Shown one piece after another: positions 1-64,000 of a stretch of DNA of 64,000 bases (within the stretch, counting starts at the first letter, position 1; every line of letters starts with the position of its first letter). Below the pieces are notes generated by a model. The model was not told the DNA's origin and ran no database searches. It worked only from the letters and a program-made list of their open reading frames with translations. Made by a program: the position numbers and the translations under genes. The DNA lies in contig CAYGTO010000005.1 of the NCBI GenBank assembly GCA_964352815.1, forward strand, positions 7,904 to 71,903. Reading direction: 5' to 3'. This DNA comes from an uncultured Azospirillaceae bacterium. GTDB taxonomy: Bacteria; Pseudomonadota; Alphaproteobacteria; Rickettsiales; UBA3002.

Positions 1-198
1 GAGGCCGCCTTCCATAATGCCCGCCGTATATACCGCAGCATTCATCGCACCCGCGCTGGTAGCAGAAATACCGTCAATATCAACGCGGCCATCTTCGCAC
101 AGCATGTCTAATACGCCCCAGGTAAAGGCCCCATGCGCACCGCCGCCTTGAAGCGCGAGGTTAATGGTTTTCTCGTTCTGTTTATTATTGGAGGCCAT
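1..198 (-). CDS. patatin-like phospholipase (5' part only; the gene runs off the left edge)
   Basis: A reverse-strand ATG at 198-196 opens MASNNKQNEKTINLALQGGGAHGAFTWGVLDMLCEDGRVDIDGISATSAGAMNAAVY. It has the GGGxxG oxyanion motif and a GxSxG-type serine motif (ATSAG) of the patatin family. It is absent from the ORF track because there is no stop inside the window. Confidence 0.7.
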   Translation of the reverse strand, partial: MASNNKQNEKTINLALQGGGAHGAFTWGVLDMLCEDGRVDIDGISATSAGAMNAAVYTAGIMEGGL

Positions 199-200
199 GA

Positions 201-1157
201 TTAGGGAGTCCCTGTTTCAGCGGTTAACTTAACTGGATGAATTTGATATCCCTCTGCTTCAAGCAAAGAAAGCATACCGTCATCACCGGGTAAATGAAGC
301 GCGCCGACGGCGATAAATAGCGACATTGTTTGTAACTTATCGAGCGCACGTTTCGTCATGTTGTGATTACGCTTTTCAATAAGCTCTTCTGAAATGTACT
401 GCGATAATGTTTCTTGTGGAATGTCGAGTAATGCTTCGGTGCCTACATGTTGAATCTTTTCTAAATCACCACTCAAATAGGCGCGTTTGAGGCTCAATTC
501 CATGGATTTGAGGCGCTGAAATGAATCCAGCGTGTAAAACAAAAAGGAGAGCTGTTCATCGACTGATAAATTCTCAAACACGTCAAACTGATCATGAATA
601 TCCTCAAGTGCAAAGATAGGCTTACCCTCTGCACTGGCCATTTGTTGAAGGCGTTTGTCGACGACGAGTCCATCATTCTCAGGGATCGGGTATTGTAGAA
701 TAATTGCAGCGGCCCACGGTTTTAGGCGCGAAAGAGCTTCTATAGGAATGGCGCCTGTGCGTTTAGCAAGCGCCCTGAGTTGTTTGTAGCGCGTTTCGTT
801 CATGAGTGTGAAGAGCCCCTTATGCTCTTTTGGAAGTAGAGAGATTTGAATGGTTCGGCGCTGGAGTTCTTCGTCAAGCACGACTTCAAATGCAGCGGCA
901 TCGGTTTCATAAATATAGCGCGCAGCTTTTTTGGTAATAGGCTGCAAGGCTGGGCTGTCAGAGTGAAAAGTGCCGAACAAATAGCCTACTTTGTGATTAG
1001 TGTCACAAGGCTCTAAGCGATAGAGCAGTGTGTTTAGCTTCTGCTCCAAGATAGGTGTGTAGTCTGATTCGGGGACACATTTTGCATGAGCGTGGTTCGT
1101 CAGCAAGGTGGAAGCAAAAACCACCATGAATGAAATGAAATATGCGCGAATCTTCAT
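201..1157 (-). CDS. TraB/GumN family protein (secreted/periplasmic)
   Basis: ORF 201..1304. I chose the internal start MKIRAYFISFMVVFASTLLTNHAHA (signal-peptide-like, ATG at 1157), which removes the overlap with trpC. The YLFGTFHSDSP motif resembles the GumN/TraB GT(I/F)H motif. Confidence 0.65.
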   Translation of the reverse strand: MKIRAYFISFMVVFASTLLTNHAHAKCVPESDYTPILEQKLNTLLYRLEPCDTNHKVGYLFGTFHSDSPALQPITKKAARYIYETDAAAFEVVLDEELQRRTIQISLLPKEHKGLFTLMNETRYKQLRALAKRTGAIPIEALSRLKPWAAAIILQYPIPENDGLVVDKRLQQMASAEGKPIFALEDIHDQFDVFENLSVDEQLSFLFYTLDSFQRLKSMELSLKRAYLSGDLEKIQHVGTEALLDIPQETLSQYISEELIEKRNHNMTKRALDKLQTMSLFIAVGALHLPGDDGMLSLLEAEGYQIHPVKLTAETGTP

Positions 1158-1167
1158 ATGTGAGATG

Positions 1168-1965
1168 TTATCCCGTTCCCAATAATGATACCGTAGCATC
1201 ATATATATTGCGCTGCAACAAAAGTGATTCGCCGACCAAGAAGCAATGAATATCATGTGCTTGAATGGCTTTGACATCATCATGTGTTTTGATGCCACTT
1301 TCACATACTATTACGTAATCAGCGGGAATTCCCTGCGCGATACGGGGGGTGTTCTCGAGGTTCACTTCAAGGGTTTTAAGGTTGCGATTATTGACGCCAA
1401 TAAGACGAGAGCTCAGATGCGTTAGCGCGCGGTCGCGCTCTTCTTCATCATGGACCTCGATGAGTACGTCCATCCCAAGCTCATGCGTGGCGGCTTCGAG
1501 TTCTTTTGCCTGCGCATCGGAGAGCGCCGCCATGATGATCAGAATACAATCCGCGCCGATAGCGCGTGATTCTATAATCTGATAGGAATCGACCATGAAG
1601 TCTTTACGAAGTACGGGGAGGGTGCATGCCTCTCGTGCCGTAATCAAATCGCCATCATTCCCTTGAAAATAAGGCGCGTCTGTGAGGACGGAAAGACAGC
1701 CTACTCCCGCGCGTTCATATTCTTTTGCTATTGCCGCTGGGTCAAAAGCTTCACGAATGAGCCCCTTGCTTGGCGATGCTTTCTTTATCTCACTGATAAG
1801 CCCGATTTGAGCTGTGTCCGCTTTTGTTTTGAGGGCTTTCATAAAGCCCCGGGTTTCACTTTGCGTCTTGATACGCTCTTCTAGGTCGCTAAGAGGGACT
1901 GCTTGTTTTTGCTTAACCACATATTCACGTTTTACCTCACAAATTTCATCGAGTTTATCAGACAT
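1168..1965 (-). CDS. trpC: indole-3-glycerol phosphate synthase
   Basis: 265 aa with EIKKASPSKG and the conserved LSVLTD..FQG motifs. Last gene of the trpE-G-D-C run. Confidence 0.95.
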   Translation of the reverse strand: MSDKLDEICEVKREYVVKQKQAVPLSDLEERIKTQSETRGFMKALKTKADTAQIGLISEIKKASPSKGLIREAFDPAAIAKEYERAGVGCLSVLTDAPYFQGNDGDLITAREACTLPVLRKDFMVDSYQIIESRAIGADCILIIMAALSDAQAKELEAATHELGMDVLIEVHDEEERDRALTHLSSRLIGVNNRNLKTLEVNLENTPRIAQGIPADYVIVCESGIKTHDDVKAIQAHDIHCFLVGESLLLQRNIYDATVSLLGTG

Positions 1966-1966
1966 A

Positions 1967-2986
1967 TCAGCTCTGGTTACTCCAATGAATCAGCTCTTTC
2001 AGAGTATTCCGCGCACGGCCGCTATCAATAGCGAGCTTGGCCTCGCGTACCCCGTCTTTCAAGGTGTCGGCGGTGCCCGCAATGATCAGGGATGCGGCAC
2101 TGTTGAGTAACACAGCATCACGGTAGGCACCTTGTTCGCCATAGAGCAGCGCTTTAATCGCTTCTGCATTGGTTTGCGCGTCACCACCCTGAATATCTTT
2201 AAGCTGTGCTCGCGCGAGTCCGGCATCTTCAGGCGTCACGCTGAAGGTTTTGATGCGCCCTTTGTTGAGCGAAGCAACATAGGATTGGCCGGTGATGGTG
2301 AGCTCGTCAAGCCCGTCCTCGCCATGCACGACCCAGGCATGTTCCATATTGAGCAACTTTAAGACACGGACAATCGAATCGATGAGTGATTTGTCGTATA
2401 CGCCGAGAAGCTGGCGCTGCGTCCGCGCCGGATTAATAAGTGGGCCTAGGACGTTAAAGATAGTGCGTGTTTTTAGTTTCTTGCGAATGGGCGCAACGTG
2501 TTTCATAGCATCATGAAATTGCGTTGCCATCATGAAACAAATGTTTGCTTTTTTAAGGCACTGCTCAAGCACATGCTTTTCCGCCATAATATTAATACCC
2601 AACGCTTCGAGAACATCAGCAGACCCTGACTTTGACGAGACAGAGCGATTACCGTGCTTAGCAACGGGAATGCCGCACGCGGCCACGACGAGCGCAGAGG
2701 CAGTGGAAATATTATACGTCCCTTTTGCATCGCCTCCCGTGCCACATGTGTCGATTGCATCTGCGGGTGCTTTAATCGGTTTGGCTAGTTTTCGGAGTAC
2801 TTCGACAGCGCCGGTGATTTCATCAGCTGTTTCGCCTTTTTTCTTCAATGCGAGAAGGAATCCTTCAATTTCATCATCATTCGCATCACCCTTCATAATG
2901 CGTGTGAAGGCGCGCTTGCTCTCAGCGCGTGTAAGCGAATTACCCGCGTCAATCTTATCAATGAGAGGGGTTAATGAAGTGGCCAT
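1967..2986 (-). CDS. trpD: anthranilate phosphoribosyltransferase
   Basis: 339 aa with the DTCGTGGD motif and NRSVSSKSGSADVLEALG. Confidence 0.95.
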   Translation of the reverse strand: MATSLTPLIDKIDAGNSLTRAESKRAFTRIMKGDANDDEIEGFLLALKKKGETADEITGAVEVLRKLAKPIKAPADAIDTCGTGGDAKGTYNISTASALVVAACGIPVAKHGNRSVSSKSGSADVLEALGINIMAEKHVLEQCLKKANICFMMATQFHDAMKHVAPIRKKLKTRTIFNVLGPLINPARTQRQLLGVYDKSLIDSIVRVLKLLNMEHAWVVHGEDGLDELTITGQSYVASLNKGRIKTFSVTPEDAGLARAQLKDIQGGDAQTNAEAIKALLYGEQGAYRDAVLLNSAASLIIAGTADTLKDGVREAKLAIDSGRARNTLKELIHWSNQS

Positions 2987-2993
2987 AGCTGCT

Positions 2994-3578
2994 TTATATC
3001 AGTTCGAGGAAATTTCTCAACACATCATGCCCATACTGCGAGGCAATACTTTCCGGGTGAAATTGCACGCCGTGCAGCGGGTGTTTCTTGTGCGCGATTC
3101 CCATGATGGTGCCATCTTCAATTTCAGAAGTGATCTCGAAACAGTCTGGCAGCGATTCACGTTCGACAATCAAAGAATGATAGCGCGTTGCTTCAAACGG
3201 GCTACTCAGCCCTTTAAAGACGGACTTGCTTGTATGGGTAATCATACTCGTTTTGCCGTGCATCGGTTTTTTTGCACGGATGATTTTTCCGCCATAAGCC
3301 TGTGCGATGGATTGATGTCCCAAACACACGCCAAGCATGGGAATGGATGGGCCGAGTTTTGCGACGAGCTCGAGGCAAATACCCGCTTCATCAGGTGTTG
3401 CCGGGCCTGGCGAAATGATAATGCCATCAACCGTTCCTGCCGCTTTCTTAGCTTCAATATCACTCACGCTGACCGCATCATTGCGCACCACTTCGATCGG
3501 TGAACCCAGTTCTTGCACGTAATGTGATAGATTATAGGTGAAGCTATCGTAATTATCGATTAGGAGAATCTGTTTCAT
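2994..3578 (-). CDS. trpG: anthranilate synthase component II (glutamine amidotransferase)
   Basis: 194 aa class-I GATase with GVCLGHQ and HPES. Its start overlaps the trpE stop by 4 nt. Confidence 0.9.
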   Translation of the reverse strand: MKQILLIDNYDSFTYNLSHYVQELGSPIEVVRNDAVSVSDIEAKKAAGTVDGIIISPGPATPDEAGICLELVAKLGPSIPMLGVCLGHQSIAQAYGGKIIRAKKPMHGKTSMITHTSKSVFKGLSSPFEATRYHSLIVERESLPDCFEITSEIEDGTIMGIAHKKHPLHGVQFHPESIASQYGHDVLRNFLELI

Positions 3579-5080
3579 TCAAACCTCCGTGCTTGCTCTG
3601 CAGCCTTCATCAGCGCTTTGGCCTTGTTCCATGACTCTTGATATTCACCTTCAGGACTGCTGTCTGCGACCACGCCGCCGCCAGCTTGAATATGAAGCTT
3701 TCCATCTTTAATCAAGCCCGTGCGCAGTGTGATACAGGTATCCATTGCACCATTGGCCGAAATATAGCCGACACCGCCGGCATAGAAGCTGCGGCGTTCG
3801 GGCTCTAACTCATCAATGATTTCCATAGCGCGAATTTTCGGTGCGCCGCTAACGGTGCCTGCGGGGAAGCCGGCGATCAGCGCATCGATCGCATCATATT
3901 TGTCGCGATCGAGTGTTCCTGTTACGTGCGATGCAATATGCATCACATGCGAATAATATTCGATCTGCATCTGCTCATCAACGTTGACGGTGCCTGCTTT
4001 AGCAACACGGCCAACATCGTTACGCCCAAGATCGAGAAGCATCAAATGTTCTGCTGTTTCTTTTTCATCAGAAAGAAGGTCTTTCGCGAGCGCCATATCT
4101 TCTGCAGGTGTTTTGCCGCGTTTACGCGTCCCAGCGATCGGACGAATAGTGATTTCATCATCGCGCACACGCACCAAAATCTCTGGGCTTGATCCTACTA
4201 GTGCATAGTCGCCAAACTCTAAATAAAAGAGGAAAGGCGAAGGGTTCATCTGGCGCAGTGAACGATAGAGCGCGAACGGGTGGTGCTCAAACGGAGTAGA
4301 AAATCTCTGAGAGAGTACCGTCTGGAAAATATCTCCGGCCATGATGTAGTCTTTGGCTTTATTAACCATGCCGTGAAACTCAGGCTCGGTGACATTTGAT
4401 TCGAATGAGAGTGTTTCTGTATCCACGGGCTTGTAATAGCTGCGTTGATCAAGAGGGCCTTGGAGCGTGTCGATCACGGCTTCAATTTCTTGACGCGCGT
4501 CTTGATAGGCTTTTCCTGCACTGTATTCGTCGAACGTTGTTTCTGCCCAAATCGGGCGACACAAATAGACAACCCCATCAACCGAATCAAAAATGGCGAG
4601 CATTGAAGGGCGCATAAAACATGCATCCGGAATATCGATTGGGTCAGGATTTGTATCTGGTAATTTTTCCATCAGCTTGACCATATCATAGCCAAAATAA
4701 CCTACGATTCCTGCGGCCATGGGCGGCAGTTCGGAAGGTAGTTCCATGGTGCAGCGTTTTACCAGCTGGCGCATCGAGCTAAGCGCATCTTCATAGCATG
4801 GCTCGAAATGGTCTGGTTGAGTGAGTGCATCTTCGTTAATCTCAGAAGTGCTCCCAAAACAGCGCCACACGATATCGGGTTGCATGCCAATAATAGAGTA
4901 ACGGCCGCGTGCGGCGCCGCCCTCAACCGATTCTAGTAAGAAGCATACAGAGTGTTGTTTCCGTAGTTTGAGTACTGCAGAAACAGGCGTTTCCACATCG
5001 GCAACAAACCGTGTCCACATCATACTTGGATTTCCGGCCAGAAGCTGGTCAGTGACGGTTTGTTTTTCAGGAAATTGCAT
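3575..5080 (-). CDS. trpE: anthranilate synthase component I
   Basis: ORF 3575..5119 with LLESVEGG and GAPKIRAMEII motifs. I preferred the start MQFPEKQ (ATG 5080) because the longer start would overlap the ppiD-like gene by 32 nt. Confidence 0.93.
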   Translation of the reverse strand: MQFPEKQTVTDQLLAGNPSMMWTRFVADVETPVSAVLKLRKQHSVCFLLESVEGGAARGRYSIIGMQPDIVWRCFGSTSEINEDALTQPDHFEPCYEDALSSMRQLVKRCTMELPSELPPMAAGIVGYFGYDMVKLMEKLPDTNPDPIDIPDACFMRPSMLAIFDSVDGVVYLCRPIWAETTFDEYSAGKAYQDARQEIEAVIDTLQGPLDQRSYYKPVDTETLSFESNVTEPEFHGMVNKAKDYIMAGDIFQTVLSQRFSTPFEHHPFALYRSLRQMNPSPFLFYLEFGDYALVGSSPEILVRVRDDEITIRPIAGTRKRGKTPAEDMALAKDLLSDEKETAEHLMLLDLGRNDVGRVAKAGTVNVDEQMQIEYYSHVMHIASHVTGTLDRDKYDAIDALIAGFPAGTVSGAPKIRAMEIIDELEPERRSFYAGGVGYISANGAMDTCITLRTGLIKDGKLHIQAGGGVVADSSPEGEYQESWNKAKALMKAAEQARRFE

Positions 5081-5087
5081 GGCTAGA

Positions 5088-6992
5088 CTACCGGGCGATC
5101 TCTTGCAGCAACGATTCATTGATCGTTACCGGATATTTCGCGCGTAGATAGTGCAAATATTGGTCAAGCAACTCAATGCGATACTCTTTCGCGAGCCTCT
5201 GGCGTAGCGCATCCAGTTCGGCTTTTTTGGCATTCTCAAATGGTTTCGCTGGAATGATTTTCTTCACAACACCTATGGCAAAGTCGCCGTCGGGTAGCGG
5301 ATAGGCGCCGGTGCTGTCATTGATCTCTTTGTCATCGAACAATTCTTTTACAAAGCCATTCGTTGTATTGATTTTTTTCGAACTGTCCTGGATGGAAATA
5401 CTTTCGTCGTTACGAGCAAGCGGCTTGCTTGTGATGAGAGAGAGCTGACTTAGGCGAAGCACGTCCGCGGGTGCATCCGAGGCGTTTGCTTTTTCGGCAA
5501 TCTCGGATGCTTTTTGTACTTTCAGCTCTTGGCGTTTTAACGCGTTCCAGCTCTCAGTAACTTCTCCTCTGACGGCGTCAAAGGCTTTGGGCTGACTCTC
5601 AATCACTTGCGTGACTTTGGTCAGGAAATACACTTGATTCGGACCTACCTCGAGATTTGAAATAAGGTCTTTCTCGTCATCATAATGTTTCGCTAGAATT
5701 TGTGCTTCCACATCGGATGGTTTCATTGCACCGGAAGATCCTTGGCGTTCGAGCGAACGAGAGACAGGTGCAATCGTGCCCACGCGAGAACTATATTTCT
5801 TAGCGATCTCTTGAAGCGATGAGCCCCCCGCAACGGCATCTTCAATGGTTACTGTGAAATCGTTTAGTGCTTTAGCACGCTTACTCTGAAGCAATTCTTT
5901 TTCTAATGTATCCTTAACCTCGTCGAATGCTTTGACTGTAGGTGCATTGATCGAACGAATAATAAAGACATGCCAGCCAAAGCTTGTATTGATCGGTTCC
6001 GTGACGCTGCCTGCTGCGCTGTTGAACACGATCTCTTCAGCGCTTTCCGGTAAGTCGCCTAGAGTAACATCTCCAAGGTCAGAATAAGTGCCATGCGCTA
6101 CCGGTGCTTTTGCCGGTGAACTAACCCCATTCTCATCAAGGAGCGCTTGCGCTGTGGCCGCGTCGTCGTAAGTGGCAAACAACCATTGCGCGACGCTGCG
6201 TGACTCTGGCGAGGCGTATAAATCTTTATTCGCTTCATAGGATGATTTGAGCTCATCATTCGACACGTTAACTGAATTGATGATCGCTTCTGGTTCAATG
6301 ACGACATACTCAAAGGCACGATATTCCGGCGTACGGTAGAGCGGTTGCTGTTTTTCGTATAACTCTTGCAGTTCTTCGTCGCTTGGCTTGGGTAATTCAC
6401 CTACATTGCGATTTGTCACCAAACCGAGTTGAACCACGCGGCGCTCACCTTCCGTTAAATAGATGCGGCGGACAAGTGGCTCTGACACGAGAGGAATATT
6501 CGTAATCACGCTCTCAAGCAGGTCAATACTCAGCTCTTCACGCAGAAAATTAAGATAGGTGCTTTCGCTCAAGCGATTATCACGAAGCATTAGGGAGAAG
6601 AGCTGGCGGTCGAATTCCCCGCTATTATTGATAAAGTCTGGGTTGGTCCTGATGTGTTCTGCGAGTAATTCGTCAGAAATGCGAACACCCAGCTCATCGG
6701 CTTCTTGAAACAGCAGGGCATTATTCACTAAGGCGCTGAGCACCTGCTGCGGTACATTAAGCTGAGCGAAAAGCTCGCTTGAGTAATTATTACCAAAAGA
6801 GCGGCGTACACGCTGAAGTGCCCGATCATAGCGGCTTGCCGTAATCGATATGTCGCCAACGACCGCGACAGCATTACTGGGAGGCCCGGTGATAATGTCA
6901 CCGATCCCCCAAACGGCAAAACTGAGGATCAGCGTGCCGAGTAACAGCTTAGAGAAGAGGCTATGCGCGCCTTTGCGCATCGTATCAAGCAT
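5088..6992 (-). CDS. ppiD: periplasmic chaperone / peptidyl-prolyl isomerase, PpiD-like (SurA N-terminal domain + parvulin domain)
   Basis: 634 aa with an N-terminal membrane anchor (LLLGTLILSFAVWGIGD) and a parvulin-like FGWHVFIIRS segment. It sits upstream of trpE, as in many alphaproteobacteria. Confidence 0.75.
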   Translation of the reverse strand: MLDTMRKGAHSLFSKLLLGTLILSFAVWGIGDIITGPPSNAVAVVGDISITASRYDRALQRVRRSFGNNYSSELFAQLNVPQQVLSALVNNALLFQEADELGVRISDELLAEHIRTNPDFINNSGEFDRQLFSLMLRDNRLSESTYLNFLREELSIDLLESVITNIPLVSEPLVRRIYLTEGERRVVQLGLVTNRNVGELPKPSDEELQELYEKQQPLYRTPEYRAFEYVVIEPEAIINSVNVSNDELKSSYEANKDLYASPESRSVAQWLFATYDDAATAQALLDENGVSSPAKAPVAHGTYSDLGDVTLGDLPESAEEIVFNSAAGSVTEPINTSFGWHVFIIRSINAPTVKAFDEVKDTLEKELLQSKRAKALNDFTVTIEDAVAGGSSLQEIAKKYSSRVGTIAPVSRSLERQGSSGAMKPSDVEAQILAKHYDDEKDLISNLEVGPNQVYFLTKVTQVIESQPKAFDAVRGEVTESWNALKRQELKVQKASEIAEKANASDAPADVLRLSQLSLITSKPLARNDESISIQDSSKKINTTNGFVKELFDDKEINDSTGAYPLPDGDFAIGVVKKIIPAKPFENAKKAELDALRQRLAKEYRIELLDQYLHYLRAKYPVTINESLLQEIAR

Positions 6993-7116
6993 AGGAGTCC
7001 CTGTTTTTGTCTAGTTGTAACCCTTGGTTATAGGGTGCAAAATTGAAAAATCAAAAGAAACTGAAGGGATGTCCTCTTTCAGTTGCGCGATCATAAAAAA
7101 TGATTAGGCTCGCGCC

Positions 7117-7800
7117 ATGAGTTATTTCGTCGCAAATTGGAAAATGTATGGCAATCAGGCGCTTGTCTCGGAGTTGGCGCAAGCAATGCCGGAATCTAGC
7201 CGTTTTGACTCTATCGTCATTTGTCCACCCGCTCCATTACTGGACCGAGTAAATAGCGTTTTTTCATGCGAAATGGGCGGCCAGGATTGTTCGCCGTACG
7301 AACATGGTGCGTATACGGGTGATGTTTCGGCGCCCATGCTTAAGGACTTGGGTTGCAGCTATGTGATTCTTGGGCATTCAGAGCGCCGCCAGCACCACGG
7401 CGAGAAAGATGTGTTAGTCAAAGCGAAAGCGGAAGCAGCTATGAAGGCAGGGCTCACGCCTATTATTTGCGTGGGCGAGACATTAGCAGAGCGTGAAGGT
7501 GGTTTTGTTCTTGAGGTGCTCGAGAAACAAGTCGCAGCATCCATACCAGACTCGGGTGATTATCTCATCGCTTATGAGCCGGTTTGGGCGATTGGAACGG
7601 GCCATACACCCAGTCTCGAACAGATTGAAGCGGCACATGCACATATTAAACAGGTCAGCGGTGGGGCGGCGGTGCTCTATGGTGGCTCGGTGAAACCTGC
7701 GAATTTGGATGAAATTCTCACTGTACAAACCGTCGATGGTGTATTAGTAGGTAGCGCCAGTATTGATTCGGAGAGTTTCCGAAAAATGATTGAGAAATAA
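7117..7800 (+). CDS. tpiA: triose-phosphate isomerase
   Basis: 227 aa with the ANWKMYG, GHSERR and YEPVWAIGTG motifs. Confidence 0.95.
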   Translation: MSYFVANWKMYGNQALVSELAQAMPESSRFDSIVICPPAPLLDRVNSVFSCEMGGQDCSPYEHGAYTGDVSAPMLKDLGCSYVILGHSERRQHHGEKDVLVKAKAEAAMKAGLTPIICVGETLAEREGGFVLEVLEKQVAASIPDSGDYLIAYEPVWAIGTGHTPSLEQIEAAHAHIKQVSGGAAVLYGGSVKPANLDEILTVQTVDGVLVGSASIDSESFRKMIEK

Positions 7801-7806
7801 CGTTTC

Positions 7807-7890
7807 GTCATTCTCGACCGAGCCTAGCGAGTGTCGGGAATCTAATCGAGATAGATCCCCGAGACGAACAGCAGTTCGCTCGAGGATGAC
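7807..7890 (+). repeat. GTCAT...ATGAC nested-hairpin element (84 nt), upstream flank of secG
   Basis: gtcattctcgaccg...cgggaatc-taatcgagata-gatccccg...ctcgaggatgac. The termini and centre are inverted repeats. Same subfamily as 8396-8476. Confidence 0.85.
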
Positions 7891-7908
7891 GGCAACTAAG
7901 GTAAGAAC

Positions 7909-8301
7909 ATGGAACTACAAACAATTTTACTCGCGCTGCATGTGGTTGTCACCTTGTTGATGATCGGATTTATTCTGTTGCAGAAAAGCAGCACTGATGG
8001 TTTTGGGCTTGGGGGCGGAAGTGGTGCAGGGCTGATGTCTGGGCGCCAGACGGCGAATTTTATGACGCGCACTACGGGTATATTGGCGGCCATCTTTATG
8101 GCGAATAGCTTGTTGCTCTCTATTCTAGCGGCCAGTGACCGTGGGACCTCGATTCTGGATGAAGCGCCGACTGCAGTGATCGAAGGGCAAGAAGAGCTGG
8201 GTGTTCCGCTGGTGGGTGATGGCGAGACAGCGACGCAAGACGTTGCTCCTGTGAAAATAAAGGAAATGCCGAGTGAGCCTATAGTGCCGCTCGCGGAATA
8301 A
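7909..8301 (+). CDS. secG: preprotein translocase subunit SecG
   Basis: 130 aa. LLALHVVVTLLMIGFILLQKSSTDGFGLGGGSG is typical of SecG. Conserved tpiA-secG-pyrG order. Confidence 0.9.
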   Translation: MELQTILLALHVVVTLLMIGFILLQKSSTDGFGLGGGSGAGLMSGRQTANFMTRTTGILAAIFMANSLLLSILAASDRGTSILDEAPTAVIEGQEELGVPLVGDGETATQDVAPVKIKEMPSEPIVPLAE

Positions 8302-8350
8302 TTCGAAACTACTCCTTGCGCTCCCCTAAAAGCCGAGTTATACCTTATAT

Positions 8351-8368
8351 CCCGTAGCAACCTACGGG
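8351..8368 (+). terminator. possible weak intrinsic terminator after secG
   Basis: 7-bp stem cccgtag/ctacggg with loop caac, followed by gattt (short T run only). Confidence 0.25.
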
Positions 8369-8395
8369 GATTTCATGAGAGATTTGCAAATATTC

Positions 8396-10142
<1,747 letters not shown>

Positions 10143-10152
10143 ATTACAGCGA

Positions 10153-10180
10153 TTGTTTTTTCCTCATTTTTTGGTATGAT
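10153..10180 (+). promoter_or_regulatory. putative sigma70-type promoter with extended -10
   Basis: TTGTTT (10153-10158), 16 nt, then TGgTATGAT (TG 10172-10173, TATGAT 10175-10180), about 30 nt upstream of the small ORF at 10210. Confidence 0.3.
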
Positions 10181-10209
10181 GTGCGTGTTATACAAAGAAA
10201 GGTATTCTT

Positions 10210-10335
10210 ATGAGCACGCACAGAAGACGCAGCGCAGAGCAACATGCTGATGCTAACGCAAATTTGACTTTGGTATTCTTCGAAACGGCGATTGTCGTCG
10301 TGATCGTCGCGATTGTTGTCGGCGCGAGTATTTAG
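10210..10335 (+). CDS. small hydrophobic protein (41 aa), hypothetical
   Basis: MSTHRRRSAEQHADANANLTLVFFETAIVVVIVAIVVGASI has a basic N-terminus and one C-terminal TM segment. AAGAAAGG lies upstream. It is below the ORF-track size cutoff. Confidence 0.3.
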   Translation: MSTHRRRSAEQHADANANLTLVFFETAIVVVIVAIVVGASI

Positions 10336-10352
10336 TTAGCAATTCCTTCGAT

Positions 10353-10452
10353 GTCATTGCCTGAATTTCCATTGAAATTCTAAGGCAATCCAGAAAAAGT
10401 TCGATTAATTACTGGATTAACCTAGAATCGCACGCGCGATTCGGGTAATGAC
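10353..10452. repeat. GTCAT...ATGAC nested-hairpin element (100 nt)
   Basis: gtcattgcct[gaatttc-catt-gaaattc]taaggcaatcc ... attaacc-ta[gaatcgc-acgc-gcgattc]gggtaatgac. Two tandem hairpins, each with a nested perfect 7-bp hairpin. Confidence 0.75.
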
Positions 10453-10469
10453 AATAGAAAAGGAAGAAT

Positions 10470-11300
10470 ATGACCAAAACCATTTCCCTCGGCGAGATTC
10501 GGATCGCCAATGACAAGCCCTTTACCCTCATCGCTGGCCCGTGCCAGATGGAGAGCCGTGAGCATGCGCTGGAAGTGGCGGGGGAGCTAAAAGCCATATG
10601 TGAAAAGCTCGATATTCCACTGATTTACAAAACCAGCTTCGATAAGGCCAACCGCACGAGCCTTGGCGGCAAGCGCGGGGTAGGGCTTGATGCGTCGCTG
10701 CCGGTGTTTGCCGAGATCAAAGAATCGCTAGGTATTCCGGTGCTGACCGATGTGCATGAGAAAGAGCAATGCGCGAAGGTGGCGGAAGTGGTGGATGTGC
10801 TGCAAATCCCCGCCTTTTTGTGCCGCCAGACCGATCTGTTGATTGCCGCGGCCAAGACCGGCGCGGTGGTGAATATCAAAAAGGGTCAGTTCCTTGCGCC
10901 GTGGGACATGAAGAATGTCGCGGCGAAGGTGGCCGAGTCGGGCAATGAGCGAATTATTCTCACCGAGCGCGGCTCGAGTTTTGGTTATAACACACTGGTG
11001 GCGGATTTCCGTAGCTTGCCGATCATGGCGCAGCAGACCGGCTATCCGGTGATTATGGATTCGACCCATTCGGTGCAGCAGCCAGGCGGGCAGGGCACCA
11101 GCTCGGGCGGTCAGCGCGAATTTGCTCCGGTCATGGCGCGCTGCGCGATTGCGACGGGAAGCTGCGCCGGGCTGTTCATCGAAACCCATCCTGACCCCGA
11201 CAATGCGCCGTCTGACGGGCCGAACATGATTCCGCTCGCTGAGATGGAAGCGCTGCTAACTCAGCTCAAAGCGCTCGATCAAGTGATGAAGGGGTGTTAG
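10470..11300 (+). CDS. kdsA: 3-deoxy-8-phosphooctulonate (KDO-8-P) synthase
   Basis: 276 aa with [12 protein letters not shown] and FKSSFDKANR-like [12 protein letters not shown]. Conserved pyrG-kdsA-eno order. Confidence 0.95.
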
Positions 11301-12079
11301 CGGGTTTCAAGGCGCGCGGCAGGGCGCTCAGCGTCTGGTATCGTGGGTGTCCGCGCTGGGCCTGAGCCGTCATATTCCTGGTCTTCTCCCCCTCTTGCTT
11401 GCGCAATGAGCTGTAAATCAGTCAGGAACTTTTCTTCCATCATATCTGCCACCGATGACCATTCGGTATGAAAAGCAATGCCCAGCGGCTCTCTTGTACG
11501 GACATAATTATGTAAGAAGTCATAATTTCGCGTGTCTTCATCAATTCCGATAGAGTTAACGGTAATGCCTGCTGATTCTGCTCTGCCAATAGCACCTAGT
11601 GGATTTCCTATATTATTTGCTCCATCTGTAGAAACATCTATGACCATTTTTTTAGGGTTTGGACATAGCTGTTGTCTTTCAGCGCTTCCCATAAGATTAA
11701 TGCCATCATCTATGCCTACCGATATATCTGAAGCCCTTGCTGAGTATCTCCTTAATTCTCTCAAAGAAGCAAGCTCCGATGCAAATGACAATGCATCTTC
11801 CTTTGAGTGTATCATCTTCCAGTTCACTAAAGGGTGAGTTCTTGTATCAAAAGAACGAGCAATAAACACCATGGGAAGGTTTTTTTCGATTTCATCAAGT
11901 ACACGCTCACTATTAAGTGCATCAGTGTGTGCATCCACTTGAAGTGTCCACGGTCTAACATCTTTCATTCCCGGAACGCGTGCAGTTGTCATGGAGCCGC
12001 TTTGATCTAGTGTGAAAACCACAGCCATCTTACATCCCGATAATGCCGAAGCGAGCTCTGGTTCGATTGATTCTGACAT
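11297..12079 (-). CDS. vWA-fold protein, DUF1194-like
   Basis: MIDAS-like DQSGSM, plus [13 protein letters not shown] and GITVNSIGI, which resemble DUF1194 signatures. The start was moved to MSESIEPE (ATG 12079) because it is preceded by GGAGGT. The ORF track begins at 12232. Confidence 0.65.
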
Positions 12080-12268
12080 GGATACCTCCGTAGTTGCTAC
12101 ATGTTGCATAGCACAAAATCGATCCGTATGCGTGACAGTTTTATGACAATCGATAAAACTCCTTAGTCTGAGGTCTTTAGTCGTTAGTAAGGGTAGTTCC
12201 TTGCTTGCGTTGGTGCACGATTTTGCTATCACCCTACTACAGACTAATGACCAACGACTAGAGACTAG

Positions 12269-13543
<1,275 letters not shown>

Positions 13544-13569
13544 CACTGTTTTTCCGCTATAAGTGAAGG

Positions 13570-13890
13570 ATGGAACCTCTGTTAAATCTGCGCGCCTTGT
13601 TGCAACCCAAACGCCTTGGGAAGCCACTGTTAATCGCAGCGGCTATGTTCTATCTCGGGTTTCATTCACTTCATGGTGAGCGCGGCTTATACGCACTTTT
13701 CAAAGAGCAACAAAAGCAAGAAGCATTGAATCATGAGCTCGCGCTTGTGGTAGAAAAGCGTGAAGCCATTGAAAACCGGATCGCACGGTTTCAGTCGGCG
13801 CATATGGATCTAGATCTACTTGATGAACAGCTTCGTCGACGTATGGGGCTCGCGCCCGAAAATGAATATATGATTTTGCTCTCTCAGTGA
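13570..13890 (+). CDS. ftsB: septum formation initiator family protein (FtsB/DivIC-like)
   Basis: 106 aa with one N-terminal TM segment followed by a coiled coil. Conserved position between eno and pdhA in alphaproteobacteria. Confidence 0.7.
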   Translation: MEPLLNLRALLQPKRLGKPLLIAAAMFYLGFHSLHGERGLYALFKEQQKQEALNHELALVVEKREAIENRIARFQSAHMDLDLLDEQLRRRMGLAPENEYMILLSQ

Positions 13891-13905
13891 TGTGTTTGTA
13901 TTGAT

Positions 13906-13963
13906 GTCATTGCCACGCACGGATGGCCAGCGGGTCATATGTCGCAGATTGATCGAGGATGAC
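13906..13963 (+). repeat. short (58 nt) derivative of the nadA-flanking element
   Basis: gtcattgccacg...cgaggatgac has the same two termini as the 155-nt copies at 59563-59716 and 60825-60979, with the internal hairpins missing. Confidence 0.7.
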
Positions 13964-14091
13964 AAGGAAAGGGGTGCTTGCTGCGCCGCAGCAACTTTTT
14001 CTCAAGAAATTCAGGCCTTTCCCCTTGTTTTATAGAATTTTGATCAGTACATTCCTTGCAACGTTGCAATACGGTTCGTTTGGAGGAACAG

Positions 14092-15117
14092 ATGGCGAAA
14101 TCAGCCAGCAAAGCCAAAGATAAAGTGGTCAATATCTCGGCGGATTCGCGCAGCCCCGAGCTCAACAAAGACACTCTCCTGAAAATGTATGAAGAAATGC
14201 TGCTGATCCGGCGCTTCGAAGAGAAGGCGGGCCAGCTTTACGGTATGGGCCTGATTGGCGGGTTTTGTCATCTTTACATTGGCCAGGAGGCGGTGGTGAC
14301 CGGCCTTCAGCACGCGGGCAAGGAAGGCGATACCGTCGTCACGACCTACCGTGATCATGGCCATATGCTAGCCTGTGGGATGGACCCGAAGGGGATTATG
14401 GCCGAGTTGACCGGGCGTATTGATGGCTTTTCCAAAGGGAAGGGCGGCTCGATGCATATGTTTTCCGTCGAGAAGAAATTTTACGGTGGGCATGGAATTG
14501 TCGGCGCGTCGGTGCCGATCGGTGCGGGCCTCGCTTTTGCGCATAAATATCGCAACGAAGATAGTTTGAACTTCTGTTACTACGGTGATGGCGCGGCGAA
14601 CCAAGGTCAGGTGTATGAAACCTATAATATGGCGGCGCTATGGCAGCTGCCGATTATCTTTGTGATTGAGAATAACGAATATGCGATGGGTACGAGCATC
14701 AAGCGTCACCATTCCTCGCCGGCGCTCTATACGCATGGTGAGCCGTTCGGCATTCCGGGTAAGCAGGTGAACGGGATGGATGTGACCGAGGTTTATAAGG
14801 CGGGCGTCGAAGCGGTGGAGCATGTGCGCTCGGGCAAAGGGCCGATGCTGCTCGAGGTAAAAACCTATCGCTATCGTGGTCATTCCATGTCTGACCCGGC
14901 GAAATATCGTACCAAGGAAGAAGTCGACAGCTTCAAGCAAGATAATGACTGCATCAAGAACCTCGCGGCGCTGCTCGAGAAGGAGCATGGCGTGAAGGAA
15001 GAGGCGCTGAAAGAGATTGATAAAAAGATCAAAGACCGCATCGCCGATGCGGCAGAATTTGCAAAAGAATCGCCCGAGCCTGATCCGTCAGAGCTTTGGA
15101 CGGATATTACGCAGTAG
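14092..15117 (+). CDS. pdhA: pyruvate dehydrogenase E1 component, alpha subunit
   Basis: TPP-binding GDGAANQG...ENNEYAMGT. Start MAKSASKAK (ATG 14092) is preceded by GGAGGA. The ORF track begins at 14056. Confidence 0.95.
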   Translation: MAKSASKAKDKVVNISADSRSPELNKDTLLKMYEEMLLIRRFEEKAGQLYGMGLIGGFCHLYIGQEAVVTGLQHAGKEGDTVVTTYRDHGHMLACGMDPKGIMAELTGRIDGFSKGKGGSMHMFSVEKKFYGGHGIVGASVPIGAGLAFAHKYRNEDSLNFCYYGDGAANQGQVYETYNMAALWQLPIIFVIENNEYAMGTSIKRHHSSPALYTHGEPFGIPGKQVNGMDVTEVYKAGVEAVEHVRSGKGPMLLEVKTYRYRGHSMSDPAKYRTKEEVDSFKQDNDCIKNLAALLEKEHGVKEEALKEIDKKIKDRIADAAEFAKESPEPDPSELWTDITQ

Positions 15118-15128
15118 GGGGGTGAGTT

Positions 15129-15515
15129 ATGAAACTATACGATTTACAAGACCCAGAGAAACTCAGACAGATTATGGATAAGGCTGGTCTAAATCCCACA
15201 GACTTTGATGTGACAGATCATGCAGGCGAAAGAGATAGTATTATTAGCAGATTAAAAGGCCTTGGTTACGATAATCCAGAATATGAAATTGGTGCAACCT
15301 ATTATGTGTCTCGTGATAGAAAAAGAAGCCAAGACGAAAGCGGTGAAACCCGAATTGAACCCCGAATTGAACAAGAAGGTGGCATCGTGGCAGCTGTCAA
15401 AGAAGCGTTCCCAGAAATAACAATTTCAACACTTCAAGCAGAGAATATTGCGTATGTGTTAGCGGGCAGAGTGGATCAGCACGCTGAATTACGCGCTGGC
15501 ATGGAAAGAGGATAA
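15129..15515 (+). CDS. hypothetical protein (128 aa) inserted between pdhA and pdhB
   Basis: Strong SD (GGGGGGTGAG) 2 nt upstream. I recognise no family. Its 3' end contains the SD of pdhB. Confidence 0.5.
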
Positions 15516-15516
15516 A

Positions 15517-16515
15517 ATGGCAACACAAACAATACGGGTCGCGCTGAGAGACGCCATGGCGGAGGAGCTTCGCCGCGATGAAGAAGTGTTCGTGATGGGC
15601 GAGGAAGTCGCCGAATATCAGGGCGCGTATAAGGTAACGGAAGGCTTGCTTGAGGAATTTGGCGACAAGCGCATTATTGATACACCGATCACCGAGCATG
15701 GCTTTGCGGGGATTGGTGTCGGCGCAGCGATGGCGGGGCTGAAGCCCGTTGTCGAATTCATGACGTGGAATTTTGCGATGCAAGCGATTGACCAGATCAT
15801 TAACTCTGCCGGCAAGACGCTTTACATGTCCGGCGGGCAGATCAAATGTCCGATCGTGTTTCGTGGGCCGAACGGCGCGGCCGCGCGCGTAGGTGCACAG
15901 CATTCCCAGGAATATTCCAGCTGGTACGCGCATATTCCGGGCCTTACCGTCATCGCGCCTTACAGCGCCGGCGATTGCAAAGGCCTGCTCAAATCCGCGA
16001 TTCGCAGTCCCAATCCGGTGATCTTCCTTGAGAATGAAGTGACCTATGGCTGGGAATTTGACGATGTGATGGAAGGCGAAGATGATCTGATTCCGATCGG
16101 CAAAGCGGCTGTGAAGCGCGAAGGCACGGACGTGACCATCACCGCCTTTTCGATCAATGTGAAATATGCGCTCGATGCGGCAGAGAAACTTGCCAAAGAG
16201 GGCATTAGCGCGGAGGTGATTGACCTGCGCACGATTCGTCCGCTCGATACGCAAACCATCATTGATTCGGTGCGCAAAACCCATCGTTTGATTTCCGTTG
16301 AAGAGGGCTGGCCCTTTGCTGGAATTGGCTCCGAGCTCGCAGCCATTTGTATGGAAGATTTGTTTGACGAGCTGGATGCACCGATGATTCGTGTGACGGG
16401 CAAAGACGTGCCGATGCCGTATGCGGCGAACCTTGAAAAACTCGCACTGCCCGGTGTAGATGACATTGTCAATGCGGCGCAGGAAGTCTGTTTTCCAATG
16501 GGGGCGGTGGCGTGA
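15517..16515 (+). CDS. pdhB: pyruvate dehydrogenase E1 component, beta subunit (no lipoyl domain)
   Basis: 332 aa with [25 protein letters not shown] and a transketolase-like pyrimidine-binding region. Confidence 0.95.
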
Positions 16516-16530
16516 GAAAAATGAAGCAAC

Positions 16531-16621
16531 GTCATTTCGAGCGAGCGCATCAGCGCGACGAGAAATCTGTCGGCGTCATGTTGAGATTTCTCCGTCTGCT
16601 AAAGCAGCCGTTCGAAATGAC
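16531..16621. repeat. GTCAT...ATGAC nested-hairpin element (91 nt)
   Basis: gtcatttcgag...gagaaatc-tgtcggcgtcatgtt-gatttctc...cgaaatgac has a perfect 8-bp inner stem. It overlaps the 5' end of the following ORF. Confidence 0.8.
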
Positions 16622-17330
16622 GTATATTATTTTCGCGGGAATGACACTTTTAGTGTTCACTTCCATTGCCCATGCCGACGATGATCTCGTACGCAGTGTG
16701 AGCGTGGTGGGCGAAGCAAAAGAATCACTCACCCCAGACCGCGCAACCATTAGCAGCACGGTACAGGCAAAGAACCAAAACTTAGACGCCGCAAAGAAAG
16801 AGCATGATGCGAAGCTTCGCAGCCTTTTGGCTCTGGCGAAGAAATATGATGTTGATGACAAAGACCAGCGCACGGTATCAAGCCGGATTCATCCGGAATG
16901 GCGTTGGGAAAAAAACACGCAAGTCTTTAAGGGATACACCGTGTCGACCACGGTGAGTTTTACGCTGGAAGACATCAAAGATGTGGGCGCGTTTTTAGAA
17001 GATGTGGTCCGCACCAAGCCCCATCAGATGAACGGCCCGAATTATCACATGGATGACACGAAACCGATCCGCGATAAGGTGCGTGTGTCGGCGATGAAAG
17101 ATGCGTATGCGAAAGCGGAAGCGCTTGCGAAGCAGGCTGATTTGAAGGTGGGGAAGGCCATCAGTATTTCAGACCGCTACCAGTCACCGCGGCCAGCTAT
17201 TGTAAACCGCGGTATGATTCGCGCTGATTCGGTTTCGTTTTCGGCGATGGAATCCGCGCCTGTTACTCCCCCTGCCGGAGAGCAAGCGATTCACGCGCAT
17301 GTCTATGTCACTTATGAGTTAGAAGAATAG
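16578..17330 (+). CDS. SIMPL-domain (DUF541) periplasmic protein
   Basis: A signal peptide ending ...LLVFTSIAHA, then a SIMPL-like body (DRATISSTVQAKNQNLDAAKKEH...). The start is ambiguous: 16578 (MLRFLRLLK, inside the repeat), 16617 (the ATGAC terminus of the repeat) or 16641. The ORF track begins at 16512. Confidence 0.7.
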   Translation: MLRFLRLLKQPFEMTYIIFAGMTLLVFTSIAHADDDLVRSVSVVGEAKESLTPDRATISSTVQAKNQNLDAAKKEHDAKLRSLLALAKKYDVDDKDQRTVSSRIHPEWRWEKNTQVFKGYTVSTTVSFTLEDIKDVGAFLEDVVRTKPHQMNGPNYHMDDTKPIRDKVRVSAMKDAYAKAEALAKQADLKVGKAISISDRYQSPRPAIVNRGMIRADSVSFSAMESAPVTPPAGEQAIHAHVYVTYELEE

Positions 17331-17342
17331 TAAGGGAACGCT

Positions 17343-18674
17343 ATGACCACAGAAATTTTAATGCCGGCGCTGTCGCCAACCATGACCGAGGGTACGCTTG
17401 CCAAATGGCTCAAGAAAGAAGGCGATACGGTCGAGTCGGGGGATATTCTCGCAGAGATCGAGACCGATAAGGCGACGATGGAAGTCGAAGCGGTCGATGA
17501 AGGCGTACTTGGCAAAATTTTTGTGGGTGACGGCACGGATAATGTGAAGGTCAATCAAGTGATCGCGGTGCTGCTGGATGAGGGTGAAGATAAGAGTGTA
17601 CTCAAAGATTATACGCCGCCGAAGCTGGAGGAGGAATCAGCAGAGGAAGAGGACGCCTCTGGTGACGATTCGGGCGGTGAGAAAAAAGAAACGAAAAAGC
17701 CGAGCGGTTCAGGCGGCGCGGCGATGATTCAGCAGCAAGCAACGACCGCGCCCGATGGCCCGGTCATGCCGGCAAAAGGGAAAGCTGCACAAACCGGTGA
17801 TCGCGTGAAGGCCTCGCCGCTGGCCAAGCGCATTGCTGAACAGAATATGCTCGATTTGAGTCGTGTGATGGGCAGCGGCCCGAACGGACGTATCATTAAA
17901 TCTGATATTGAAGAGGCGCTGCTGTCGGGCAATGCCGGGGCGAGCAAGGTGACGCGCCACCCGGTTGATTTCTATAAATTGCCGAACAATAATATGCGCA
18001 AAACCATCGCCAAGCGCCTGCTTGAGGCGAAGCAGACCATGCCGCATTTCTATCTGACGGTGGAGTGCGAGCTGGATGCGATGCTCGAAGTGCGTAAGCA
18101 AATTAATGGTCTGGCCGCCTCGCAAGCGGACGCGGATGGTAAGCCGCCTTACAAAATTTCGGTCAATGATATGGTCATCAAAGCCTCAGCTTGCGCGCTG
18201 CGTGACAAGCCAGCGGCGAATGCTAGCTGGTATGATGATGCGGTGGTGCAGTATAATAATGTCGATATTTCGGTGGCGGTGGCGACTGAGGGCGGCCTGA
18301 TCACGCCGATCATTCGCAATGCCGATCAAAAATCACTGCCGCAAATTTCTGCCGAGATGAAAGACCTCGCGGGCCGCGCGCGTAAAAATGCGCTGAAGCC
18401 TGAGGAATATCAGGGTGGCGGTTTCTCGATTTCAAACCTCGGCATGTTCGGCGTGCAAAGTTTCAGCGCCATTGTGAACCCGCCGCAAAGCTGCATCCTT
18501 GCGGTTGGCGCGGGAGAGGAAAAACTCGCGCTGGTCGATGGCCAGGTCACGGCGAAACAGGTGGTGAAAGTTACCCTGTCCGTTGATCACCGCTCCGTCG
18601 ATGGCGCCCTCGGCGCGGAATGGCTGCAAGCCTTTAAGAAATATATCGAACAGCCGGTGCTAATGTTTGTGTGA
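17343..18674 (+). CDS. pdhC: pyruvate dehydrogenase E2 (dihydrolipoamide acetyltransferase)
   Basis: Lipoyl domain with [10 protein letters not shown], an E3-binding domain and the catalytic DHRSVDG. Confidence 0.95.
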
Positions 18675-19195
18675 TGGAAGAGTGGGAACATACTTACTAT
18701 TATGAAATTTTGTTACTTTTAGTAACGTTAGTAGCTGGAGCTGTTGGTGCTCTTACGAACAAAGTGTTTGAGTGGAAAAACAGAGAAGAACTTAGAAAAA
18801 AGTTACACGAATATATTATCAGAGAAATAAAATTTAATATATCTAGAGTAGAGCACAATATTAATGAGCTTTACCAAATAAGAAACAAGTATGCCTTGTC
18901 AGAACGTATGATTGAAGCAACTACAGCAATAGGTAGAAGTGAAAGTAGCGTTATATTGAATTATTTGATTTCTCAAGGCATGGTCTATGAATTCTTAACA
19001 GACAAACAAATGGTGCTAATGCATAATTTTATCTTAAATTTTGCATCTACTACGGATTTATTTTTTAAAAGATTCACAGAACTGAAAGAAACAAATCCAA
19101 ATAAACAAGATGCTACAGCTTTCTTGGATCACTTTATTGATGAATATAATCATTATAAAAAAGATTTAGAAGATTTATTAAGAGAGCTAGCATGA
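18674..19195 (+). CDS. hypothetical membrane-anchored protein (AT-rich orphan)
   Basis: 173-174 aa with an N-terminal TM segment (YYYEILLLLVTLVAGAVGALT) and a helical remainder. ATG 18674 overlaps the pdhC TGA (TGATG); GTG 18671 is an alternative. Hand counts of two 60-nt lines give 13/60 and 21/60 G+C, against 29/60 in pdhC. Confidence 0.5.
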   Translation: MEEWEHTYYYEILLLLVTLVAGAVGALTNKVFEWKNREELRKKLHEYIIREIKFNISRVEHNINELYQIRNKYALSERMIEATTAIGRSESSVILNYLISQGMVYEFLTDKQMVLMHNFILNFASTTDLFFKRFTELKETNPNKQDATAFLDHFIDEYNHYKKDLEDLLRELA

Positions 19196-19503
19196 CAGAA
19201 AAACCCGTCATCACCTTCGAAGATATCCGCGCTAAACGCGAGGATATTTTGCGTATAGCGGAGGAACGCGGGCTTACGAATATCCGTGTGTTTGGCTCCA
19301 TCGCGCGCGGTGATGCCACCGAAGATAGCGACATTGATTTCTTGGTCAGCTACATGCCAGAAAGCGGTAAGGGCTGGGAAGTGTATGGGTTTCCGATAGA
19401 AATGGAAAAAATGTTTGGTGTGTCCAAAGTCGACATGGTGTTTGATAGTAACCTATATCCCATTTTCAAAGAACGCGTATTAAGCGAGGCGGTCGAGCTA
19501 TGA
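19192..19503 (+). CDS. mntA: nucleotidyltransferase-domain antitoxin (MntA-type, type VII TA)
   Basis: 103 aa. GSIARGDATEDSDIDFLV matches the GSxxRGx(n)SDxDxLV minimal nucleotidyltransferase motif. ATGA overlaps on both sides. Confidence 0.8.
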   Translation: MTEKPVITFEDIRAKREDILRIAEERGLTNIRVFGSIARGDATEDSDIDFLVSYMPESGKGWEVYGFPIEMEKMFGVSKVDMVFDSNLYPIFKERVLSEAVEL

Positions 19504-19868
19504 AGGAGAATGGCGATCAGGCTCACATTCATTATATTCTCTCCACCTCAGAGAAATTGTTGGGACTCGTGAAGGAAGAGAATGCCCGCAAGGCCTATCA
19601 AGACGATTGGATTCGCCAAGGCGCCACATTGCGCGGGCTTCATACCCTGTCTGAATCCGCTAGCAAGCTTTCGGGCGAAGCTAAGACCGCGATGCCAAAT
19701 ATCGAATGGGAAGAAATTCACGCTTTTAGAAATGCGTTGGTGCATGGATATTTGGGAAACATCAATCATGATGCCGTCTGGCTTGTGTTAGAGAACAAAC
19801 TACCAGACTTGAGAAACACATTATTAGCTTACTATGAGGAACATTATGGCGAATACAAACAAACATGA
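19500..19868 (+). CDS. hepT: HEPN/DUF86 toxin (HepT-type)
   Basis: 122 aa with the RNALVHGY (Rx4H) HEPN motif. Paired with the upstream MNT gene. Confidence 0.8.
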   Translation: MKENGDQAHIHYILSTSEKLLGLVKEENARKAYQDDWIRQGATLRGLHTLSESASKLSGEAKTAMPNIEWEEIHAFRNALVHGYLGNINHDAVWLVLENKLPDLRNTLLAYYEEHYGEYKQT

Positions 19869-21273
19869 TATCGTAATTTTAGGCGGTGGCCCGGGCGGGT
19901 ATGTCGCGGCGATTCGCGCGGCGCAGCTGGGCATGAATGCGGCGGTGGTCGAGCGCGAACATATGGGCGGGATTTGCCTGAATTGGGGCTGTATTCCGAC
20001 CAAGGCGCTGCTGCGCTCATCGGAGGTGATGCATCTGATGCAGGAGTCGGAAAGTTTCGGCCTGAGCAATGATAATATTTCGTATGATTTGAAAAAAGTG
20101 GTGAAGCGTTCGCGCGATGTGTCGGGGCAGCTCACCGGCGGAATCAGTGCGCTGATGAAGAAGAACAGAGTGACCGTCTATGAAGGCCATGGCGCGCTCG
20201 CGGGCGCGGGTAAAGTGACCGTGACCGAATTTGACAAAGAAGCGCGCGAAAAGGGCGAGAAGAAAGTCACCGAGATTGAAGCGGAACATATTATTCTCGC
20301 GACCGGTGCACGGGCGCGTCAGCTTCCGGGCCTTGAGTCCGATGGCACGCTGATCTGGACGTACCGCGAGGCGATGGTGCCAACCAAAATGCCGAAGAAA
20401 TTACTCGTCGTTGGTTCGGGCGCGATCGGTTCGGAATTTGCGAGTTTTTACCTGAATATGGGCGTCGATGTGACGCTGGTGGAAGTGCTTGATCGTGTGC
20501 TGCCCGTCGAAGATGAAGACATCTCGAAATTTATGAAGAAGCAGTTCGAGGCGCAGGGCATGAAGGTCAAAACCGCGACGACCGTGACCAAGCTCGAGAA
20601 GGGCAAAAGCAATGTCAAAGCGACGATGAAGGATAAAAAGGATAAGGAAACCACCGAGACGTTCGATAATGTGATTATGGCGGTGGGGATTGTCGGCAAT
20701 ATTGAAGGGATCGGCATTGAGGGTACGCGCGTGAAAACCGAGCGCGGCCATATTGTGGTGGATGAATATTACCGCACCGGTGAGAAGGGCGTCTATGCGA
20801 TCGGTGACATTACCGGCGCGCCGTGGCTCGCGCATAAAGCCTCGCATGAGGGGGTGATTTGTATCGAAGCGATTGCCGGCAAAAAGCCGCACGCGATGGT
20901 GAAGGAAAATATTCCGGGCTGCACCTATTGCCGCCCGCAAGTGGCGAGCGTTGGGCTGACTGAGGCGAAGGCGAAAGAGGCAGGGCATGAGGTCAAAGTC
21001 GGCAATTTCCCATTCATCGGTAATGGCAAAGCGATTGCACTGGGCGAGCCGGAAGGCATCGTGAAAACCGTGTTTGATGCGCAGACGGGTGAGCTACTCG
21101 GCGCGCATATGGCCGGCGCGGAAGTGACCGAAATGATTCAGGGCTACGTCATCGCGAAGCAGCTGGAGGCGACTGAAAAAGACCTGATGCACACCATCTT
21201 CCCGCATCCGACGCTGTCGGAAATGATGCATGAGTCGGTGCTGGATGCGTATGGGCAGGTGATTCATATGTGA
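19846..21273 (+). CDS. lpdA: dihydrolipoyl dehydrogenase (E3)
   Basis: GGGPGGY FAD motif and redox-active CLNWGCIPTK. Start MANTNKHD (ATG 19846, GAGGAA SD) overlaps the hepT 3' end by 23 nt. Confidence 0.95.
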   Translation: MANTNKHDIVILGGGPGGYVAAIRAAQLGMNAAVVEREHMGGICLNWGCIPTKALLRSSEVMHLMQESESFGLSNDNISYDLKKVVKRSRDVSGQLTGGISALMKKNRVTVYEGHGALAGAGKVTVTEFDKEAREKGEKKVTEIEAEHIILATGARARQLPGLESDGTLIWTYREAMVPTKMPKKLLVVGSGAIGSEFASFYLNMGVDVTLVEVLDRVLPVEDEDISKFMKKQFEAQGMKVKTATTVTKLEKGKSNVKATMKDKKDKETTETFDNVIMAVGIVGNIEGIGIEGTRVKTERGHIVVDEYYRTGEKGVYAIGDITGAPWLAHKASHEGVICIEAIAGKKPHAMVKENIPGCTYCRPQVASVGLTEAKAKEAGHEVKVGNFPFIGNGKAIALGEPEGIVKTVFDAQTGELLGAHMAGAEVTEMIQGYVIAKQLEATEKDLMHTIFPHPTLSEMMHESVLDAYGQVIHM

Positions 21274-21384
21274 TTTTTGCGTTTCTTCCCGCTCCGGCCT
21301 CCTGGCCTGCGCGATGAAGCTAACGCCTTCGGCGACTAAAGTATCGGCCTACTGGCCTTACTTTACGATACCAGCTGTGCCGGA

Positions 21385-21520
21385 ATTTATCCCCGTACCC
21401 GCCTACGCGGGCATAAACTCCGGCGGGGATCCAGAGCAGCAGGCTATATGAAGCATAACGCCCCAGACCCCGCAACAAGTGCGGGGTGACATGTGTGGGG
21501 CGAAGCGAGCACGGGATCTC
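21385..21520. repeat. degenerate cluster of hairpin repeats related to the GTCAT family
   Basis: atccccg[..cccgc-ctac-gcggg..]cggggatcc and ccccgca-acaag-tgcgggg hairpins, similar to the 58557-58659 copy. The boundaries are uncertain. Confidence 0.35.
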
Positions 21521-21602
21521 CAGCTCTAAATCTTCACGAAACTGCCACACACCCTTCCTACTTAGTGGCTATATTTCGGCCAATTAAACGCGGAGATACA
21601 CT

Positions 21603-22367
21603 ATGACAGATTTTAACAAACCCAAATTTATTATGATGGTAGGCGTTCCCATGTCCGGCAAGGACAGCTGGATCGGCCAGAACTTTGATTTTCAGGGGAC
21701 TAGCTCAGCGGATCTAGGCCTATATAAACGTAAGTCGGACGGTGCGACCTTTAACGTGATTTCCACCGATAATGAAGTATATACTGTTGGGTGTAAACAC
21801 TGTGTTACTTCCGATTTACAAGGCAGAGATGAGTATGTTCGTTACCAAGACGTTATGACGTACGATGATTGGCATCCCAAAGACAAGCCGGTGAGTGATT
21901 TATATCGAGAGGCAATTGATGAGGTGGACAAGAAGTTAGATGAGGCAATTGCTGCGGGCAAAAATATTTTGTTCAATCGCACGAATACAACTCAGCAAGA
22001 GCGCGCAGCTGTTATTGAAAAGCTAGGCGATAAATATGATGTCGAAGCGGTAGTTATGGTGCCATCTTCAGAAGAGATTGCATCACGCTATGAACGCTCG
22101 AACCCTAAAGAAATCCCGGGTTTTGTGATGGCTTCCAAAATGAAAAAGTTTGAAATGCCAACCAAGGAAGAAGGCTTTAGTCATATCCATATTAACCCGC
22201 CAACACGTCCAACAATTTTCCCGGGAATGGCAGGTGAGCGTTATGCACCGAGTGAGTTTATTAAAAAGAATCAAGCGGTGATAGATTCTTCAGTATTTAG
22301 GGGTGTCGAGGCAGTTCAAAAATATGATGAACTCGCTGCAGCACAGGTACGAGGCCAATCCCGCTAA
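21603..22367 (+). CDS. P-loop kinase-like protein (AAA_33 / polynucleotide-kinase-like)
   Basis: FIMMVGVPMSGKDSW is Walker A-like (GxxxxGKD, with D in place of S/T). ILFNRTNTTQQER resembles the kinase lid region of AAA_33 proteins. Confidence 0.55.
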   Translation: MTDFNKPKFIMMVGVPMSGKDSWIGQNFDFQGTSSADLGLYKRKSDGATFNVISTDNEVYTVGCKHCVTSDLQGRDEYVRYQDVMTYDDWHPKDKPVSDLYREAIDEVDKKLDEAIAAGKNILFNRTNTTQQERAAVIEKLGDKYDVEAVVMVPSSEEIASRYERSNPKEIPGFVMASKMKKFEMPTKEEGFSHIHINPPTRPTIFPGMAGERYAPSEFIKKNQAVIDSSVFRGVEAVQKYDELAAAQVRGQSR

Positions 22368-22410
22368 TTTCCTTCTTTAAACACCCCCCAAAATTTGCTA
22401 TCATAAAAGC

Positions 22411-23196
22411 ATGTTGGGGGCGCAGTTTTTTCGAAGCATCTACTCCGCGCAGGAGTTGCAAACCTCTTTTGAAGAAATTCACACCCTGCCGCATAGTCCA
22501 CAAGATCGTATTGAAACCGGCTGTCTTCATCAATATCTCGCCGTGCTAAACTATCATGACCGGGTCCATTTCCCGCTCGATATTATGAAACATTTTCAAG
22601 GGCAGGGGCCAGACTTTACGATTCGTAATGGCGCCTATTTCGGCGTGGAGATGACCAAAGTCACCACGCAGGATTATCAGGTCTGGCTGAAAAGCGGGCT
22701 AAATTATTGGCCAATCCAGAATATGGATGAATATGTCGATACGCGCGCGGAGCATCGCGTCGCCGATCTGACGATGTACCGCATCAAGAAAAAGAATTAT
22801 AAACTCCCGCTCTATAAAGCCGCAGTGCCAGATATGGAATATTGCGATCTGGTGTTGGAGGAAGATGGCAATGTCTGCATGAACAAAGGGGTGCTGATGG
22901 ATCTGCTTCAACGCAAAGTCCATACGCTAAAATTCCAGAACTTCCGAACGCTCTCCCTGATCTCTGGCTCTACGTTATTTTATGCGTTCAATACCGATGA
23001 TGCGGCAATTCTAAACGCGCCAGATATGATTAGCGCGATTCAAAACCGTACGAGTGATGTCACGAAACAGGCACTGTTCGAGAAAGGATGGGAGGAAACT
23101 AACGCGCTTGTGGTCCCGCCGAAAAGAACTGCTTTACCATGCCCACCGGGTCGCTCAACTTCGACTGAAGCTTCCCAATTTGCATCACGTCATTAA
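22411..23196 (+). CDS. hypothetical protein (261 aa)
   Basis: An ORF with ordinary codon usage and no family I recognise. Its 3' end overlaps the convergent COQ9-like gene by 98 nt. Confidence 0.45.
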   Translation: MLGAQFFRSIYSAQELQTSFEEIHTLPHSPQDRIETGCLHQYLAVLNYHDRVHFPLDIMKHFQGQGPDFTIRNGAYFGVEMTKVTTQDYQVWLKSGLNYWPIQNMDEYVDTRAEHRVADLTMYRIKKKNYKLPLYKAAVPDMEYCDLVLEEDGNVCMNKGVLMDLLQRKVHTLKFQNFRTLSLISGSTLFYAFNTDDAAILNAPDMISAIQNRTSDVTKQALFEKGWEETNALVVPPKRTALPCPPGRSTSTEASQFASRH

Positions 23197-23731
23197 TACG
23201 TCGGTGCAGAAATTCGCGTGTATCTTCATGGTTTTCTGAGGTGTCTTCAAGCCAAAAATACAGCGTTGTCATATAGACTTTGCTGAGCAGAGCACGTTTG
23301 GTGTACCAGTTATAATCCGTTGACTCATCACCTGCCGCAATCCACATCTGGTCCACTGTATTCCCCAAGAGGCGAAGCCCCTCTGGCATGTTCCACGGCA
23401 AATTAAAATGCGCAATGCCGCGGCGAATCGCATCTTTATGCGCTTCATTCTGTTCGAGGCGAACCATAACGGCGGTAGCAATGCGGTCGCGGATTTTCAT
23501 AGTGTCGAACGTATAATCATTGGTGAGAGCGTCCATCATACGCTGATCGGCGCGTTCAGAATGATAGGAGAGGGCGTCGGTTCCACCGTTAGGAAAGTGA
23601 ATTAGCGCGTCATCATATTTTCCGTGGAGCTCAAGGCAGGCAGAGCGCAACGACGCATCACTCCACCCATCGAACACGATGTGAGGGAGCATGGCGTCAA
23701 GGAGCGCATCTTTATCAATCAATGCCATCAT
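23099..23731 (-). CDS. COQ9 family protein (rpsU-divergently-transcribed-protein family)
   Basis: 210 aa. The N-terminus LLDAMLPHIVFDGWSDASL and overall length match the alphaproteobacterial COQ9-like family. Confidence 0.7.
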   Translation of the reverse strand: MMALIDKDALLDAMLPHIVFDGWSDASLRSACLELHGKYDDALIHFPNGGTDALSYHSERADQRMMDALTNDYTFDTMKIRDRIATAVMVRLEQNEAHKDAIRRGIAHFNLPWNMPEGLRLLGNTVDQMWIAAGDESTDYNWYTKRALLSKVYMTTLYFWLEDTSENHEDTREFLHRRINDVMQIGKLQSKLSDPVGMVKQFFSAGPQAR

Positions 23732-23773
23732 ATTAATATAGAGAAAATTGGGGCTGCCACAAGCGGCAAGTTA

Positions 23774-24805
23774 CTATGCGGATTCCGCCAGCTTAGAATT
23801 TTGTACGAATTGTGCTTTGATGATCTGTGCACGACGAATTGGATCTCTTTGGTGATGTCCTTGTTTGAGCGCCTCAAGTTTATGACGAATCCGCACGCCA
23901 ACGCTAATCACGCGTTCTTCTGGAAGCGTGATGCTCGCAAGAGTGCCATGACCAAAGGTACTGAAGAGAGTGATGTTCCCGTCATGTAAGTGAGTAAACT
24001 CTTTTGCCAGCGCTAACCCTAGGCGTATCCCTTTGGGGTCAGTCGCAAACACAGAATTGGGCTGAGCGAGCCCTTCACGAATTTTCTCTAAATGGTCAGT
24101 CTGAATGCCGGTCCCTTCATCCTCAATCGACAGGACGAGTGAACCGTTCGGTGCAACTTCTGCACGTAGCCAGATATTGCCATATTCTTCTGAGAAGTTG
24201 ATCGCATTACTCAGCAGATGGCTCATAGCCTGGGTTAGCTTGGCGCGGTCGATATTGACCACGACAGCACGTTGTTTAAGGTCGGTATGAATCTTTAGCT
24301 GCTTTTCTTGGATACGCTTCGCATGTAGCGAAACGGCATCCTCGGCAATATCGGACAGATTAATATGTTGGTCACGCAGTTTTAAACGGCCACTATCGAT
24401 TTCCGCAATTTCCAGTAAGTCACGAATTTTATTGAGCAATAAATAGCCGCTTTCTTGAATGTGGTCGAGATATTCGCGGCGTGTGTCATGGTCATAATCT
24501 TGATCGCAGCTTTGCAGCATTTGTGAGAAACCGATGATCGCGTTGAGCGGCGTTCGAAGCTCATGGCTCATATTGGCCAAAAATTCCGTGCGGCTACGTT
24601 TCGCAAGTTCGGCTTCATTTTTGTGCTGCATACACTCTTCCCAGAGCCGTTTATAAGCAGCATCTGATTGCAACCGTTCTTCGCTGGGAGGTGATTTTGG
24701 TTGTGAAAGAGCAGGCTGAGTTGGTTTTTCTTCTATAATTTCCTTCTGATCAGACGACGCATCTGAGCCAGAACGATAAAAGTCGCGCATGAACATCCAG
24801 TACAT
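23774..24805 (-). CDS. cytoplasmic sensor histidine kinase (HisKA + HATPase_c)
   Basis: H-box FLANMSHELRTPLNAIIGFSQML, N-box LLSNAINFS and G-box DEGTGI. No TM segment. Confidence 0.85.
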   Translation of the reverse strand: MYWMFMRDFYRSGSDASSDQKEIIEEKPTQPALSQPKSPPSEERLQSDAAYKRLWEECMQHKNEAELAKRSRTEFLANMSHELRTPLNAIIGFSQMLQSCDQDYDHDTRREYLDHIQESGYLLLNKIRDLLEIAEIDSGRLKLRDQHINLSDIAEDAVSLHAKRIQEKQLKIHTDLKQRAVVVNIDRAKLTQAMSHLLSNAINFSEEYGNIWLRAEVAPNGSLVLSIEDEGTGIQTDHLEKIREGLAQPNSVFATDPKGIRLGLALAKEFTHLHDGNITLFSTFGHGTLASITLPEERVISVGVRIRHKLEALKQGHHQRDPIRRAQIIKAQFVQNSKLAESA

Positions 24806-24903
24806 AATACCACAAGATCTCGTAGGTGTTCCTCAATAGTACCACAGCATAATCGATGTCATGCGGCTTGAGAATGGAATAGTGCACTGTGTGGATAAGA
24901 AAT

Positions 24904-25158
24904 TTACGCTGCGATTAGTGCGTCGAGTTCCCCTTTGCGATCTAGCGCGGCGAGGTCGTCAAACCCGCCCACATGTGTGTCGCCAATGAAAATTTGTGGA
25001 ACCGTGCGTCGCCCACCTGCGCGCTCAATCATTTTCTCGCGCTCAGCATCGTCGGACACATCGATTTCGCTGTAGTCAGCGCCTTTGCGTTTAAGTAAAT
25101 CTTTTGCACGCACGCAGTATGGGCATATGGGAGTGGAATAAACCGTGATATCGGCCAT
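24904..25158 (-). CDS. grxC: glutaredoxin 3
   Basis: 84 aa with the CPYC active site and TVPQIFIGDTHVGGFDDL. Confidence 0.9.
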   Translation of the reverse strand: MADITVYSTPICPYCVRAKDLLKRKGADYSEIDVSDDAEREKMIERAGGRRTVPQIFIGDTHVGGFDDLAALDRKGELDALIAA

Positions 25159-25173
25159 GAAAACCTCCTGGGG

Positions 25174-25671
25174 TTAGGCGTTATGTTCAGTCACCGCATC
25201 GAGGACGGCTTGAACGTGTCCATCAACTTTGACTTTCGGCCATAGTTTGGCAATTTTGCCTTCTTTATCAATCAAAAAAGTGGCTCGCTGCACGCCCATA
25301 TATTTCTTGCCATACATATTCTTTTCAACCCATACGCCGTAACGTTCGCACACATCACCTTCTTCATCAGACGCGAGTGCAAAATTGAGAGACTGCTTTG
25401 CTTTAAACTTATCATGCGACGCTATGCCATCTTTAGAAATACCAATGATTACCGTATCTTGCTTAGCGAAGGCATCGTGTAAATCACGAAAGTTCTGTGC
25501 TTCTGTGGTACATCCCGGTGTTGCGTCTTTCGGATAAAAGTAGACGACCACATTCTTTGAACCAACTAATTCGGCTGTGTTGATTCGCCCTTCGCCATCC
25601 GTTGGTAAATCAATGATAGGCGCTTGGTCGCCCTCTTGTAAGCTATTGTCTTTTAATGCGGCTTGTCCCAT
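25174..25671 (-). CDS. bcp: thioredoxin-dependent peroxiredoxin Bcp
   Basis: FYPKDATPGCTTEA. Start MGQAALK (ATG 25671) is preceded by AAGGAGAG. The ORF track begins at 25692. Confidence 0.9.
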   Translation of the reverse strand: MGQAALKDNSLQEGDQAPIIDLPTDGEGRINTAELVGSKNVVVYFYPKDATPGCTTEAQNFRDLHDAFAKQDTVIIGISKDGIASHDKFKAKQSLNFALASDEEGDVCERYGVWVEKNMYGKKYMGVQRATFLIDKEGKIAKLWPKVKVDGHVQAVLDAVTEHNA

Positions 25672-25797
25672 GAAGTCTCTCCTTTGTTGCATAAGATATA
25701 GGGCATGATCGCCATCTCACAAGGGGTATTCCATCTACCTCTATGCTTGCTATGATGAGGCAAATGCTTCATACAAGATGCCAGTTTTGAGACGCTT

Positions 25798-28700
25798 ATG
25801 ATCCTTCGACTTGTGAAATGGTTTTCTGCCGCTGCGTTTACCCTTATACTTTTGCTAGGGGCGGTAACGGCGTGGCTATTATATGACGAAGAAACTCTGA
25901 ATCAGATCGCCCCCAATATGATTACCTCGGCGCTTCAGGGTGACGTGTACAGCGCAGAGTTTGAACGGCTTGAAGTTACGAATGTGGATTGGGATGGCAG
26001 CATGGCGGTGTCTTTCTCCTCATTATCAATGATAAAAAACGGTACCTTCCGTATCGCCACCATTCCCAATCTCAACCTTACGCTTAATTGGCATGCGCTT
26101 TTGTTGGGGTATGTTTCGATTGAACGCGTGATGGTCGAGAACCCATATTTTATGCTCACGCGGCGTGTGAATGGAGAAACCTGGTTTAGCACAAAGAATG
26201 AACAAGAAGAAGTGGTGAGCCATGTTCCGATCGCGATGGTGCGTAAGATGGAGCAAGTGCTTCAGAAAAATATTGATGAAGAACAAGAAAATGCTCCATC
26301 TGTAGAAGAGAAACCTGGTGTGAGTAATGAAACACTGATCAGGGCAGAAGAGCTGTTCGGTTTTCTTTCTTCACTACCAGATGAGCTGACATTGAGAGGT
26401 TTCCATTTTGAGCTCGTAGATGAAATTGAAAAGCGTAGCGTGCATTGGAACGATGTGACTATCGCACTGCAAGAAGAGGATGGTGTACTCAAGGGGAATG
26501 GGCGCGCATCATTTGAACTCCCAACGCAAACGGCCTTGGTTAATGTGATTGCAGAGGAGGTGAGTTCAGGGCGTGTTGATGTGTCACTTGAGTTTTCGGA
26601 GCTGGATATCGCATCGGTTTGTGCGGTTAAGCCCAAACAATGCGGTGAACTTGCAGCGCTATCATTCCCTGTTTCTGGAAAGGTTGGGGTTGAAGTCTCG
26701 GCTGAGAATGGCCTAGAGCTCGTCGATTTTGCGTTTAAAGGTGAGCAAACCGCGGTCACTCATCCGGAGTGGTTTACGGCACCCGCGATGCTTGAGCATT
26801 ATCTGCTTGAGGGGGAATATGCGGCGCTAGAAAATGACCTCAAAATCAAACAGTTGCGCATGGAATTACCGAAAGCTACTATCGAAGGGGTAGGGCATGC
26901 CCAGTATCTCGACGCAGACCCTACAATTGAAGCAAGCCTGAGCGGTGCAAATATCGATATTGCTGAACTTAATACGTACTGGCCGACGCATATTGCTGTT
27001 GATGCTCGTAACTGGGTAACGGACCATTTGCTTGCAGGAACAGTCACGAAAGCGTCGGTGAAAGTAGACATTGATCGCGCAGATTGGCAGAAAGAAATCT
27101 TCCCGACAGAAGCGTTATTCGCTGAGCTTGATGTCCAAGATGCAACACTTTTATATTTGCCTAATTATCCCAAAGTTGAACTACTCGACGCGAGTGTGAT
27201 GTTTACAGCGAAGGAGATGGCGGTCGTGATTGCGGATGGAAAAACGCTGAAAGATTCTAAAGTGCTTGAGGGGACGGTCCGTATTCCTGACTTTTCGGTG
27301 AATGGCATGCCGATGGAGATCGATCTCATGGTTGATACATCCGCAGCGGACGTCGCGCGTTTTATTAATCCGCCGCGCTACACCTTCGCTAAGAAGCTAA
27401 AGTTCAATCCAAAGACGATCAAGGGGCGTGCTACGGGGGAGATTACGCTGCGTTTTAATACGAGCACGCCTGTTCCTGGAGGGGGCGAAGAGACGACTCA
27501 AGAAAATGATGATGCAATGGGCGACGTTTATTATGCAATCAACGCGCAGCTTCACAAGGTTGGCCAGAAAGGCATTCAAGGCGTTTGGGATTTTGCGAAT
27601 GTAGACGCCGAAGTTGTTGCAGACGCCAAGGGCGTGGAGATGAAAGGGATTGGCCTGATTCATGGTGAAAAATCAAAATTCAGTATCGAGAGTGTCGAAG
27701 GAAAACCAACACATTACACCTATAGCGGTTCACTGCCTAAAGCCAAGCTCTCTAAATTTGGGTTCCCTGAAATTGATGCGCTGACAGGCTGGGTATCGCT
27801 CGATGCAGATGTCACGGAATATGCTTCGAAGCAAGTCACAAAGCTCAACGTAGGTCTGACCAATGCTACGGTTGATCTTGGTGCGCTTGGTATGAAAGAG
27901 TCGGGGAAAAAGGCAAACATGTCGTTCGTCGCGCACGCACCCCACAAGAGTAATGAGACAGAGTTGAAGCAGTTTCGCTATAGCGGTGAGGGTTTCATGA
28001 TTAAAGGAAATGTAGTGACTGATGGAGCGCTTGGGATTCGCCGAGCGACGCTTCCCAGTTTGAAGTTTAACCAAACCGAACTCGCGCTCGATTATCATGT
28101 TAATTCGGGTGTGCATCATATCACGGTTGAAGGGCCAATGTTAAGCCTACGAGAAGAAGAAACAGAGGAAAATATAGATTCCGGGTTTTCATTAAGCACC
28201 CTGTCGCCCTTTGTGGCTATGGTTGATATTGAAGCGGTCAGCTTTGGTAAGGGCAAGCAATTGAGTAATGTGAAAGGCAATTTACATTGCCATGGAGAAC
28301 GCGGCCGATGTATGAGTGGTGAAGTGACGGCCTTTCTACCCAGTGGTGAAGGTATTAATATGGCGATTGGTAGAGAAGGCGGGCAGCGAGGGTTTTCGCT
28401 CAGTACAAATGATGCGGCGGGGCTTATGAAAGCCACCGATATCCACGATGATGTTACGGGTGGCACGCTTGATATCAAAGGGACCTACGATGATAGTAAA
28501 CCGAATAGCCCGCTCAATGGCCGTGTTCTTGCGACAGATTTTACGCTTAGAAACGCACCGATCTTGGGTAAACTGTTGACGCTAGGCTCATTCACGGGGC
28601 TGCTTGATACATTGCAAGGGAAAGGCATTAAGTTTGAGAAATTCTCGAGCCATTTCCGTTTAGCTGATGATACGCTTACCCTTCAAGAGGGGCGTGTTAA

Positions 28701-29097
28701 AGGGGATGCAATCGGTGCGACTATTGAAGGGGATATTCGAATTGATCAGAATATACTGAATTTGAAAGGGACTCTATTCCCTGCTTACTTCTTGAACACG
28801 TTGATCAGTAATGTACCAATTTTGGGTGAGCTAATTGCGGGGGGTGAAGGTGAAGGAATTGTCGGGATTCGTTATAGTGTTAAAGGAAATGCTAGCGATC
28901 CTAAAGTAGGGGTAAATCCTCTCTCGGCATTAACGCCAGGCTTCACGCGTAATTTCTTTGATGCTTTTGAGAGCGGCAGTGGGGCGGCAGAAGAGCCAGT
29001 AAAAGAGGCGCCGGAAGAGCGCGGAACAATTCTGAACCAAGAAGAAGCATTGCCACCCCTCGAGAAACAAGATGTGGAAGTCGTGCCGGCGCTTTAG
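25798..29097 (+). CDS. large AsmA-like / YhdP-like membrane protein (DUF3971-type)
   Basis: 1099 aa with an N-terminal TM anchor (FSAAAFTLILLLGAVTAWLL), a long beta-rich body and a C-terminal AsmA-like region (GIVGIRYSVKGNASDPKVGVNPLSALTPG). Confidence 0.65.
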   Translation: MILRLVKWFSAAAFTLILLLGAVTAWLLYDEETLNQIAPNMITSALQGDVYSAEFERLEVTNVDWDGSMAVSFSSLSMIKNGTFRIATIPNLNLTLNWHALLLGYVSIERVMVENPYFMLTRRVNGETWFSTKNEQEEVVSHVPIAMVRKMEQVLQKNIDEEQENAPSVEEKPGVSNETLIRAEELFGFLSSLPDELTLRGFHFELVDEIEKRSVHWNDVTIALQEEDGVLKGNGRASFELPTQTALVNVIAEEVSSGRVDVSLEFSELDIASVCAVKPKQCGELAALSFPVSGKVGVEVSAENGLELVDFAFKGEQTAVTHPEWFTAPAMLEHYLLEGEYAALENDLKIKQLRMELPKATIEGVGHAQYLDADPTIEASLSGANIDIAELNTYWPTHIAVDARNWVTDHLLAGTVTKASVKVDIDRADWQKEIFPTEALFAELDVQDATLLYLPNYPKVELLDASVMFTAKEMAVVIADGKTLKDSKVLEGTVRIPDFSVNGMPMEIDLMVDTSAADVARFINPPRYTFAKKLKFNPKTIKGRATGEITLRFNTSTPVPGGGEETTQENDDAMGDVYYAINAQLHKVGQKGIQGVWDFANVDAEVVADAKGVEMKGIGLIHGEKSKFSIESVEGKPTHYTYSGSLPKAKLSKFGFPEIDALTGWVSLDADVTEYASKQVTKLNVGLTNATVDLGALGMKESGKKANMSFVAHAPHKSNETELKQFRYSGEGFMIKGNVVTDGALGIRRATLPSLKFNQTELALDYHVNSGVHHITVEGPMLSLREEETEENIDSGFSLSTLSPFVAMVDIEAVSFGKGKQLSNVKGNLHCHGERGRCMSGEVTAFLPSGEGINMAIGREGGQRGFSLSTNDAAGLMKATDIHDDVTGGTLDIKGTYDDSKPNSPLNGRVLATDFTLRNAPILGKLLTLGSFTGLLDTLQGKGIKFEKFSSHFRLADDTLTLQEGRVKGDAIGATIEGDIRIDQNILNLKGTLFPAYFLNTLISNVPILGELIAGGEGEGIVGIRYSVKGNASDPKVGVNPLSALTPGFTRNFFDAFESGSGAAEEPVKEAPEERGTILNQEEALPPLEKQDVEVVPAL

Positions 29098-30347
29098 GCT
29101 GCTTTGACGAGCACGTGTTTCTTCTTCCCCGCAGAAAGCTTAATATGCCCTTCGCCAGTCACATGTGAAAGTGTTACAGGGCTATTCTCGTCGTCCACTT
29201 TCTCATCATTGATGCGCGCGCCGCCGCCTTGAATAAGTTGGCGAGCTTTTTTTCCTGACTCAGCAAGCCCGGCAAGGTGAAAGGCTTTGAAAGCGGGGAT
29301 CCCCTTTTCAAGTTCAGTTTTTTCGATCGCAACTTCGGGAAGAGCATCTCCCGTCGCTCCTTGCTCAAAGGTTTTTTGAGCAGTCTCAGCGGCTTCTTGT
29401 GCGGCCGCCTCTCCGTGGAGTAATACAGTCGCTTCATTCGCCAGCACCTTTTTCGCTTCATTGATCTCAGAACCTTCAAGCGCCTCGAGGCGCGCAATTT
29501 CATCCATCGGAAGCTCGGTAAACAGCCGGAGAAATTTCCCGACATCCGCATCTTCGGTGTTGCGCCAATATTGCCAATAATCATAGGCGCTGAGCATATC
29601 AGGGTTTAGCCAGACGGCGCCATCTTCACTTTTGCCCATTTTTTTGCCTGAAGCCGTGGTGAGTAGTGGCGAGGTGATGCCGAACAGTGGTGGCGCCGAG
29701 CCGTCACCAGCTAAGCGGCGATGAAGCTCGATTCCTTGCGTGATGTTTCCCCATTGATCGGAACCACCAAACTGTACGCGGCAGCCGTAGCGTTTGTAAA
29801 GCTCGACGAAATCAACAGCCTGAAAAATCATATAGTTAAATTCCAGCAAACTCATTTCCTGATCGCGCTCCAAGCGCAGCTGAACACTCTTGTTGCGAAG
29901 CATGCGGTTCAAAGAAAAATGTCGCCCATGCATATTCAAAAATTCAATGAAATTGAACGTTTCGAGCCACTCGGCATTATCGACATAAATTGTCTCTAAC
30001 CCTTGATTCAAAAGCTTCGGGAACGCCACTTTGATCGATGCCATATTCTTGGCGATTGTTTCCTCAGAAATAAGCGGGCGTTCGGTGTCTTTTCCTGATG
30101 GGTCACCAATTTTGGTGGTGCCTCCACCCAAAATCACAATGGGTTGATTGCCGGTCTTCTGCCACCAGCGTAGCATCATGGTTGGCAGCAAGTGGCCAAC
30201 ATGAAGGCTTGGCCCGGTACAATCATAGCCCACATAGGCGGTTGCGGGTTCACCGGCGTTTAGTAATGCGCGCGTGCCCTGTTCATCTGTGAGCTGATAG
30301 AAGAAGCCACGCTCGCGGCAGAGATCAAGAAAGTCAGATTCCGACAT
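29094..30347 (-). CDS. tyrS: tyrosine--tRNA ligase
   Basis: HVGH (HIGH) and KMGKS (KMSKS) motifs, with a C-terminal S4 domain. Confidence 0.95.
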   Translation of the reverse strand: MSESDFLDLCRERGFFYQLTDEQGTRALLNAGEPATAYVGYDCTGPSLHVGHLLPTMMLRWWQKTGNQPIVILGGGTTKIGDPSGKDTERPLISEETIAKNMASIKVAFPKLLNQGLETIYVDNAEWLETFNFIEFLNMHGRHFSLNRMLRNKSVQLRLERDQEMSLLEFNYMIFQAVDFVELYKRYGCRVQFGGSDQWGNITQGIELHRRLAGDGSAPPLFGITSPLLTTASGKKMGKSEDGAVWLNPDMLSAYDYWQYWRNTEDADVGKFLRLFTELPMDEIARLEALEGSEINEAKKVLANEATVLLHGEAAAQEAAETAQKTFEQGATGDALPEVAIEKTELEKGIPAFKAFHLAGLAESGKKARQLIQGGGARINDEKVDDENSPVTLSHVTGEGHIKLSAGKKKHVLVKAA

Positions 30348-30349
30348 TA

Positions 30350-32743
30350 TTACCCCGTAATCTTATTCCACCAACCGCTTTTTTTATCTTTCGGGTCTAG
30401 CTCCCCGCCATTTTCATTGGCGTGTAGCTCATGCGTTGGGTTGACGTAATGTGCTTCTTCAAGTGTCTCTTCTGCTACAGGCTCGGAGTAATCATTTTGT
30501 GTGTTTTTTGGAGCATCATCTGTACTTTCTTGAGATGAATCTGCCGCTTGATCATCATTATCTGATGTTTTGGGCTGATTCTCCTCAGATGAGTTGTCAC
30601 TATTCTCTTTTGAGCGATCACGTGAGCGCCGGTTCCGGCCACCACGATTGCCGCGTGAGCGACCTCTGCGACGCGAACGGCCCTCATTTTCTTCATCATC
30701 TGATTCTGATTCGGCATTGTCATTTGAAGAGGCTGACTCTTCGTCACTATCATCTGTTTCATCGCGATCTTCATTACGGTTACGACTATTACTGTGCTGT
30801 GGACGGTGACGCCCTTTACCACCACGACGACGATTCTTTTTCGCCTTACTTTCATCATGACCAACTTCGCTACCATCGTTACGGACTTTGATGATCCGGT
30901 AACCATTCGTGCTGATCGTATGATCAACAGTGATCACTATCTTCACATTATATTGCTCTTCAACCTGCTGGATCATCTCACGTTTATGATTAAGAAGGTG
31001 CAGCGCGGTTTCCGTGTTGGTGAATATTCGAAACTCTTTATATTCTTCCGTGCTCGCCTCTTTTTGAATGATACGGATCATCTGAATCACCACCGTATCA
31101 TTGCTCTTAATCGTTCCCATGCCGTTACAGTGCGGGCAGAGCAGGCCAGCAGTTTCGCTGATGCTAGAACGCAGGCGTTGACGCGAAAGCTCCATCAAAC
31201 CGAACATGGATAGCCGTGAAAGCTGAATCTTAGCGCGATCGACTTTCAGCGCATTGCGCAGCGTCTTCTCTACGATACGTCGGTTTTTGCCATAATACAT
31301 GTCAATGAAATCGATGACCACAAGGCCAGCAAGATCACGTAAACGAAGCTGGCGTGCAACTTCCTCTGCGGCTTCGCAATTCGTCTTGAGTGCGGTCTCT
31401 TCTACGCTTCGTTCGGTAGTGGAGCGCCCCGAGTTTACATCAATTGAGATCAACGCCTCAGTTGGGTGAATAACAATATACCCACCCGATGGAAGTTTTA
31501 CCTCTGGCTCATACATGCTGTCGAGTTGATTTTCGATGTCATACTCATAGTAAAGTGGTGTGTCGCCTTTATATCGTTTCACACGTGCCGCATGCGACGG
31601 CATAAGAATTTTCATAAAGGCTTTTGCATCTTTATAAGCCTCTTCACCATCGATAAGAACTTCTTCAATATCTGTAGTGTAGAGATCGCGAATCGATCTT
31701 TTGATCACGTCGCCTTCTTCATAAATCAAGGCGGGAGCGGTGGCCTGCATCGTATCTTCGCGGATTTGATTCCACATTTTAATGAGATAATCAAAGTCAC
31801 GACGAATCTCTGCGCGTGTTTTTTCTGATCCGGCGGTACGGATGATTGCGTTCATGCCGTATTTGTCTTTCAATTCGGCCATCATTTCTTTGAGCCGTTT
31901 ACGGTCTTCCCGGTTGGTAATTTTACGCGACACCCCGCCACCTTTATGGGCATTCGGCATAAGAACGCAGTAACGTCCTGGAAGTGAGATATACGTGCTC
32001 ATCGAACAGCCCTTATTCCCACGTTCCTCTTTTATGACTTGGACGAGCATGACTTGGTTGCGCTTAATGACTTCCTGAATTTTATAGCGACGAAAAGCGC
32101 GGCGTTTTGTGCCTCGCTTTTTAGACTCAACTTCGTCTTCATCATCACCGGTGATTGTCTCAACCTCATCCTCGTCATCTTCATCGATATCGTCGAGCGC
32201 TTCATATTCTTCGTCATCTGCGGGAGAAATTCCCTCGTTAGAGTTCGCATTATTATTTTCAGTGATCTCAACTTGTTCTTTGGCAGCGTCATCTTCTGAG
32301 TTGATAAAAGTCTCTTCGCTGTCTCCTTCAACTTCTTCAGAACGAGTTTCTTTGTCACGGCGGTTTAATCCACGACGGCGACCCTTGCGTTTCTCACGGC
32401 GTTCCTGTTCAGCTTCTTCACGTGCTTCTTCTTCAGCTTCTTCCGCTTCCGCTTCTTCTTCTTCTTCTTTAAGCAGGCGTTTCTTATCCTCTACGGGGAT
32501 TTGGTAATAGTCCGGGTGGATTTCTGAAAAAGGCAAAAAGCCTTGGCGATTGCCACCATATTCGACGAAAGCCGCTTGAAGTGATGGTTCCACCCGGGTT
32601 ACTTTCGCAAGATAAATATTACTTTTGATTTGTTTTTTTGCGGCGGTGATAAAATCAAAATCGATGATTTTATCATCTTCATCCGAGATGACGACACGCG
32701 TTTCACCCTCATTTTGGGCATCAATAAGCATTAGTTTAGACAT
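30350..32743 (-). CDS. rne: ribonuclease E
   Basis: S1 domain, ISIDVNSGR, a CPHCNGMG Zn-link, a long acidic/arginine-rich insertion within the N-terminal region and an R/D/E/S-rich C-terminal tail. Confidence 0.9.
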   Translation of the reverse strand: MSKLMLIDAQNEGETRVVISDEDDKIIDFDFITAAKKQIKSNIYLAKVTRVEPSLQAAFVEYGGNRQGFLPFSEIHPDYYQIPVEDKKRLLKEEEEEAEAEEAEEEAREEAEQERREKRKGRRRGLNRRDKETRSEEVEGDSEETFINSEDDAAKEQVEITENNNANSNEGISPADDEEYEALDDIDEDDEDEVETITGDDEDEVESKKRGTKRRAFRRYKIQEVIKRNQVMLVQVIKEERGNKGCSMSTYISLPGRYCVLMPNAHKGGGVSRKITNREDRKRLKEMMAELKDKYGMNAIIRTAGSEKTRAEIRRDFDYLIKMWNQIREDTMQATAPALIYEEGDVIKRSIRDLYTTDIEEVLIDGEEAYKDAKAFMKILMPSHAARVKRYKGDTPLYYEYDIENQLDSMYEPEVKLPSGGYIVIHPTEALISIDVNSGRSTTERSVEETALKTNCEAAEEVARQLRLRDLAGLVVIDFIDMYYGKNRRIVEKTLRNALKVDRAKIQLSRLSMFGLMELSRQRLRSSISETAGLLCPHCNGMGTIKSNDTVVIQMIRIIQKEASTEEYKEFRIFTNTETALHLLNHKREMIQQVEEQYNVKIVITVDHTISTNGYRIIKVRNDGSEVGHDESKAKKNRRRGGKGRHRPQHSNSRNRNEDRDETDDSDEESASSNDNAESESDDEENEGRSRRRGRSRGNRGGRNRRSRDRSKENSDNSSEENQPKTSDNDDQAADSSQESTDDAPKNTQNDYSEPVAEETLEEAHYVNPTHELHANENGGELDPKDKKSGWWNKITG

Positions 32744-33156
32744 GATCTCTCCTCTCTATCGAGGAATCGCCGATGCGCTAGCGTGACAAATAGATATGCG
32801 ATCGCCCACTTACGTCAGCGAAAAACACTCCAGGGGCGGGGTTAATGGCATATCACTATGATGAATCAAAAGAATCTCCAAAAAATCTGTCTATTTTGTA
32901 GGTGCTATCGCTTTCGAGCGTATCCTCAAATATGTTTTCTTCGTTATCACTAAAACAGCGTTCATCAATGCTTTAAACGCCACTTTATCAATTACTTATG
33001 TCAGGTGACTCATTTCACCTTATTAGCAAGCATAGCGACCAGAAACGGGAAATACAATGAAAATATGTGGTAGAAAAACTATATGAATGAGATTGTTAGC
33101 TATTTTCTGCTTGAGTGTTGACGATAAAGGCGATTGCTCGAACAGCGAAAATTCGT

Positions 33157-34374
33157 ATGATGAAAGCCATCATGATTGTCAGCCGTTTGTTTCATTCATT
33201 ATTTTCCGCATTATGGATGTACTGCGCTCTTATATCTACAGCTTATGCTATTGAAATTGTTTCGCTATCTTATGTCTCTGGCGAAGAGGAAGAGCAGCTC
33301 CTCATCGAGATGGATGACGTGTATCCGCCAAAAGCAGTTTTTACGCTCGATAACCCGCCGCGTGTTGTGATTGATCTGCCAGCGGTGGATAATCCAAATG
33401 CATTGAGTGCGCCAGATGTGGGTAAGAGTAAGCTTATCAAAGGCGTGCGCTTTGGGCAATATGACGCCACGACCATGCGAATTGTGTTAGATGCTAAAAG
33501 TGCAGCCATTGCAACGCATTCGCTTGAACCGTCGGCTAACCGTTTAGTGGTGAGCATTAGCCCGAAGCAGGGCGCCTATGCAACGAAAGCGGCAAAACGA
33601 TCGATTCGTGATGGCAAGATCGTTACTTCAAAGGATGTGAAAAAAAGTGTCTATGAAGCGTTAGAGGGTATTGTTATGCCGGAACCTAAGCCCAAGCGCG
33701 AACAGCGTAAGCCGCTCGTGGTGATTGATGCCGGCCATGGGGGGAAAGATACCGGCGCGATAGGTCCGAAAGGTCTGAAAGAAAAGGACTTAACCATGCG
33801 TTACGCGAAGGCGCTCAAGAAAGCGCTCGAGGATAGTGAAGAATTTCGTGTAAAGCTTACGCGGCAAGATGACCGCTATCTTCTTCTCAACGAACGTATT
33901 GAGGTGGCGCGCGGCTATGATGGTGACTTATTCCTCTCGCTCCATGCGGATGCAAACCCATCGCCTAGGGCGCGGGGGTTTTCGATTTATACATTGTCGG
34001 AAGAGGCATCGGATGACGAGGCGGCCGCGCTCGCCAAGCAGGAGAATAAGGCCGATATTTTGTCAGGTATGGATTTGTCGGTGGAAGATGAAGATGTCGC
34101 GAACATCTTGATTGATTTAGCGCAGCGCGAAACCAACAATAAATCGTCCGAACTAGCCGAGACGATTATCGATCACATGCCAAAAACGATTCGCGGCACG
34201 ACGAATACGCACCGGTTTGCTGGGTTTCGCGTGTTGAAAGCGCCCGATATTCCCTCTGTACTGATTGAAATCGGATTCTTGACCAATCGTCATGATGAAA
34301 AGCTGCTTCAAACTGAATGGTACCAGCAAGAGTTTGTTAAAGGCCTCGTCGCGGGCCTTAAAGCGTTTCGCTAG
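33157..34374 (+). CDS. amiC: N-acetylmuramoyl-L-alanine amidase (AMIN + Amidase_3 domains)
   Basis: VVIDAGHGGKDTGA and LSLHADA motifs. I preferred ATG 33157 (MMKAIMIVSRLF...AYA signal) over the GTG at 33115. Confidence 0.85.
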   Translation: MMKAIMIVSRLFHSLFSALWMYCALISTAYAIEIVSLSYVSGEEEEQLLIEMDDVYPPKAVFTLDNPPRVVIDLPAVDNPNALSAPDVGKSKLIKGVRFGQYDATTMRIVLDAKSAAIATHSLEPSANRLVVSISPKQGAYATKAAKRSIRDGKIVTSKDVKKSVYEALEGIVMPEPKPKREQRKPLVVIDAGHGGKDTGAIGPKGLKEKDLTMRYAKALKKALEDSEEFRVKLTRQDDRYLLLNERIEVARGYDGDLFLSLHADANPSPRARGFSIYTLSEEASDDEAAALAKQENKADILSGMDLSVEDEDVANILIDLAQRETNNKSSELAETIIDHMPKTIRGTTNTHRFAGFRVLKAPDIPSVLIEIGFLTNRHDEKLLQTEWYQQEFVKGLVAGLKAFR

Positions 34375-34436
34375 AGGCATGTGGGTCACTTTTTCTGCGC
34401 AGTTGTGATTCTTTCTTCCAATGCTATAGCTGTTCT

Positions 34437-37244
34437 ATGATTTTACACGCCGTCACGCAAAACCCTTCGTTACGCTTTATTGCGGGTATTGTCGGGATGT
34501 TTTTTATGATGGGTTTGGTAGGCGTCGTCGCAGTGGCGGGGCTGATTCATTACTACAATAAAGACCTCCCGGATTATCAGCAGCTCTCGGAATATAATCC
34601 GCCGATTGTGACGCGGCTTTATGCGGCAAATGGTGGTCTGCTTGCGGAATATGCGACGCAGAAGCGCATATTTGTTCCGCTGAACGCTATCCCAAAACAA
34701 CTTCAACACGCGTTTATTGCAGCGGAAGATAAGGATTTCTATGAGCATCCTGGAGTGGATATCCGTGGAGTCGCACGGGCCGTGCTTGAGAATGTCAAAA
34801 ATTATGGTACCGGACGAAGGCTCGTAGGGGGCTCAACGATTACGCAGCAAGTCGTCAAAAACTTTTTGCTCACCAATGAAAAATCGTTTGAGCGAAAAAT
34901 CAAAGAAGCGCTTCTCGCCTTTCGAATCAGTCGGGCTTATAGCAAAGAAAAAATTCTCGAATTATATTTGAACGAAATCTATCTCGGCCGAGGCTCCTAC
35001 GGGGTCGCTGCTGCGGCGCTCAATTATTTCGGTAAAGCGCTGAATGATTTGGAAGTGCAAGAGATGGCATTTTTGGCGGCACTCCCTCAGCAGCCCGCCC
35101 GGTTAGACCCCGATAAAAATTATGATGATGCTCTCACGCGCCGAAATTACGTGCTACGGCGAATGCATGCGGATGGTTATATTGATGCGGTCGCGCTTGA
35201 CAAAAGACTTGCTGAACCGATTACTACCGGAAAGATGACGCATGCAAATTTGGCACGGGGTGATTTCTTTGCCGAGGAAGTGCGCCGTACCCTGGCTGAG
35301 CAATATGGTTCGGATGTCCTCTATAAAGGAGGGTTGACGGTCCACACCACATTGCAGCCAGAGCTTCAACAATTTGCAGAGAATGCGCTGCGTAAAGCAC
35401 TTATAGATTATGATAAACGCCATGGTTACCGGGGTCCGGTGAATGCAATGGCGAGTGTTGATGGATGGCAGAAATCAGTGGCGCTAATGAAGAATGAGTT
35501 AACGGTTCCGCTATATGAGAAAGAAGATATTGCCGTAGTGCTTTCCACGTCGAAGGATAATGCAGAGATTGGACTGCCGAATGGTGAAAAGGGAAGCATT
35601 GCTCGTTCGGATACGACGTGGGCACGTAAGGATTTAGGTAATAATAAGCTTGGGGCATCCATCGCAAAGATGAGTCAGGTGATGGAAAAGGGCGATGTTA
35701 TTTTGGTGCGCGAAAAGGATGCTGATAAAAACACCTTTACGCTGCACCAGATTCCGAAAGTGAATGGTGCAATGCTGGTGATGGAGCCGCATACCGGCAA
35801 AGTGCTCGCGATGGTGGGTGGCTATAGTTACCAAAAAAGTGAGTTTAACCGTGCAACGCAAGCACGCCGTCAGCCGGGCTCTGCGCTCAAACCATTCGTC
35901 TACTTAACGGCGCTAGAGAACGGGTTTACGCCAGCGACAATTGTCATGGATGGTGAGATCGCAATTGAACAAGGGCCAAACAAGCCACTCTGGAAACCGC
36001 AAAACTATGGCGGCGATTTCTTAGGGCCTACCACGCTGCGCATGGGCCTTGAGAAGTCGCGTAACACGATGACGGTGCGTCTTGCTCAGATGCTGAGTTT
36101 GAACCGGGTGATTCGTCTCGTGAAGCGTTTTGGCCTCTATGATGATCTACCTCGTAATTTTTCAATGGTGCTAGGGTCACAAGAAACGACTTTGCTGAGG
36201 CTCATTAATGCGTATTCGATGTTCGTGAATGGCGGCCATGAAGTCAGTCCAGCACTGATCGAGCGGATTGATGATCGCGAAGGGAAAATTGTCTATCGCC
36301 GTGACACACGTGATTGCCAGAAATGTCAGGTAGACCTGACTCAGCCGATTGTTAGCCCAGAGCCTCCTCTTGTCCCAGATAACCGCCCACGGATTGTCGA
36401 TGAGCGAGTGGCTTATCAAATCGTATCGATGCTTGAAGGTGTGGTTCAGCGCGGTACTGGTGTCCGCGCGCGTCAGATTGGAAAGCCCGTAGGCGGAAAA
36501 ACTGGAACGACGAATGACAGCCGCGATGCGTGGTTTGTTGGTTTCTCGCCCGACTTGGTGGCGGGGGTGTTTATTGGTCATGACACGCCGAAAGGTTTGG
36601 GCGACAAGGAAACGGGCGGGCGCGTCGCGCTGCCAGCATTTGTGAATTTCATGAGCAGTGCGCTCAAAGATCAGCCAGAACGCCCATTCCGTATCCCGCC
36701 TGGGATTCAGCAGGTGCGTATTGAGCGCAAAACAGGCATCCCGGCCTATTCTTCTTATGACCCAAACGCGAAGATTATTACGGAATCCTTCATCACGGAT
36801 TATGAAAGCCTTTTTCGTCCAGAGTCTGATGGCGGTGATGGCATTAAGGCCGACCCACCAGTGATTTATGCCGATGATGAAATTGAAGAGCTTTGGCATG
36901 CGGGTGATGATTATGATTTCGAGTATGAAGATAATGGGAACTACACCGTGCCTCCCAACCCCTATGTGAACGAGCGTTACGGGGATTATACAGGTTCGCA
37001 GCAACCTGGGTCGCGCGCACCACAAACGGGCGGAGCAGGGGGGTATCCCAATGATTATGACCCGCGTAATCAGCGGCTGGGTGTGCTAAATGGAGAGGAT
37101 GAGCGCCGTGTGCCCCAAGGCAACCCTTCGTTCCAAGATAACTCGGAGAATCTCTACCAGCTCCGCCAAGCTGAGATCGATGAACGTGAACGCCGTGACC
37201 AGCAGGGCAATCAATATCAGGGCGGAACCGGCGGATTCTATTGA
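34437..37244 (+). CDS. mrcA: penicillin-binding protein 1A (bifunctional transglycosylase/transpeptidase)
   Basis: EDKDFYEHPGVD glycosyltransferase motif, plus SALKP (SxxK), SRN and KTGTT transpeptidase motifs. About 130-aa low-complexity Q/G/N/D/Y-rich C-terminal tail. Confidence 0.9.
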   Translation: MILHAVTQNPSLRFIAGIVGMFFMMGLVGVVAVAGLIHYYNKDLPDYQQLSEYNPPIVTRLYAANGGLLAEYATQKRIFVPLNAIPKQLQHAFIAAEDKDFYEHPGVDIRGVARAVLENVKNYGTGRRLVGGSTITQQVVKNFLLTNEKSFERKIKEALLAFRISRAYSKEKILELYLNEIYLGRGSYGVAAAALNYFGKALNDLEVQEMAFLAALPQQPARLDPDKNYDDALTRRNYVLRRMHADGYIDAVALDKRLAEPITTGKMTHANLARGDFFAEEVRRTLAEQYGSDVLYKGGLTVHTTLQPELQQFAENALRKALIDYDKRHGYRGPVNAMASVDGWQKSVALMKNELTVPLYEKEDIAVVLSTSKDNAEIGLPNGEKGSIARSDTTWARKDLGNNKLGASIAKMSQVMEKGDVILVREKDADKNTFTLHQIPKVNGAMLVMEPHTGKVLAMVGGYSYQKSEFNRATQARRQPGSALKPFVYLTALENGFTPATIVMDGEIAIEQGPNKPLWKPQNYGGDFLGPTTLRMGLEKSRNTMTVRLAQMLSLNRVIRLVKRFGLYDDLPRNFSMVLGSQETTLLRLINAYSMFVNGGHEVSPALIERIDDREGKIVYRRDTRDCQKCQVDLTQPIVSPEPPLVPDNRPRIVDERVAYQIVSMLEGVVQRGTGVRARQIGKPVGGKTGTTNDSRDAWFVGFSPDLVAGVFIGHDTPKGLGDKETGGRVALPAFVNFMSSALKDQPERPFRIPPGIQQVRIERKTGIPAYSSYDPNAKIITESFITDYESLFRPESDGGDGIKADPPVIYADDEIEELWHAGDDYDFEYEDNGNYTVPPNPYVNERYGDYTGSQQPGSRAPQTGGAGGYPNDYDPRNQRLGVLNGEDERRVPQGNPSFQDNSENLYQLRQAEIDERERRDQQGNQYQGGTGGFY

Positions 37245-37277
37245 CAATATGTCGCTAACTGCCTACCACCCACCATT

Positions 37278-38388
37278 ATGAAAGCCGAAATCAAAACCTT
37301 GTCGGATGATATTCAGCAAAGCCTCGCCTTGCTGAGGAGGTATCTTTGACTGGGAGGTGAGCCTCACAAAGCTCGACGAACTAAACGCCAAGGCGGAAGA
37401 CCCTGATCTTTGGAATGATCAGGCGAAAGCGCAATCGATATTGAAAGAACGCACGGCGCTTGAAACGATGATCAACGGCGTGCGCAGCCTCGAATCGGAA
37501 CATGAGGACGCCATTGCGCTTGCGGAATTGGGTGAAGAAGAGGGAGATCAAGACTCGGTTAATGAGGCTGAGGCGATACTCCAGAAGACACTTGAAACGT
37601 CCAAGCGCCTCGAAATTGAATCACTCCTAGCCGGGGAAGCGGATGCGAATAACTGTTTTGTGGAATTTCATCCCGGTGCGGGCGGAACGGAGAGCCATGA
37701 TTGGTGCAGTATGCTTTACCGGATGGTGCTGCGCTGGGCTGAGCGTCGTGGGTTTAAAACAGAAATTGTCGAAGAACAGTCGGGCGAAGAGGCGGGTATT
37801 AAATCGGCCACCATCAAGATTGTTGGCCATAATGCCTATGGCTGGACGAAGACCGAATCGGGAACGCACCGCTTAGTGCGCATCTCGCCGTTCGATTCTG
37901 CGTCGCGCCGCCATACCAGCTTTGCAAGTATCTGGGTATATCCCGAGGTAGATGATAATATCGATATCGATATCGATGAATCTCAGGTGCGGGTGGACAC
38001 CTATCGGGCGTCGGGCGCGGGTGGTCAGCATGTGAACAAAACCGATTCTGCGGTGCGATTGACCCATGAGCCAACCGGCATTGTCGTGCAATGTCAGAAT
38101 TCACGCTCGCAGCATGCGAACCGGGCCGAAGCGTGGAAGATGCTGCGCGCGCGGCTCTACGAGAGAGAGCTTCAGCTACGCGAAGATGCGGCGGCGGCGG
38201 AGCAGGCGAGCAAAGGCGATAATGCTTGGGGCCATCAGATTCGCTCCTATGTGCTGCACCCGTATCAGATGGTGAAGGATTTGCGCACGGGGGTTGAGAC
38301 GGGGAACACACAAGCCACGCTCGATGGTGATTTGGACCCGTTTATCTTTGCCGCGCTCGCCGATCGGGTTGGTGGGAAGGAGGGTTAG
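37278..38388 (+). CDS. prfB: peptide chain release factor 2, made by programmed +1 frameshift: join(37278..37346,37348..38388)
   Basis: Frame 0 reads ATG 37278 ... AGG AGG TAT CTT TGA (stop at 37347-37349). The +1 frame continues GAC TGG GAG GTG AGC... into the 343-aa ORF, which carries SPF (RISPFDS) and GGQ (SGAGGQHVNKTDSAVR). Confidence 0.95.
37335..37350 (+). promoter_or_regulatory. prfB autoregulatory +1 frameshift site
   Basis: AGGAGG-tat-CTT-TGA-C: an internal SD-like element 3 nt before the slippery CTT and an in-frame UGA followed by C. This is the canonical arrangement. Confidence 0.9.
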
Positions 38389-38783
38389 GGTGTCGGCCCT
38401 TGCCGTGCGATGATCGCTTCCGCGTCTTTTTGGATTCGATCTATACCAGAGCGGTCATAATCATCTGTTTCTTTAGGGATTTTGACGCAAAAATTGAAAT
38501 GGCCCATTTGAGCAATGCCTAAAGGGTTTTTATCAATTAATTTTCGATTGATTCCATAATGCGTGCATAGCTCTTCTTTTAACCCGGTTACTTCATGTGA
38601 TAGTGGTCTGTACGTTCGTGAACTTTTAGGAACGAAGCCTATGTAAAGTGTAATATATCCAGCATTGTTATGTTGTTTGATTGTTTGTGATTGCAGAGCC
38701 GTGAAGTCATGTTGTGCCATGAAATCAATCAGTAAATTTTTCAATCTACCTTTTGATTCTGGCGCATGTACTTTGATTGCCAT
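38385..38783 (-). CDS. hypothetical protein (132 aa, AT-rich orphan)
   Basis: An ORF between prfB and mnmA whose 3' end overlaps the prfB stop by 4 nt. No recognisable motif. Confidence 0.4.
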   Translation of the reverse strand: MAIKVHAPESKGRLKNLLIDFMAQHDFTALQSQTIKQHNNAGYITLYIGFVPKSSRTYRPLSHEVTGLKEELCTHYGINRKLIDKNPLGIAQMGHFNFCVKIPKETDDYDRSGIDRIQKDAEAIIARQGPTP

Positions 38784-38840
38784 AATCCTAACTTTCGTTA
38801 ATAATTGACTTTGTTATAGAAATAGTGTCTGAATAAGTCA

Positions 38841-39995
38841 ATGGAAAACCAACAGAAACAACGTATTGTTGTCGCCATGTCGGGCGGAGTGGATAGCTCT
38901 GTCACCGCCGCATTGCTGCATGAGCAAGGCCATGAGGTGATTGGCATCACGCTTCAGCTTTATGACCACGGCGCGGCGGTGGGTAAGAAGGGCGCCTGTT
39001 GCGCGGGGCAAGATATTCATGACGCAGCACGCGTATGTGAAACATTAGGAGTTCCGCATTACGTATTGAATTACCAGGATAAGTTTAAAGAATCAGTGAT
39101 GGATGATTTCGTCGAGACTTATCTTGCGGGAGCGACTCCGATTCCGTGTGTGCGCTGTAATCAGACGGTGAAATTCAAAGATTTGCTTCAAACTGCGCGT
39201 GATCTTGGCGCCGAGTGTATGGCGACAGGGCATTACATTCAGCGGGTTGTCGGTGACGATGGGCGTGCGCAGCTTCATCGCGGCGCGGATCATAGTAAAG
39301 ATCAAAGCTATTTCCTGTTCGCAACCACACAAGAACAGCTTGATTTTCTACGTTTCCCGCTCGGCGGTATGAGCAAAGACGAAACCCGGGCACTTGCGAC
39401 GAAATATGGGCTGTCGGTAGCAGATAAGCCGGATTCTCAGGATATTTGTTTCGTGCCCACGGGCGGTTATGCGAAAGTGATCGAAAAGCTGCACCCTGGC
39501 GCGAGTGAGCCAGGCGAGATCATCCATCTGGACGGCACGCGGCTAGGGATTCATCAAGGGATTATCCATTACACGGTGGGCCAGCGCCGTGGTTTGAACA
39601 TTGGCGGCACGATGGACCCGCTCTATGTGGTGCGCGTGGATGCAGAGAAAAAACAAGTGATTGTGGGGCCCAAAGAGGCGCTGGCGGTGGAATCCTTCGT
39701 GATCCAGGAACTGAACTGGCTGGGCGATGTCCCTTTAAATGGTCGGAGCGATGAAGTGATGGTTAAGATGCGTTCGATGCAAAAGCCTGTTCCGGCCTAT
39801 ATCGAGCCCATGGAAAACGGCAGTGCGCGCGTGATTTTGAAAACACCCCAGGAAGGAACCGCGCCTGGTCAGGCATGCGTGTTTTATGATGGGGAAAGGC
39901 TTTTGGGTGGCGGCTGGATTATTGCGCAGCGTCAGCAGGTTTCTCTTCTTCCTCGTCAAGAAGAATCTCTTCACCAATCGAGCGGCGCCGCCTGA
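38841..39995 (+). CDS. mnmA: tRNA 2-thiouridine(34) synthase
   Basis: PP-loop AMSGGVDSS, with the catalytic Cys region PIPCVRCN and DQSYFL. Confidence 0.95.
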
Positions 39996-40494
39996 TTTCA
40001 GGTCCCCATTCTTCCATTAAATCTTTTTGTTGATCACGCAATCGTGTGACATAGGTCTTGTTTACGAATTCGATGAAAAACGTGGTGGCAAGGGGAGCGG
40101 CGGTAATTAAAAGCCATCCAAGTAGCGCCGAGCCATAAACAATGACCCATGTGTTGATGCTCGCCATCATGTTCATCACCATGGCGGGTGAGTTGCCTTG
40201 TAATATCAGATCAATCAGCAGAGGAATGAGCCCGGCTAAATTACACGCAAAGACTGTTTTGAATGGGCTTCGCGTACTCGACATCTCAATGAAATATGAA
40301 ATAATCGAAGGCATAAGGGCGATCAGAATAAAAATATACGTTATTTTGAGCCAAAAGATCAGCACCAAAGAGGCTGTCATGAACAAAAAGAAGTGTTTTC
40401 GGTTATGGCGCCTCTTACGTCTCAAATATGCTTTGCGCCGCTCCGCAATATCGTTCGTACGAGTTGGATCAACCTGATCTTGAAGTGAAGCCAT
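39919..40494 (-). CDS. hypothetical 4-TM membrane protein, operon partner of the pseudokinase
   Basis: 191 aa with a basic N-terminus ([16 protein letters not shown]), four hydrophobic segments and an acidic C-terminus ([14 protein letters not shown]). It begins 3 nt after the stop of the upstream gene. Its 3' end overlaps mnmA by 77 nt. Confidence 0.5.
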
Positions 40495-40497
40495 ATG

Positions 40498-42618
40498 CTA
40501 TACCCAATATTGATATAAAAGTAACATGGTAGTGATCAGCATCACCACATACCCCATACTCACCGAAAGCCGGTCACCGCTTCGCCGAGCCATCCGGTTT
40601 GCTGTCTCTTTACGCTTGAGGTGAGCGATTGTCATATCCGTTCGCTCATAGACATCTCCTGCACGCTTAAACAGTTTTTCGTCCCTATCAATGACTTCCG
40701 GGTCAAACACAACATTCAACACATTCTGAACTTTGCCGGTTTGTGCTGCAAGCAGAAGCTGTTTACGCATGCGCCGGCGCGTAGTACGGTTGTGGATGTT
40801 ATTCATATATTCTGAGATACGAATGGCGACCCAAGTGCTTAAACCAATAAGCGAGAGCTTCTTGAAGCTGTTCTGCGCCATTGCGATGATGTTGATGACG
40901 ACCAACTCTTCCGGCGCGATTTGACCGGTTGAGAAAGACAATTTCTTCACGCGCTGTTCTTTTACAATACCAAGCCGTGACGCCAAGAACGCTGCGAGTT
41001 CACGATCATCGAAAGATGTGTTCATGGCCTTTTCTTTTGAAATCATATCTAATGTGCGAAGTGCATCTTTGAGATCATCGATCGAATATTCAACGATAAT
41101 AGGGCTTTGGCATGGCAAGGAGCGGTTTAGCTCATAGATAATACGCTCCACACCAAACCCGTAATTATCGATTGTCAGATATTTGCGAATATTCGGAATA
41201 TTCCACAACATTGCTTGCGTGTGTGTATTCATACGTAGAGGGTTTAGATCAAGAATATATTGTGGGAGGTTGTTCCAAATCATGTCGATTAAAGCGTCGA
41301 CCTTTTTCATGTCGCCTTCACGAAAATATTCGAGCATTCCGGTGCCAATTCCATCGATATGCACGGCCATTTCTTTCGCGCGCATCGGACCAAAATTATC
41401 TAACGTCGCAAGGACGCGCGTGACCATATCATGCCGTGCACGGTCTGTGTCTTCTGCATTATTGATGATTTGTGCAATAGGCGCGGCTAGATGTTTAACA
41501 TCTGGCCCGCTTTCGATCCATCGATCCATCCGTGTGTTACTTAGCTCACGGATCGCACTGGTCCACTTCTCATGCATTGCGTTGGCAACGGCTTTAAGGT
41601 TGAAGTATTCCTGCTCATTATAGAGGAACGGACGGCTTGTATCACGCGGTGGATTTGGGTAAATAAGGTTAAACCGTTTTCCGTCAAGCCATGAGGCAAG
41701 CTGTTCTAATCCCCAACGATCTCTCGGGTCGTCTACTAGCGTGCCACGAAAAAAATCTTCTAGAGTGTTGGTCATCTCGCGGCTTCCCAGGTAAAGAGCA
41801 TATGAGCCTTTCACAAGAATCTGATCTGCTAGAAGTTTTTTGGGGATTTTCTCGATCTTCTCTGTACCAAAGAGCATCGCATACATCACCATACCAAGTG
41901 CATAGACATCAGTTTTCTCAGTAGGCTCGCCACGTGCACATGGATCAGCGAGCATGCGCTCAACCGGTTCGTAGCAATCAATTTGCGAATAGCCGCTGCG
42001 CTCGCCCATACATTCACCAAGCACGACATTACGTCCTAAGAAAATATTGCCTGGATTGATTCGCCCATGTGAAACGCCTTTCTCTTTCATCGCAGTAAGG
42101 TACTCGATGATTGGGGTGAGCACCTGATAGACGATTTGCCGCTCATGGAACCGCTGCCCTTTAGAGAGTAATTCTCTGAGGCGTGTTTTAGGGGGCTGCT
42201 CAAACACAAAAACGCGCCGGTAATCATTATCGATACTAATTTTTGTACGACCGTAATCAAGCGATCGAATTCCGTTTGGATGATTAAATCGCAAGAGTGC
42301 TTCAGTCGCTGTGGCACGGTGCGCATATTGATGGTCAAGCACAAGCGCATAGTACCGCACATCAGGATGCGCTTTTGATGTTGCTTCATAGGCGCGTGTG
42401 AATTTTGTTTCTAAGTGAGGGAGCGGTTTATCAACATTAATACGGTACTGATGATGGAGCACGTCTGTTGGTGAAGTGGAAGGAGCATAAGAACTACGAT
42501 ATTCCTCAAGAATTTGCTGAAGTTTGACGATCGTGCTTTCCTCGAGCTGGCGCGTTTCCGCATCAGCTTTCGGATACATCCCATCTAACCCCTGACTAGC
42601 CATGACTGGCCCTCCCAA
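40498..42618 (-). CDS. protein-kinase-like (probable pseudokinase) protein with a large C-terminal domain and a C-terminal TM anchor
   Basis: Eukaryotic-like kinase subdomains are recognisable: HGRINPGN in place of HRDxKPxN, GEC in place of DFG, YEPVE in place of APE, DVYALGMVMYAMLFG (subdomain IX) and DPRDRW (XI). C-terminal hydrophobic segment YVVMLITTMLLLYQYWV. Confidence 0.6.
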   Translation of the reverse strand: MGGPVMASQGLDGMYPKADAETRQLEESTIVKLQQILEEYRSSYAPSTSPTDVLHHQYRINVDKPLPHLETKFTRAYEATSKAHPDVRYYALVLDHQYAHRATATEALLRFNHPNGIRSLDYGRTKISIDNDYRRVFVFEQPPKTRLRELLSKGQRFHERQIVYQVLTPIIEYLTAMKEKGVSHGRINPGNIFLGRNVVLGECMGERSGYSQIDCYEPVERMLADPCARGEPTEKTDVYALGMVMYAMLFGTEKIEKIPKKLLADQILVKGSYALYLGSREMTNTLEDFFRGTLVDDPRDRWGLEQLASWLDGKRFNLIYPNPPRDTSRPFLYNEQEYFNLKAVANAMHEKWTSAIRELSNTRMDRWIESGPDVKHLAAPIAQIINNAEDTDRARHDMVTRVLATLDNFGPMRAKEMAVHIDGIGTGMLEYFREGDMKKVDALIDMIWNNLPQYILDLNPLRMNTHTQAMLWNIPNIRKYLTIDNYGFGVERIIYELNRSLPCQSPIIVEYSIDDLKDALRTLDMISKEKAMNTSFDDRELAAFLASRLGIVKEQRVKKLSFSTGQIAPEELVVINIIAMAQNSFKKLSLIGLSTWVAIRISEYMNNIHNRTTRRRMRKQLLLAAQTGKVQNVLNVVFDPEVIDRDEKLFKRAGDVYERTDMTIAHLKRKETANRMARRSGDRLSVSMGYVVMLITTMLLLYQYWV

Positions 42619-42840
42619 TGCCTCATCTGATTTAAAAAGCTAAGTTTCTCTTTATACTAGCCTTTTTTTTGTTTTTTCTCAAGTGGACAGCTTCAGCTAT
42701 AAAGCGAGAATAGCTCTCCATACTGTTATACGCAAAATGTCGTGGATAGGTGACGCAACCATGGATTCATGGGTTGCTAACCATCAGAAAATCGGTATGT
42801 TAGGGGCCTCTTAAATATATAAACATAACTGGAGATTTAT

Positions 42841-44154
42841 ATGAGCGCACAACCTGCATTAGCCACCAATGAAGATTTTAAGGTAGCCGATATTTCACAA
42901 GCCGAGTGGGGGCGTCGTGAAATCGCAATTGCTGAAACGGAAATGCCTGGGCTCATGGCGCTTCGCGAAGAGTTTGGTGCGTCTCAGCCTCTGAAGGGGG
43001 CGCGCATCGCAGGATGTCTGCATATGACGATTCAAACCGCAGTGCTGATTGAAACACTGACGGCGCTCGGCGCAGAAGTGCGTTGGAGTTCATGCAATAT
43101 CTATTCGACGCAAGACCAAGCGGCGGCGGCTATTGCAGCGACAGGTGTCCCGGTGTTTGCATGGAAAGGTGAGACCGAAGAAGAATATGAATGGTGTGTG
43201 CATCAGACGATTAAGGGGCCAGATGGCTGGGTGCCAAATATGATTCTCGATGATGGAGGGGATCTCACGAAGATCATGCATAACGATTACGCGGATCTTA
43301 TGAAAGATGTAAAGGGTGTTTCCGAAGAGACCACGACAGGTGTGTTGCGTCTTTATGAAATGGAAAAAGCCGGTAATTTGAAAGTTCCAGCGATTAATGT
43401 GAATGACTCGGTCACGAAGTCGAAATTTGATAACCTGTATGGGTGTCGCGAAAGTCTTCCGGATGGGCTGAAACGTGCGACAGACATCATGCTTGCGGGT
43501 AAGCTCTGCGTGGTAGCTGGTTACGGCGATGTTGGTAAAGGCTGCGCCGATGCGCTGAAGAGTCATGGTGCGCGTGTGGCTGTAACAGAAGTAGATCCAA
43601 TCTGTGCATTGCAAGCAGCGATGGAAGGGTATGAAGTTCTGACCATGGATGAGATGGCGCCAAGAGCGGATATCTTTGTGACGGCGACGGGAAATAAAGA
43701 CGTCATCACGGTTGATCACATGCGTGCGATGAAAGACCGCGCGATTGTCTGTAACATCGGTCACTTCGATAATGAGATTCAAGTCGAAGGCTTATCGAAT
43801 ATGAAGTGGCACGAAGTGAAGCCACAGGTCGATGAGGTGGAATTCCCGGATGGGAAACGCATCATCATACTTGCGAAAGGCCGCTTGGTGAATCTTGGCT
43901 GTGCAACAGGGCATCCAAGCTTTGTTATGAGTACATCATTCACAAACCAGGTGCTTGCACAAATAGAGCTGTGGCAAAATGCGAGTAATTATGAAAATAA
44001 GGTTTACGTATTACCGAAACATCTTGATGAGAAAGTAGCACGTTTGCACCTTGAGAAGATTGGTGTGAAATTGTCTCAGCTTACGAAAGAGCAGGCAGAT
44101 TATATTGGCGTCGATGTTGCGGGTCCGTATAAGGCTAACGAATACCGTTACTAA
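42841..44154 (+). CDS. ahcY: adenosylhomocysteinase
   Basis: 437 aa with the NAD-binding GYGDVGKG motif and HFDNEI. Confidence 0.97.
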
Positions 44155-44171
44155 TCGGCATGTAGGGTCTT

Positions 44172-46217
44172 ATGGAACCCATGGCATTTATCATAGGCGC
44201 TGTCGGGGGCATATGCGTGTTGCTTCTTTGGCAGCGCTTTGTGATCAAGCCAACACCAAAGAGCGTACCTGTTTCGAGTCTTGTGAACGTTCCTGAAAGT
44301 CAAATCGAGCGTGAAAATGCAATCGTCAAATCAGAAGCGCGGCGCTATGCGAATCTCATTAATTTATCCAATAACCCCGTATGGCTCCGCGACACCGAAA
44401 TGCGCTTGGTCTTTAGTAATCTCGCATTTGCTTCTGTAGCGGAAGAGGAAGACGACGTTGATGATGCGTTTGCGGCGCTTGAGCTATTTCGTAACGAAAA
44501 AACACGATCGCAAACCGTCTTAGAAACAGGCACGGAAGAAATCTTTAAGCAGCATATCGTTGTTGATGGTGATCGTGAGCTTTATGAAGTACGCATTACG
44601 CCGGTTCCTGGCGAGGAGATGGTGGCGGGCTATGCGATCAATATTAGCCAATTAGATGAATCAGAAGAGGAGCTGAAGCGTTATGTGTCGTCGCAGCGCG
44701 ACTTGCTAGAAAGTTCGACCAACGGTATGGCGATTTTCGGCAGCGACATGCAGCTTAAATTTTACAACTTTTCGTATGCGGCGTTGTGGAAACTCGAAGA
44801 GCGCTGGCTTGATGGCGGCCCGACCTATGCCGAGGTCTTGGAAGCATTGCGAGTGAACCGCCGTTTGCCGGAGCAGGCAAACTTCCAAATGTATAAAGAG
44901 ACCCGAGTAAAGCGCTTCAAAGAGCTGATCGAGGCAGAAGAAGAATTCTTTTATCTACCGGATGGAAAGACACTCCGCGTACTCGCGATTCCACATGCCT
45001 TAGGCGGCATTTTATTTGTGTATGAGGATGTCACAGATCGCTTAGCACTTGAACGATCGTATAATACACTTATTGCAGTGCAAAAAGAAACGCTTGATAA
45101 TCTTCATGAGGGTGTCGCTGTGTTTAACGAAAGTGGTCGTTTGTCATTGAACAATCCAGCGTTCCTGAATATGTGGAAGCTTGATGCGAGTGATGTGATC
45201 AGCGAGCCACATGTGGCGGACTTTTTAGAATCGACCAAGCCGCTTCATGCTTGGGTGGATTGGGAACGCTATAAGCAGGATTTCATTGGGCGTGTGCAGG
45301 CACGTGCGATTCAAGCCGGGCGGATGGAACGCACAGACGGTAAAGTGCTTGATTGGAGCAGTGTGCCGCTTCCAGATGGCGCAACCCTACTCACCTTCAT
45401 TGATGTAACCGATTCAAAATTAGTTGAGCGTTCACTTCGTGAAAAGAATGAAGCACTCGAAGCGGCAGATCGGCTAAAGACAGAATTCTTGGCGAATGTT
45501 TCGTATGAGCTACGTTCGCCCCTTACATCAATCATGGGCTTTGCCGATATTTTATTGCGTGGCTATGTCGGCCGACTTAAAGCGGAGCAAAAAGAATATA
45601 TTCAAGGCATCCACGATTCCTCTGAGCAGCTTAGCGAACTGATTGGGAATATTCTCGATTTGGCGTCTATAGAGGCGGGCTATCTCAATCTTGAAATCTC
45701 GGAAGTGAATATTCGTCAGTTGTTTGAAGAGACGATTAGCCTCTTTAATGTGCGTGCAGAACAGAAACGACAACACATCAAAATTGATATTAGCGAGGAA
45801 GTCTCGAGCTTCTTTGCGGATGAAAAAAGACTCAAGCAGATCCTATTCCAGCTACTTAGTAATGCGGTTAAGTTTACACAAGAAAGTGGGCGTATCACGC
45901 TTAAGGCGCATCTGACTAAAGAAAAGGGTGTGATCGTTTCGGTGGAAGATAATGGTACGGGGATTGAGTCTGATCGTCTGGAACATGTGTTTGAGACTTT
46001 CTTCCGGAGCGGCCCAACCTATGGCGATCAGGTGGGTTCAGGGCTAGGCCTCTCAATGGTGAAAAGGCTCGTGGAGCTTCATGGTGGGAATGTAGAGATT
46101 CGCTCAGCGCCGAAGAAAGGGACGAAAATTCAATGCTTATTCCCAAATCAGTTGCCAAAAGAGCCGGAAATCGCTAAGAACGCGGACGAAGAAACCGCGA
46201 GCGACGCTAATGTCTGA
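44172..46217 (+). CDS. PAS-domain sensor histidine kinase
   Basis: One N-terminal TM segment, repeated PAS-like regions, the H-box FLANVSYELRSPLTSIMGF, N-box LLSNAVKFT and G-boxes DNGTGI / GSGLGLS. Confidence 0.85.
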   Translation: MEPMAFIIGAVGGICVLLLWQRFVIKPTPKSVPVSSLVNVPESQIERENAIVKSEARRYANLINLSNNPVWLRDTEMRLVFSNLAFASVAEEEDDVDDAFAALELFRNEKTRSQTVLETGTEEIFKQHIVVDGDRELYEVRITPVPGEEMVAGYAINISQLDESEEELKRYVSSQRDLLESSTNGMAIFGSDMQLKFYNFSYAALWKLEERWLDGGPTYAEVLEALRVNRRLPEQANFQMYKETRVKRFKELIEAEEEFFYLPDGKTLRVLAIPHALGGILFVYEDVTDRLALERSYNTLIAVQKETLDNLHEGVAVFNESGRLSLNNPAFLNMWKLDASDVISEPHVADFLESTKPLHAWVDWERYKQDFIGRVQARAIQAGRMERTDGKVLDWSSVPLPDGATLLTFIDVTDSKLVERSLREKNEALEAADRLKTEFLANVSYELRSPLTSIMGFADILLRGYVGRLKAEQKEYIQGIHDSSEQLSELIGNILDLASIEAGYLNLEISEVNIRQLFEETISLFNVRAEQKRQHIKIDISEEVSSFFADEKRLKQILFQLLSNAVKFTQESGRITLKAHLTKEKGVIVSVEDNGTGIESDRLEHVFETFFRSGPTYGDQVGSGLGLSMVKRLVELHGGNVEIRSAPKKGTKIQCLFPNQLPKEPEIAKNADEETASDANV

Positions 46218-47076
46218 AGAGTCAAAACGATATATTCTTGCGCTGTCATGCAATGATGTGCGCGGTATTGTGGCCGCGGTTACGGCATTTGTGGCTCAAA
46301 AAGACGGGTTTATTCTAGAGTCGACACAGTTCGGCGACCCTTCGACGAAGCAGTTTTTCTTACGCATGGAGCTAGAAGCTGGGCCTAAAACCCCCGAATA
46401 TGAAGCGCTCAAAGCAGCGTTTGAGCAGGAAGTTGGTGCGAAATATGGCATGCATTTCGAATTACACCCCAAGGAAAGTAAGCCAAAACTCGTCATCATG
46501 GTGTCTAAAACAGGGCACTGCCTCTATGATTTACTGCACCGTTACCGTAGTGGGAAGCTGCCAGTCGAAATTCCCGCGGTAATTTCAAATCATGATGATT
46601 TGCGCGGTATTGTCGAATGGCATGGTATTCCGTTTCATTATTTCCCGATCACGAGTGACACGAAGGAAGCGCAAGAAGCAAAAGTATGGGACGTGTTTGA
46701 GCAGTCGGGCGCAGACCTTTTGGTATTAGCGCGCTATATGCAAATTTTGTCGGCCGATTTGTGTGAGAAGTTGGTCGGGCGTGCGATCAATATTCACCAT
46801 TCCTTTTTGCCTAGTTTTAAAGGGGCGAGACCCTATCACCAGGCCTTTGACCGAGGCGTGAAAATCATTGGGGCAACGGCGCATTATGTCACAGGTGATC
46901 TGGATGAAGGGCCGATTATCGAACAAGAAGTCGTCCGTGTGAGCCATAACAATTTACCAGACGACTTGGTAACGCTGGGGCATGACATTGAACGCACGGT
47001 TTTGGCGAAAGCGGTAAAGCTTCATACCGAACATCGTGTAATTCTCAATGACCATAAAACTGTTGTTTTTCAATAG
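46210..47076 (+). CDS. purU: formyltetrahydrofolate deformylase
   Basis: N-terminal ACT domain and a formyltransferase core with NIHHSFLPSFKGA. Confidence 0.95.
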   Translation: MSEESKRYILALSCNDVRGIVAAVTAFVAQKDGFILESTQFGDPSTKQFFLRMELEAGPKTPEYEALKAAFEQEVGAKYGMHFELHPKESKPKLVIMVSKTGHCLYDLLHRYRSGKLPVEIPAVISNHDDLRGIVEWHGIPFHYFPITSDTKEAQEAKVWDVFEQSGADLLVLARYMQILSADLCEKLVGRAINIHHSFLPSFKGARPYHQAFDRGVKIIGATAHYVTGDLDEGPIIEQEVVRVSHNNLPDDLVTLGHDIERTVLAKAVKLHTEHRVILNDHKTVVFQ

Positions 47077-47118
47077 ATTGCATATCTTTTCCTGAAGAAA
47101 TCTATATTTCTCAGTCGA

Positions 47119-47136
47119 TTGTCATCATTTTGTCAC
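47119..47136 (+). promoter_or_regulatory. Pho-box-like direct repeat (putative PhoB site)
   Basis: TTGTCAT-CATT-TTGTCAC: two 7-nt repeats with 11-nt periodicity. Compare the E. coli Pho box CTGTCATA(A/T)A(A/T)CTGTCA(C/T). TATTCT lies 10 nt downstream as a possible -10. Near-identical copy at 55816-55833. Confidence 0.4.
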
Positions 47137-47147
47137 ATGGATCCGGT

Positions 47148-47171
47148 ATTCTAATAGTGAGATATTAGAAT
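47148..47171 (+). promoter_or_regulatory. perfect 9-bp inverted repeat (possible operator)
   Basis: ATTCTAATA-gtgaga-TATTAGAAT, ending 12 nt before ATG 47184. Confidence 0.3.
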
Positions 47172-47183
47172 TTTTGGAACCTT

Positions 47184-48296
47184 ATGCCTGAGAATAGCAC
47201 ACTCAAACCGATGCAGACGACAAGCGACCTGTTCGCTCGCATGCGTGCGCAATGTGTGGATGCACTGTCCTCTTGTATTGGCGGAGTACATAAGCGCTGC
47301 CAACCTGATTTTGAAACAAAGATAAGTGAGACGTATTATGAAAGGCTTATGAGAAGCCGTGTAAAACTGTATCTAGGAGCAGACCGGTTTGATCGTATTA
47401 AAGCACTAGAAGTAGAGCTACATAGCCGACAACCTGGTCTCTTTTTAGACGCTAGTAAATGCGTTGAAGATTTTATTGGCGGCGGAGGGAAAGACGAAGC
47501 TGCGACTAAGCTTAAGAGCGAATTAGCACAAAAGCTTTACAGAGAACTTAGAATTAACGAAGTGTTTGAGGGGCTTGATCTTTATTTTCAGGGAAGCACT
47601 CCTCTAGTGGAAAGATTTTCAGCCCAAATGGTGGATCACTTTGGCGTAATTGTCGATATGCAAGTAGCGCAAATTCTCGAGGCTTGCCTAGAGAAAGCGC
47701 TGCTGGATATTTCTGGTGGAAAAAAAGCAGATAAAATAACGATGAGTCTTCCAGAATTTATTCGTAATATGCCTCTTTCTCCTAAGGTATTCGATGATTT
47801 TTGGTCAGAGAAGAACTGGGCAGTCGTGAGTGATATGGAATTTGCGCGTCATGGAAGCACAAGAGCTTATGTTGAGGATTTTCTTTACCCGATTCAGCAA
47901 AATGTAAAAGAGCATTCGAAGGCCGTGCATGCGGATTTTGCAAAGTTTATGGGAAAGCATGGGCTTAGTGAATCATTGATTGCGATACAAAATGAAGCAT
48001 CACGCTTACTTGATTTGTCGCACCATGTCATGCGAAACGTGACGGTTGATCTTATTGGAACTTTCACGAAATCGAACTGGTCAGGGCGTGCGGGGAAGGT
48101 TGGGTTGATGGCTGCTGGTGGTGTATTGATGTCGGATGGAACACGAGGAGCGCTTAACGCCTTTGAGGTAAAAGAAGACGCGGAAGAATACAAATATGTT
48201 CACCGTAACTGGATGGAAACCGGCTTGCGCGCGATTGAAGCAGCTGCGGGATTAGGCGTGGCGTATTTCGGCGCGACAACGCGCTTTGGCCGCTAA
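47184..48296 (+). CDS. hypothetical protein (370 aa orphan)
   Basis: An ORF with no recognisable motif. The C-terminal third has G/A-rich hydrophobic stretches (GKVGLMAAGGVLM, AIEAAAGLGVAYFGA). Confidence 0.5.
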   Translation: MPENSTLKPMQTTSDLFARMRAQCVDALSSCIGGVHKRCQPDFETKISETYYERLMRSRVKLYLGADRFDRIKALEVELHSRQPGLFLDASKCVEDFIGGGGKDEAATKLKSELAQKLYRELRINEVFEGLDLYFQGSTPLVERFSAQMVDHFGVIVDMQVAQILEACLEKALLDISGGKKADKITMSLPEFIRNMPLSPKVFDDFWSEKNWAVVSDMEFARHGSTRAYVEDFLYPIQQNVKEHSKAVHADFAKFMGKHGLSESLIAIQNEASRLLDLSHHVMRNVTVDLIGTFTKSNWSGRAGKVGLMAAGGVLMSDGTRGALNAFEVKEDAEEYKYVHRNWMETGLRAIEAAAGLGVAYFGATTRFGR

Positions 48297-48297
48297 C

Positions 48298-48579
48298 CTA
48301 AAGATAATAAATAATCATCCCTTGTAGAAACTGAACCCCTAGCAGAAGAACGAGCGGCGACAAGTCAATCCCGCCAATCACGGGCACGACCTTACGGATC
48401 GGCTTTAGCATAGGGTTTAGAAGTTGTTCTAAGAAGTTGTAGACCACTTTCACGAACTGATTGAAACGATTAATCACCTCGAAATTGATCAATAAGCTCA
48501 TCACCACCCAAATGATGATGGCGAGATTAAGTAGCTCGAGAATGCTAACAATGAGCTGAACAACAGGAGGGGGAAGCAT
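48298..48579 (-). CDS. yggT: YggT family membrane protein
   Basis: Start MLPPPVVQLIV (ATG 48579) avoids overlap with gltA. Two TM segments and a KPIRKVVP..GGIDLSPLVL motif typical of YggT. Confidence 0.7.
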   Translation of the reverse strand: MLPPPVVQLIVSILELLNLAIIIWVVMSLLINFEVINRFNQFVKVVYNFLEQLLNPMLKPIRKVVPVIGGIDLSPLVLLLGVQFLQGMIIYYL

Positions 48580-48583
48580 TGGC

Positions 48584-50029
48584 TTACTTCCGTTGACCCA
48601 ATGCCTGATATTTCCGTCCCTTCGATCCCACAAAGAGCTGACGCGGGCGGCCAATCTTTTGCTTTGGATCATTAAGCATTTCTTTCCACTGCGCGACCCA
48701 GCCGGCAGTACGCGCCACTGCGAACATCACCGTGAAGAGCGAAGTAGGAATACCCATCGCGCGGTAGATAATGCCTGAGTAGAAATCGACGTTCGGATAG
48801 AGTTTGCGCTCGACGAAATATGGGTCTTCAAGCGCGATTTTCTCTAGCTCCATCGCAATTTTCAACATGGGCTCATTCTCTTGGCCAAGCTCCTTCAATG
48901 TTGCGTGGCAGGCTTTGCGAATCACTGCAGCACGCGGGTCATAGTTTTTGTAGACGCGGTGGCCAAAGCCCATGAGGCGGAATGGATCGTTTTTATCTTT
49001 CGCACGCTTAATGAATTCAGGGATGTTTTTCACATCACCGATTTCTTCGAGCATGTTGATTACCGCTTCGTTTGCGCCACCATGCGCAGGGCCCCAGAGC
49101 GATGCGATGCCCGCGCCGACACAGGCGAACGGGTTCGCGCCGGATGAGCTAGCAAGGCGAACGGTCGATGTTGACGCGTTTTGCTCATGATCGGCATGGA
49201 GGATGAACAGCATGTCCATCGTGCGTGCAAGCACAGGGTTTACTTCATACGCTTCGCATGGTGTTGCGAACATCATGTAGAGGAAATTCTCAGCCAGTGT
49301 GAGGTCATTATCAGGGTAGATGAATGGCTGGCCCACTGCATATTTGTAACACATGGCAGCAAGCGTTGGCATCTTCGCGATCATACGGAAGGCAGACAGC
49401 TCTACCTGCTCAGGGTCGCGAATATCTAGGCTATCATGGTAGAACGCTGAGAGCGACGCGAACGAACCACAGAGAATTGCCATTGGGTGCGCACGGCGAG
49501 GGAAGCCACGGAATAGGAATTGAATTTGCTCATGAACCATCGTGTGGAGAGTCATTTCGCGATCAAAAAGTTTCTTTTGCTTCGCTGTTGGAAGCTCACC
49601 ATTCAATAGAAGATAACACACTTCCGGGTAATCACTCTTTTGCGCAAGCTCACCAATATCATATCCGCCGTAACGCAGGATTCCCTTGTCACCATCGATA
49701 AACGTAATGGATGACTCACATGAAGCAGTGGACATAAAGCCAGGGTCGTAAGTGAAGTAGCCTGTGTCCTTATACAGGTTACTCATGTCAATCGCCGCTG
49801 GCCCGTCATTGGCTGTTAGGATCGGGAATTCAAAATTCTTTTTCCCGATAATGACTTGTGCACTACCGCTCGCTTTAGCAGTGTTGCTGATTGCGGCTTT
49901 TTTGGCAGGAGTTGATTTGCGTGCCGAGATACGAGTGCTTGCGCTACGTGACGTTACTTTCGATGCGTTCTTCTTCTTAGTGGTGGGTTTTGCTTTCGTT
50001 GATTTCGTTTTTTTACTCGTACTTGCCAT
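48584..50029 (-). CDS. gltA: citrate synthase with an N-terminal basic low-complexity extension
   Basis: [14 protein letters not shown] signature. The conserved body begins near [13 protein letters not shown]. The preceding 57 residues contain 13 K + 3 R and no D/E. Confidence 0.95.
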
Positions 50030-50154
50030 TTAGGCCTCCCTTACGTAATGTGCATACAACAACAATAAATATGGCGAAATAATACGCGATCGAGCAGACA
50101 AGGTAAAGAATATTGTGCATAGCAGCGTAAGCGCTGCGACAAATAGGAGAACAC

Positions 50155-51459
50155 ATGGCGAAGGAAGAAGTGTCGAGGGGGAAATTGAAAAGATTGTCAG
50201 ATGAGGTCGAAGGAGCCGCGCTGAACGCGCACCATAAGGCAGACAAGATTGTTTTTGCACCACTACGTAACTTTTTGCGCACCGAAGCATCAGGTGGATT
50301 GCTTCTTATTTTAGGAATGATCCTAGCGCTGATCGCGGCGAATACCGAACTGTCGCACTGGTATCATGAAACCATGCACACCCATCTTACGCTGACGATT
50401 GGCGGCTTCGGGATTGATAAGGGCCTGTCGCATTGGATCAATGATGGCTTGATGGCGATCTTCTTCCTGCTGGTTGGGTTAGAGATAAAACGTGAAGTGA
50501 TTGAGGGAGAACTCTCCACCCCGGCACAAGCATTGCTTCCCATTGTGGCGGCGATTGGCGGAATCGCGGCGCCGGCCGGAATTTTCTATTATATGAACAT
50601 GCATGACCCGGTTGCAGTGCATGGCTGGGCGATTCCTTCGGCGACAGATATCGCGTTTGCGCTCGGGATCTTGTCTCTCTTCGGTAAGCGCGTCCCGTTG
50701 GCGCTTAAGTTGTTTTTGACGGCCGTTGCGGTGATGGATGATTTGGCGGCCATCGCGATCATTGGTGTGTTTTACAGTGGTGATTTAAATATGGATGCGC
50801 TGGGGCTTGCTGGTGCGATGATTCTGGTGCTACTATATTTCAACTTTGCACGGTCTTCGCGGATCTGGATCTACGTAATCTTCGGCCTAGTGATGTGGTA
50901 TGCTGTCCTCAAGTCAGGTGTGCATGCGACGCTTGCGGGCGTGGTGCTTGGCTTCTTGATTCCACATGATGCACGCGACAAAGATGGCAAATGTTTTGCG
51001 AACCGTTTGGAGCATGATTTACACCCGTGGGTGGCTTATCTCATTCTTCCTATTTTCGCATTTGCAAATGCCGGAGTCTCGTTCGATGGGCTGAGTATGG
51101 ATTCGTTCAATCACCCCGTAGTGCTTGGGATTACGGCAGGGCTCTTTGTTGGTAAGCAAGTTGGAATTATGGCGATTTGCTATCTTCTCATATTGTTCGG
51201 TTTTGCGAAGCTCCCACGTAATGTGAATTGGGGGCAGTTTTATGCTGCCAGCGCGCTTGCCGGGATTGGTTTTACCATGAGTCTGTTCATTGGCAATCTT
51301 GCGTATACCACTGACCTGCTGCATAATTATGTTAAGCTCGGTGTGCTTTCCGGGTCGCTCCTCTCAACAATCTGGGGAATGATTTTGCTTCAGATAAGTT
51401 TGCCCAAAGCAGGTTTGAGTGAAGCGGAGCGTAATGTCATTACAGAGAAGAACGGGTAA
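50155..51459 (+). CDS. nhaA: Na+/H+ antiporter NhaA
   Basis: 434 aa, polytopic, with the FFLLVGLEIKRE and ATDIAFALG motifs. Confidence 0.9.
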   Translation: MAKEEVSRGKLKRLSDEVEGAALNAHHKADKIVFAPLRNFLRTEASGGLLLILGMILALIAANTELSHWYHETMHTHLTLTIGGFGIDKGLSHWINDGLMAIFFLLVGLEIKREVIEGELSTPAQALLPIVAAIGGIAAPAGIFYYMNMHDPVAVHGWAIPSATDIAFALGILSLFGKRVPLALKLFLTAVAVMDDLAAIAIIGVFYSGDLNMDALGLAGAMILVLLYFNFARSSRIWIYVIFGLVMWYAVLKSGVHATLAGVVLGFLIPHDARDKDGKCFANRLEHDLHPWVAYLILPIFAFANAGVSFDGLSMDSFNHPVVLGITAGLFVGKQVGIMAICYLLILFGFAKLPRNVNWGQFYAASALAGIGFTMSLFIGNLAYTTDLLHNYVKLGVLSGSLLSTIWGMILLQISLPKAGLSEAERNVITEKNG

Positions 51460-52459
51460 AGAGTGCTAATGCCTTTTGGTCTGCTTTCGAGAGTGGCAGA
51501 GAAGGGACCTCTTCATAGTCAATCCAATTTTGACTGTTTTCAAGCCGGTCTGATACCCATTTATACACCTTTGCTTCGAGCTTGAAGTGGCTATAGGTGT
51601 GTTTGATCTGACCGAGATATTGAAGATCAGTCATTCCTGCTTCGCGGCCACCTATCCGCATGATTTTTAGTGGAGGCTCAACTTCAATAAACTGATACAT
51701 GCCCCCTAAAAAGCGTGACTCACGCGGCGTGACATAAATACGCCGATTAATATCCTGCGCGATGATAATGAGTCGTTCACGCGTCGGAACTGATTTCTTT
51801 TGCTTCTTTTCGGGGTACGCCTCTGGGGTGTTTTTGCCTCTGCATAGCATGCTTGCGGGGCACGTGTCGCATTGAGGTGTTTTAGGGGTACAGATCATCG
51901 ATCCGATGTCCATCATCGCCTGGTTATAGGTAAAGGGATCCTCCGTATCGACAAGTGTGTGAGCAGTATTCCATAATTCTTTTTTGCTTGGCGAGCTGAG
52001 GGCAAACAACCGACATAAAACGCGTTTCACATTCGCTTCCATTACTGGGACAGGCTGGTGAAAGGCGAACGTGGCAATCGCATGCGCGGTGTTCTTGCCA
52101 ATTCCGGGCAGCGCCATGAGCTCCTCGATCGTTTTAGGCAGCTCGGGGGCTATTTGTTTCGCTGTTTTATGAAGATTGCGAGCTCTAGAGTAGTAGCCGA
52201 GCCCTTCCCAGGCTTTAAGCACATCCTCTTCTTTAGCGACCGAAAGAGAGGCTAAATTGGGGAATTTTTCCAAAAATGGACCATAAAACCGCTCTAATAC
52301 GGTTTTTACTTGGGTCTGCTGGAGCATGATTTCACTGAGATAAATCGTATAAGGATCATCGGTGTTGCGCCATGGCAGGTCTTTTCGGCCGTGTGCGGCA
52401 TACCATTCGCGTAGTGTATGATGGAAGGCAGATATCTCTTTTTTGGAGAGGGCGGGCAT
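51440..52459 (-). CDS. mutY: A/G-specific adenine DNA glycosylase
   Basis: HhH-GPD region (LPGIGKNTAHAI), Fe-S cluster loop CTPKTPQCDTCPASMLC (Cx6Cx2Cx5C) and a NUDIX-like C-terminus. Confidence 0.9.
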   Translation of the reverse strand: MPALSKKEISAFHHTLREWYAAHGRKDLPWRNTDDPYTIYLSEIMLQQTQVKTVLERFYGPFLEKFPNLASLSVAKEEDVLKAWEGLGYYSRARNLHKTAKQIAPELPKTIEELMALPGIGKNTAHAIATFAFHQPVPVMEANVKRVLCRLFALSSPSKKELWNTAHTLVDTEDPFTYNQAMMDIGSMICTPKTPQCDTCPASMLCRGKNTPEAYPEKKQKKSVPTRERLIIIAQDINRRIYVTPRESRFLGGMYQFIEVEPPLKIMRIGGREAGMTDLQYLGQIKHTYSHFKLEAKVYKWVSDRLENSQNWIDYEEVPSLPLSKADQKALALFTRSSL

Positions 52460-52531
52460 GCGTGGCTAGCTTACAAACTTGGTTTATTTTCTGCTATATG
52501 TTAGGATTTTGTTAGAAGTTACAAGTGTATA

Positions 52532-53338
52532 ATGGGTCTTATGAAATTTCTATTATTTACCATTATCTCGTGCCTCTTGGCGGTTACAGCGCATGCGACA
52601 CAAGCGCTTAAGCCACCTGCGGATTATCATATTGTGATTCTCGGCGACCAGTTTAGTAGCGATGCGGATATGCCAGAGCAGTTTCATTTAAGCACGCTCA
52701 TTGAAGAACAAATTCGTTATTCGATTAAAGAAATTCCTCAATACTCAGCGATGCGCGTCAAAAAACTGCAAGTGACGAACCTTTCTGCGGCGGGCTTGTC
52801 GATTCTGACCGCACCATCTTACGTGGACTACATTACTCAGGTGCGCCCTGACATTGTGATTGTTCAGCTTGGAACCAATGACGCACTAGCGCAACAAGAC
52901 CCATCGCTTCTTGAAAGCGCGTTAGGCCGATTGCTCGTTGATATTCGAGGCGCCTATGCTTATCCAATTCTGGTGAGTATGCGTGCCCCAAAACACGTGC
53001 CGCACTCATATTCTGCGCATTATAACCTTATCTTCGGTAATACAGCAGCGCGCAACAAGGTACATCATGTTCAAGATTACATGAAAGATCTTGAGGGAAA
53101 TTGGGAGCTTTTGATGGCGGATGAAATCACGCCGAATGAGCAAGGAAAGGAAGTGTTAGCAAAAAAACTGACCCCTTATATTCTACAAGCCATACGCGAA
53201 GTTTACGGAAAGCGAATTGAAACTTTCGACCGCGAAAAAGAGCTTGAGCAGCAACGTAAAGCTAAGGCGCGCCAAGAGAAATGGGATAAAATCAAGCGCG
53301 AGGCAGATGAGCGCCGACAGAAAATATGGGGCCAATAA
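52532..53338 (+). CDS. SGNH/GDSL-like hydrolase with a charged C-terminal tail
   Basis: Signal peptide (LLFTIISCLLAVTAHA), block I VILGDQFSS, block III-like GTNDA and a K/R/E-rich C-terminus. ATG 52541 is an alternative start. Confidence 0.6.
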   Translation: MGLMKFLLFTIISCLLAVTAHATQALKPPADYHIVILGDQFSSDADMPEQFHLSTLIEEQIRYSIKEIPQYSAMRVKKLQVTNLSAAGLSILTAPSYVDYITQVRPDIVIVQLGTNDALAQQDPSLLESALGRLLVDIRGAYAYPILVSMRAPKHVPHSYSAHYNLIFGNTAARNKVHHVQDYMKDLEGNWELLMADEITPNEQGKEVLAKKLTPYILQAIREVYGKRIETFDREKELEQQRKAKARQEKWDKIKREADERRQKIWGQ

Positions 53339-53416
53339 TACGCTAGCTATCTGTTAAATGCGCGGTAATGCTTGTTTTTTCCGTTCTAGCATTCTACTCC
53401 TATGGCAATCAACTAA

Positions 53417-55336
<1,920 letters not shown>

Positions 55337-55385
55337 TGAAAGTCGCTAGTTATTAGTCTCTAGTTGTTAGCGACTAACAGCGAGC

Positions 55386-55699
55386 GTCATTCTGAGTGAA
55401 GCGCAGCGCAACGCAACGAAGAATCTCCTTGCGTTTGACGCGATAGATCCTTCGCATTCGCTCAGGATGACGACGTCTCCCGTTCTGCGAGAAGCGAAGC
55501 GACGAAGCAGTCCATTAACATTGTGCATTACGCTTTGGATCGCGCTTGCCCGCTATAGCCTTGGCAAAGGCTGGTCGCCGGCACGATGTGCCTTCTCGCG
55601 AAACGGCATAATCTCGTCATCTCGAACACGGCGCAGCGTGAGCGAAGCAGTGGAGAGATCTTAGATTTCTCCATTCGCGGGGCTCCTGTTCGAAATGAC
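55386..55699 (+). repeat. mosaic of three repeat units (left flank of the RTX gene)
   Basis: unit1 55386-55471 (gtcattctgag...gctcaggatgac), unit2 55472-55615 (cgttctgcgagaagcgaagcgacgaagcagtcc...ccttctcgcgaaa) and unit3 55616-55699 (gtcatctcgaac...gttcgaaatgac). Confidence 0.8.
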
Positions 55700-55815
55700 G
55701 GCGCGAAGCCAGCAGGCGTAGCCCTTCAGTGCGCGGAAGCGCTTAGGCTTATCGTGAGCGCAGAAGCGCGAACGGGAGCGATCAAAAAAACTCTAACCCC
55801 CTGATTTTTCATTTT

Positions 55816-55833
55816 TTGTCATCAAATTGTCAC
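55816..55833 (+). promoter_or_regulatory. Pho-box-like direct repeat (putative PhoB site)
   Basis: TTGTCAT-CAAA-TTGTCAC. 19 of 22 positions are identical to the motif at 47119-47140. GATTCT lies 12 nt downstream. It is 158 nt upstream of ATG 55991. Confidence 0.35.
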
Positions 55834-55990
55834 ATTGTTTGAGGCGATTCTCAGATATACTGAAAGCTGGCTGCTTTTTTCATCATGACCGTTCGGATAC
55901 CCGCGTGGACCGAACCGATGGAGAAAGCTCCGATTCCTACCCGCAAGCGTGGTGCTTGTGTGGGGGATACAACTGTAGGAGACTACTGAG

Positions 55991-57052
55991 ATGAGTAACA
56001 CCATCATCGGTTCCGACGGAGGGGAAACCCTCAACGGAACCAACGGCGACGACGTCATCTTCGGCAACGGGGGCAATGATGTCCTCCGCGGCAACGAAGG
56101 TGATGACACCCTCTGGGGTGGGCTTGGCGTCGACACCCTCTTCGGAGGTGCCGGTGCCGACATTCTTGACGGTGGCTTCCAGACGGGAAGCACCGTTCAC
56201 GTCAACGAGTTCGACGTGGACGGCGACCTCCTGTGCGGGGTCGACCGGACGATCATCTATGTGATCAACGGTGTCGCCCACATGGCCGAGTTCGGTTTCG
56301 AAGACGCCAACGGCAATGGTGTTTGGCTTCTCGACGACGGTGACGGTGTCACCGACTTCGAGGCCCGCCTCGTGCGGGAAACGCCCGATCACGAGCTGTT
56401 CGGCGTTTTCGCCGTCGAGCAGCCGGTCGACCCCGACCCGGTGGAAACGCCGGGCACGGGCGGCGACCCGGACTTTATCGATATCGACATCATCGGCGAC
56501 GGTGATAACGACATCGATATCGACATCGACGGACCGGTGATCGACATCGACATCGACGGCCCCGTGGACGGGGACGTTGACATCGACATCGACATCGACA
56601 ATGGCGATGGGCACGATACGCCCTCTGGTGACGACGAGATCGATTCGCTGGAATCGGCCTGGGTCGAGCTCCTCTACGAGGCGGGTCTGAACCGTCCTGC
56701 GCAGGGCGCCGGCAAGGCGTTCTGGCTCGATGTCTTCGAAAGCTTCGAGGACGCCGAGGAAGGGTCCAACTTCCTCGCCTACCACTTCCTGTACTCTCTG
56801 GAGTTTCAGGAGAATGTGGGAGACGTGGAGACGATGGACTCGTTCCACTTCGTCGGTGCGCTCTACGAGAACGTCCTCGACCGCGAGGCCAAGGCCGGTG
56901 GCCTGGACTTCTGGGCCGGGGTCGATGAGCGTGGCGATTCGAGCGTAGAGACGCGGGTCGAGATCCTGGAGGCCTTCGCGGGAAGCCAGGAGAACATCGC
57001 TCAAGCCGACTTGGCTGGGGAGTATACCTCAGGCGACTTCATCTGGATCTGA
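55991..57052 (+). CDS. RTX (hemolysin-type calcium-binding) repeat protein with a DUF4214-like C-terminal region
   Basis: Five N-terminal nonapeptides (GTNGDDVIF GNGGNDVLR GNEGDDTLW GGLGVDTLF GGAGADILD), an acidic DIDIDID core and a C-terminal LLYEAGLNRPAQGAGKAFWLD...ALYENVLDREAKAGGLDFW segment like DUF4214. AGGAG SD. G+C-rich. Confidence 0.8.
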   Translation: MSNTIIGSDGGETLNGTNGDDVIFGNGGNDVLRGNEGDDTLWGGLGVDTLFGGAGADILDGGFQTGSTVHVNEFDVDGDLLCGVDRTIIYVINGVAHMAEFGFEDANGNGVWLLDDGDGVTDFEARLVRETPDHELFGVFAVEQPVDPDPVETPGTGGDPDFIDIDIIGDGDNDIDIDIDGPVIDIDIDGPVDGDVDIDIDIDNGDGHDTPSGDDEIDSLESAWVELLYEAGLNRPAQGAGKAFWLDVFESFEDAEEGSNFLAYHFLYSLEFQENVGDVETMDSFHFVGALYENVLDREAKAGGLDFWAGVDERGDSSVETRVEILEAFAGSQENIAQADLAGEYTSGDFIWI

Positions 57053-57134
57053 GAAGCGGAACACCGCGACAGGCTAGAGACGTCGAGCCACTGAAGCATC
57101 CCCTCCTTCGGGAGGGGGCGCTTCAAACACTCAA

Positions 57135-57176
57135 GGGGGTGAGGGCCGCAAGGTTCTCCCCCCTCTTTCTTTTGTG
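57135..57176 (+). terminator. putative intrinsic terminator after the RTX gene
   Basis: An imperfect GC stem (gggggtgag...tctccccc) followed by tctttcttttgtg. It is preceded by a stable cccctcc-ttcg-ggagggg hairpin at 57100-57117. Confidence 0.4.
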
Positions 57177-57185
57177 TGGCACTAT

Positions 57186-57469
57186 GGATCCTTCGCATGC
57201 GCTCAGGATGACGATATCTTTCGTTCTGCGAGCGGACACGCAGTGTCAAGCGACGCAGTCCAGCAGAATCTAGCAACACGCTCTGGATCGCGCTTGCCCG
57301 CCGTAGCCTTGGCGAAGGCTGGTCGTCGATGCGTGGCATCTCCTCGCGAAATGTCTAGCATCGTCATTTCGAACGACCGCGCAGCGGGAGGAGAGCCGAA
57401 GCGAAGCTAAATCTCATGATATTGCCCGAGATCCTCACATCGTTCGTTTCACTCGCTCCTCAGGATGAC
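57186..57469 (+). repeat. mosaic of repeat units (right flank of the RTX gene), same order and orientation as 55386-55699
   Basis: 3' half of unit1 57186-57212 (ggatccttcgcatgcgctcaggatgac), unit2 57213-57362 (cgttctgcgag...tggatcgcgcttgcccgccgtagccttggcgaaggctggtcg...ctcctcgcgaaa) and unit3 57363-57469 (gtcatttcgaacg...cctcaggatgac). Confidence 0.8.
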
Positions 57470-57568
57470 GAGATGTGAATGGATCGCTTCGTTGCTCATG
57501 ACATTCGCGCCTCGCGAAATGGCACTTTATGCATTGACTCTAGGCCGCAAACCGTCAAGATTCCTCAC

Positions 57569-58555
57569 ATGCAGATTACTCCCTTCACCCCGCACCCTTA
57601 TGAAACCATCTCCCATCACGTATTCCCCAAGCCCATTGGCGAAGAGGTCTATGCGCAGTGGAACACAAAGCTCGCGCGGGAAGAAGCGCTAGTGACGGAG
57701 CGCATTGCCTATGAGGTGGGCGGTGTGCCCGTCTCGGGGGTGCGTGTGATGCCGGCTCTTGAACCGTCATTGCGAGGGAGCGCCAGCGACCGCGGCAATC
57801 TCCCTCAAGATGACGCCACGCCTCACGAGATTGCCACGCATCCTTCGGATGCTCGCAATGACGATGCTTCCTACCCCCTCATTATCTTCAACCGCGGTGG
57901 CAGTGGCAGCTATGGTATGATCACCACGCTGCAGATCGTCTATCTGCTACATCCGATGGCGAAATTCTGGGGCGGCGCGATTGTGCTGGGCAGTAATTAT
58001 CGCGGGAATGACACCGAGGCGGCGCTGGATGAGCGGCTCGATGAATTTGGCGGCGCGGATGTGGCCGATGTGCTCGCGCTGATCGAGGAAGGCAAGAAAA
58101 TGCCGCAGTGGGATGGGAAGAATATTTTTATGGCTGGCTGGTCGCGCGGCGGCATGATGGCGGCACTGGCGATGAAGCAGGGCGCCGAGCTTACGGCAGC
58201 GGCGGCGATTGGCGGGGCGTTTGATTTAAAGGATATGCTCGAAAAGCGCCCAGGCATGCGCGACACCTATGAGCGGCGGATTGGGATTACGAGCCAAGAA
58301 AAGCTGGAGCAGGATATGCGCGAGCGTTCCGCCATTCACTGGCCCGAGGCGATCAGCGCGCCGTTCCAGCTTCAGCATGGTGATGCGGATGAACAGGTGA
58401 GCGTGGAAGGCGCAAAGCTGCTTGCGGAGAAGTTAGAGGCGATTGGTGCGCCGCATGAGCTGATTCTGCATGCGGGCGGTGATCATTTCTTGAACCGTAA
58501 GCGTGAAGAGGTGCTTGCGCATATTGAGCGGTGGTTTAGAAACTATAAAACGTGA
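57569..58555 (+). CDS. alpha/beta hydrolase (S9 prolyl-oligopeptidase / dienelactone-hydrolase-like) carrying an in-frame repeat insertion
   Basis: Nucleophile elbow GWSRGG, with HGDADEQV and GGDHF near the C-terminus. I preferred start MQITPFTPHP (ATG 57569) over 57479, which lies just after the repeat mosaic. Confidence 0.75.
   Translation: MQITPFTPHPYETISHHVFPKPIGEEVYAQWNTKLAREEALVTERIAYEVGGVPVSGVRVMPALEPSLRGSASDRGNLPQDDATPHEIATHPSDARNDDASYPLIIFNRGGSGSYGMITTLQIVYLLHPMAKFWGGAIVLGSNYRGNDTEAALDERLDEFGGADVADVLALIEEGKKMPQWDGKNIFMAGWSRGGMMAALAMKQGAELTAAAAIGGAFDLKDMLEKRPGMRDTYERRIGITSQEKLEQDMRERSAIHWPEAISAPFQLQHGDADEQVSVEGAKLLAEKLEAIGAPHELILHAGGDHFLNRKREEVLAHIERWFRNYKT
57766..57862 (+). repeat. 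GTCAT...ATGAC element inside the hydrolase CDS, read through in frame
   Basis: gtcattgcgag...ctcgcaatgac (perfect 11-nt terminal inverted repeat), translated as PSLRGSASDRGNLPQDDATPHEIATHPSDARNDD immediately before the conserved YPLIIFNRGGSG strand. Confidence 0.75.
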
Positions 58556-58556
58556 T

Positions 58557-58659
58557 GTCATCCCCGCGACCCGAAGGGCGGCGCAAGCCAACGCGGGGAT
58601 CCAATTAAACAAACTGCGTTCTCTGGGATTCATTAGATTCCCGCTTTCGCGGGAATGAC
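58557..58659 (-). repeat. GTCAT...ATGAC nested-hairpin element (103 nt)
   Basis: gtcatccccgcg...cgcggggatcc ... gattcccgc-tttc-gcgggaatgac. It starts 2 nt after the hydrolase stop. Confidence 0.8.
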
Positions 58660-58667
58660 AATATTAT

Positions 58668-59099
58668 ATGAGTAAACAGCCTACCTTCCTCAATAAACCA
58701 ATGAAGCATATGACGCCCCAAGAATGGGAGTCGCTATGCGATGGTTGCGGGCTATGCTGTCAGATTCAGGTCGAATGCGGTGATTCGGGGGAGCGGGCGC
58801 TGACGAATGCGGCCTGCCGCTATCTGGATTTATGCACGCACCGCTGCAGCGATTATGAGAACCGTCAAAAGAATGTGCCCGATTGCGTCAAGGTGACGCC
58901 GCAGAATATTGCTGAGCTGGATTGGCTCCCTGGCACTTGCGCGTATCGGTTGGTCTATCAAGGCTTTGACCTGCCCGAATGGCATTATTTGATCTGCGGC
59001 GACCGGCAAGAAGTGCACCGCTCGGGCCCGTCGATGAAAGGCGAGCTGATCTCGGAAGATGACACCGACTTTGAAGGGGATGAGGGGCGGAATGTCTAA
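58668..59099 (+). CDS. ycgN: YcgN family cysteine-cluster protein (UPF0260)
   Basis: 143 aa with WESLCDGCGLCC and further conserved Cys residues (CRYLD..C..C). Confidence 0.8.
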   Translation: MSKQPTFLNKPMKHMTPQEWESLCDGCGLCCQIQVECGDSGERALTNAACRYLDLCTHRCSDYENRQKNVPDCVKVTPQNIAELDWLPGTCAYRLVYQGFDLPEWHYLICGDRQEVHRSGPSMKGELISEDDTDFEGDEGRNV

Positions 59100-59106
59100 T
59101 ACACTC

Positions 59107-59190
59107 GTCATTCTGTGGCGAGCATAGCGAGAGCACAGAATCTGATGGAAAGATCCTGTGCAGCCTGCTATCGCAGTCTCACAGGATGAC
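59107..59190 (+). repeat. GTCAT...ATGAC nested-hairpin element (84 nt)
   Basis: gtcattctgtg...cacagaatc-tgatggaaa-gatcctgtg...cacaggatgac. All four arms are variants of one 8-mer. Confidence 0.85.
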
Positions 59191-59206
59191 AATGAAAGGA
59201 AGTGAT

Positions 59207-59560
59207 ATGAAACTGCACGGAATCAAGAATTGTAACACGGTGAAAAAAGCGCTCGACTGGTGCGATACGCAGGGGCTGGCTTATGAATTCCATGACTACA
59301 AGAAGCAATCGCCCGATGAGGCGGTGCTTAAAAGCGCGATGGAGAAATGGGGCTGGGAAAAAGTGATCAACCGCGCCGGGATGACGTGGCGGAAGCTGAG
59401 TGATGATGAGAAAAATGCGGTGAATGATGATGCGTCTGCGATGGCGCTGGCGATGGAGAAACCGTCGGTGATTAAGCGGCCGATTGTGACGGATGACAAT
59501 GGCGCGCCGATGGTGATGGGCTTCAAAGACGCGGAGTATGAAGCGGTGCTTTCCTCTTAA
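59207..59560 (+). CDS. yffB: ArsC/Spx-family reductase-like protein (YffB type)
   Basis: MKLHGIKNCNTVKKALDWC N-terminus, with AAGGAAG SD before ATG 59207. The ORF-track ATG 59186 is the terminal ATGAC of the repeat. Confidence 0.75.
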   Translation: MKLHGIKNCNTVKKALDWCDTQGLAYEFHDYKKQSPDEAVLKSAMEKWGWEKVINRAGMTWRKLSDDEKNAVNDDASAMALAMEKPSVIKRPIVTDDNGAPMVMGFKDAEYEAVLSS

Positions 59561-59562
59561 CT

Positions 59563-59716
59563 GTCATCCTCGGGGCTTTTGTTAGTAGACAAAAGAGCCC
59601 GGGGATCCAGAATCAAAAGGTCAGGAGACCTTTTGATATTCACTGATGTCTACTGACATCAATGAACTAGATTGCCTGGATGCGCTCGCTTGCTACTTGC
59701 TTACCGTGGCAATGAC
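59563..59716 (-). repeat. compound 154-nt element, left inverted copy flanking nadA
   Basis: gtcatcctcgggg[cttttgt-tagtag-acaaaag]..ggggatccagaa[tcaaaaggtc-agga-gaccttttga]..[ttcactgatgtc-tact-gacatcaatgaa]..gattgcctgg...ccgtggcaatgac. Confidence 0.85.
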
Positions 59717-59808
59717 ACTAATCTTACATTCCCGTCATCAAATATTAATTGCGGAAACTTTTTTTCGCGTCATAATGTCAAATATAGTTAATATTCTGGC
59801 AAAGGTTA

Positions 59809-60813
59809 ATGACTGAGATTACGCCACAGTCGAACGATCGTTCAGCTATCACGCCTGCAATTCCACGTGATTTGGAAGGTGAGATTGATCGCCTGCGCAC
59901 GGAAATGAACGCAGTCATTTTGGCTCATTACTATCAAGAGGACGAGATTCAGGACATTGCCGACTTTGTGGGTGATTCGCTCGATCTCTCGCGTAAGGCG
60001 GCGGCGACGGATGCGGATGTGATCGTGTTTTGCGGTGTTAAATTCATGGCGGAAACCGCAAAAATTTTGAGCCCAGAGAAAACGGTGCTACTTCCGGATT
60101 TGAAGGCAGGGTGTTCGCTTGAAGATTCCTGCCAACCAGAGAAATTCAAAGCGTTTCGTGAGGCACACCCGGACCATCTCTCGCTGACCTACATCAATTG
60201 CTCGGCCGAGGTGAAAGCGCTATCGGATATTATTGTGACTTCGACGAATGCGGAACATATCATCAACCAAATTCCCGAAGACCAGCCAATTTTGTGGGCA
60301 CCGGATAAATTTCTCGGCGGCTATTTGGCGAAGAAAACGGGCCGTGAGATGCTCTTGTGGGACGGGACATGTATTGTGCATGAGCGTTTTTCTGAACAGG
60401 AATTAGTGAAACTTAAAACCCGCCATGCAGGCGCGCATGTAATTGCGCATCCGGAGTGCCCCGAAGCATTGCTGAATCATGCGAACCATATTGGTTCGAC
60501 CTCCTCCTTGCTGAAATTCACAGAAGAACGCCCGGGTGAAGAATTCATCGTGCTGACCGAGCCAGGGATTCTGCATCAGATGGAGCTGCGCTCGAAAGGC
60601 AGCACTTTTTATGATGTGCCCGGCGCGATGGATTCGGGCTGTGTGTCGTGTAATCATTGCCCTTATATGAAAATGAATACGATGGAAAAGCTCTATCTCT
60701 GTATGGATCAGCGCGCGCCAGAGCTCACGCTTTCTCCCGAGCTTATCACAGCGGCACATAAGCCACTTGCGAAGATGTTAGAGATGTCGCAAGATATCCC
60801 GATAAAGAAATAA
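59809..60813 (+). CDS. nadA: quinolinate synthase
   Basis: 334 aa with ILAHYYQ, VHERF and conserved Cys ligands (C..CxxC..). Confidence 0.93.
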
Positions 60814-60824
60814 CACATTATTTT

Positions 60825-60979
60825 GTCATTGCCACGGTAAGCGAGCAGATAGCGAGCGCATCCAGGCAATCCATTCCATTGATGTCAGGAGACATCAATG
60901 GAAATAAAAATGTCTTCTGACATTTTTATTCTGGATCCCCGGGATCTTTTGTCTTGCTGACAAAAGCCCCGAGGATGAC
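60825..60979 (+). repeat. compound 155-nt element, right inverted copy flanking nadA
   Basis: gtcattgccacgg...ccaggcaatcc..[ttccattgatgtc-agga-gacatcaatggaa]..[ataaaaatgtc-ttct-gacatttttat]..ggatccccggg..[cttttgt-cttgctg-acaaaag]ccccgaggatgac. Its architecture is the reverse complement of 59563-59716. Confidence 0.85.
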
Positions 60980-60996
60980 AGATTACGGAGGCATAT

Positions 60997-61665
60997 ATGC
61001 GCGTATTAATTATCATTCTTCTTCTCATTGGGGCGTGCGCCGGCGGGCTTTATTACTCATGGCAAGCAAAGACTGAAGCGTATCTCGGTTATATCAAATA
61101 TATGATTGAGAGCTATGAGATGAATATGCCAAAGGGCATGGAAGTAGTGACCGAGGGTTTTGCGATAGAGGGCTTCCCATTCGAGAATCGTGTGGTGATG
61201 TCTCATTCAAGTTTAGTGAGTGATGACGGGATTGAGCATTTAGAGATTCACAGCCACCGCATCGCGTTTACGCTTGAATCGGTAGGCAATTACACGCGTA
61301 CAAAAGTGGAGTGGCTTGAGCCGATTAAGGTGATTTATGGCCGCAACGGCAACCAGAACACATACCGCGTTAAGCAGGTTGAGCCAATGACGGCGTATTT
61401 AAAATATGGCAGCAAGCAGAACAATAAAACGCCGACCACGCTAGATACCATGCCGCCGCCTAATCGGGCTGGAGTGAAACTTCCAAAACCCTTCGTGCTC
61501 GAAGCAACATGCGGGGAGGTGAAAGAGACCATTGCCTTTCCCAAGCTACCAGAGATGAATACGGTGTTGTGGGTCGAAATTCCGACAAATCTATACAATT
61601 CATTGAGAATTTTTACGTACATGATTGATGAAGCCTTAAAGGGTAAAGGTAACTGCATAAAATAG
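60997..61665 (+). CDS. hypothetical membrane-anchored protein (possibly DUF2125-like)
   Basis: GGAGG SD, an N-terminal TM segment (VLIIILLLIGACAGGLYY) and an EGFPFENRVV segment reminiscent of DUF2125. The assignment is tentative. Confidence 0.5.
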   Translation: MRVLIIILLLIGACAGGLYYSWQAKTEAYLGYIKYMIESYEMNMPKGMEVVTEGFAIEGFPFENRVVMSHSSLVSDDGIEHLEIHSHRIAFTLESVGNYTRTKVEWLEPIKVIYGRNGNQNTYRVKQVEPMTAYLKYGSKQNNKTPTTLDTMPPPNRAGVKLPKPFVLEATCGEVKETIAFPKLPEMNTVLWVEIPTNLYNSLRIFTYMIDEALKGKGNCIK

Positions 61666-61787
61666 TGTAAGGCCAAGAGGCTAAAGTAGGGCGACTCATA
61701 AATACTGCACCTGCGAAGCAGCTCTTTGACTCAACTCAATGATTCTATTACAACTATCCGACTTTCGCGAAACAAGCGGGGCGGGGA

Positions 61788-62627
61788 GTGCAACCAAACA
61801 TCGAAGAATTACAGCGTATTATTGTAATGGCGCTCACGGAAGATATCGGCAATGGCGATATCACCTCGGAACTATGCATTGATGCAGAACATCAGAGCCA
61901 CTACGCCTTTGTCGCACGCGAAGATATGGTGTCGTGTGGTGCGCAGATCGCAGCGCAAATTCTCCAGGTGGTCGACCCAACGATTGAGATTACCTATATC
62001 AGTGAAGACGGCGCACGTATTAAAGCGGGGGAGTCACTCGCTCAAGTATCTGGGCCCACACGCGCTATCCTGACAGGCGAGCGCGTGGCGCTTAACTTGC
62101 TGCAGCGTATGTGCGGTATTGCGACTGAAACAAAAGCCTATACCGATGCTGTTGCTGGTACGAAGGCAACGATCCTAGATACGCGCAAGACCATGCCGGG
62201 GTTGCGGGCGATTGATAAATATGCCGTGCGTGTTGGCGGTGGGAGGAACCATCGCATGCGTCTGGATGATGCGATTCTAATCAAAGATAACCATATCGCG
62301 GCGGCAGGAAGCGTTTCAGAAGCGTTGTCACGTGCCAAAACAGCCGCACCAGTGACGGCAACCATCGAAGTGGAATGTGATACGCTTGACCAGGTGAAAG
62401 ACGTGCTTGCGATTGGAGTGGATGTCATCTTGCTCGACAATATGAGCCCTGAAAAGTTGAAAGAAGCGGTCGCGCTTATCGGGGATCAGGCTAAAACCGA
62501 AGCGTCAGGAAATGTGTCGTTGGAGAACGTGAAGGCAATCGCTGAAAGTGGCGTAGATTATATTTCGATAGGGCGTTTGACGCATTCGGTGCGTAGTGTC
62601 GATATTGGATTGGATGTGGCGGTGTGA
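61788..62627 (+). CDS. nadC: nicotinate-nucleotide diphosphorylase (carboxylating)
   Basis: GTG start. ALTEDIGNGDITS, TRKTMPGLR and IMLDN-like ILLDNM motifs. Confidence 0.92.
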   Translation: MQPNIEELQRIIVMALTEDIGNGDITSELCIDAEHQSHYAFVAREDMVSCGAQIAAQILQVVDPTIEITYISEDGARIKAGESLAQVSGPTRAILTGERVALNLLQRMCGIATETKAYTDAVAGTKATILDTRKTMPGLRAIDKYAVRVGGGRNHRMRLDDAILIKDNHIAAAGSVSEALSRAKTAAPVTATIEVECDTLDQVKDVLAIGVDVILLDNMSPEKLKEAVALIGDQAKTEASGNVSLENVKAIAESGVDYISIGRLTHSVRSVDIGLDVAV

Positions 62628-63160
62628 TGTTAGCAGTGGCTCTGATGATCGACTCCCTCAACCGCTTTCTTGGCAAAAGCGTTTCGTGGCTTGCCCTTGG
62701 AATGGTGGTCATGATGAGCACAAATGTAGCGATGCGGTATTTGTTCTCCGAGGGTACACCATGGCAGCAAGAAATTGTACGTTTTATGCATGGGATTGTG
62801 TTCTTAGCGGGCGCCGCCTATGCGCTTCAGCGCGAGCAGCATGTGCGCGTGGATATTCTCTATCAGGGGTTTTGTGACCGAAAGAAAGCGTGGGTCAATA
62901 TTATAGGAACGCTTATGTTCCTGTTTCCAGTCGCGATCGCGCTGATCTATTTCTCACTCCACTATGTGCTTGGGTCATGGGCGATCTATGAAGGTTCGAC
63001 GGAATATAAGGGCATGCCTGGCGTCTTCATCTTCAAGACATTTATCTGGGTCGCTGGTGGGACGCTCATTCTGCAGGGCGTTTCTTCGATCATTCATAGT
63101 ATTCGTACTTTGCAAGGCAAAGAACCGGCGATTCAAAGTCACCATGAGGAGCATGTCTAA
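62627..63160 (+). CDS. dctQ: TRAP transporter small permease subunit
   Basis: About 177 aa with four TM segments. ATG 62627 overlaps the nadC TGA; GTG 62624 is an alternative. Confidence 0.8.
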   Translation: MLAVALMIDSLNRFLGKSVSWLALGMVVMMSTNVAMRYLFSEGTPWQQEIVRFMHGIVFLAGAAYALQREQHVRVDILYQGFCDRKKAWVNIIGTLMFLFPVAIALIYFSLHYVLGSWAIYEGSTEYKGMPGVFIFKTFIWVAGGTLILQGVSSIIHSIRTLQGKEPAIQSHHEEHV

Positions 63161-64000
63161 TGGCTGAATTAATGCCAATTCTGATGGTGGTAAGTATATT
63201 CGCAGGACTCATTATCGGCTATCCCGTTGCGTTCACACTCGGCGGTGTGGCGATTATATATGCACTGTTAGGCGAAGCATTCGGGATCTTTAATCTCAGT
63301 ACAATGAGTGCACTGCCGAGCAGTGTGTATGGGGTGATGACCAGTGATCTACTGATTGCTGTTCCGCTGTTTGTATTTATGGGAATCACGTTGGAGCGCG
63401 CCAAGATTGCGGAAGAGCTCCTTGAAACTATGGCTGGGCTGTTTGGGTCGATGCGTGCCGGACTAGGCATCTCCGTATTGCTGGTTGGTGCTGTGCTTGC
63501 GGCGTCTACCGGGATTGTTGGCGCAACGGTTGTGACGATGGGGCTGTTTTCACTGCCTGCGATGATCAAAAATGGCTACTGTAAAAAAATCTCGACGGGA
63601 ACGATTTGTGCTGCGGGAACGCTTGGTCAGATCATCCCACCATCGATCGTGTTGATTCTTCTCGCAGATCAAATCTCGAGCTCATGGCAAACAGCACAGC
63701 TCAATATGGGCGTATTGACTCCGGTGCCGGTCAGCGTGTCGGATCTCTTTGTTGCCGCGCTGATTCCAGGCTTTGGCTTGGTCGCGATTTACGTGATTTG
63801 GCAGCTGATTTATAGTGCGGCAGATGCCTCACGGATGCCGCCACTGTGTGCGAATGAGCGTCAGCGTATGTTTGATGATGGCAAATTGAAAGCGATTTTG
63901 CGGACTCTTTTCCCGCCACTGGCCCTAATCGCCATTGTTCTAGGCTCGATTTTGGGTGGTATTGCGACTGCAACGGAGTCGGCTGCGGTGGGTGCGCTGG
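63160..64000 (+). CDS. dctM: TRAP transporter large permease subunit (5' part; runs off the right edge)
   Basis: My own translation from ATG 63160 (TAATG overlap with dctQ) gives MAELMPILMVVSIFAGLIIGYPVAFTLGGVAIIYALLG...PLFVFMGITLERAKIAEELLETM...GIVGATVVTMG, typical of DctM. It is absent from the ORF track because there is no stop in the window. Confidence 0.85.
   Translation, partial: MAELMPILMVVSIFAGLIIGYPVAFTLGGVAIIYALLGEAFGIFNLSTMSALPSSVYGVMTSDLLIAVPLFVFMGITLERAKIAEELLETMAGLFGSMRAGLGISVLLVGAVLAASTGIVGATVVTMGLFSLPAMIKNGYCKKISTGTICAAGTLGQIIPPSIVLILLADQISSSWQTAQLNMGVLTPVPVSVSDLFVAALIPGFGLVAIYVIWQLIYSAADASRMPPLCANERQRMFDDGKLKAILRTLFPPLALIAIVLGSILGGIATATESAAVGAL

Follow-up and report, generated by a model that had tools for sequence, protein, structure and literature searches.

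The Neisseria Transformation Sequence (NTS) and the broader Ssn-related motifs (SRM) are hairpins that the GIY-YIG nuclease Ssn recognizes in ssDNA; the enzyme cuts the motif only in that form and ignores RNA (Chenal et al., Nat Commun 2025, PMC11893778). Mutagenesis showed that the C right after the palindrome is the most critical base for Ssn binding and that the 3 nt before the palindrome are the most critical for cleavage; the class has been reported in the alphaproteobacteria Rhizorhabdus, Wolbachia, Rickettsia and Devosia, and ssn, a cd10448 GIY-YIG gene, is typically flanked by its motifs (PMC11893778). Another system close to what is described here is the neisserial intergenic mosaic element (NIME), a dRS3-RS-dRS3 arrangement in which ATTCCC-N8-GGGAAT palindromes flank variable repeats of 50-150 bp (Parkhill 2000; Bentley 2007, PMC1797815). 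NIMEs form long arrays and have been described as Neisseria-specific (PMC1797815).

The window analyzed here is the whole 64-kb stretch of DNA presented, from an uncultured marine alphaproteobacterium. As the first-pass annotation had claimed, inverted copies of one compound element with identical termini lie around nadA, and the pair encloses nadA alone, with 91 nt of spacer upstream of the gene and 10 nt downstream. The features of the locus are:

59561-59717, + strand: element A, 157 nt, consisting of an outward SRM-like hairpin, two core hairpins and an inverted SRM-like hairpin
59563-59607, + strand: A end hairpin 1, GTC-ATCCTCGGGG...CCCGGGGAT-C, basal stem with T·G at position 5
59576-59595, + strand: distal stem of A end hairpin 1 (hairpin 1 of the first-pass annotation)
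59612-59637, + strand: A core hairpin 2, ATCAAAAGGTC-AGGA-GACCTTTTGAT
59639-59666, + strand: A core hairpin 3, TTCACTGATGTC-TACT-GACATCAATGAA
59670-59716, - strand: A end hairpin 2, the - strand reading GTC-ATTGCC-(31-nt loop)-GGCAAT-C
59718-59808, + strand: nadA upstream spacer, intact beside the element, with the motif CGTCATCAAATATTAATTGCG ... GCAAAGGTTAATG
59809-60813, + strand: nadA (quinolinate synthase), in its ancestral position and orientation
60824-60981, - strand: element B, 158 nt, inverted copy of A with 87% identity
60825-60871, + strand: B end hairpin 2, whose forward reading GTC-ATTGCC...GGCAAT-C is on this strand
60874-60930, - strand: B core hairpins 3 (60874-60903) and 2 (60903-60930), with GTC-N4-GAC apices
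60934-60979, - strand: B end hairpin 1, GTC-ATCCTCGGGG...CCCGGGGAT-C; distal stem 60946-60966

A repeat search recovered the pair as two sets of inverted arms, 59587-59717/60824-60954 (131 nt, 87%) and 59561-59585/60957-60981 (25 nt, 96%). The full alignment of A (59562-59717) against the reverse complement of B (60824-60980) has 20 differences in 157 columns (87.3% identity), and the 22 nt at its start and 20 nt at its end are identical. The inverted ends of each element extend for 6 nt only. A begins 1-2 nt past the stop codon of an ArsC-family gene and B begins 10 nt past that of nadA. The three internal hairpins reported earlier were located in A, with their mirror images in B; hairpins with a GTC-N4-GAC apex occur in the window inside A and B only, plus one unrelated site at 33000, and the single C/A mismatch of A core hairpin 3 on the + strand is a G·T pair on the - strand. 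A and B are an enlarged variant of the family described below: their end hairpins are long and bipartite, and their core holds two further hairpins.

Both copies fold strongly as RNA (z = -7.3 for A and -8.2 for B), and 0/200 shuffles equalled either fold. The earlier claim that differences between the copies preserve pairing was borne out: the consensus stems hold three both-sided changes (C-G to A-T, G-C to T-A and T-A to C-G), two changes on one side only that leave a G·T pair, and no change that breaks a pair. Across 200,000 simulations of 19 random substitutions, on a stem structure that was itself derived from A and B, the two sequences compared, at least three compensatory doubles arose at a frequency of 0.0009 and an outcome with no broken pair never arose. 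Related elements from another genome (L010) have hairpins at matching places with different stem sequences. Since pairing is preserved between A and B and the L010 hairpins are kept with other stems, the comparison supports the view that the hairpins are functionally constrained and not decaying. Counting against this explanation, template switching within a strand can keep palindromes self-paired even where selection is absent.

All four end hairpins of A and B start with TGTCAT, and the other window hairpins with (C/T)GTCAT, in agreement with the SRM 5′ flank HGTCWY; a C directly follows the stem (...GGGGAT-C, ...GGCAAT-C, ...GGGAAT-C) in every hairpin listed. Judged by sequence, then, the bases critical to Ssn, the GTC that precedes the palindrome and the C that follows it, are the invariant flanks here, the ends of A and B included. 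Like NTS/SRM, the hairpins are oriented, with a 5′ (C/T)GTC, a palindrome starting AT(T/C)C... and a C directly after it, and they are intergenic, abundant and clustered around particular genes. They differ in that the A/B end hairpins have loops of 23-31 nt, one of them with a second distal stem, where SRM loops are 0-5 nt, and in that they form fixed outward-facing pairs around a structured core. The published pattern HGTCWYN(0-2)YYVSBRHN(0-5)WNVSBRGN(0-2)RNCYNB matched one site in the window (21463-21491) compared to 0.27 in shuffles, and neither A nor B matched; the two elements fail the operational SRM definition because of their loop lengths (14-31 nt among the window hairpins). A GIY...YIG motif scan of six-frame ORFs below 160-200 aa found no GIY-YIG/ssn gene in the window or in the related loci L005-L020 (about 90 kb).

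The basal stems are also asymmetric between strands. Read on the GTCAT strand, their non-canonical pairs are T·G, G·T, G·A or A·G 24 times and the complements of these 8 times, with the T·G at position 5 seen in eight distinct hairpins; this count does not give a clean probability, as the copies counted are related to each other. The bias may be taken as indirect support for recognition of the forward strand as ssDNA. Stable non-canonical pairs (T·G, G·A) lie on the GTCAT strand at both ends of an element, and the two GTCAT strands oppose each other, which favours ssDNA rather than mRNA: with the ends "forward" on opposite strands, a single transcript cannot hold both in the favourable form. 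Of the earlier suggestion that the hairpins are functional as RNA or ssDNA rather than decaying junk, the constraint is supported, and these pairs, together with terminal hairpins of the NTS/SRM class, narrow the choice of molecule towards ssDNA.

A and B have company in the window, where at least 14 related elements occur, all in spacers. Each consists of two outward-facing (Y)GTCAT-stem-loop-stem-ATC hairpins around a short core. There are 16 GTCAT-stem-loop-stem-ATC hairpins in the window versus 3.4 ± 1.6 in shuffles, and they are arranged in spacers as outward-facing pairs. Members of this superfamily include:

58556-60981: run of four elements (58556-58660, 59105-59191, A and B) that occupy successive spacers
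58636-58659, - strand: canonical hairpin GTCATTCCCGCGAAAGCGGGAATC, an exact dRS3 ATTCCC-N8-GGGAAT and, but for two end mismatches, the Neisseria NTS consensus
7806-7891, + strand: element in the tpiA-secG spacer
8395-8477, + strand: element in the secG-pyrG spacer, direct-orientation partner of 7806-7891
10352-10453, + strand: element upstream of a DAHP synthase gene
55385-55703: cluster upstream of an RTX/DUF4214 gene
57169-57473: cluster downstream of the RTX/DUF4214 gene, holding the direct-repeat partner of 55428-55603
13905-13964, - strand: remnant or minimal member of 58-60 nt; both termini of A/B type, fold not significant

The hairpin at 58636-58659 matches the 28-nt NTS consensus CGTCATTCCCGCGMAVGCGGGAATCYRG except at its first and last bases, and the element that begins at 58556 adjoins a stop codon. 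When the 20-bp NIME palindrome ATTCCCNNNNNNNNGGGAAT was searched for, exact dRS3 patterns were found at 58636-58655 and at two locus edges, the end of L005 and the start of L012, and the ends of A and B proved to be ATCCTCGGGG.../ATTGCC... variants with long loops, not dRS3. By these sequence features the family resembles the Neisseria NTS/dRS3 motifs, with A and B as its largest local members. The smaller members have 12-nt terminal inverted repeats and are able to fold end to end. A proposed 58-nt derivative at 13906-13963 does have both termini (12/13 and 10/13 positions), while its interior is unrelated and its fold, with z about 0, is no better than that of shuffles; it may be what is left of a larger copy, or a minimal form. 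A bracketing pair is not special to nadA, since secG and the RTX-like gene are flanked by similar pairs in direct orientation.

Compared to NIMEs, short conserved palindromes here also seem to flank variable sequence, syntenic spacers have genome-dependent content and particular genes are flanked. The differences are that the units are mostly single (sets of two or three are confined to 55.3-55.7 kb and 57.1-57.5 kb), that the host is an uncultured marine alphaproteobacterium, and that the A/B core is two hairpins with a GTC-AGGA-GAC-type apex; the long multi-unit arrays of NIMEs at syntenic positions were not seen. REP sequences have a conserved 5′ GTAG tetranucleotide and associated RAYT (Y1 HUH) transposase genes. 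With REP/BIME the present family shares inverted pairs of extragenic palindromes, short linkers, positions downstream of genes and ssDNA hairpins of a kind recognized by a dedicated enzyme, but the flank is GTC...C (GTC-AT at the 5′ side) in place of GTAG, and the matching characterized enzyme family is GIY-YIG in place of RAYT; no RAYT gene was seen among the annotated neighbouring genes. Correia elements carry terminal inverted repeats of 26 nt together with a TA duplication. They and other MITEs are likewise about 150 nt long, intergenic, with inverted ends, and exist in full-length and shortened forms, though in A and B the inverted ends span 6 nt and a duplication is lacking; membership among the MITEs, defined by terminal inverted repeats with a target-site duplication, did not hold for A and B or for the copies inspected.

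Only two full copies of the A/B subfamily were obtained. An nhmmer search with the A/B profile found no further full copy in the window and matched a related element in L010. Among 185,579 species genomes the 5′ 20-mer of A/B turned up only as a chance match inside a Treponema SDR gene, and it had no match in JGI metagenomes. A degenerate compound pattern made to fit both L010 elements as well as A and B returned two matches in those metagenomes, each a chance one in coding sequence. Patterns of the termini with a gap gave one unrelated high-GC match in IMG/VR and nothing more. Logan contigs of several samples break at common internal positions, 59597/59625 and 60951 (31 nt from the end of B), which is consistent with further copies, as such breakpoints are expected where stretches of roughly 30 nt are repeated elsewhere in the genome. 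The wider family is present in related genomes at the same and other spacers with differing content; further NTS-like hairpins were found in L005, L012 and L020, those of L020 as inverted pairs.

We consider it fairly probable that A and B form one subfamily of non-coding, non-autonomous intergenic repeats with NTS/SRM-class ends that are recognized as ssDNA in the manner of Ssn, and that the bracketing of nadA is a by-product. Each end is a hairpin of the form 5′-(Y)GTC, stem starting AT, loop, stem ending AT, C-3′, and the two face outward on opposite strands so that an element reads GTCAT...ATGAC. Between them lies a variable core, which in A and B is two A/T-rich hairpins with GTC-N4-GAC apices. 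By analogy with Ssn of Neisseria and Wolbachia, whenever DNA is single-stranded, as in replication, repair or incoming DNA, each end may fold on its own strand and be bound by a cognate small GIY-YIG ssDNA endonuclease, which would cut a few nt 5′ of the GTC, just outside the element. Recognition by such a nuclease would keep the hairpins and the GTC/C flanks intact and probably underlies the spread and turnover of the family. The nadA bracketing would then come from elements settling in adjacent spacers, probably by local duplication, and its sole likely consequence would be that nadA-bearing ssDNA is cut on either side.

It is possible instead that the elements act as RNA in a REP/BIME-like role, in which they are co-transcribed, their mRNA hairpins serve as 3′ stabilizers, partial terminators or operon insulators, and selection on RNA keeps the pairing. 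Their tight fit between same-strand genes (A and B directly after the ArsC-family and nadA stops, the element at 58556 at a stop codon) and the very strength of the RNA folds would suit such a role. We nevertheless think it unlikely: no U-tract follows the stems, and terminator-like matches are weak and internal to the element. Rfam at gathering scores and permissive E-values gave nothing relevant, and for a nadA/NAD+ riboswitch in particular no match reached gathering score anywhere in the window, nor did any reach E<=5 within 58500-61050. The elements are found in both orientations, and with the stable non-canonical pairs on opposite strands at the two ends, half of them would be C·A or C·U mismatches in one transcript. 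The only characterized enzyme of the motif class, Ssn, also ignores RNA (PMC11893778).

Somewhat more doubtful is a conventional MITE, with a DDE-type transposase acting in trans on the TGTCAT...ATGACA ends as dsDNA and internal hairpins that are incidental. Ends that are short inverted terminal repeats, (Y)GTCAT/ATGAC(R), and presence, absence and replacement at orthologous spacers are what such an element would show, as are the 12-nt repeats and possible end-to-end folding of the smaller members. Against these stand the lack of a target-site duplication at any inspected copy, the mere 6 nt of inverted end in A and B, and conservation that falls on hairpin stems and their strand-asymmetric pairs instead of on a dsDNA binding site; no transposase was seen adjoining a copy.

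The first-pass annotation had likened the nadA segment to a composite element or an invertible segment and had proposed a comparison of the locus in related genomes. In this comparison the order ArsC-nadA-hyp-nadC-DctQM-Fur was found, with the place and orientation of nadA unchanged, in relatives that have other elements or none in the spacers, which argues that nadA is not the cargo of a composite transposon. Relatives with 77-81% identical NadA have an unchanged ArsC-nadA-hyp-nadC order and orientation, and their corresponding spacers hold a different element or none, being 3 nt long in the TARA relatives and replaced by overlapping genes in L010; the CGTCATCAAATATTAATTGCG ... GCAAAGGTTAATG motif upstream of nadA is also found in L009 and L012. 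In total, position and orientation are constant across five related lineages with elements present or absent. Logan contigs from five samples are all in the orientation of the window, although these are short-read contigs that a rare minor form could escape; they join ArsC to A positions 1-65, and A position 37 via nadA into B. Inversion junctions sought in these contigs gave no alternative, with YcgN-derived contigs entering A and ending at 59625, and the exact 124-aa and 117-aa ArsC-family products used in seeking junction contigs returned no record. An invertible DNA switch did not fit the locus, which had one orientation in the five Logan samples and all relatives and no site-specific recombinase among the annotated neighbouring genes. 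By sequence comparison nadA shows no sign of mobility or invertibility. That recombination between A and B flips nadA, or that the pair mobilizes it, is suggested by inverted 157-nt repeats of 87% identity placed 1.1 kb apart around a single gene and its promoter region, but mobility is largely refuted and both readings are very improbable given the fixed position and the single orientation of the ArsC-A and A-nadA-B contigs, the promoter region sitting inside the segment so that a flip would detach nothing regulatory from nadA, and the direct pairs at secG and the RTX-like gene, from which inverted geometry is not a rule.

NIMEs were long held to be a Neisseria peculiarity, and the pairing of NTS/SRM with Ssn was described only in 2025. 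The window shows this motif class in an uncultured marine alphaproteobacterium, where it takes the form of discrete two-ended units that have grown into multi-hairpin elements of 157 nt, with housekeeping genes bracketed by pairs of them. The strand-asymmetric stem pairs offer a sequence-only argument for functional ssDNA on each strand in turn, and the two end hairpins of A would be concrete substrates for asking whether Ssn tolerates long bipartite hairpins. For annotation, the presence of inverted copies on both sides of a gene in such a genome is no ground for calling a transposon or a switch. The window is also a natural system for the question of whether hairpin pairs are mobile. It is conceivable, but unlikely, that the outward Ssn-type hairpin pairs mark the two ends of a separate class of hairpin-ended, non-autonomous mobile element, and that a small GIY-YIG ssDNA nuclease cuts such elements immediately beyond both ends, on opposite strands; A and B would then be an enlarged version that acquired extra hairpin modules. 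If this were true, the bracketing of single genes such as nadA, secG and the RTX-like gene would reflect local hopping, or would delimit gene-sized units of ssDNA exchange in marine alphaproteobacteria.

Two inverted copies of a compound element enclose nadA, and a global alignment and a repeat search of the window agree on this arrangement and on the shared termini.

59561-59717, + strand: element A, 5′ of nadA
60824-60981, - strand: element B, the inverted copy 3′ of nadA

The repeat search returned inverted arms 59587-59717/60824-60954 (131 nt, 87%) and 59561-59585/60957-60981 (25 nt, 96%). A (59562-59717) and the reverse complement of B (60824-60980) aligned over 157 columns with 20 differences, none of them in the first 22 nt or the last 20 nt. 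The three hairpins described in the first-pass annotation lie where it had placed them in both copies; in A, hairpin 1 is the distal stem within the left end hairpin, with hairpins 2 and 3 making up the core, and bipartite long end hairpins are frequent in the source genome. Both copies were folded and compared with shuffled controls, giving z = -7.3 for A and -8.2 for B. The claim that the differences preserve pairing also held, as on the consensus structure three are both-sided compensatory changes, two are one-sided but retain a G·T pair, 12 fall in unpaired columns and none breaks a pair. When 19 substitutions were placed randomly in 200,000 trials, at least three compensatory doubles arose with a frequency of 0.0009 and all pairs were left intact in 0/200,000, although the compensatory statistic is somewhat inflated since the consensus structure came from the same A and B sequences. 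Prediction on either copy by itself also yields each of the hairpins, and the conclusion that the structure is under constraint is well founded.

At the apex of the core and distal hairpins, whose A/T-rich stems are otherwise unrelated, stands GTC-AGGA-GAC, in places as the complement or a close variant; this common apex is a candidate second module type seen in two genomes (59620-59629, 59648-59657, 60884-60893 and 60912-60921 in the window; 15660-15780 and 5030-5055 in L010, the relative GCA_028281385.1). On one strand its loop looks like a Shine-Dalgarno sequence, on the other like an anti-Shine-Dalgarno sequence. No additional A/B-type copies were retrieved from the sequence collections searched. 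Logan contigs of independent samples (L001, L005-L008, L013, L014) end or begin at fixed sites in A/B (59597, 59625 and 60951), the last lying 31 nt from the outer end of B, a distance equal to the Logan k-mer size. Extra genomic copies with common ~30-mers would cause such breaks; alternatively, they could reflect population polymorphism at those points, around hairpin 1.

Scanning for GTCAT-type termini and then inspecting each spacer identified many smaller elements in the window with the plan of A and B, which are the largest local members of this superfamily.

Smaller superfamily elements in the window
7806-7891, element
8395-8477, element
10352-10453, element
13905-13964, 58-nt copy
16530-16646, element
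about 21380-21530, element
55385-55475, element
55615-55703, element
57185-57215, element
57350-57473, element
58556-58660, element
59105-59191, element

The left end is a top-strand hairpin, GTC-AT...stem-loop-stem...AT-C, and the right end a like hairpin on the bottom strand, so that an element reads (Y)GTCAT...ATGAC(R). With relaxed structural criteria, 16 GTCAT-stem-loop-stem-ATC hairpins were detected in the window, against 3.4 +/- 1.6 (max 9) in dinucleotide shuffles. The 58-nt copy, annotated as a derivative of the nadA pair (13906-13963), keeps both termini (12/13 and 10/13 matches), but its interior is unrelated, and the copy shows no significant fold. Several degenerate hairpin modules (…CCCGCCTACGCGGG…, GGGGATCCAG…) occupy the spacer at 21380-21530. 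The right end of 59105-59191 (…CACAGGATGAC) extends over the place where the ArsC-family gene begins, and the ORF start called at 59186 falls within the element; Logan gives a 122-aa product from 59192, with the AGGA of the element positioned like a ribosome-binding site. Hairpin density is 2.5-5.7 per 10 kb in the window, L010 and L020 (a relative whose NadA is 79% identical), whereas the closely syntenic, streamlined TARA/JGI marine contigs L017-L019, with compact spacers, have essentially no elements, so expansion of the family has been confined to some lineages.

The hairpin at 58636-58659 (-), TGTCATTCCCGCGAAAGCGGGAATCT, fits exactly the meningococcal dRS3 pattern ATTCCC-N8-GGGAAT (PMC1797815), and differs from the 28-nt Neisseria Transformation Sequence (NTS), CGTCATTCCCGCGMAVGCGGGAATCYRG, only at the first and last bases. 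Akin hairpins occur at L005 5026-5049, at L012 1-23 and many times in L020, where near-canonical NTS hairpins abound and form outward-facing pairs like those of the window. The small GIY-YIG nuclease Ssn binds and cuts NTS and broader Ssn-related motifs (SRMs), cleaving only ssDNA, on the forward strand only, 3 nt 5′ of the motif (Chenal et al. 2025, PMC11893778). The most critical base for binding is the C directly after the palindrome, whereas cleavage depends most on the GTC that precedes the palindrome (PMC11893778); all hairpins found in our analysis have exactly GTC and C as invariant flanks. Several alphaproteobacteria carry these motifs in abundance, and ssn genes typically have them on their flanks (PMC11893778). 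The published SRM pattern has one exact match in the window, at 21463-21491 (-) in the spacer 21380-21530. On balance, we assign A and B at family level to NTS/SRM-ended, NIME-like intergenic repeats as an enlarged multi-hairpin variant, though they are not SRMs under the published operational definition because their loops are long. The window and the fetched loci yielded no GIY-YIG ORF, and by analogy we infer a cognate Ssn-type enzyme for the window hairpins.

The first-pass annotation had left function open between RNA and ssDNA. Among the non-Watson-Crick positions in the basal stems of 28 distinct hairpins, the GTCAT strand had T·G, G·T, G·A or A·G in 24 cases and the complements, whose stable form would be on the opposite strand, in 8, a lead rather than a probability because the hairpin copies are related. 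T·G at stem position 5 is shared by 8 distinct hairpins, the left ends of A and B among them, and tandem G·A/A·G at positions 6-7 recurs in end hairpins of the window and L010, always on the GTCAT strand (59563-59607, 7807-7842, 7854-7890, L010 15751-15795 are examples of asymmetric basal pairs). The palindromes are thus systematically imperfect in one direction, the direction expected if the strand 5′-GTCAT...ATC-3′ folds. In every element the two ends have their forward reading on opposite strands, and the genes on either side run in one direction, so a single mRNA would hold one end in its unfavourable form; DNA, unlike mRNA, exposes both strands in turn. Rfam gave no family match, including the nadA-motif riboswitch, nor is there a convincing intrinsic terminator after the stems. 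A role at the RNA level we regard as unlikely; the likely functional form is a hairpin in ssDNA that an Ssn-type nuclease recognises. That A and B represent a classical MITE seems similarly improbable.

The genes around nadA are an alpha/beta hydrolase, YcgN, the ArsC-family reductase, nadA, a 222-aa hypothetical protein, nadC and DctQ, and the window also has eno, then y-type pdhA, an order that together with the NadA relatives indicates an uncultured alphaproteobacterium. Identical NadA was found on one NCBI contig (137,654 nt) and short Logan contigs, and the closest relatives show 82%, 81-80% (TARA Oceans marine contigs included) and 77% identity. The order and orientation nadA-hyp-nadC are constant in L010, L011, L012 and L017-L019, with ArsC upstream in all of these except L012, which begins ~115 nt upstream of nadA, short of ArsC. 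Homology of the hypothetical gene is genuine (42% identity in L012, 23% in L010). Spacer content differs.

Spacers flanking nadA
ArsC-nadA, L010: 166-nt element, architecture as A/B, sequence very different
ArsC-nadA, L012: end of a dRS3-like hairpin
ArsC-nadA, L009: degenerate remnant
ArsC-nadA, TARA relatives: plain sequence
nadA-hyp, window: B
nadA-hyp, L012: unrelated 86-nt superfamily element
nadA-hyp, L010: genes overlap
nadA-hyp, TARA relatives: 3 nt

The 91-nt spacer between A and nadA holds a motif, …TTAATTGCG…GCAAAGGTTAATG, conserved 5′ of nadA in three lineages (window 59733-59808, L009 690-772, L012 40-114), so A sits upstream of an intact promoter/leader; this motif is a candidate promoter/operator untouched by the elements. 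With synteny kept, spacers variable and Logan contigs of five samples all collinear with the window, the suggested composite transposon carrying nadA is refuted and the suggested invertible segment is unsupported, and we consider either event highly improbable.

Bracketing of genes recurs in the window. The 82-86-nt elements 7806-7891 and 8395-8477 flank secG (7909-8301) in direct orientation with identical 17-nt and 14-nt termini, and the left-hairpin distal loop of one is similar, in reverse complement, to the right-hairpin loop of the other, as if modules had been exchanged and inverted. An RTX/DUF4214 gene (55991-57052) lies between ~180-nt direct repeats (55428-55603 and 57169-57351, 76-81% identity) composed of superfamily hairpin modules, paralleling Neisseria NTS/NIME clusters around surface and RTX genes. 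Because the housekeeping gene orders tpiA-secG-pyrG and ArsC-nadA-hyp are conserved, it was the elements that arrived beside the genes rather than the genes beside the elements; similar copies on both sides of a gene would be explained most simply by local duplication into the adjacent spacer. NTS tend to cluster around particular genes, and an NTS-gene-NTS layout reduces integration of transforming DNA (Chenal et al., PMC11893778). In L010, a TfoX_C-domain gene of the competence-regulator family (4237-4587) adjoins the ArsC-family gene. NTS/SRM-ended, NIME-like repeats were previously undescribed in this lineage, and the TfoX_C gene could matter if the hairpins act on incoming ssDNA.
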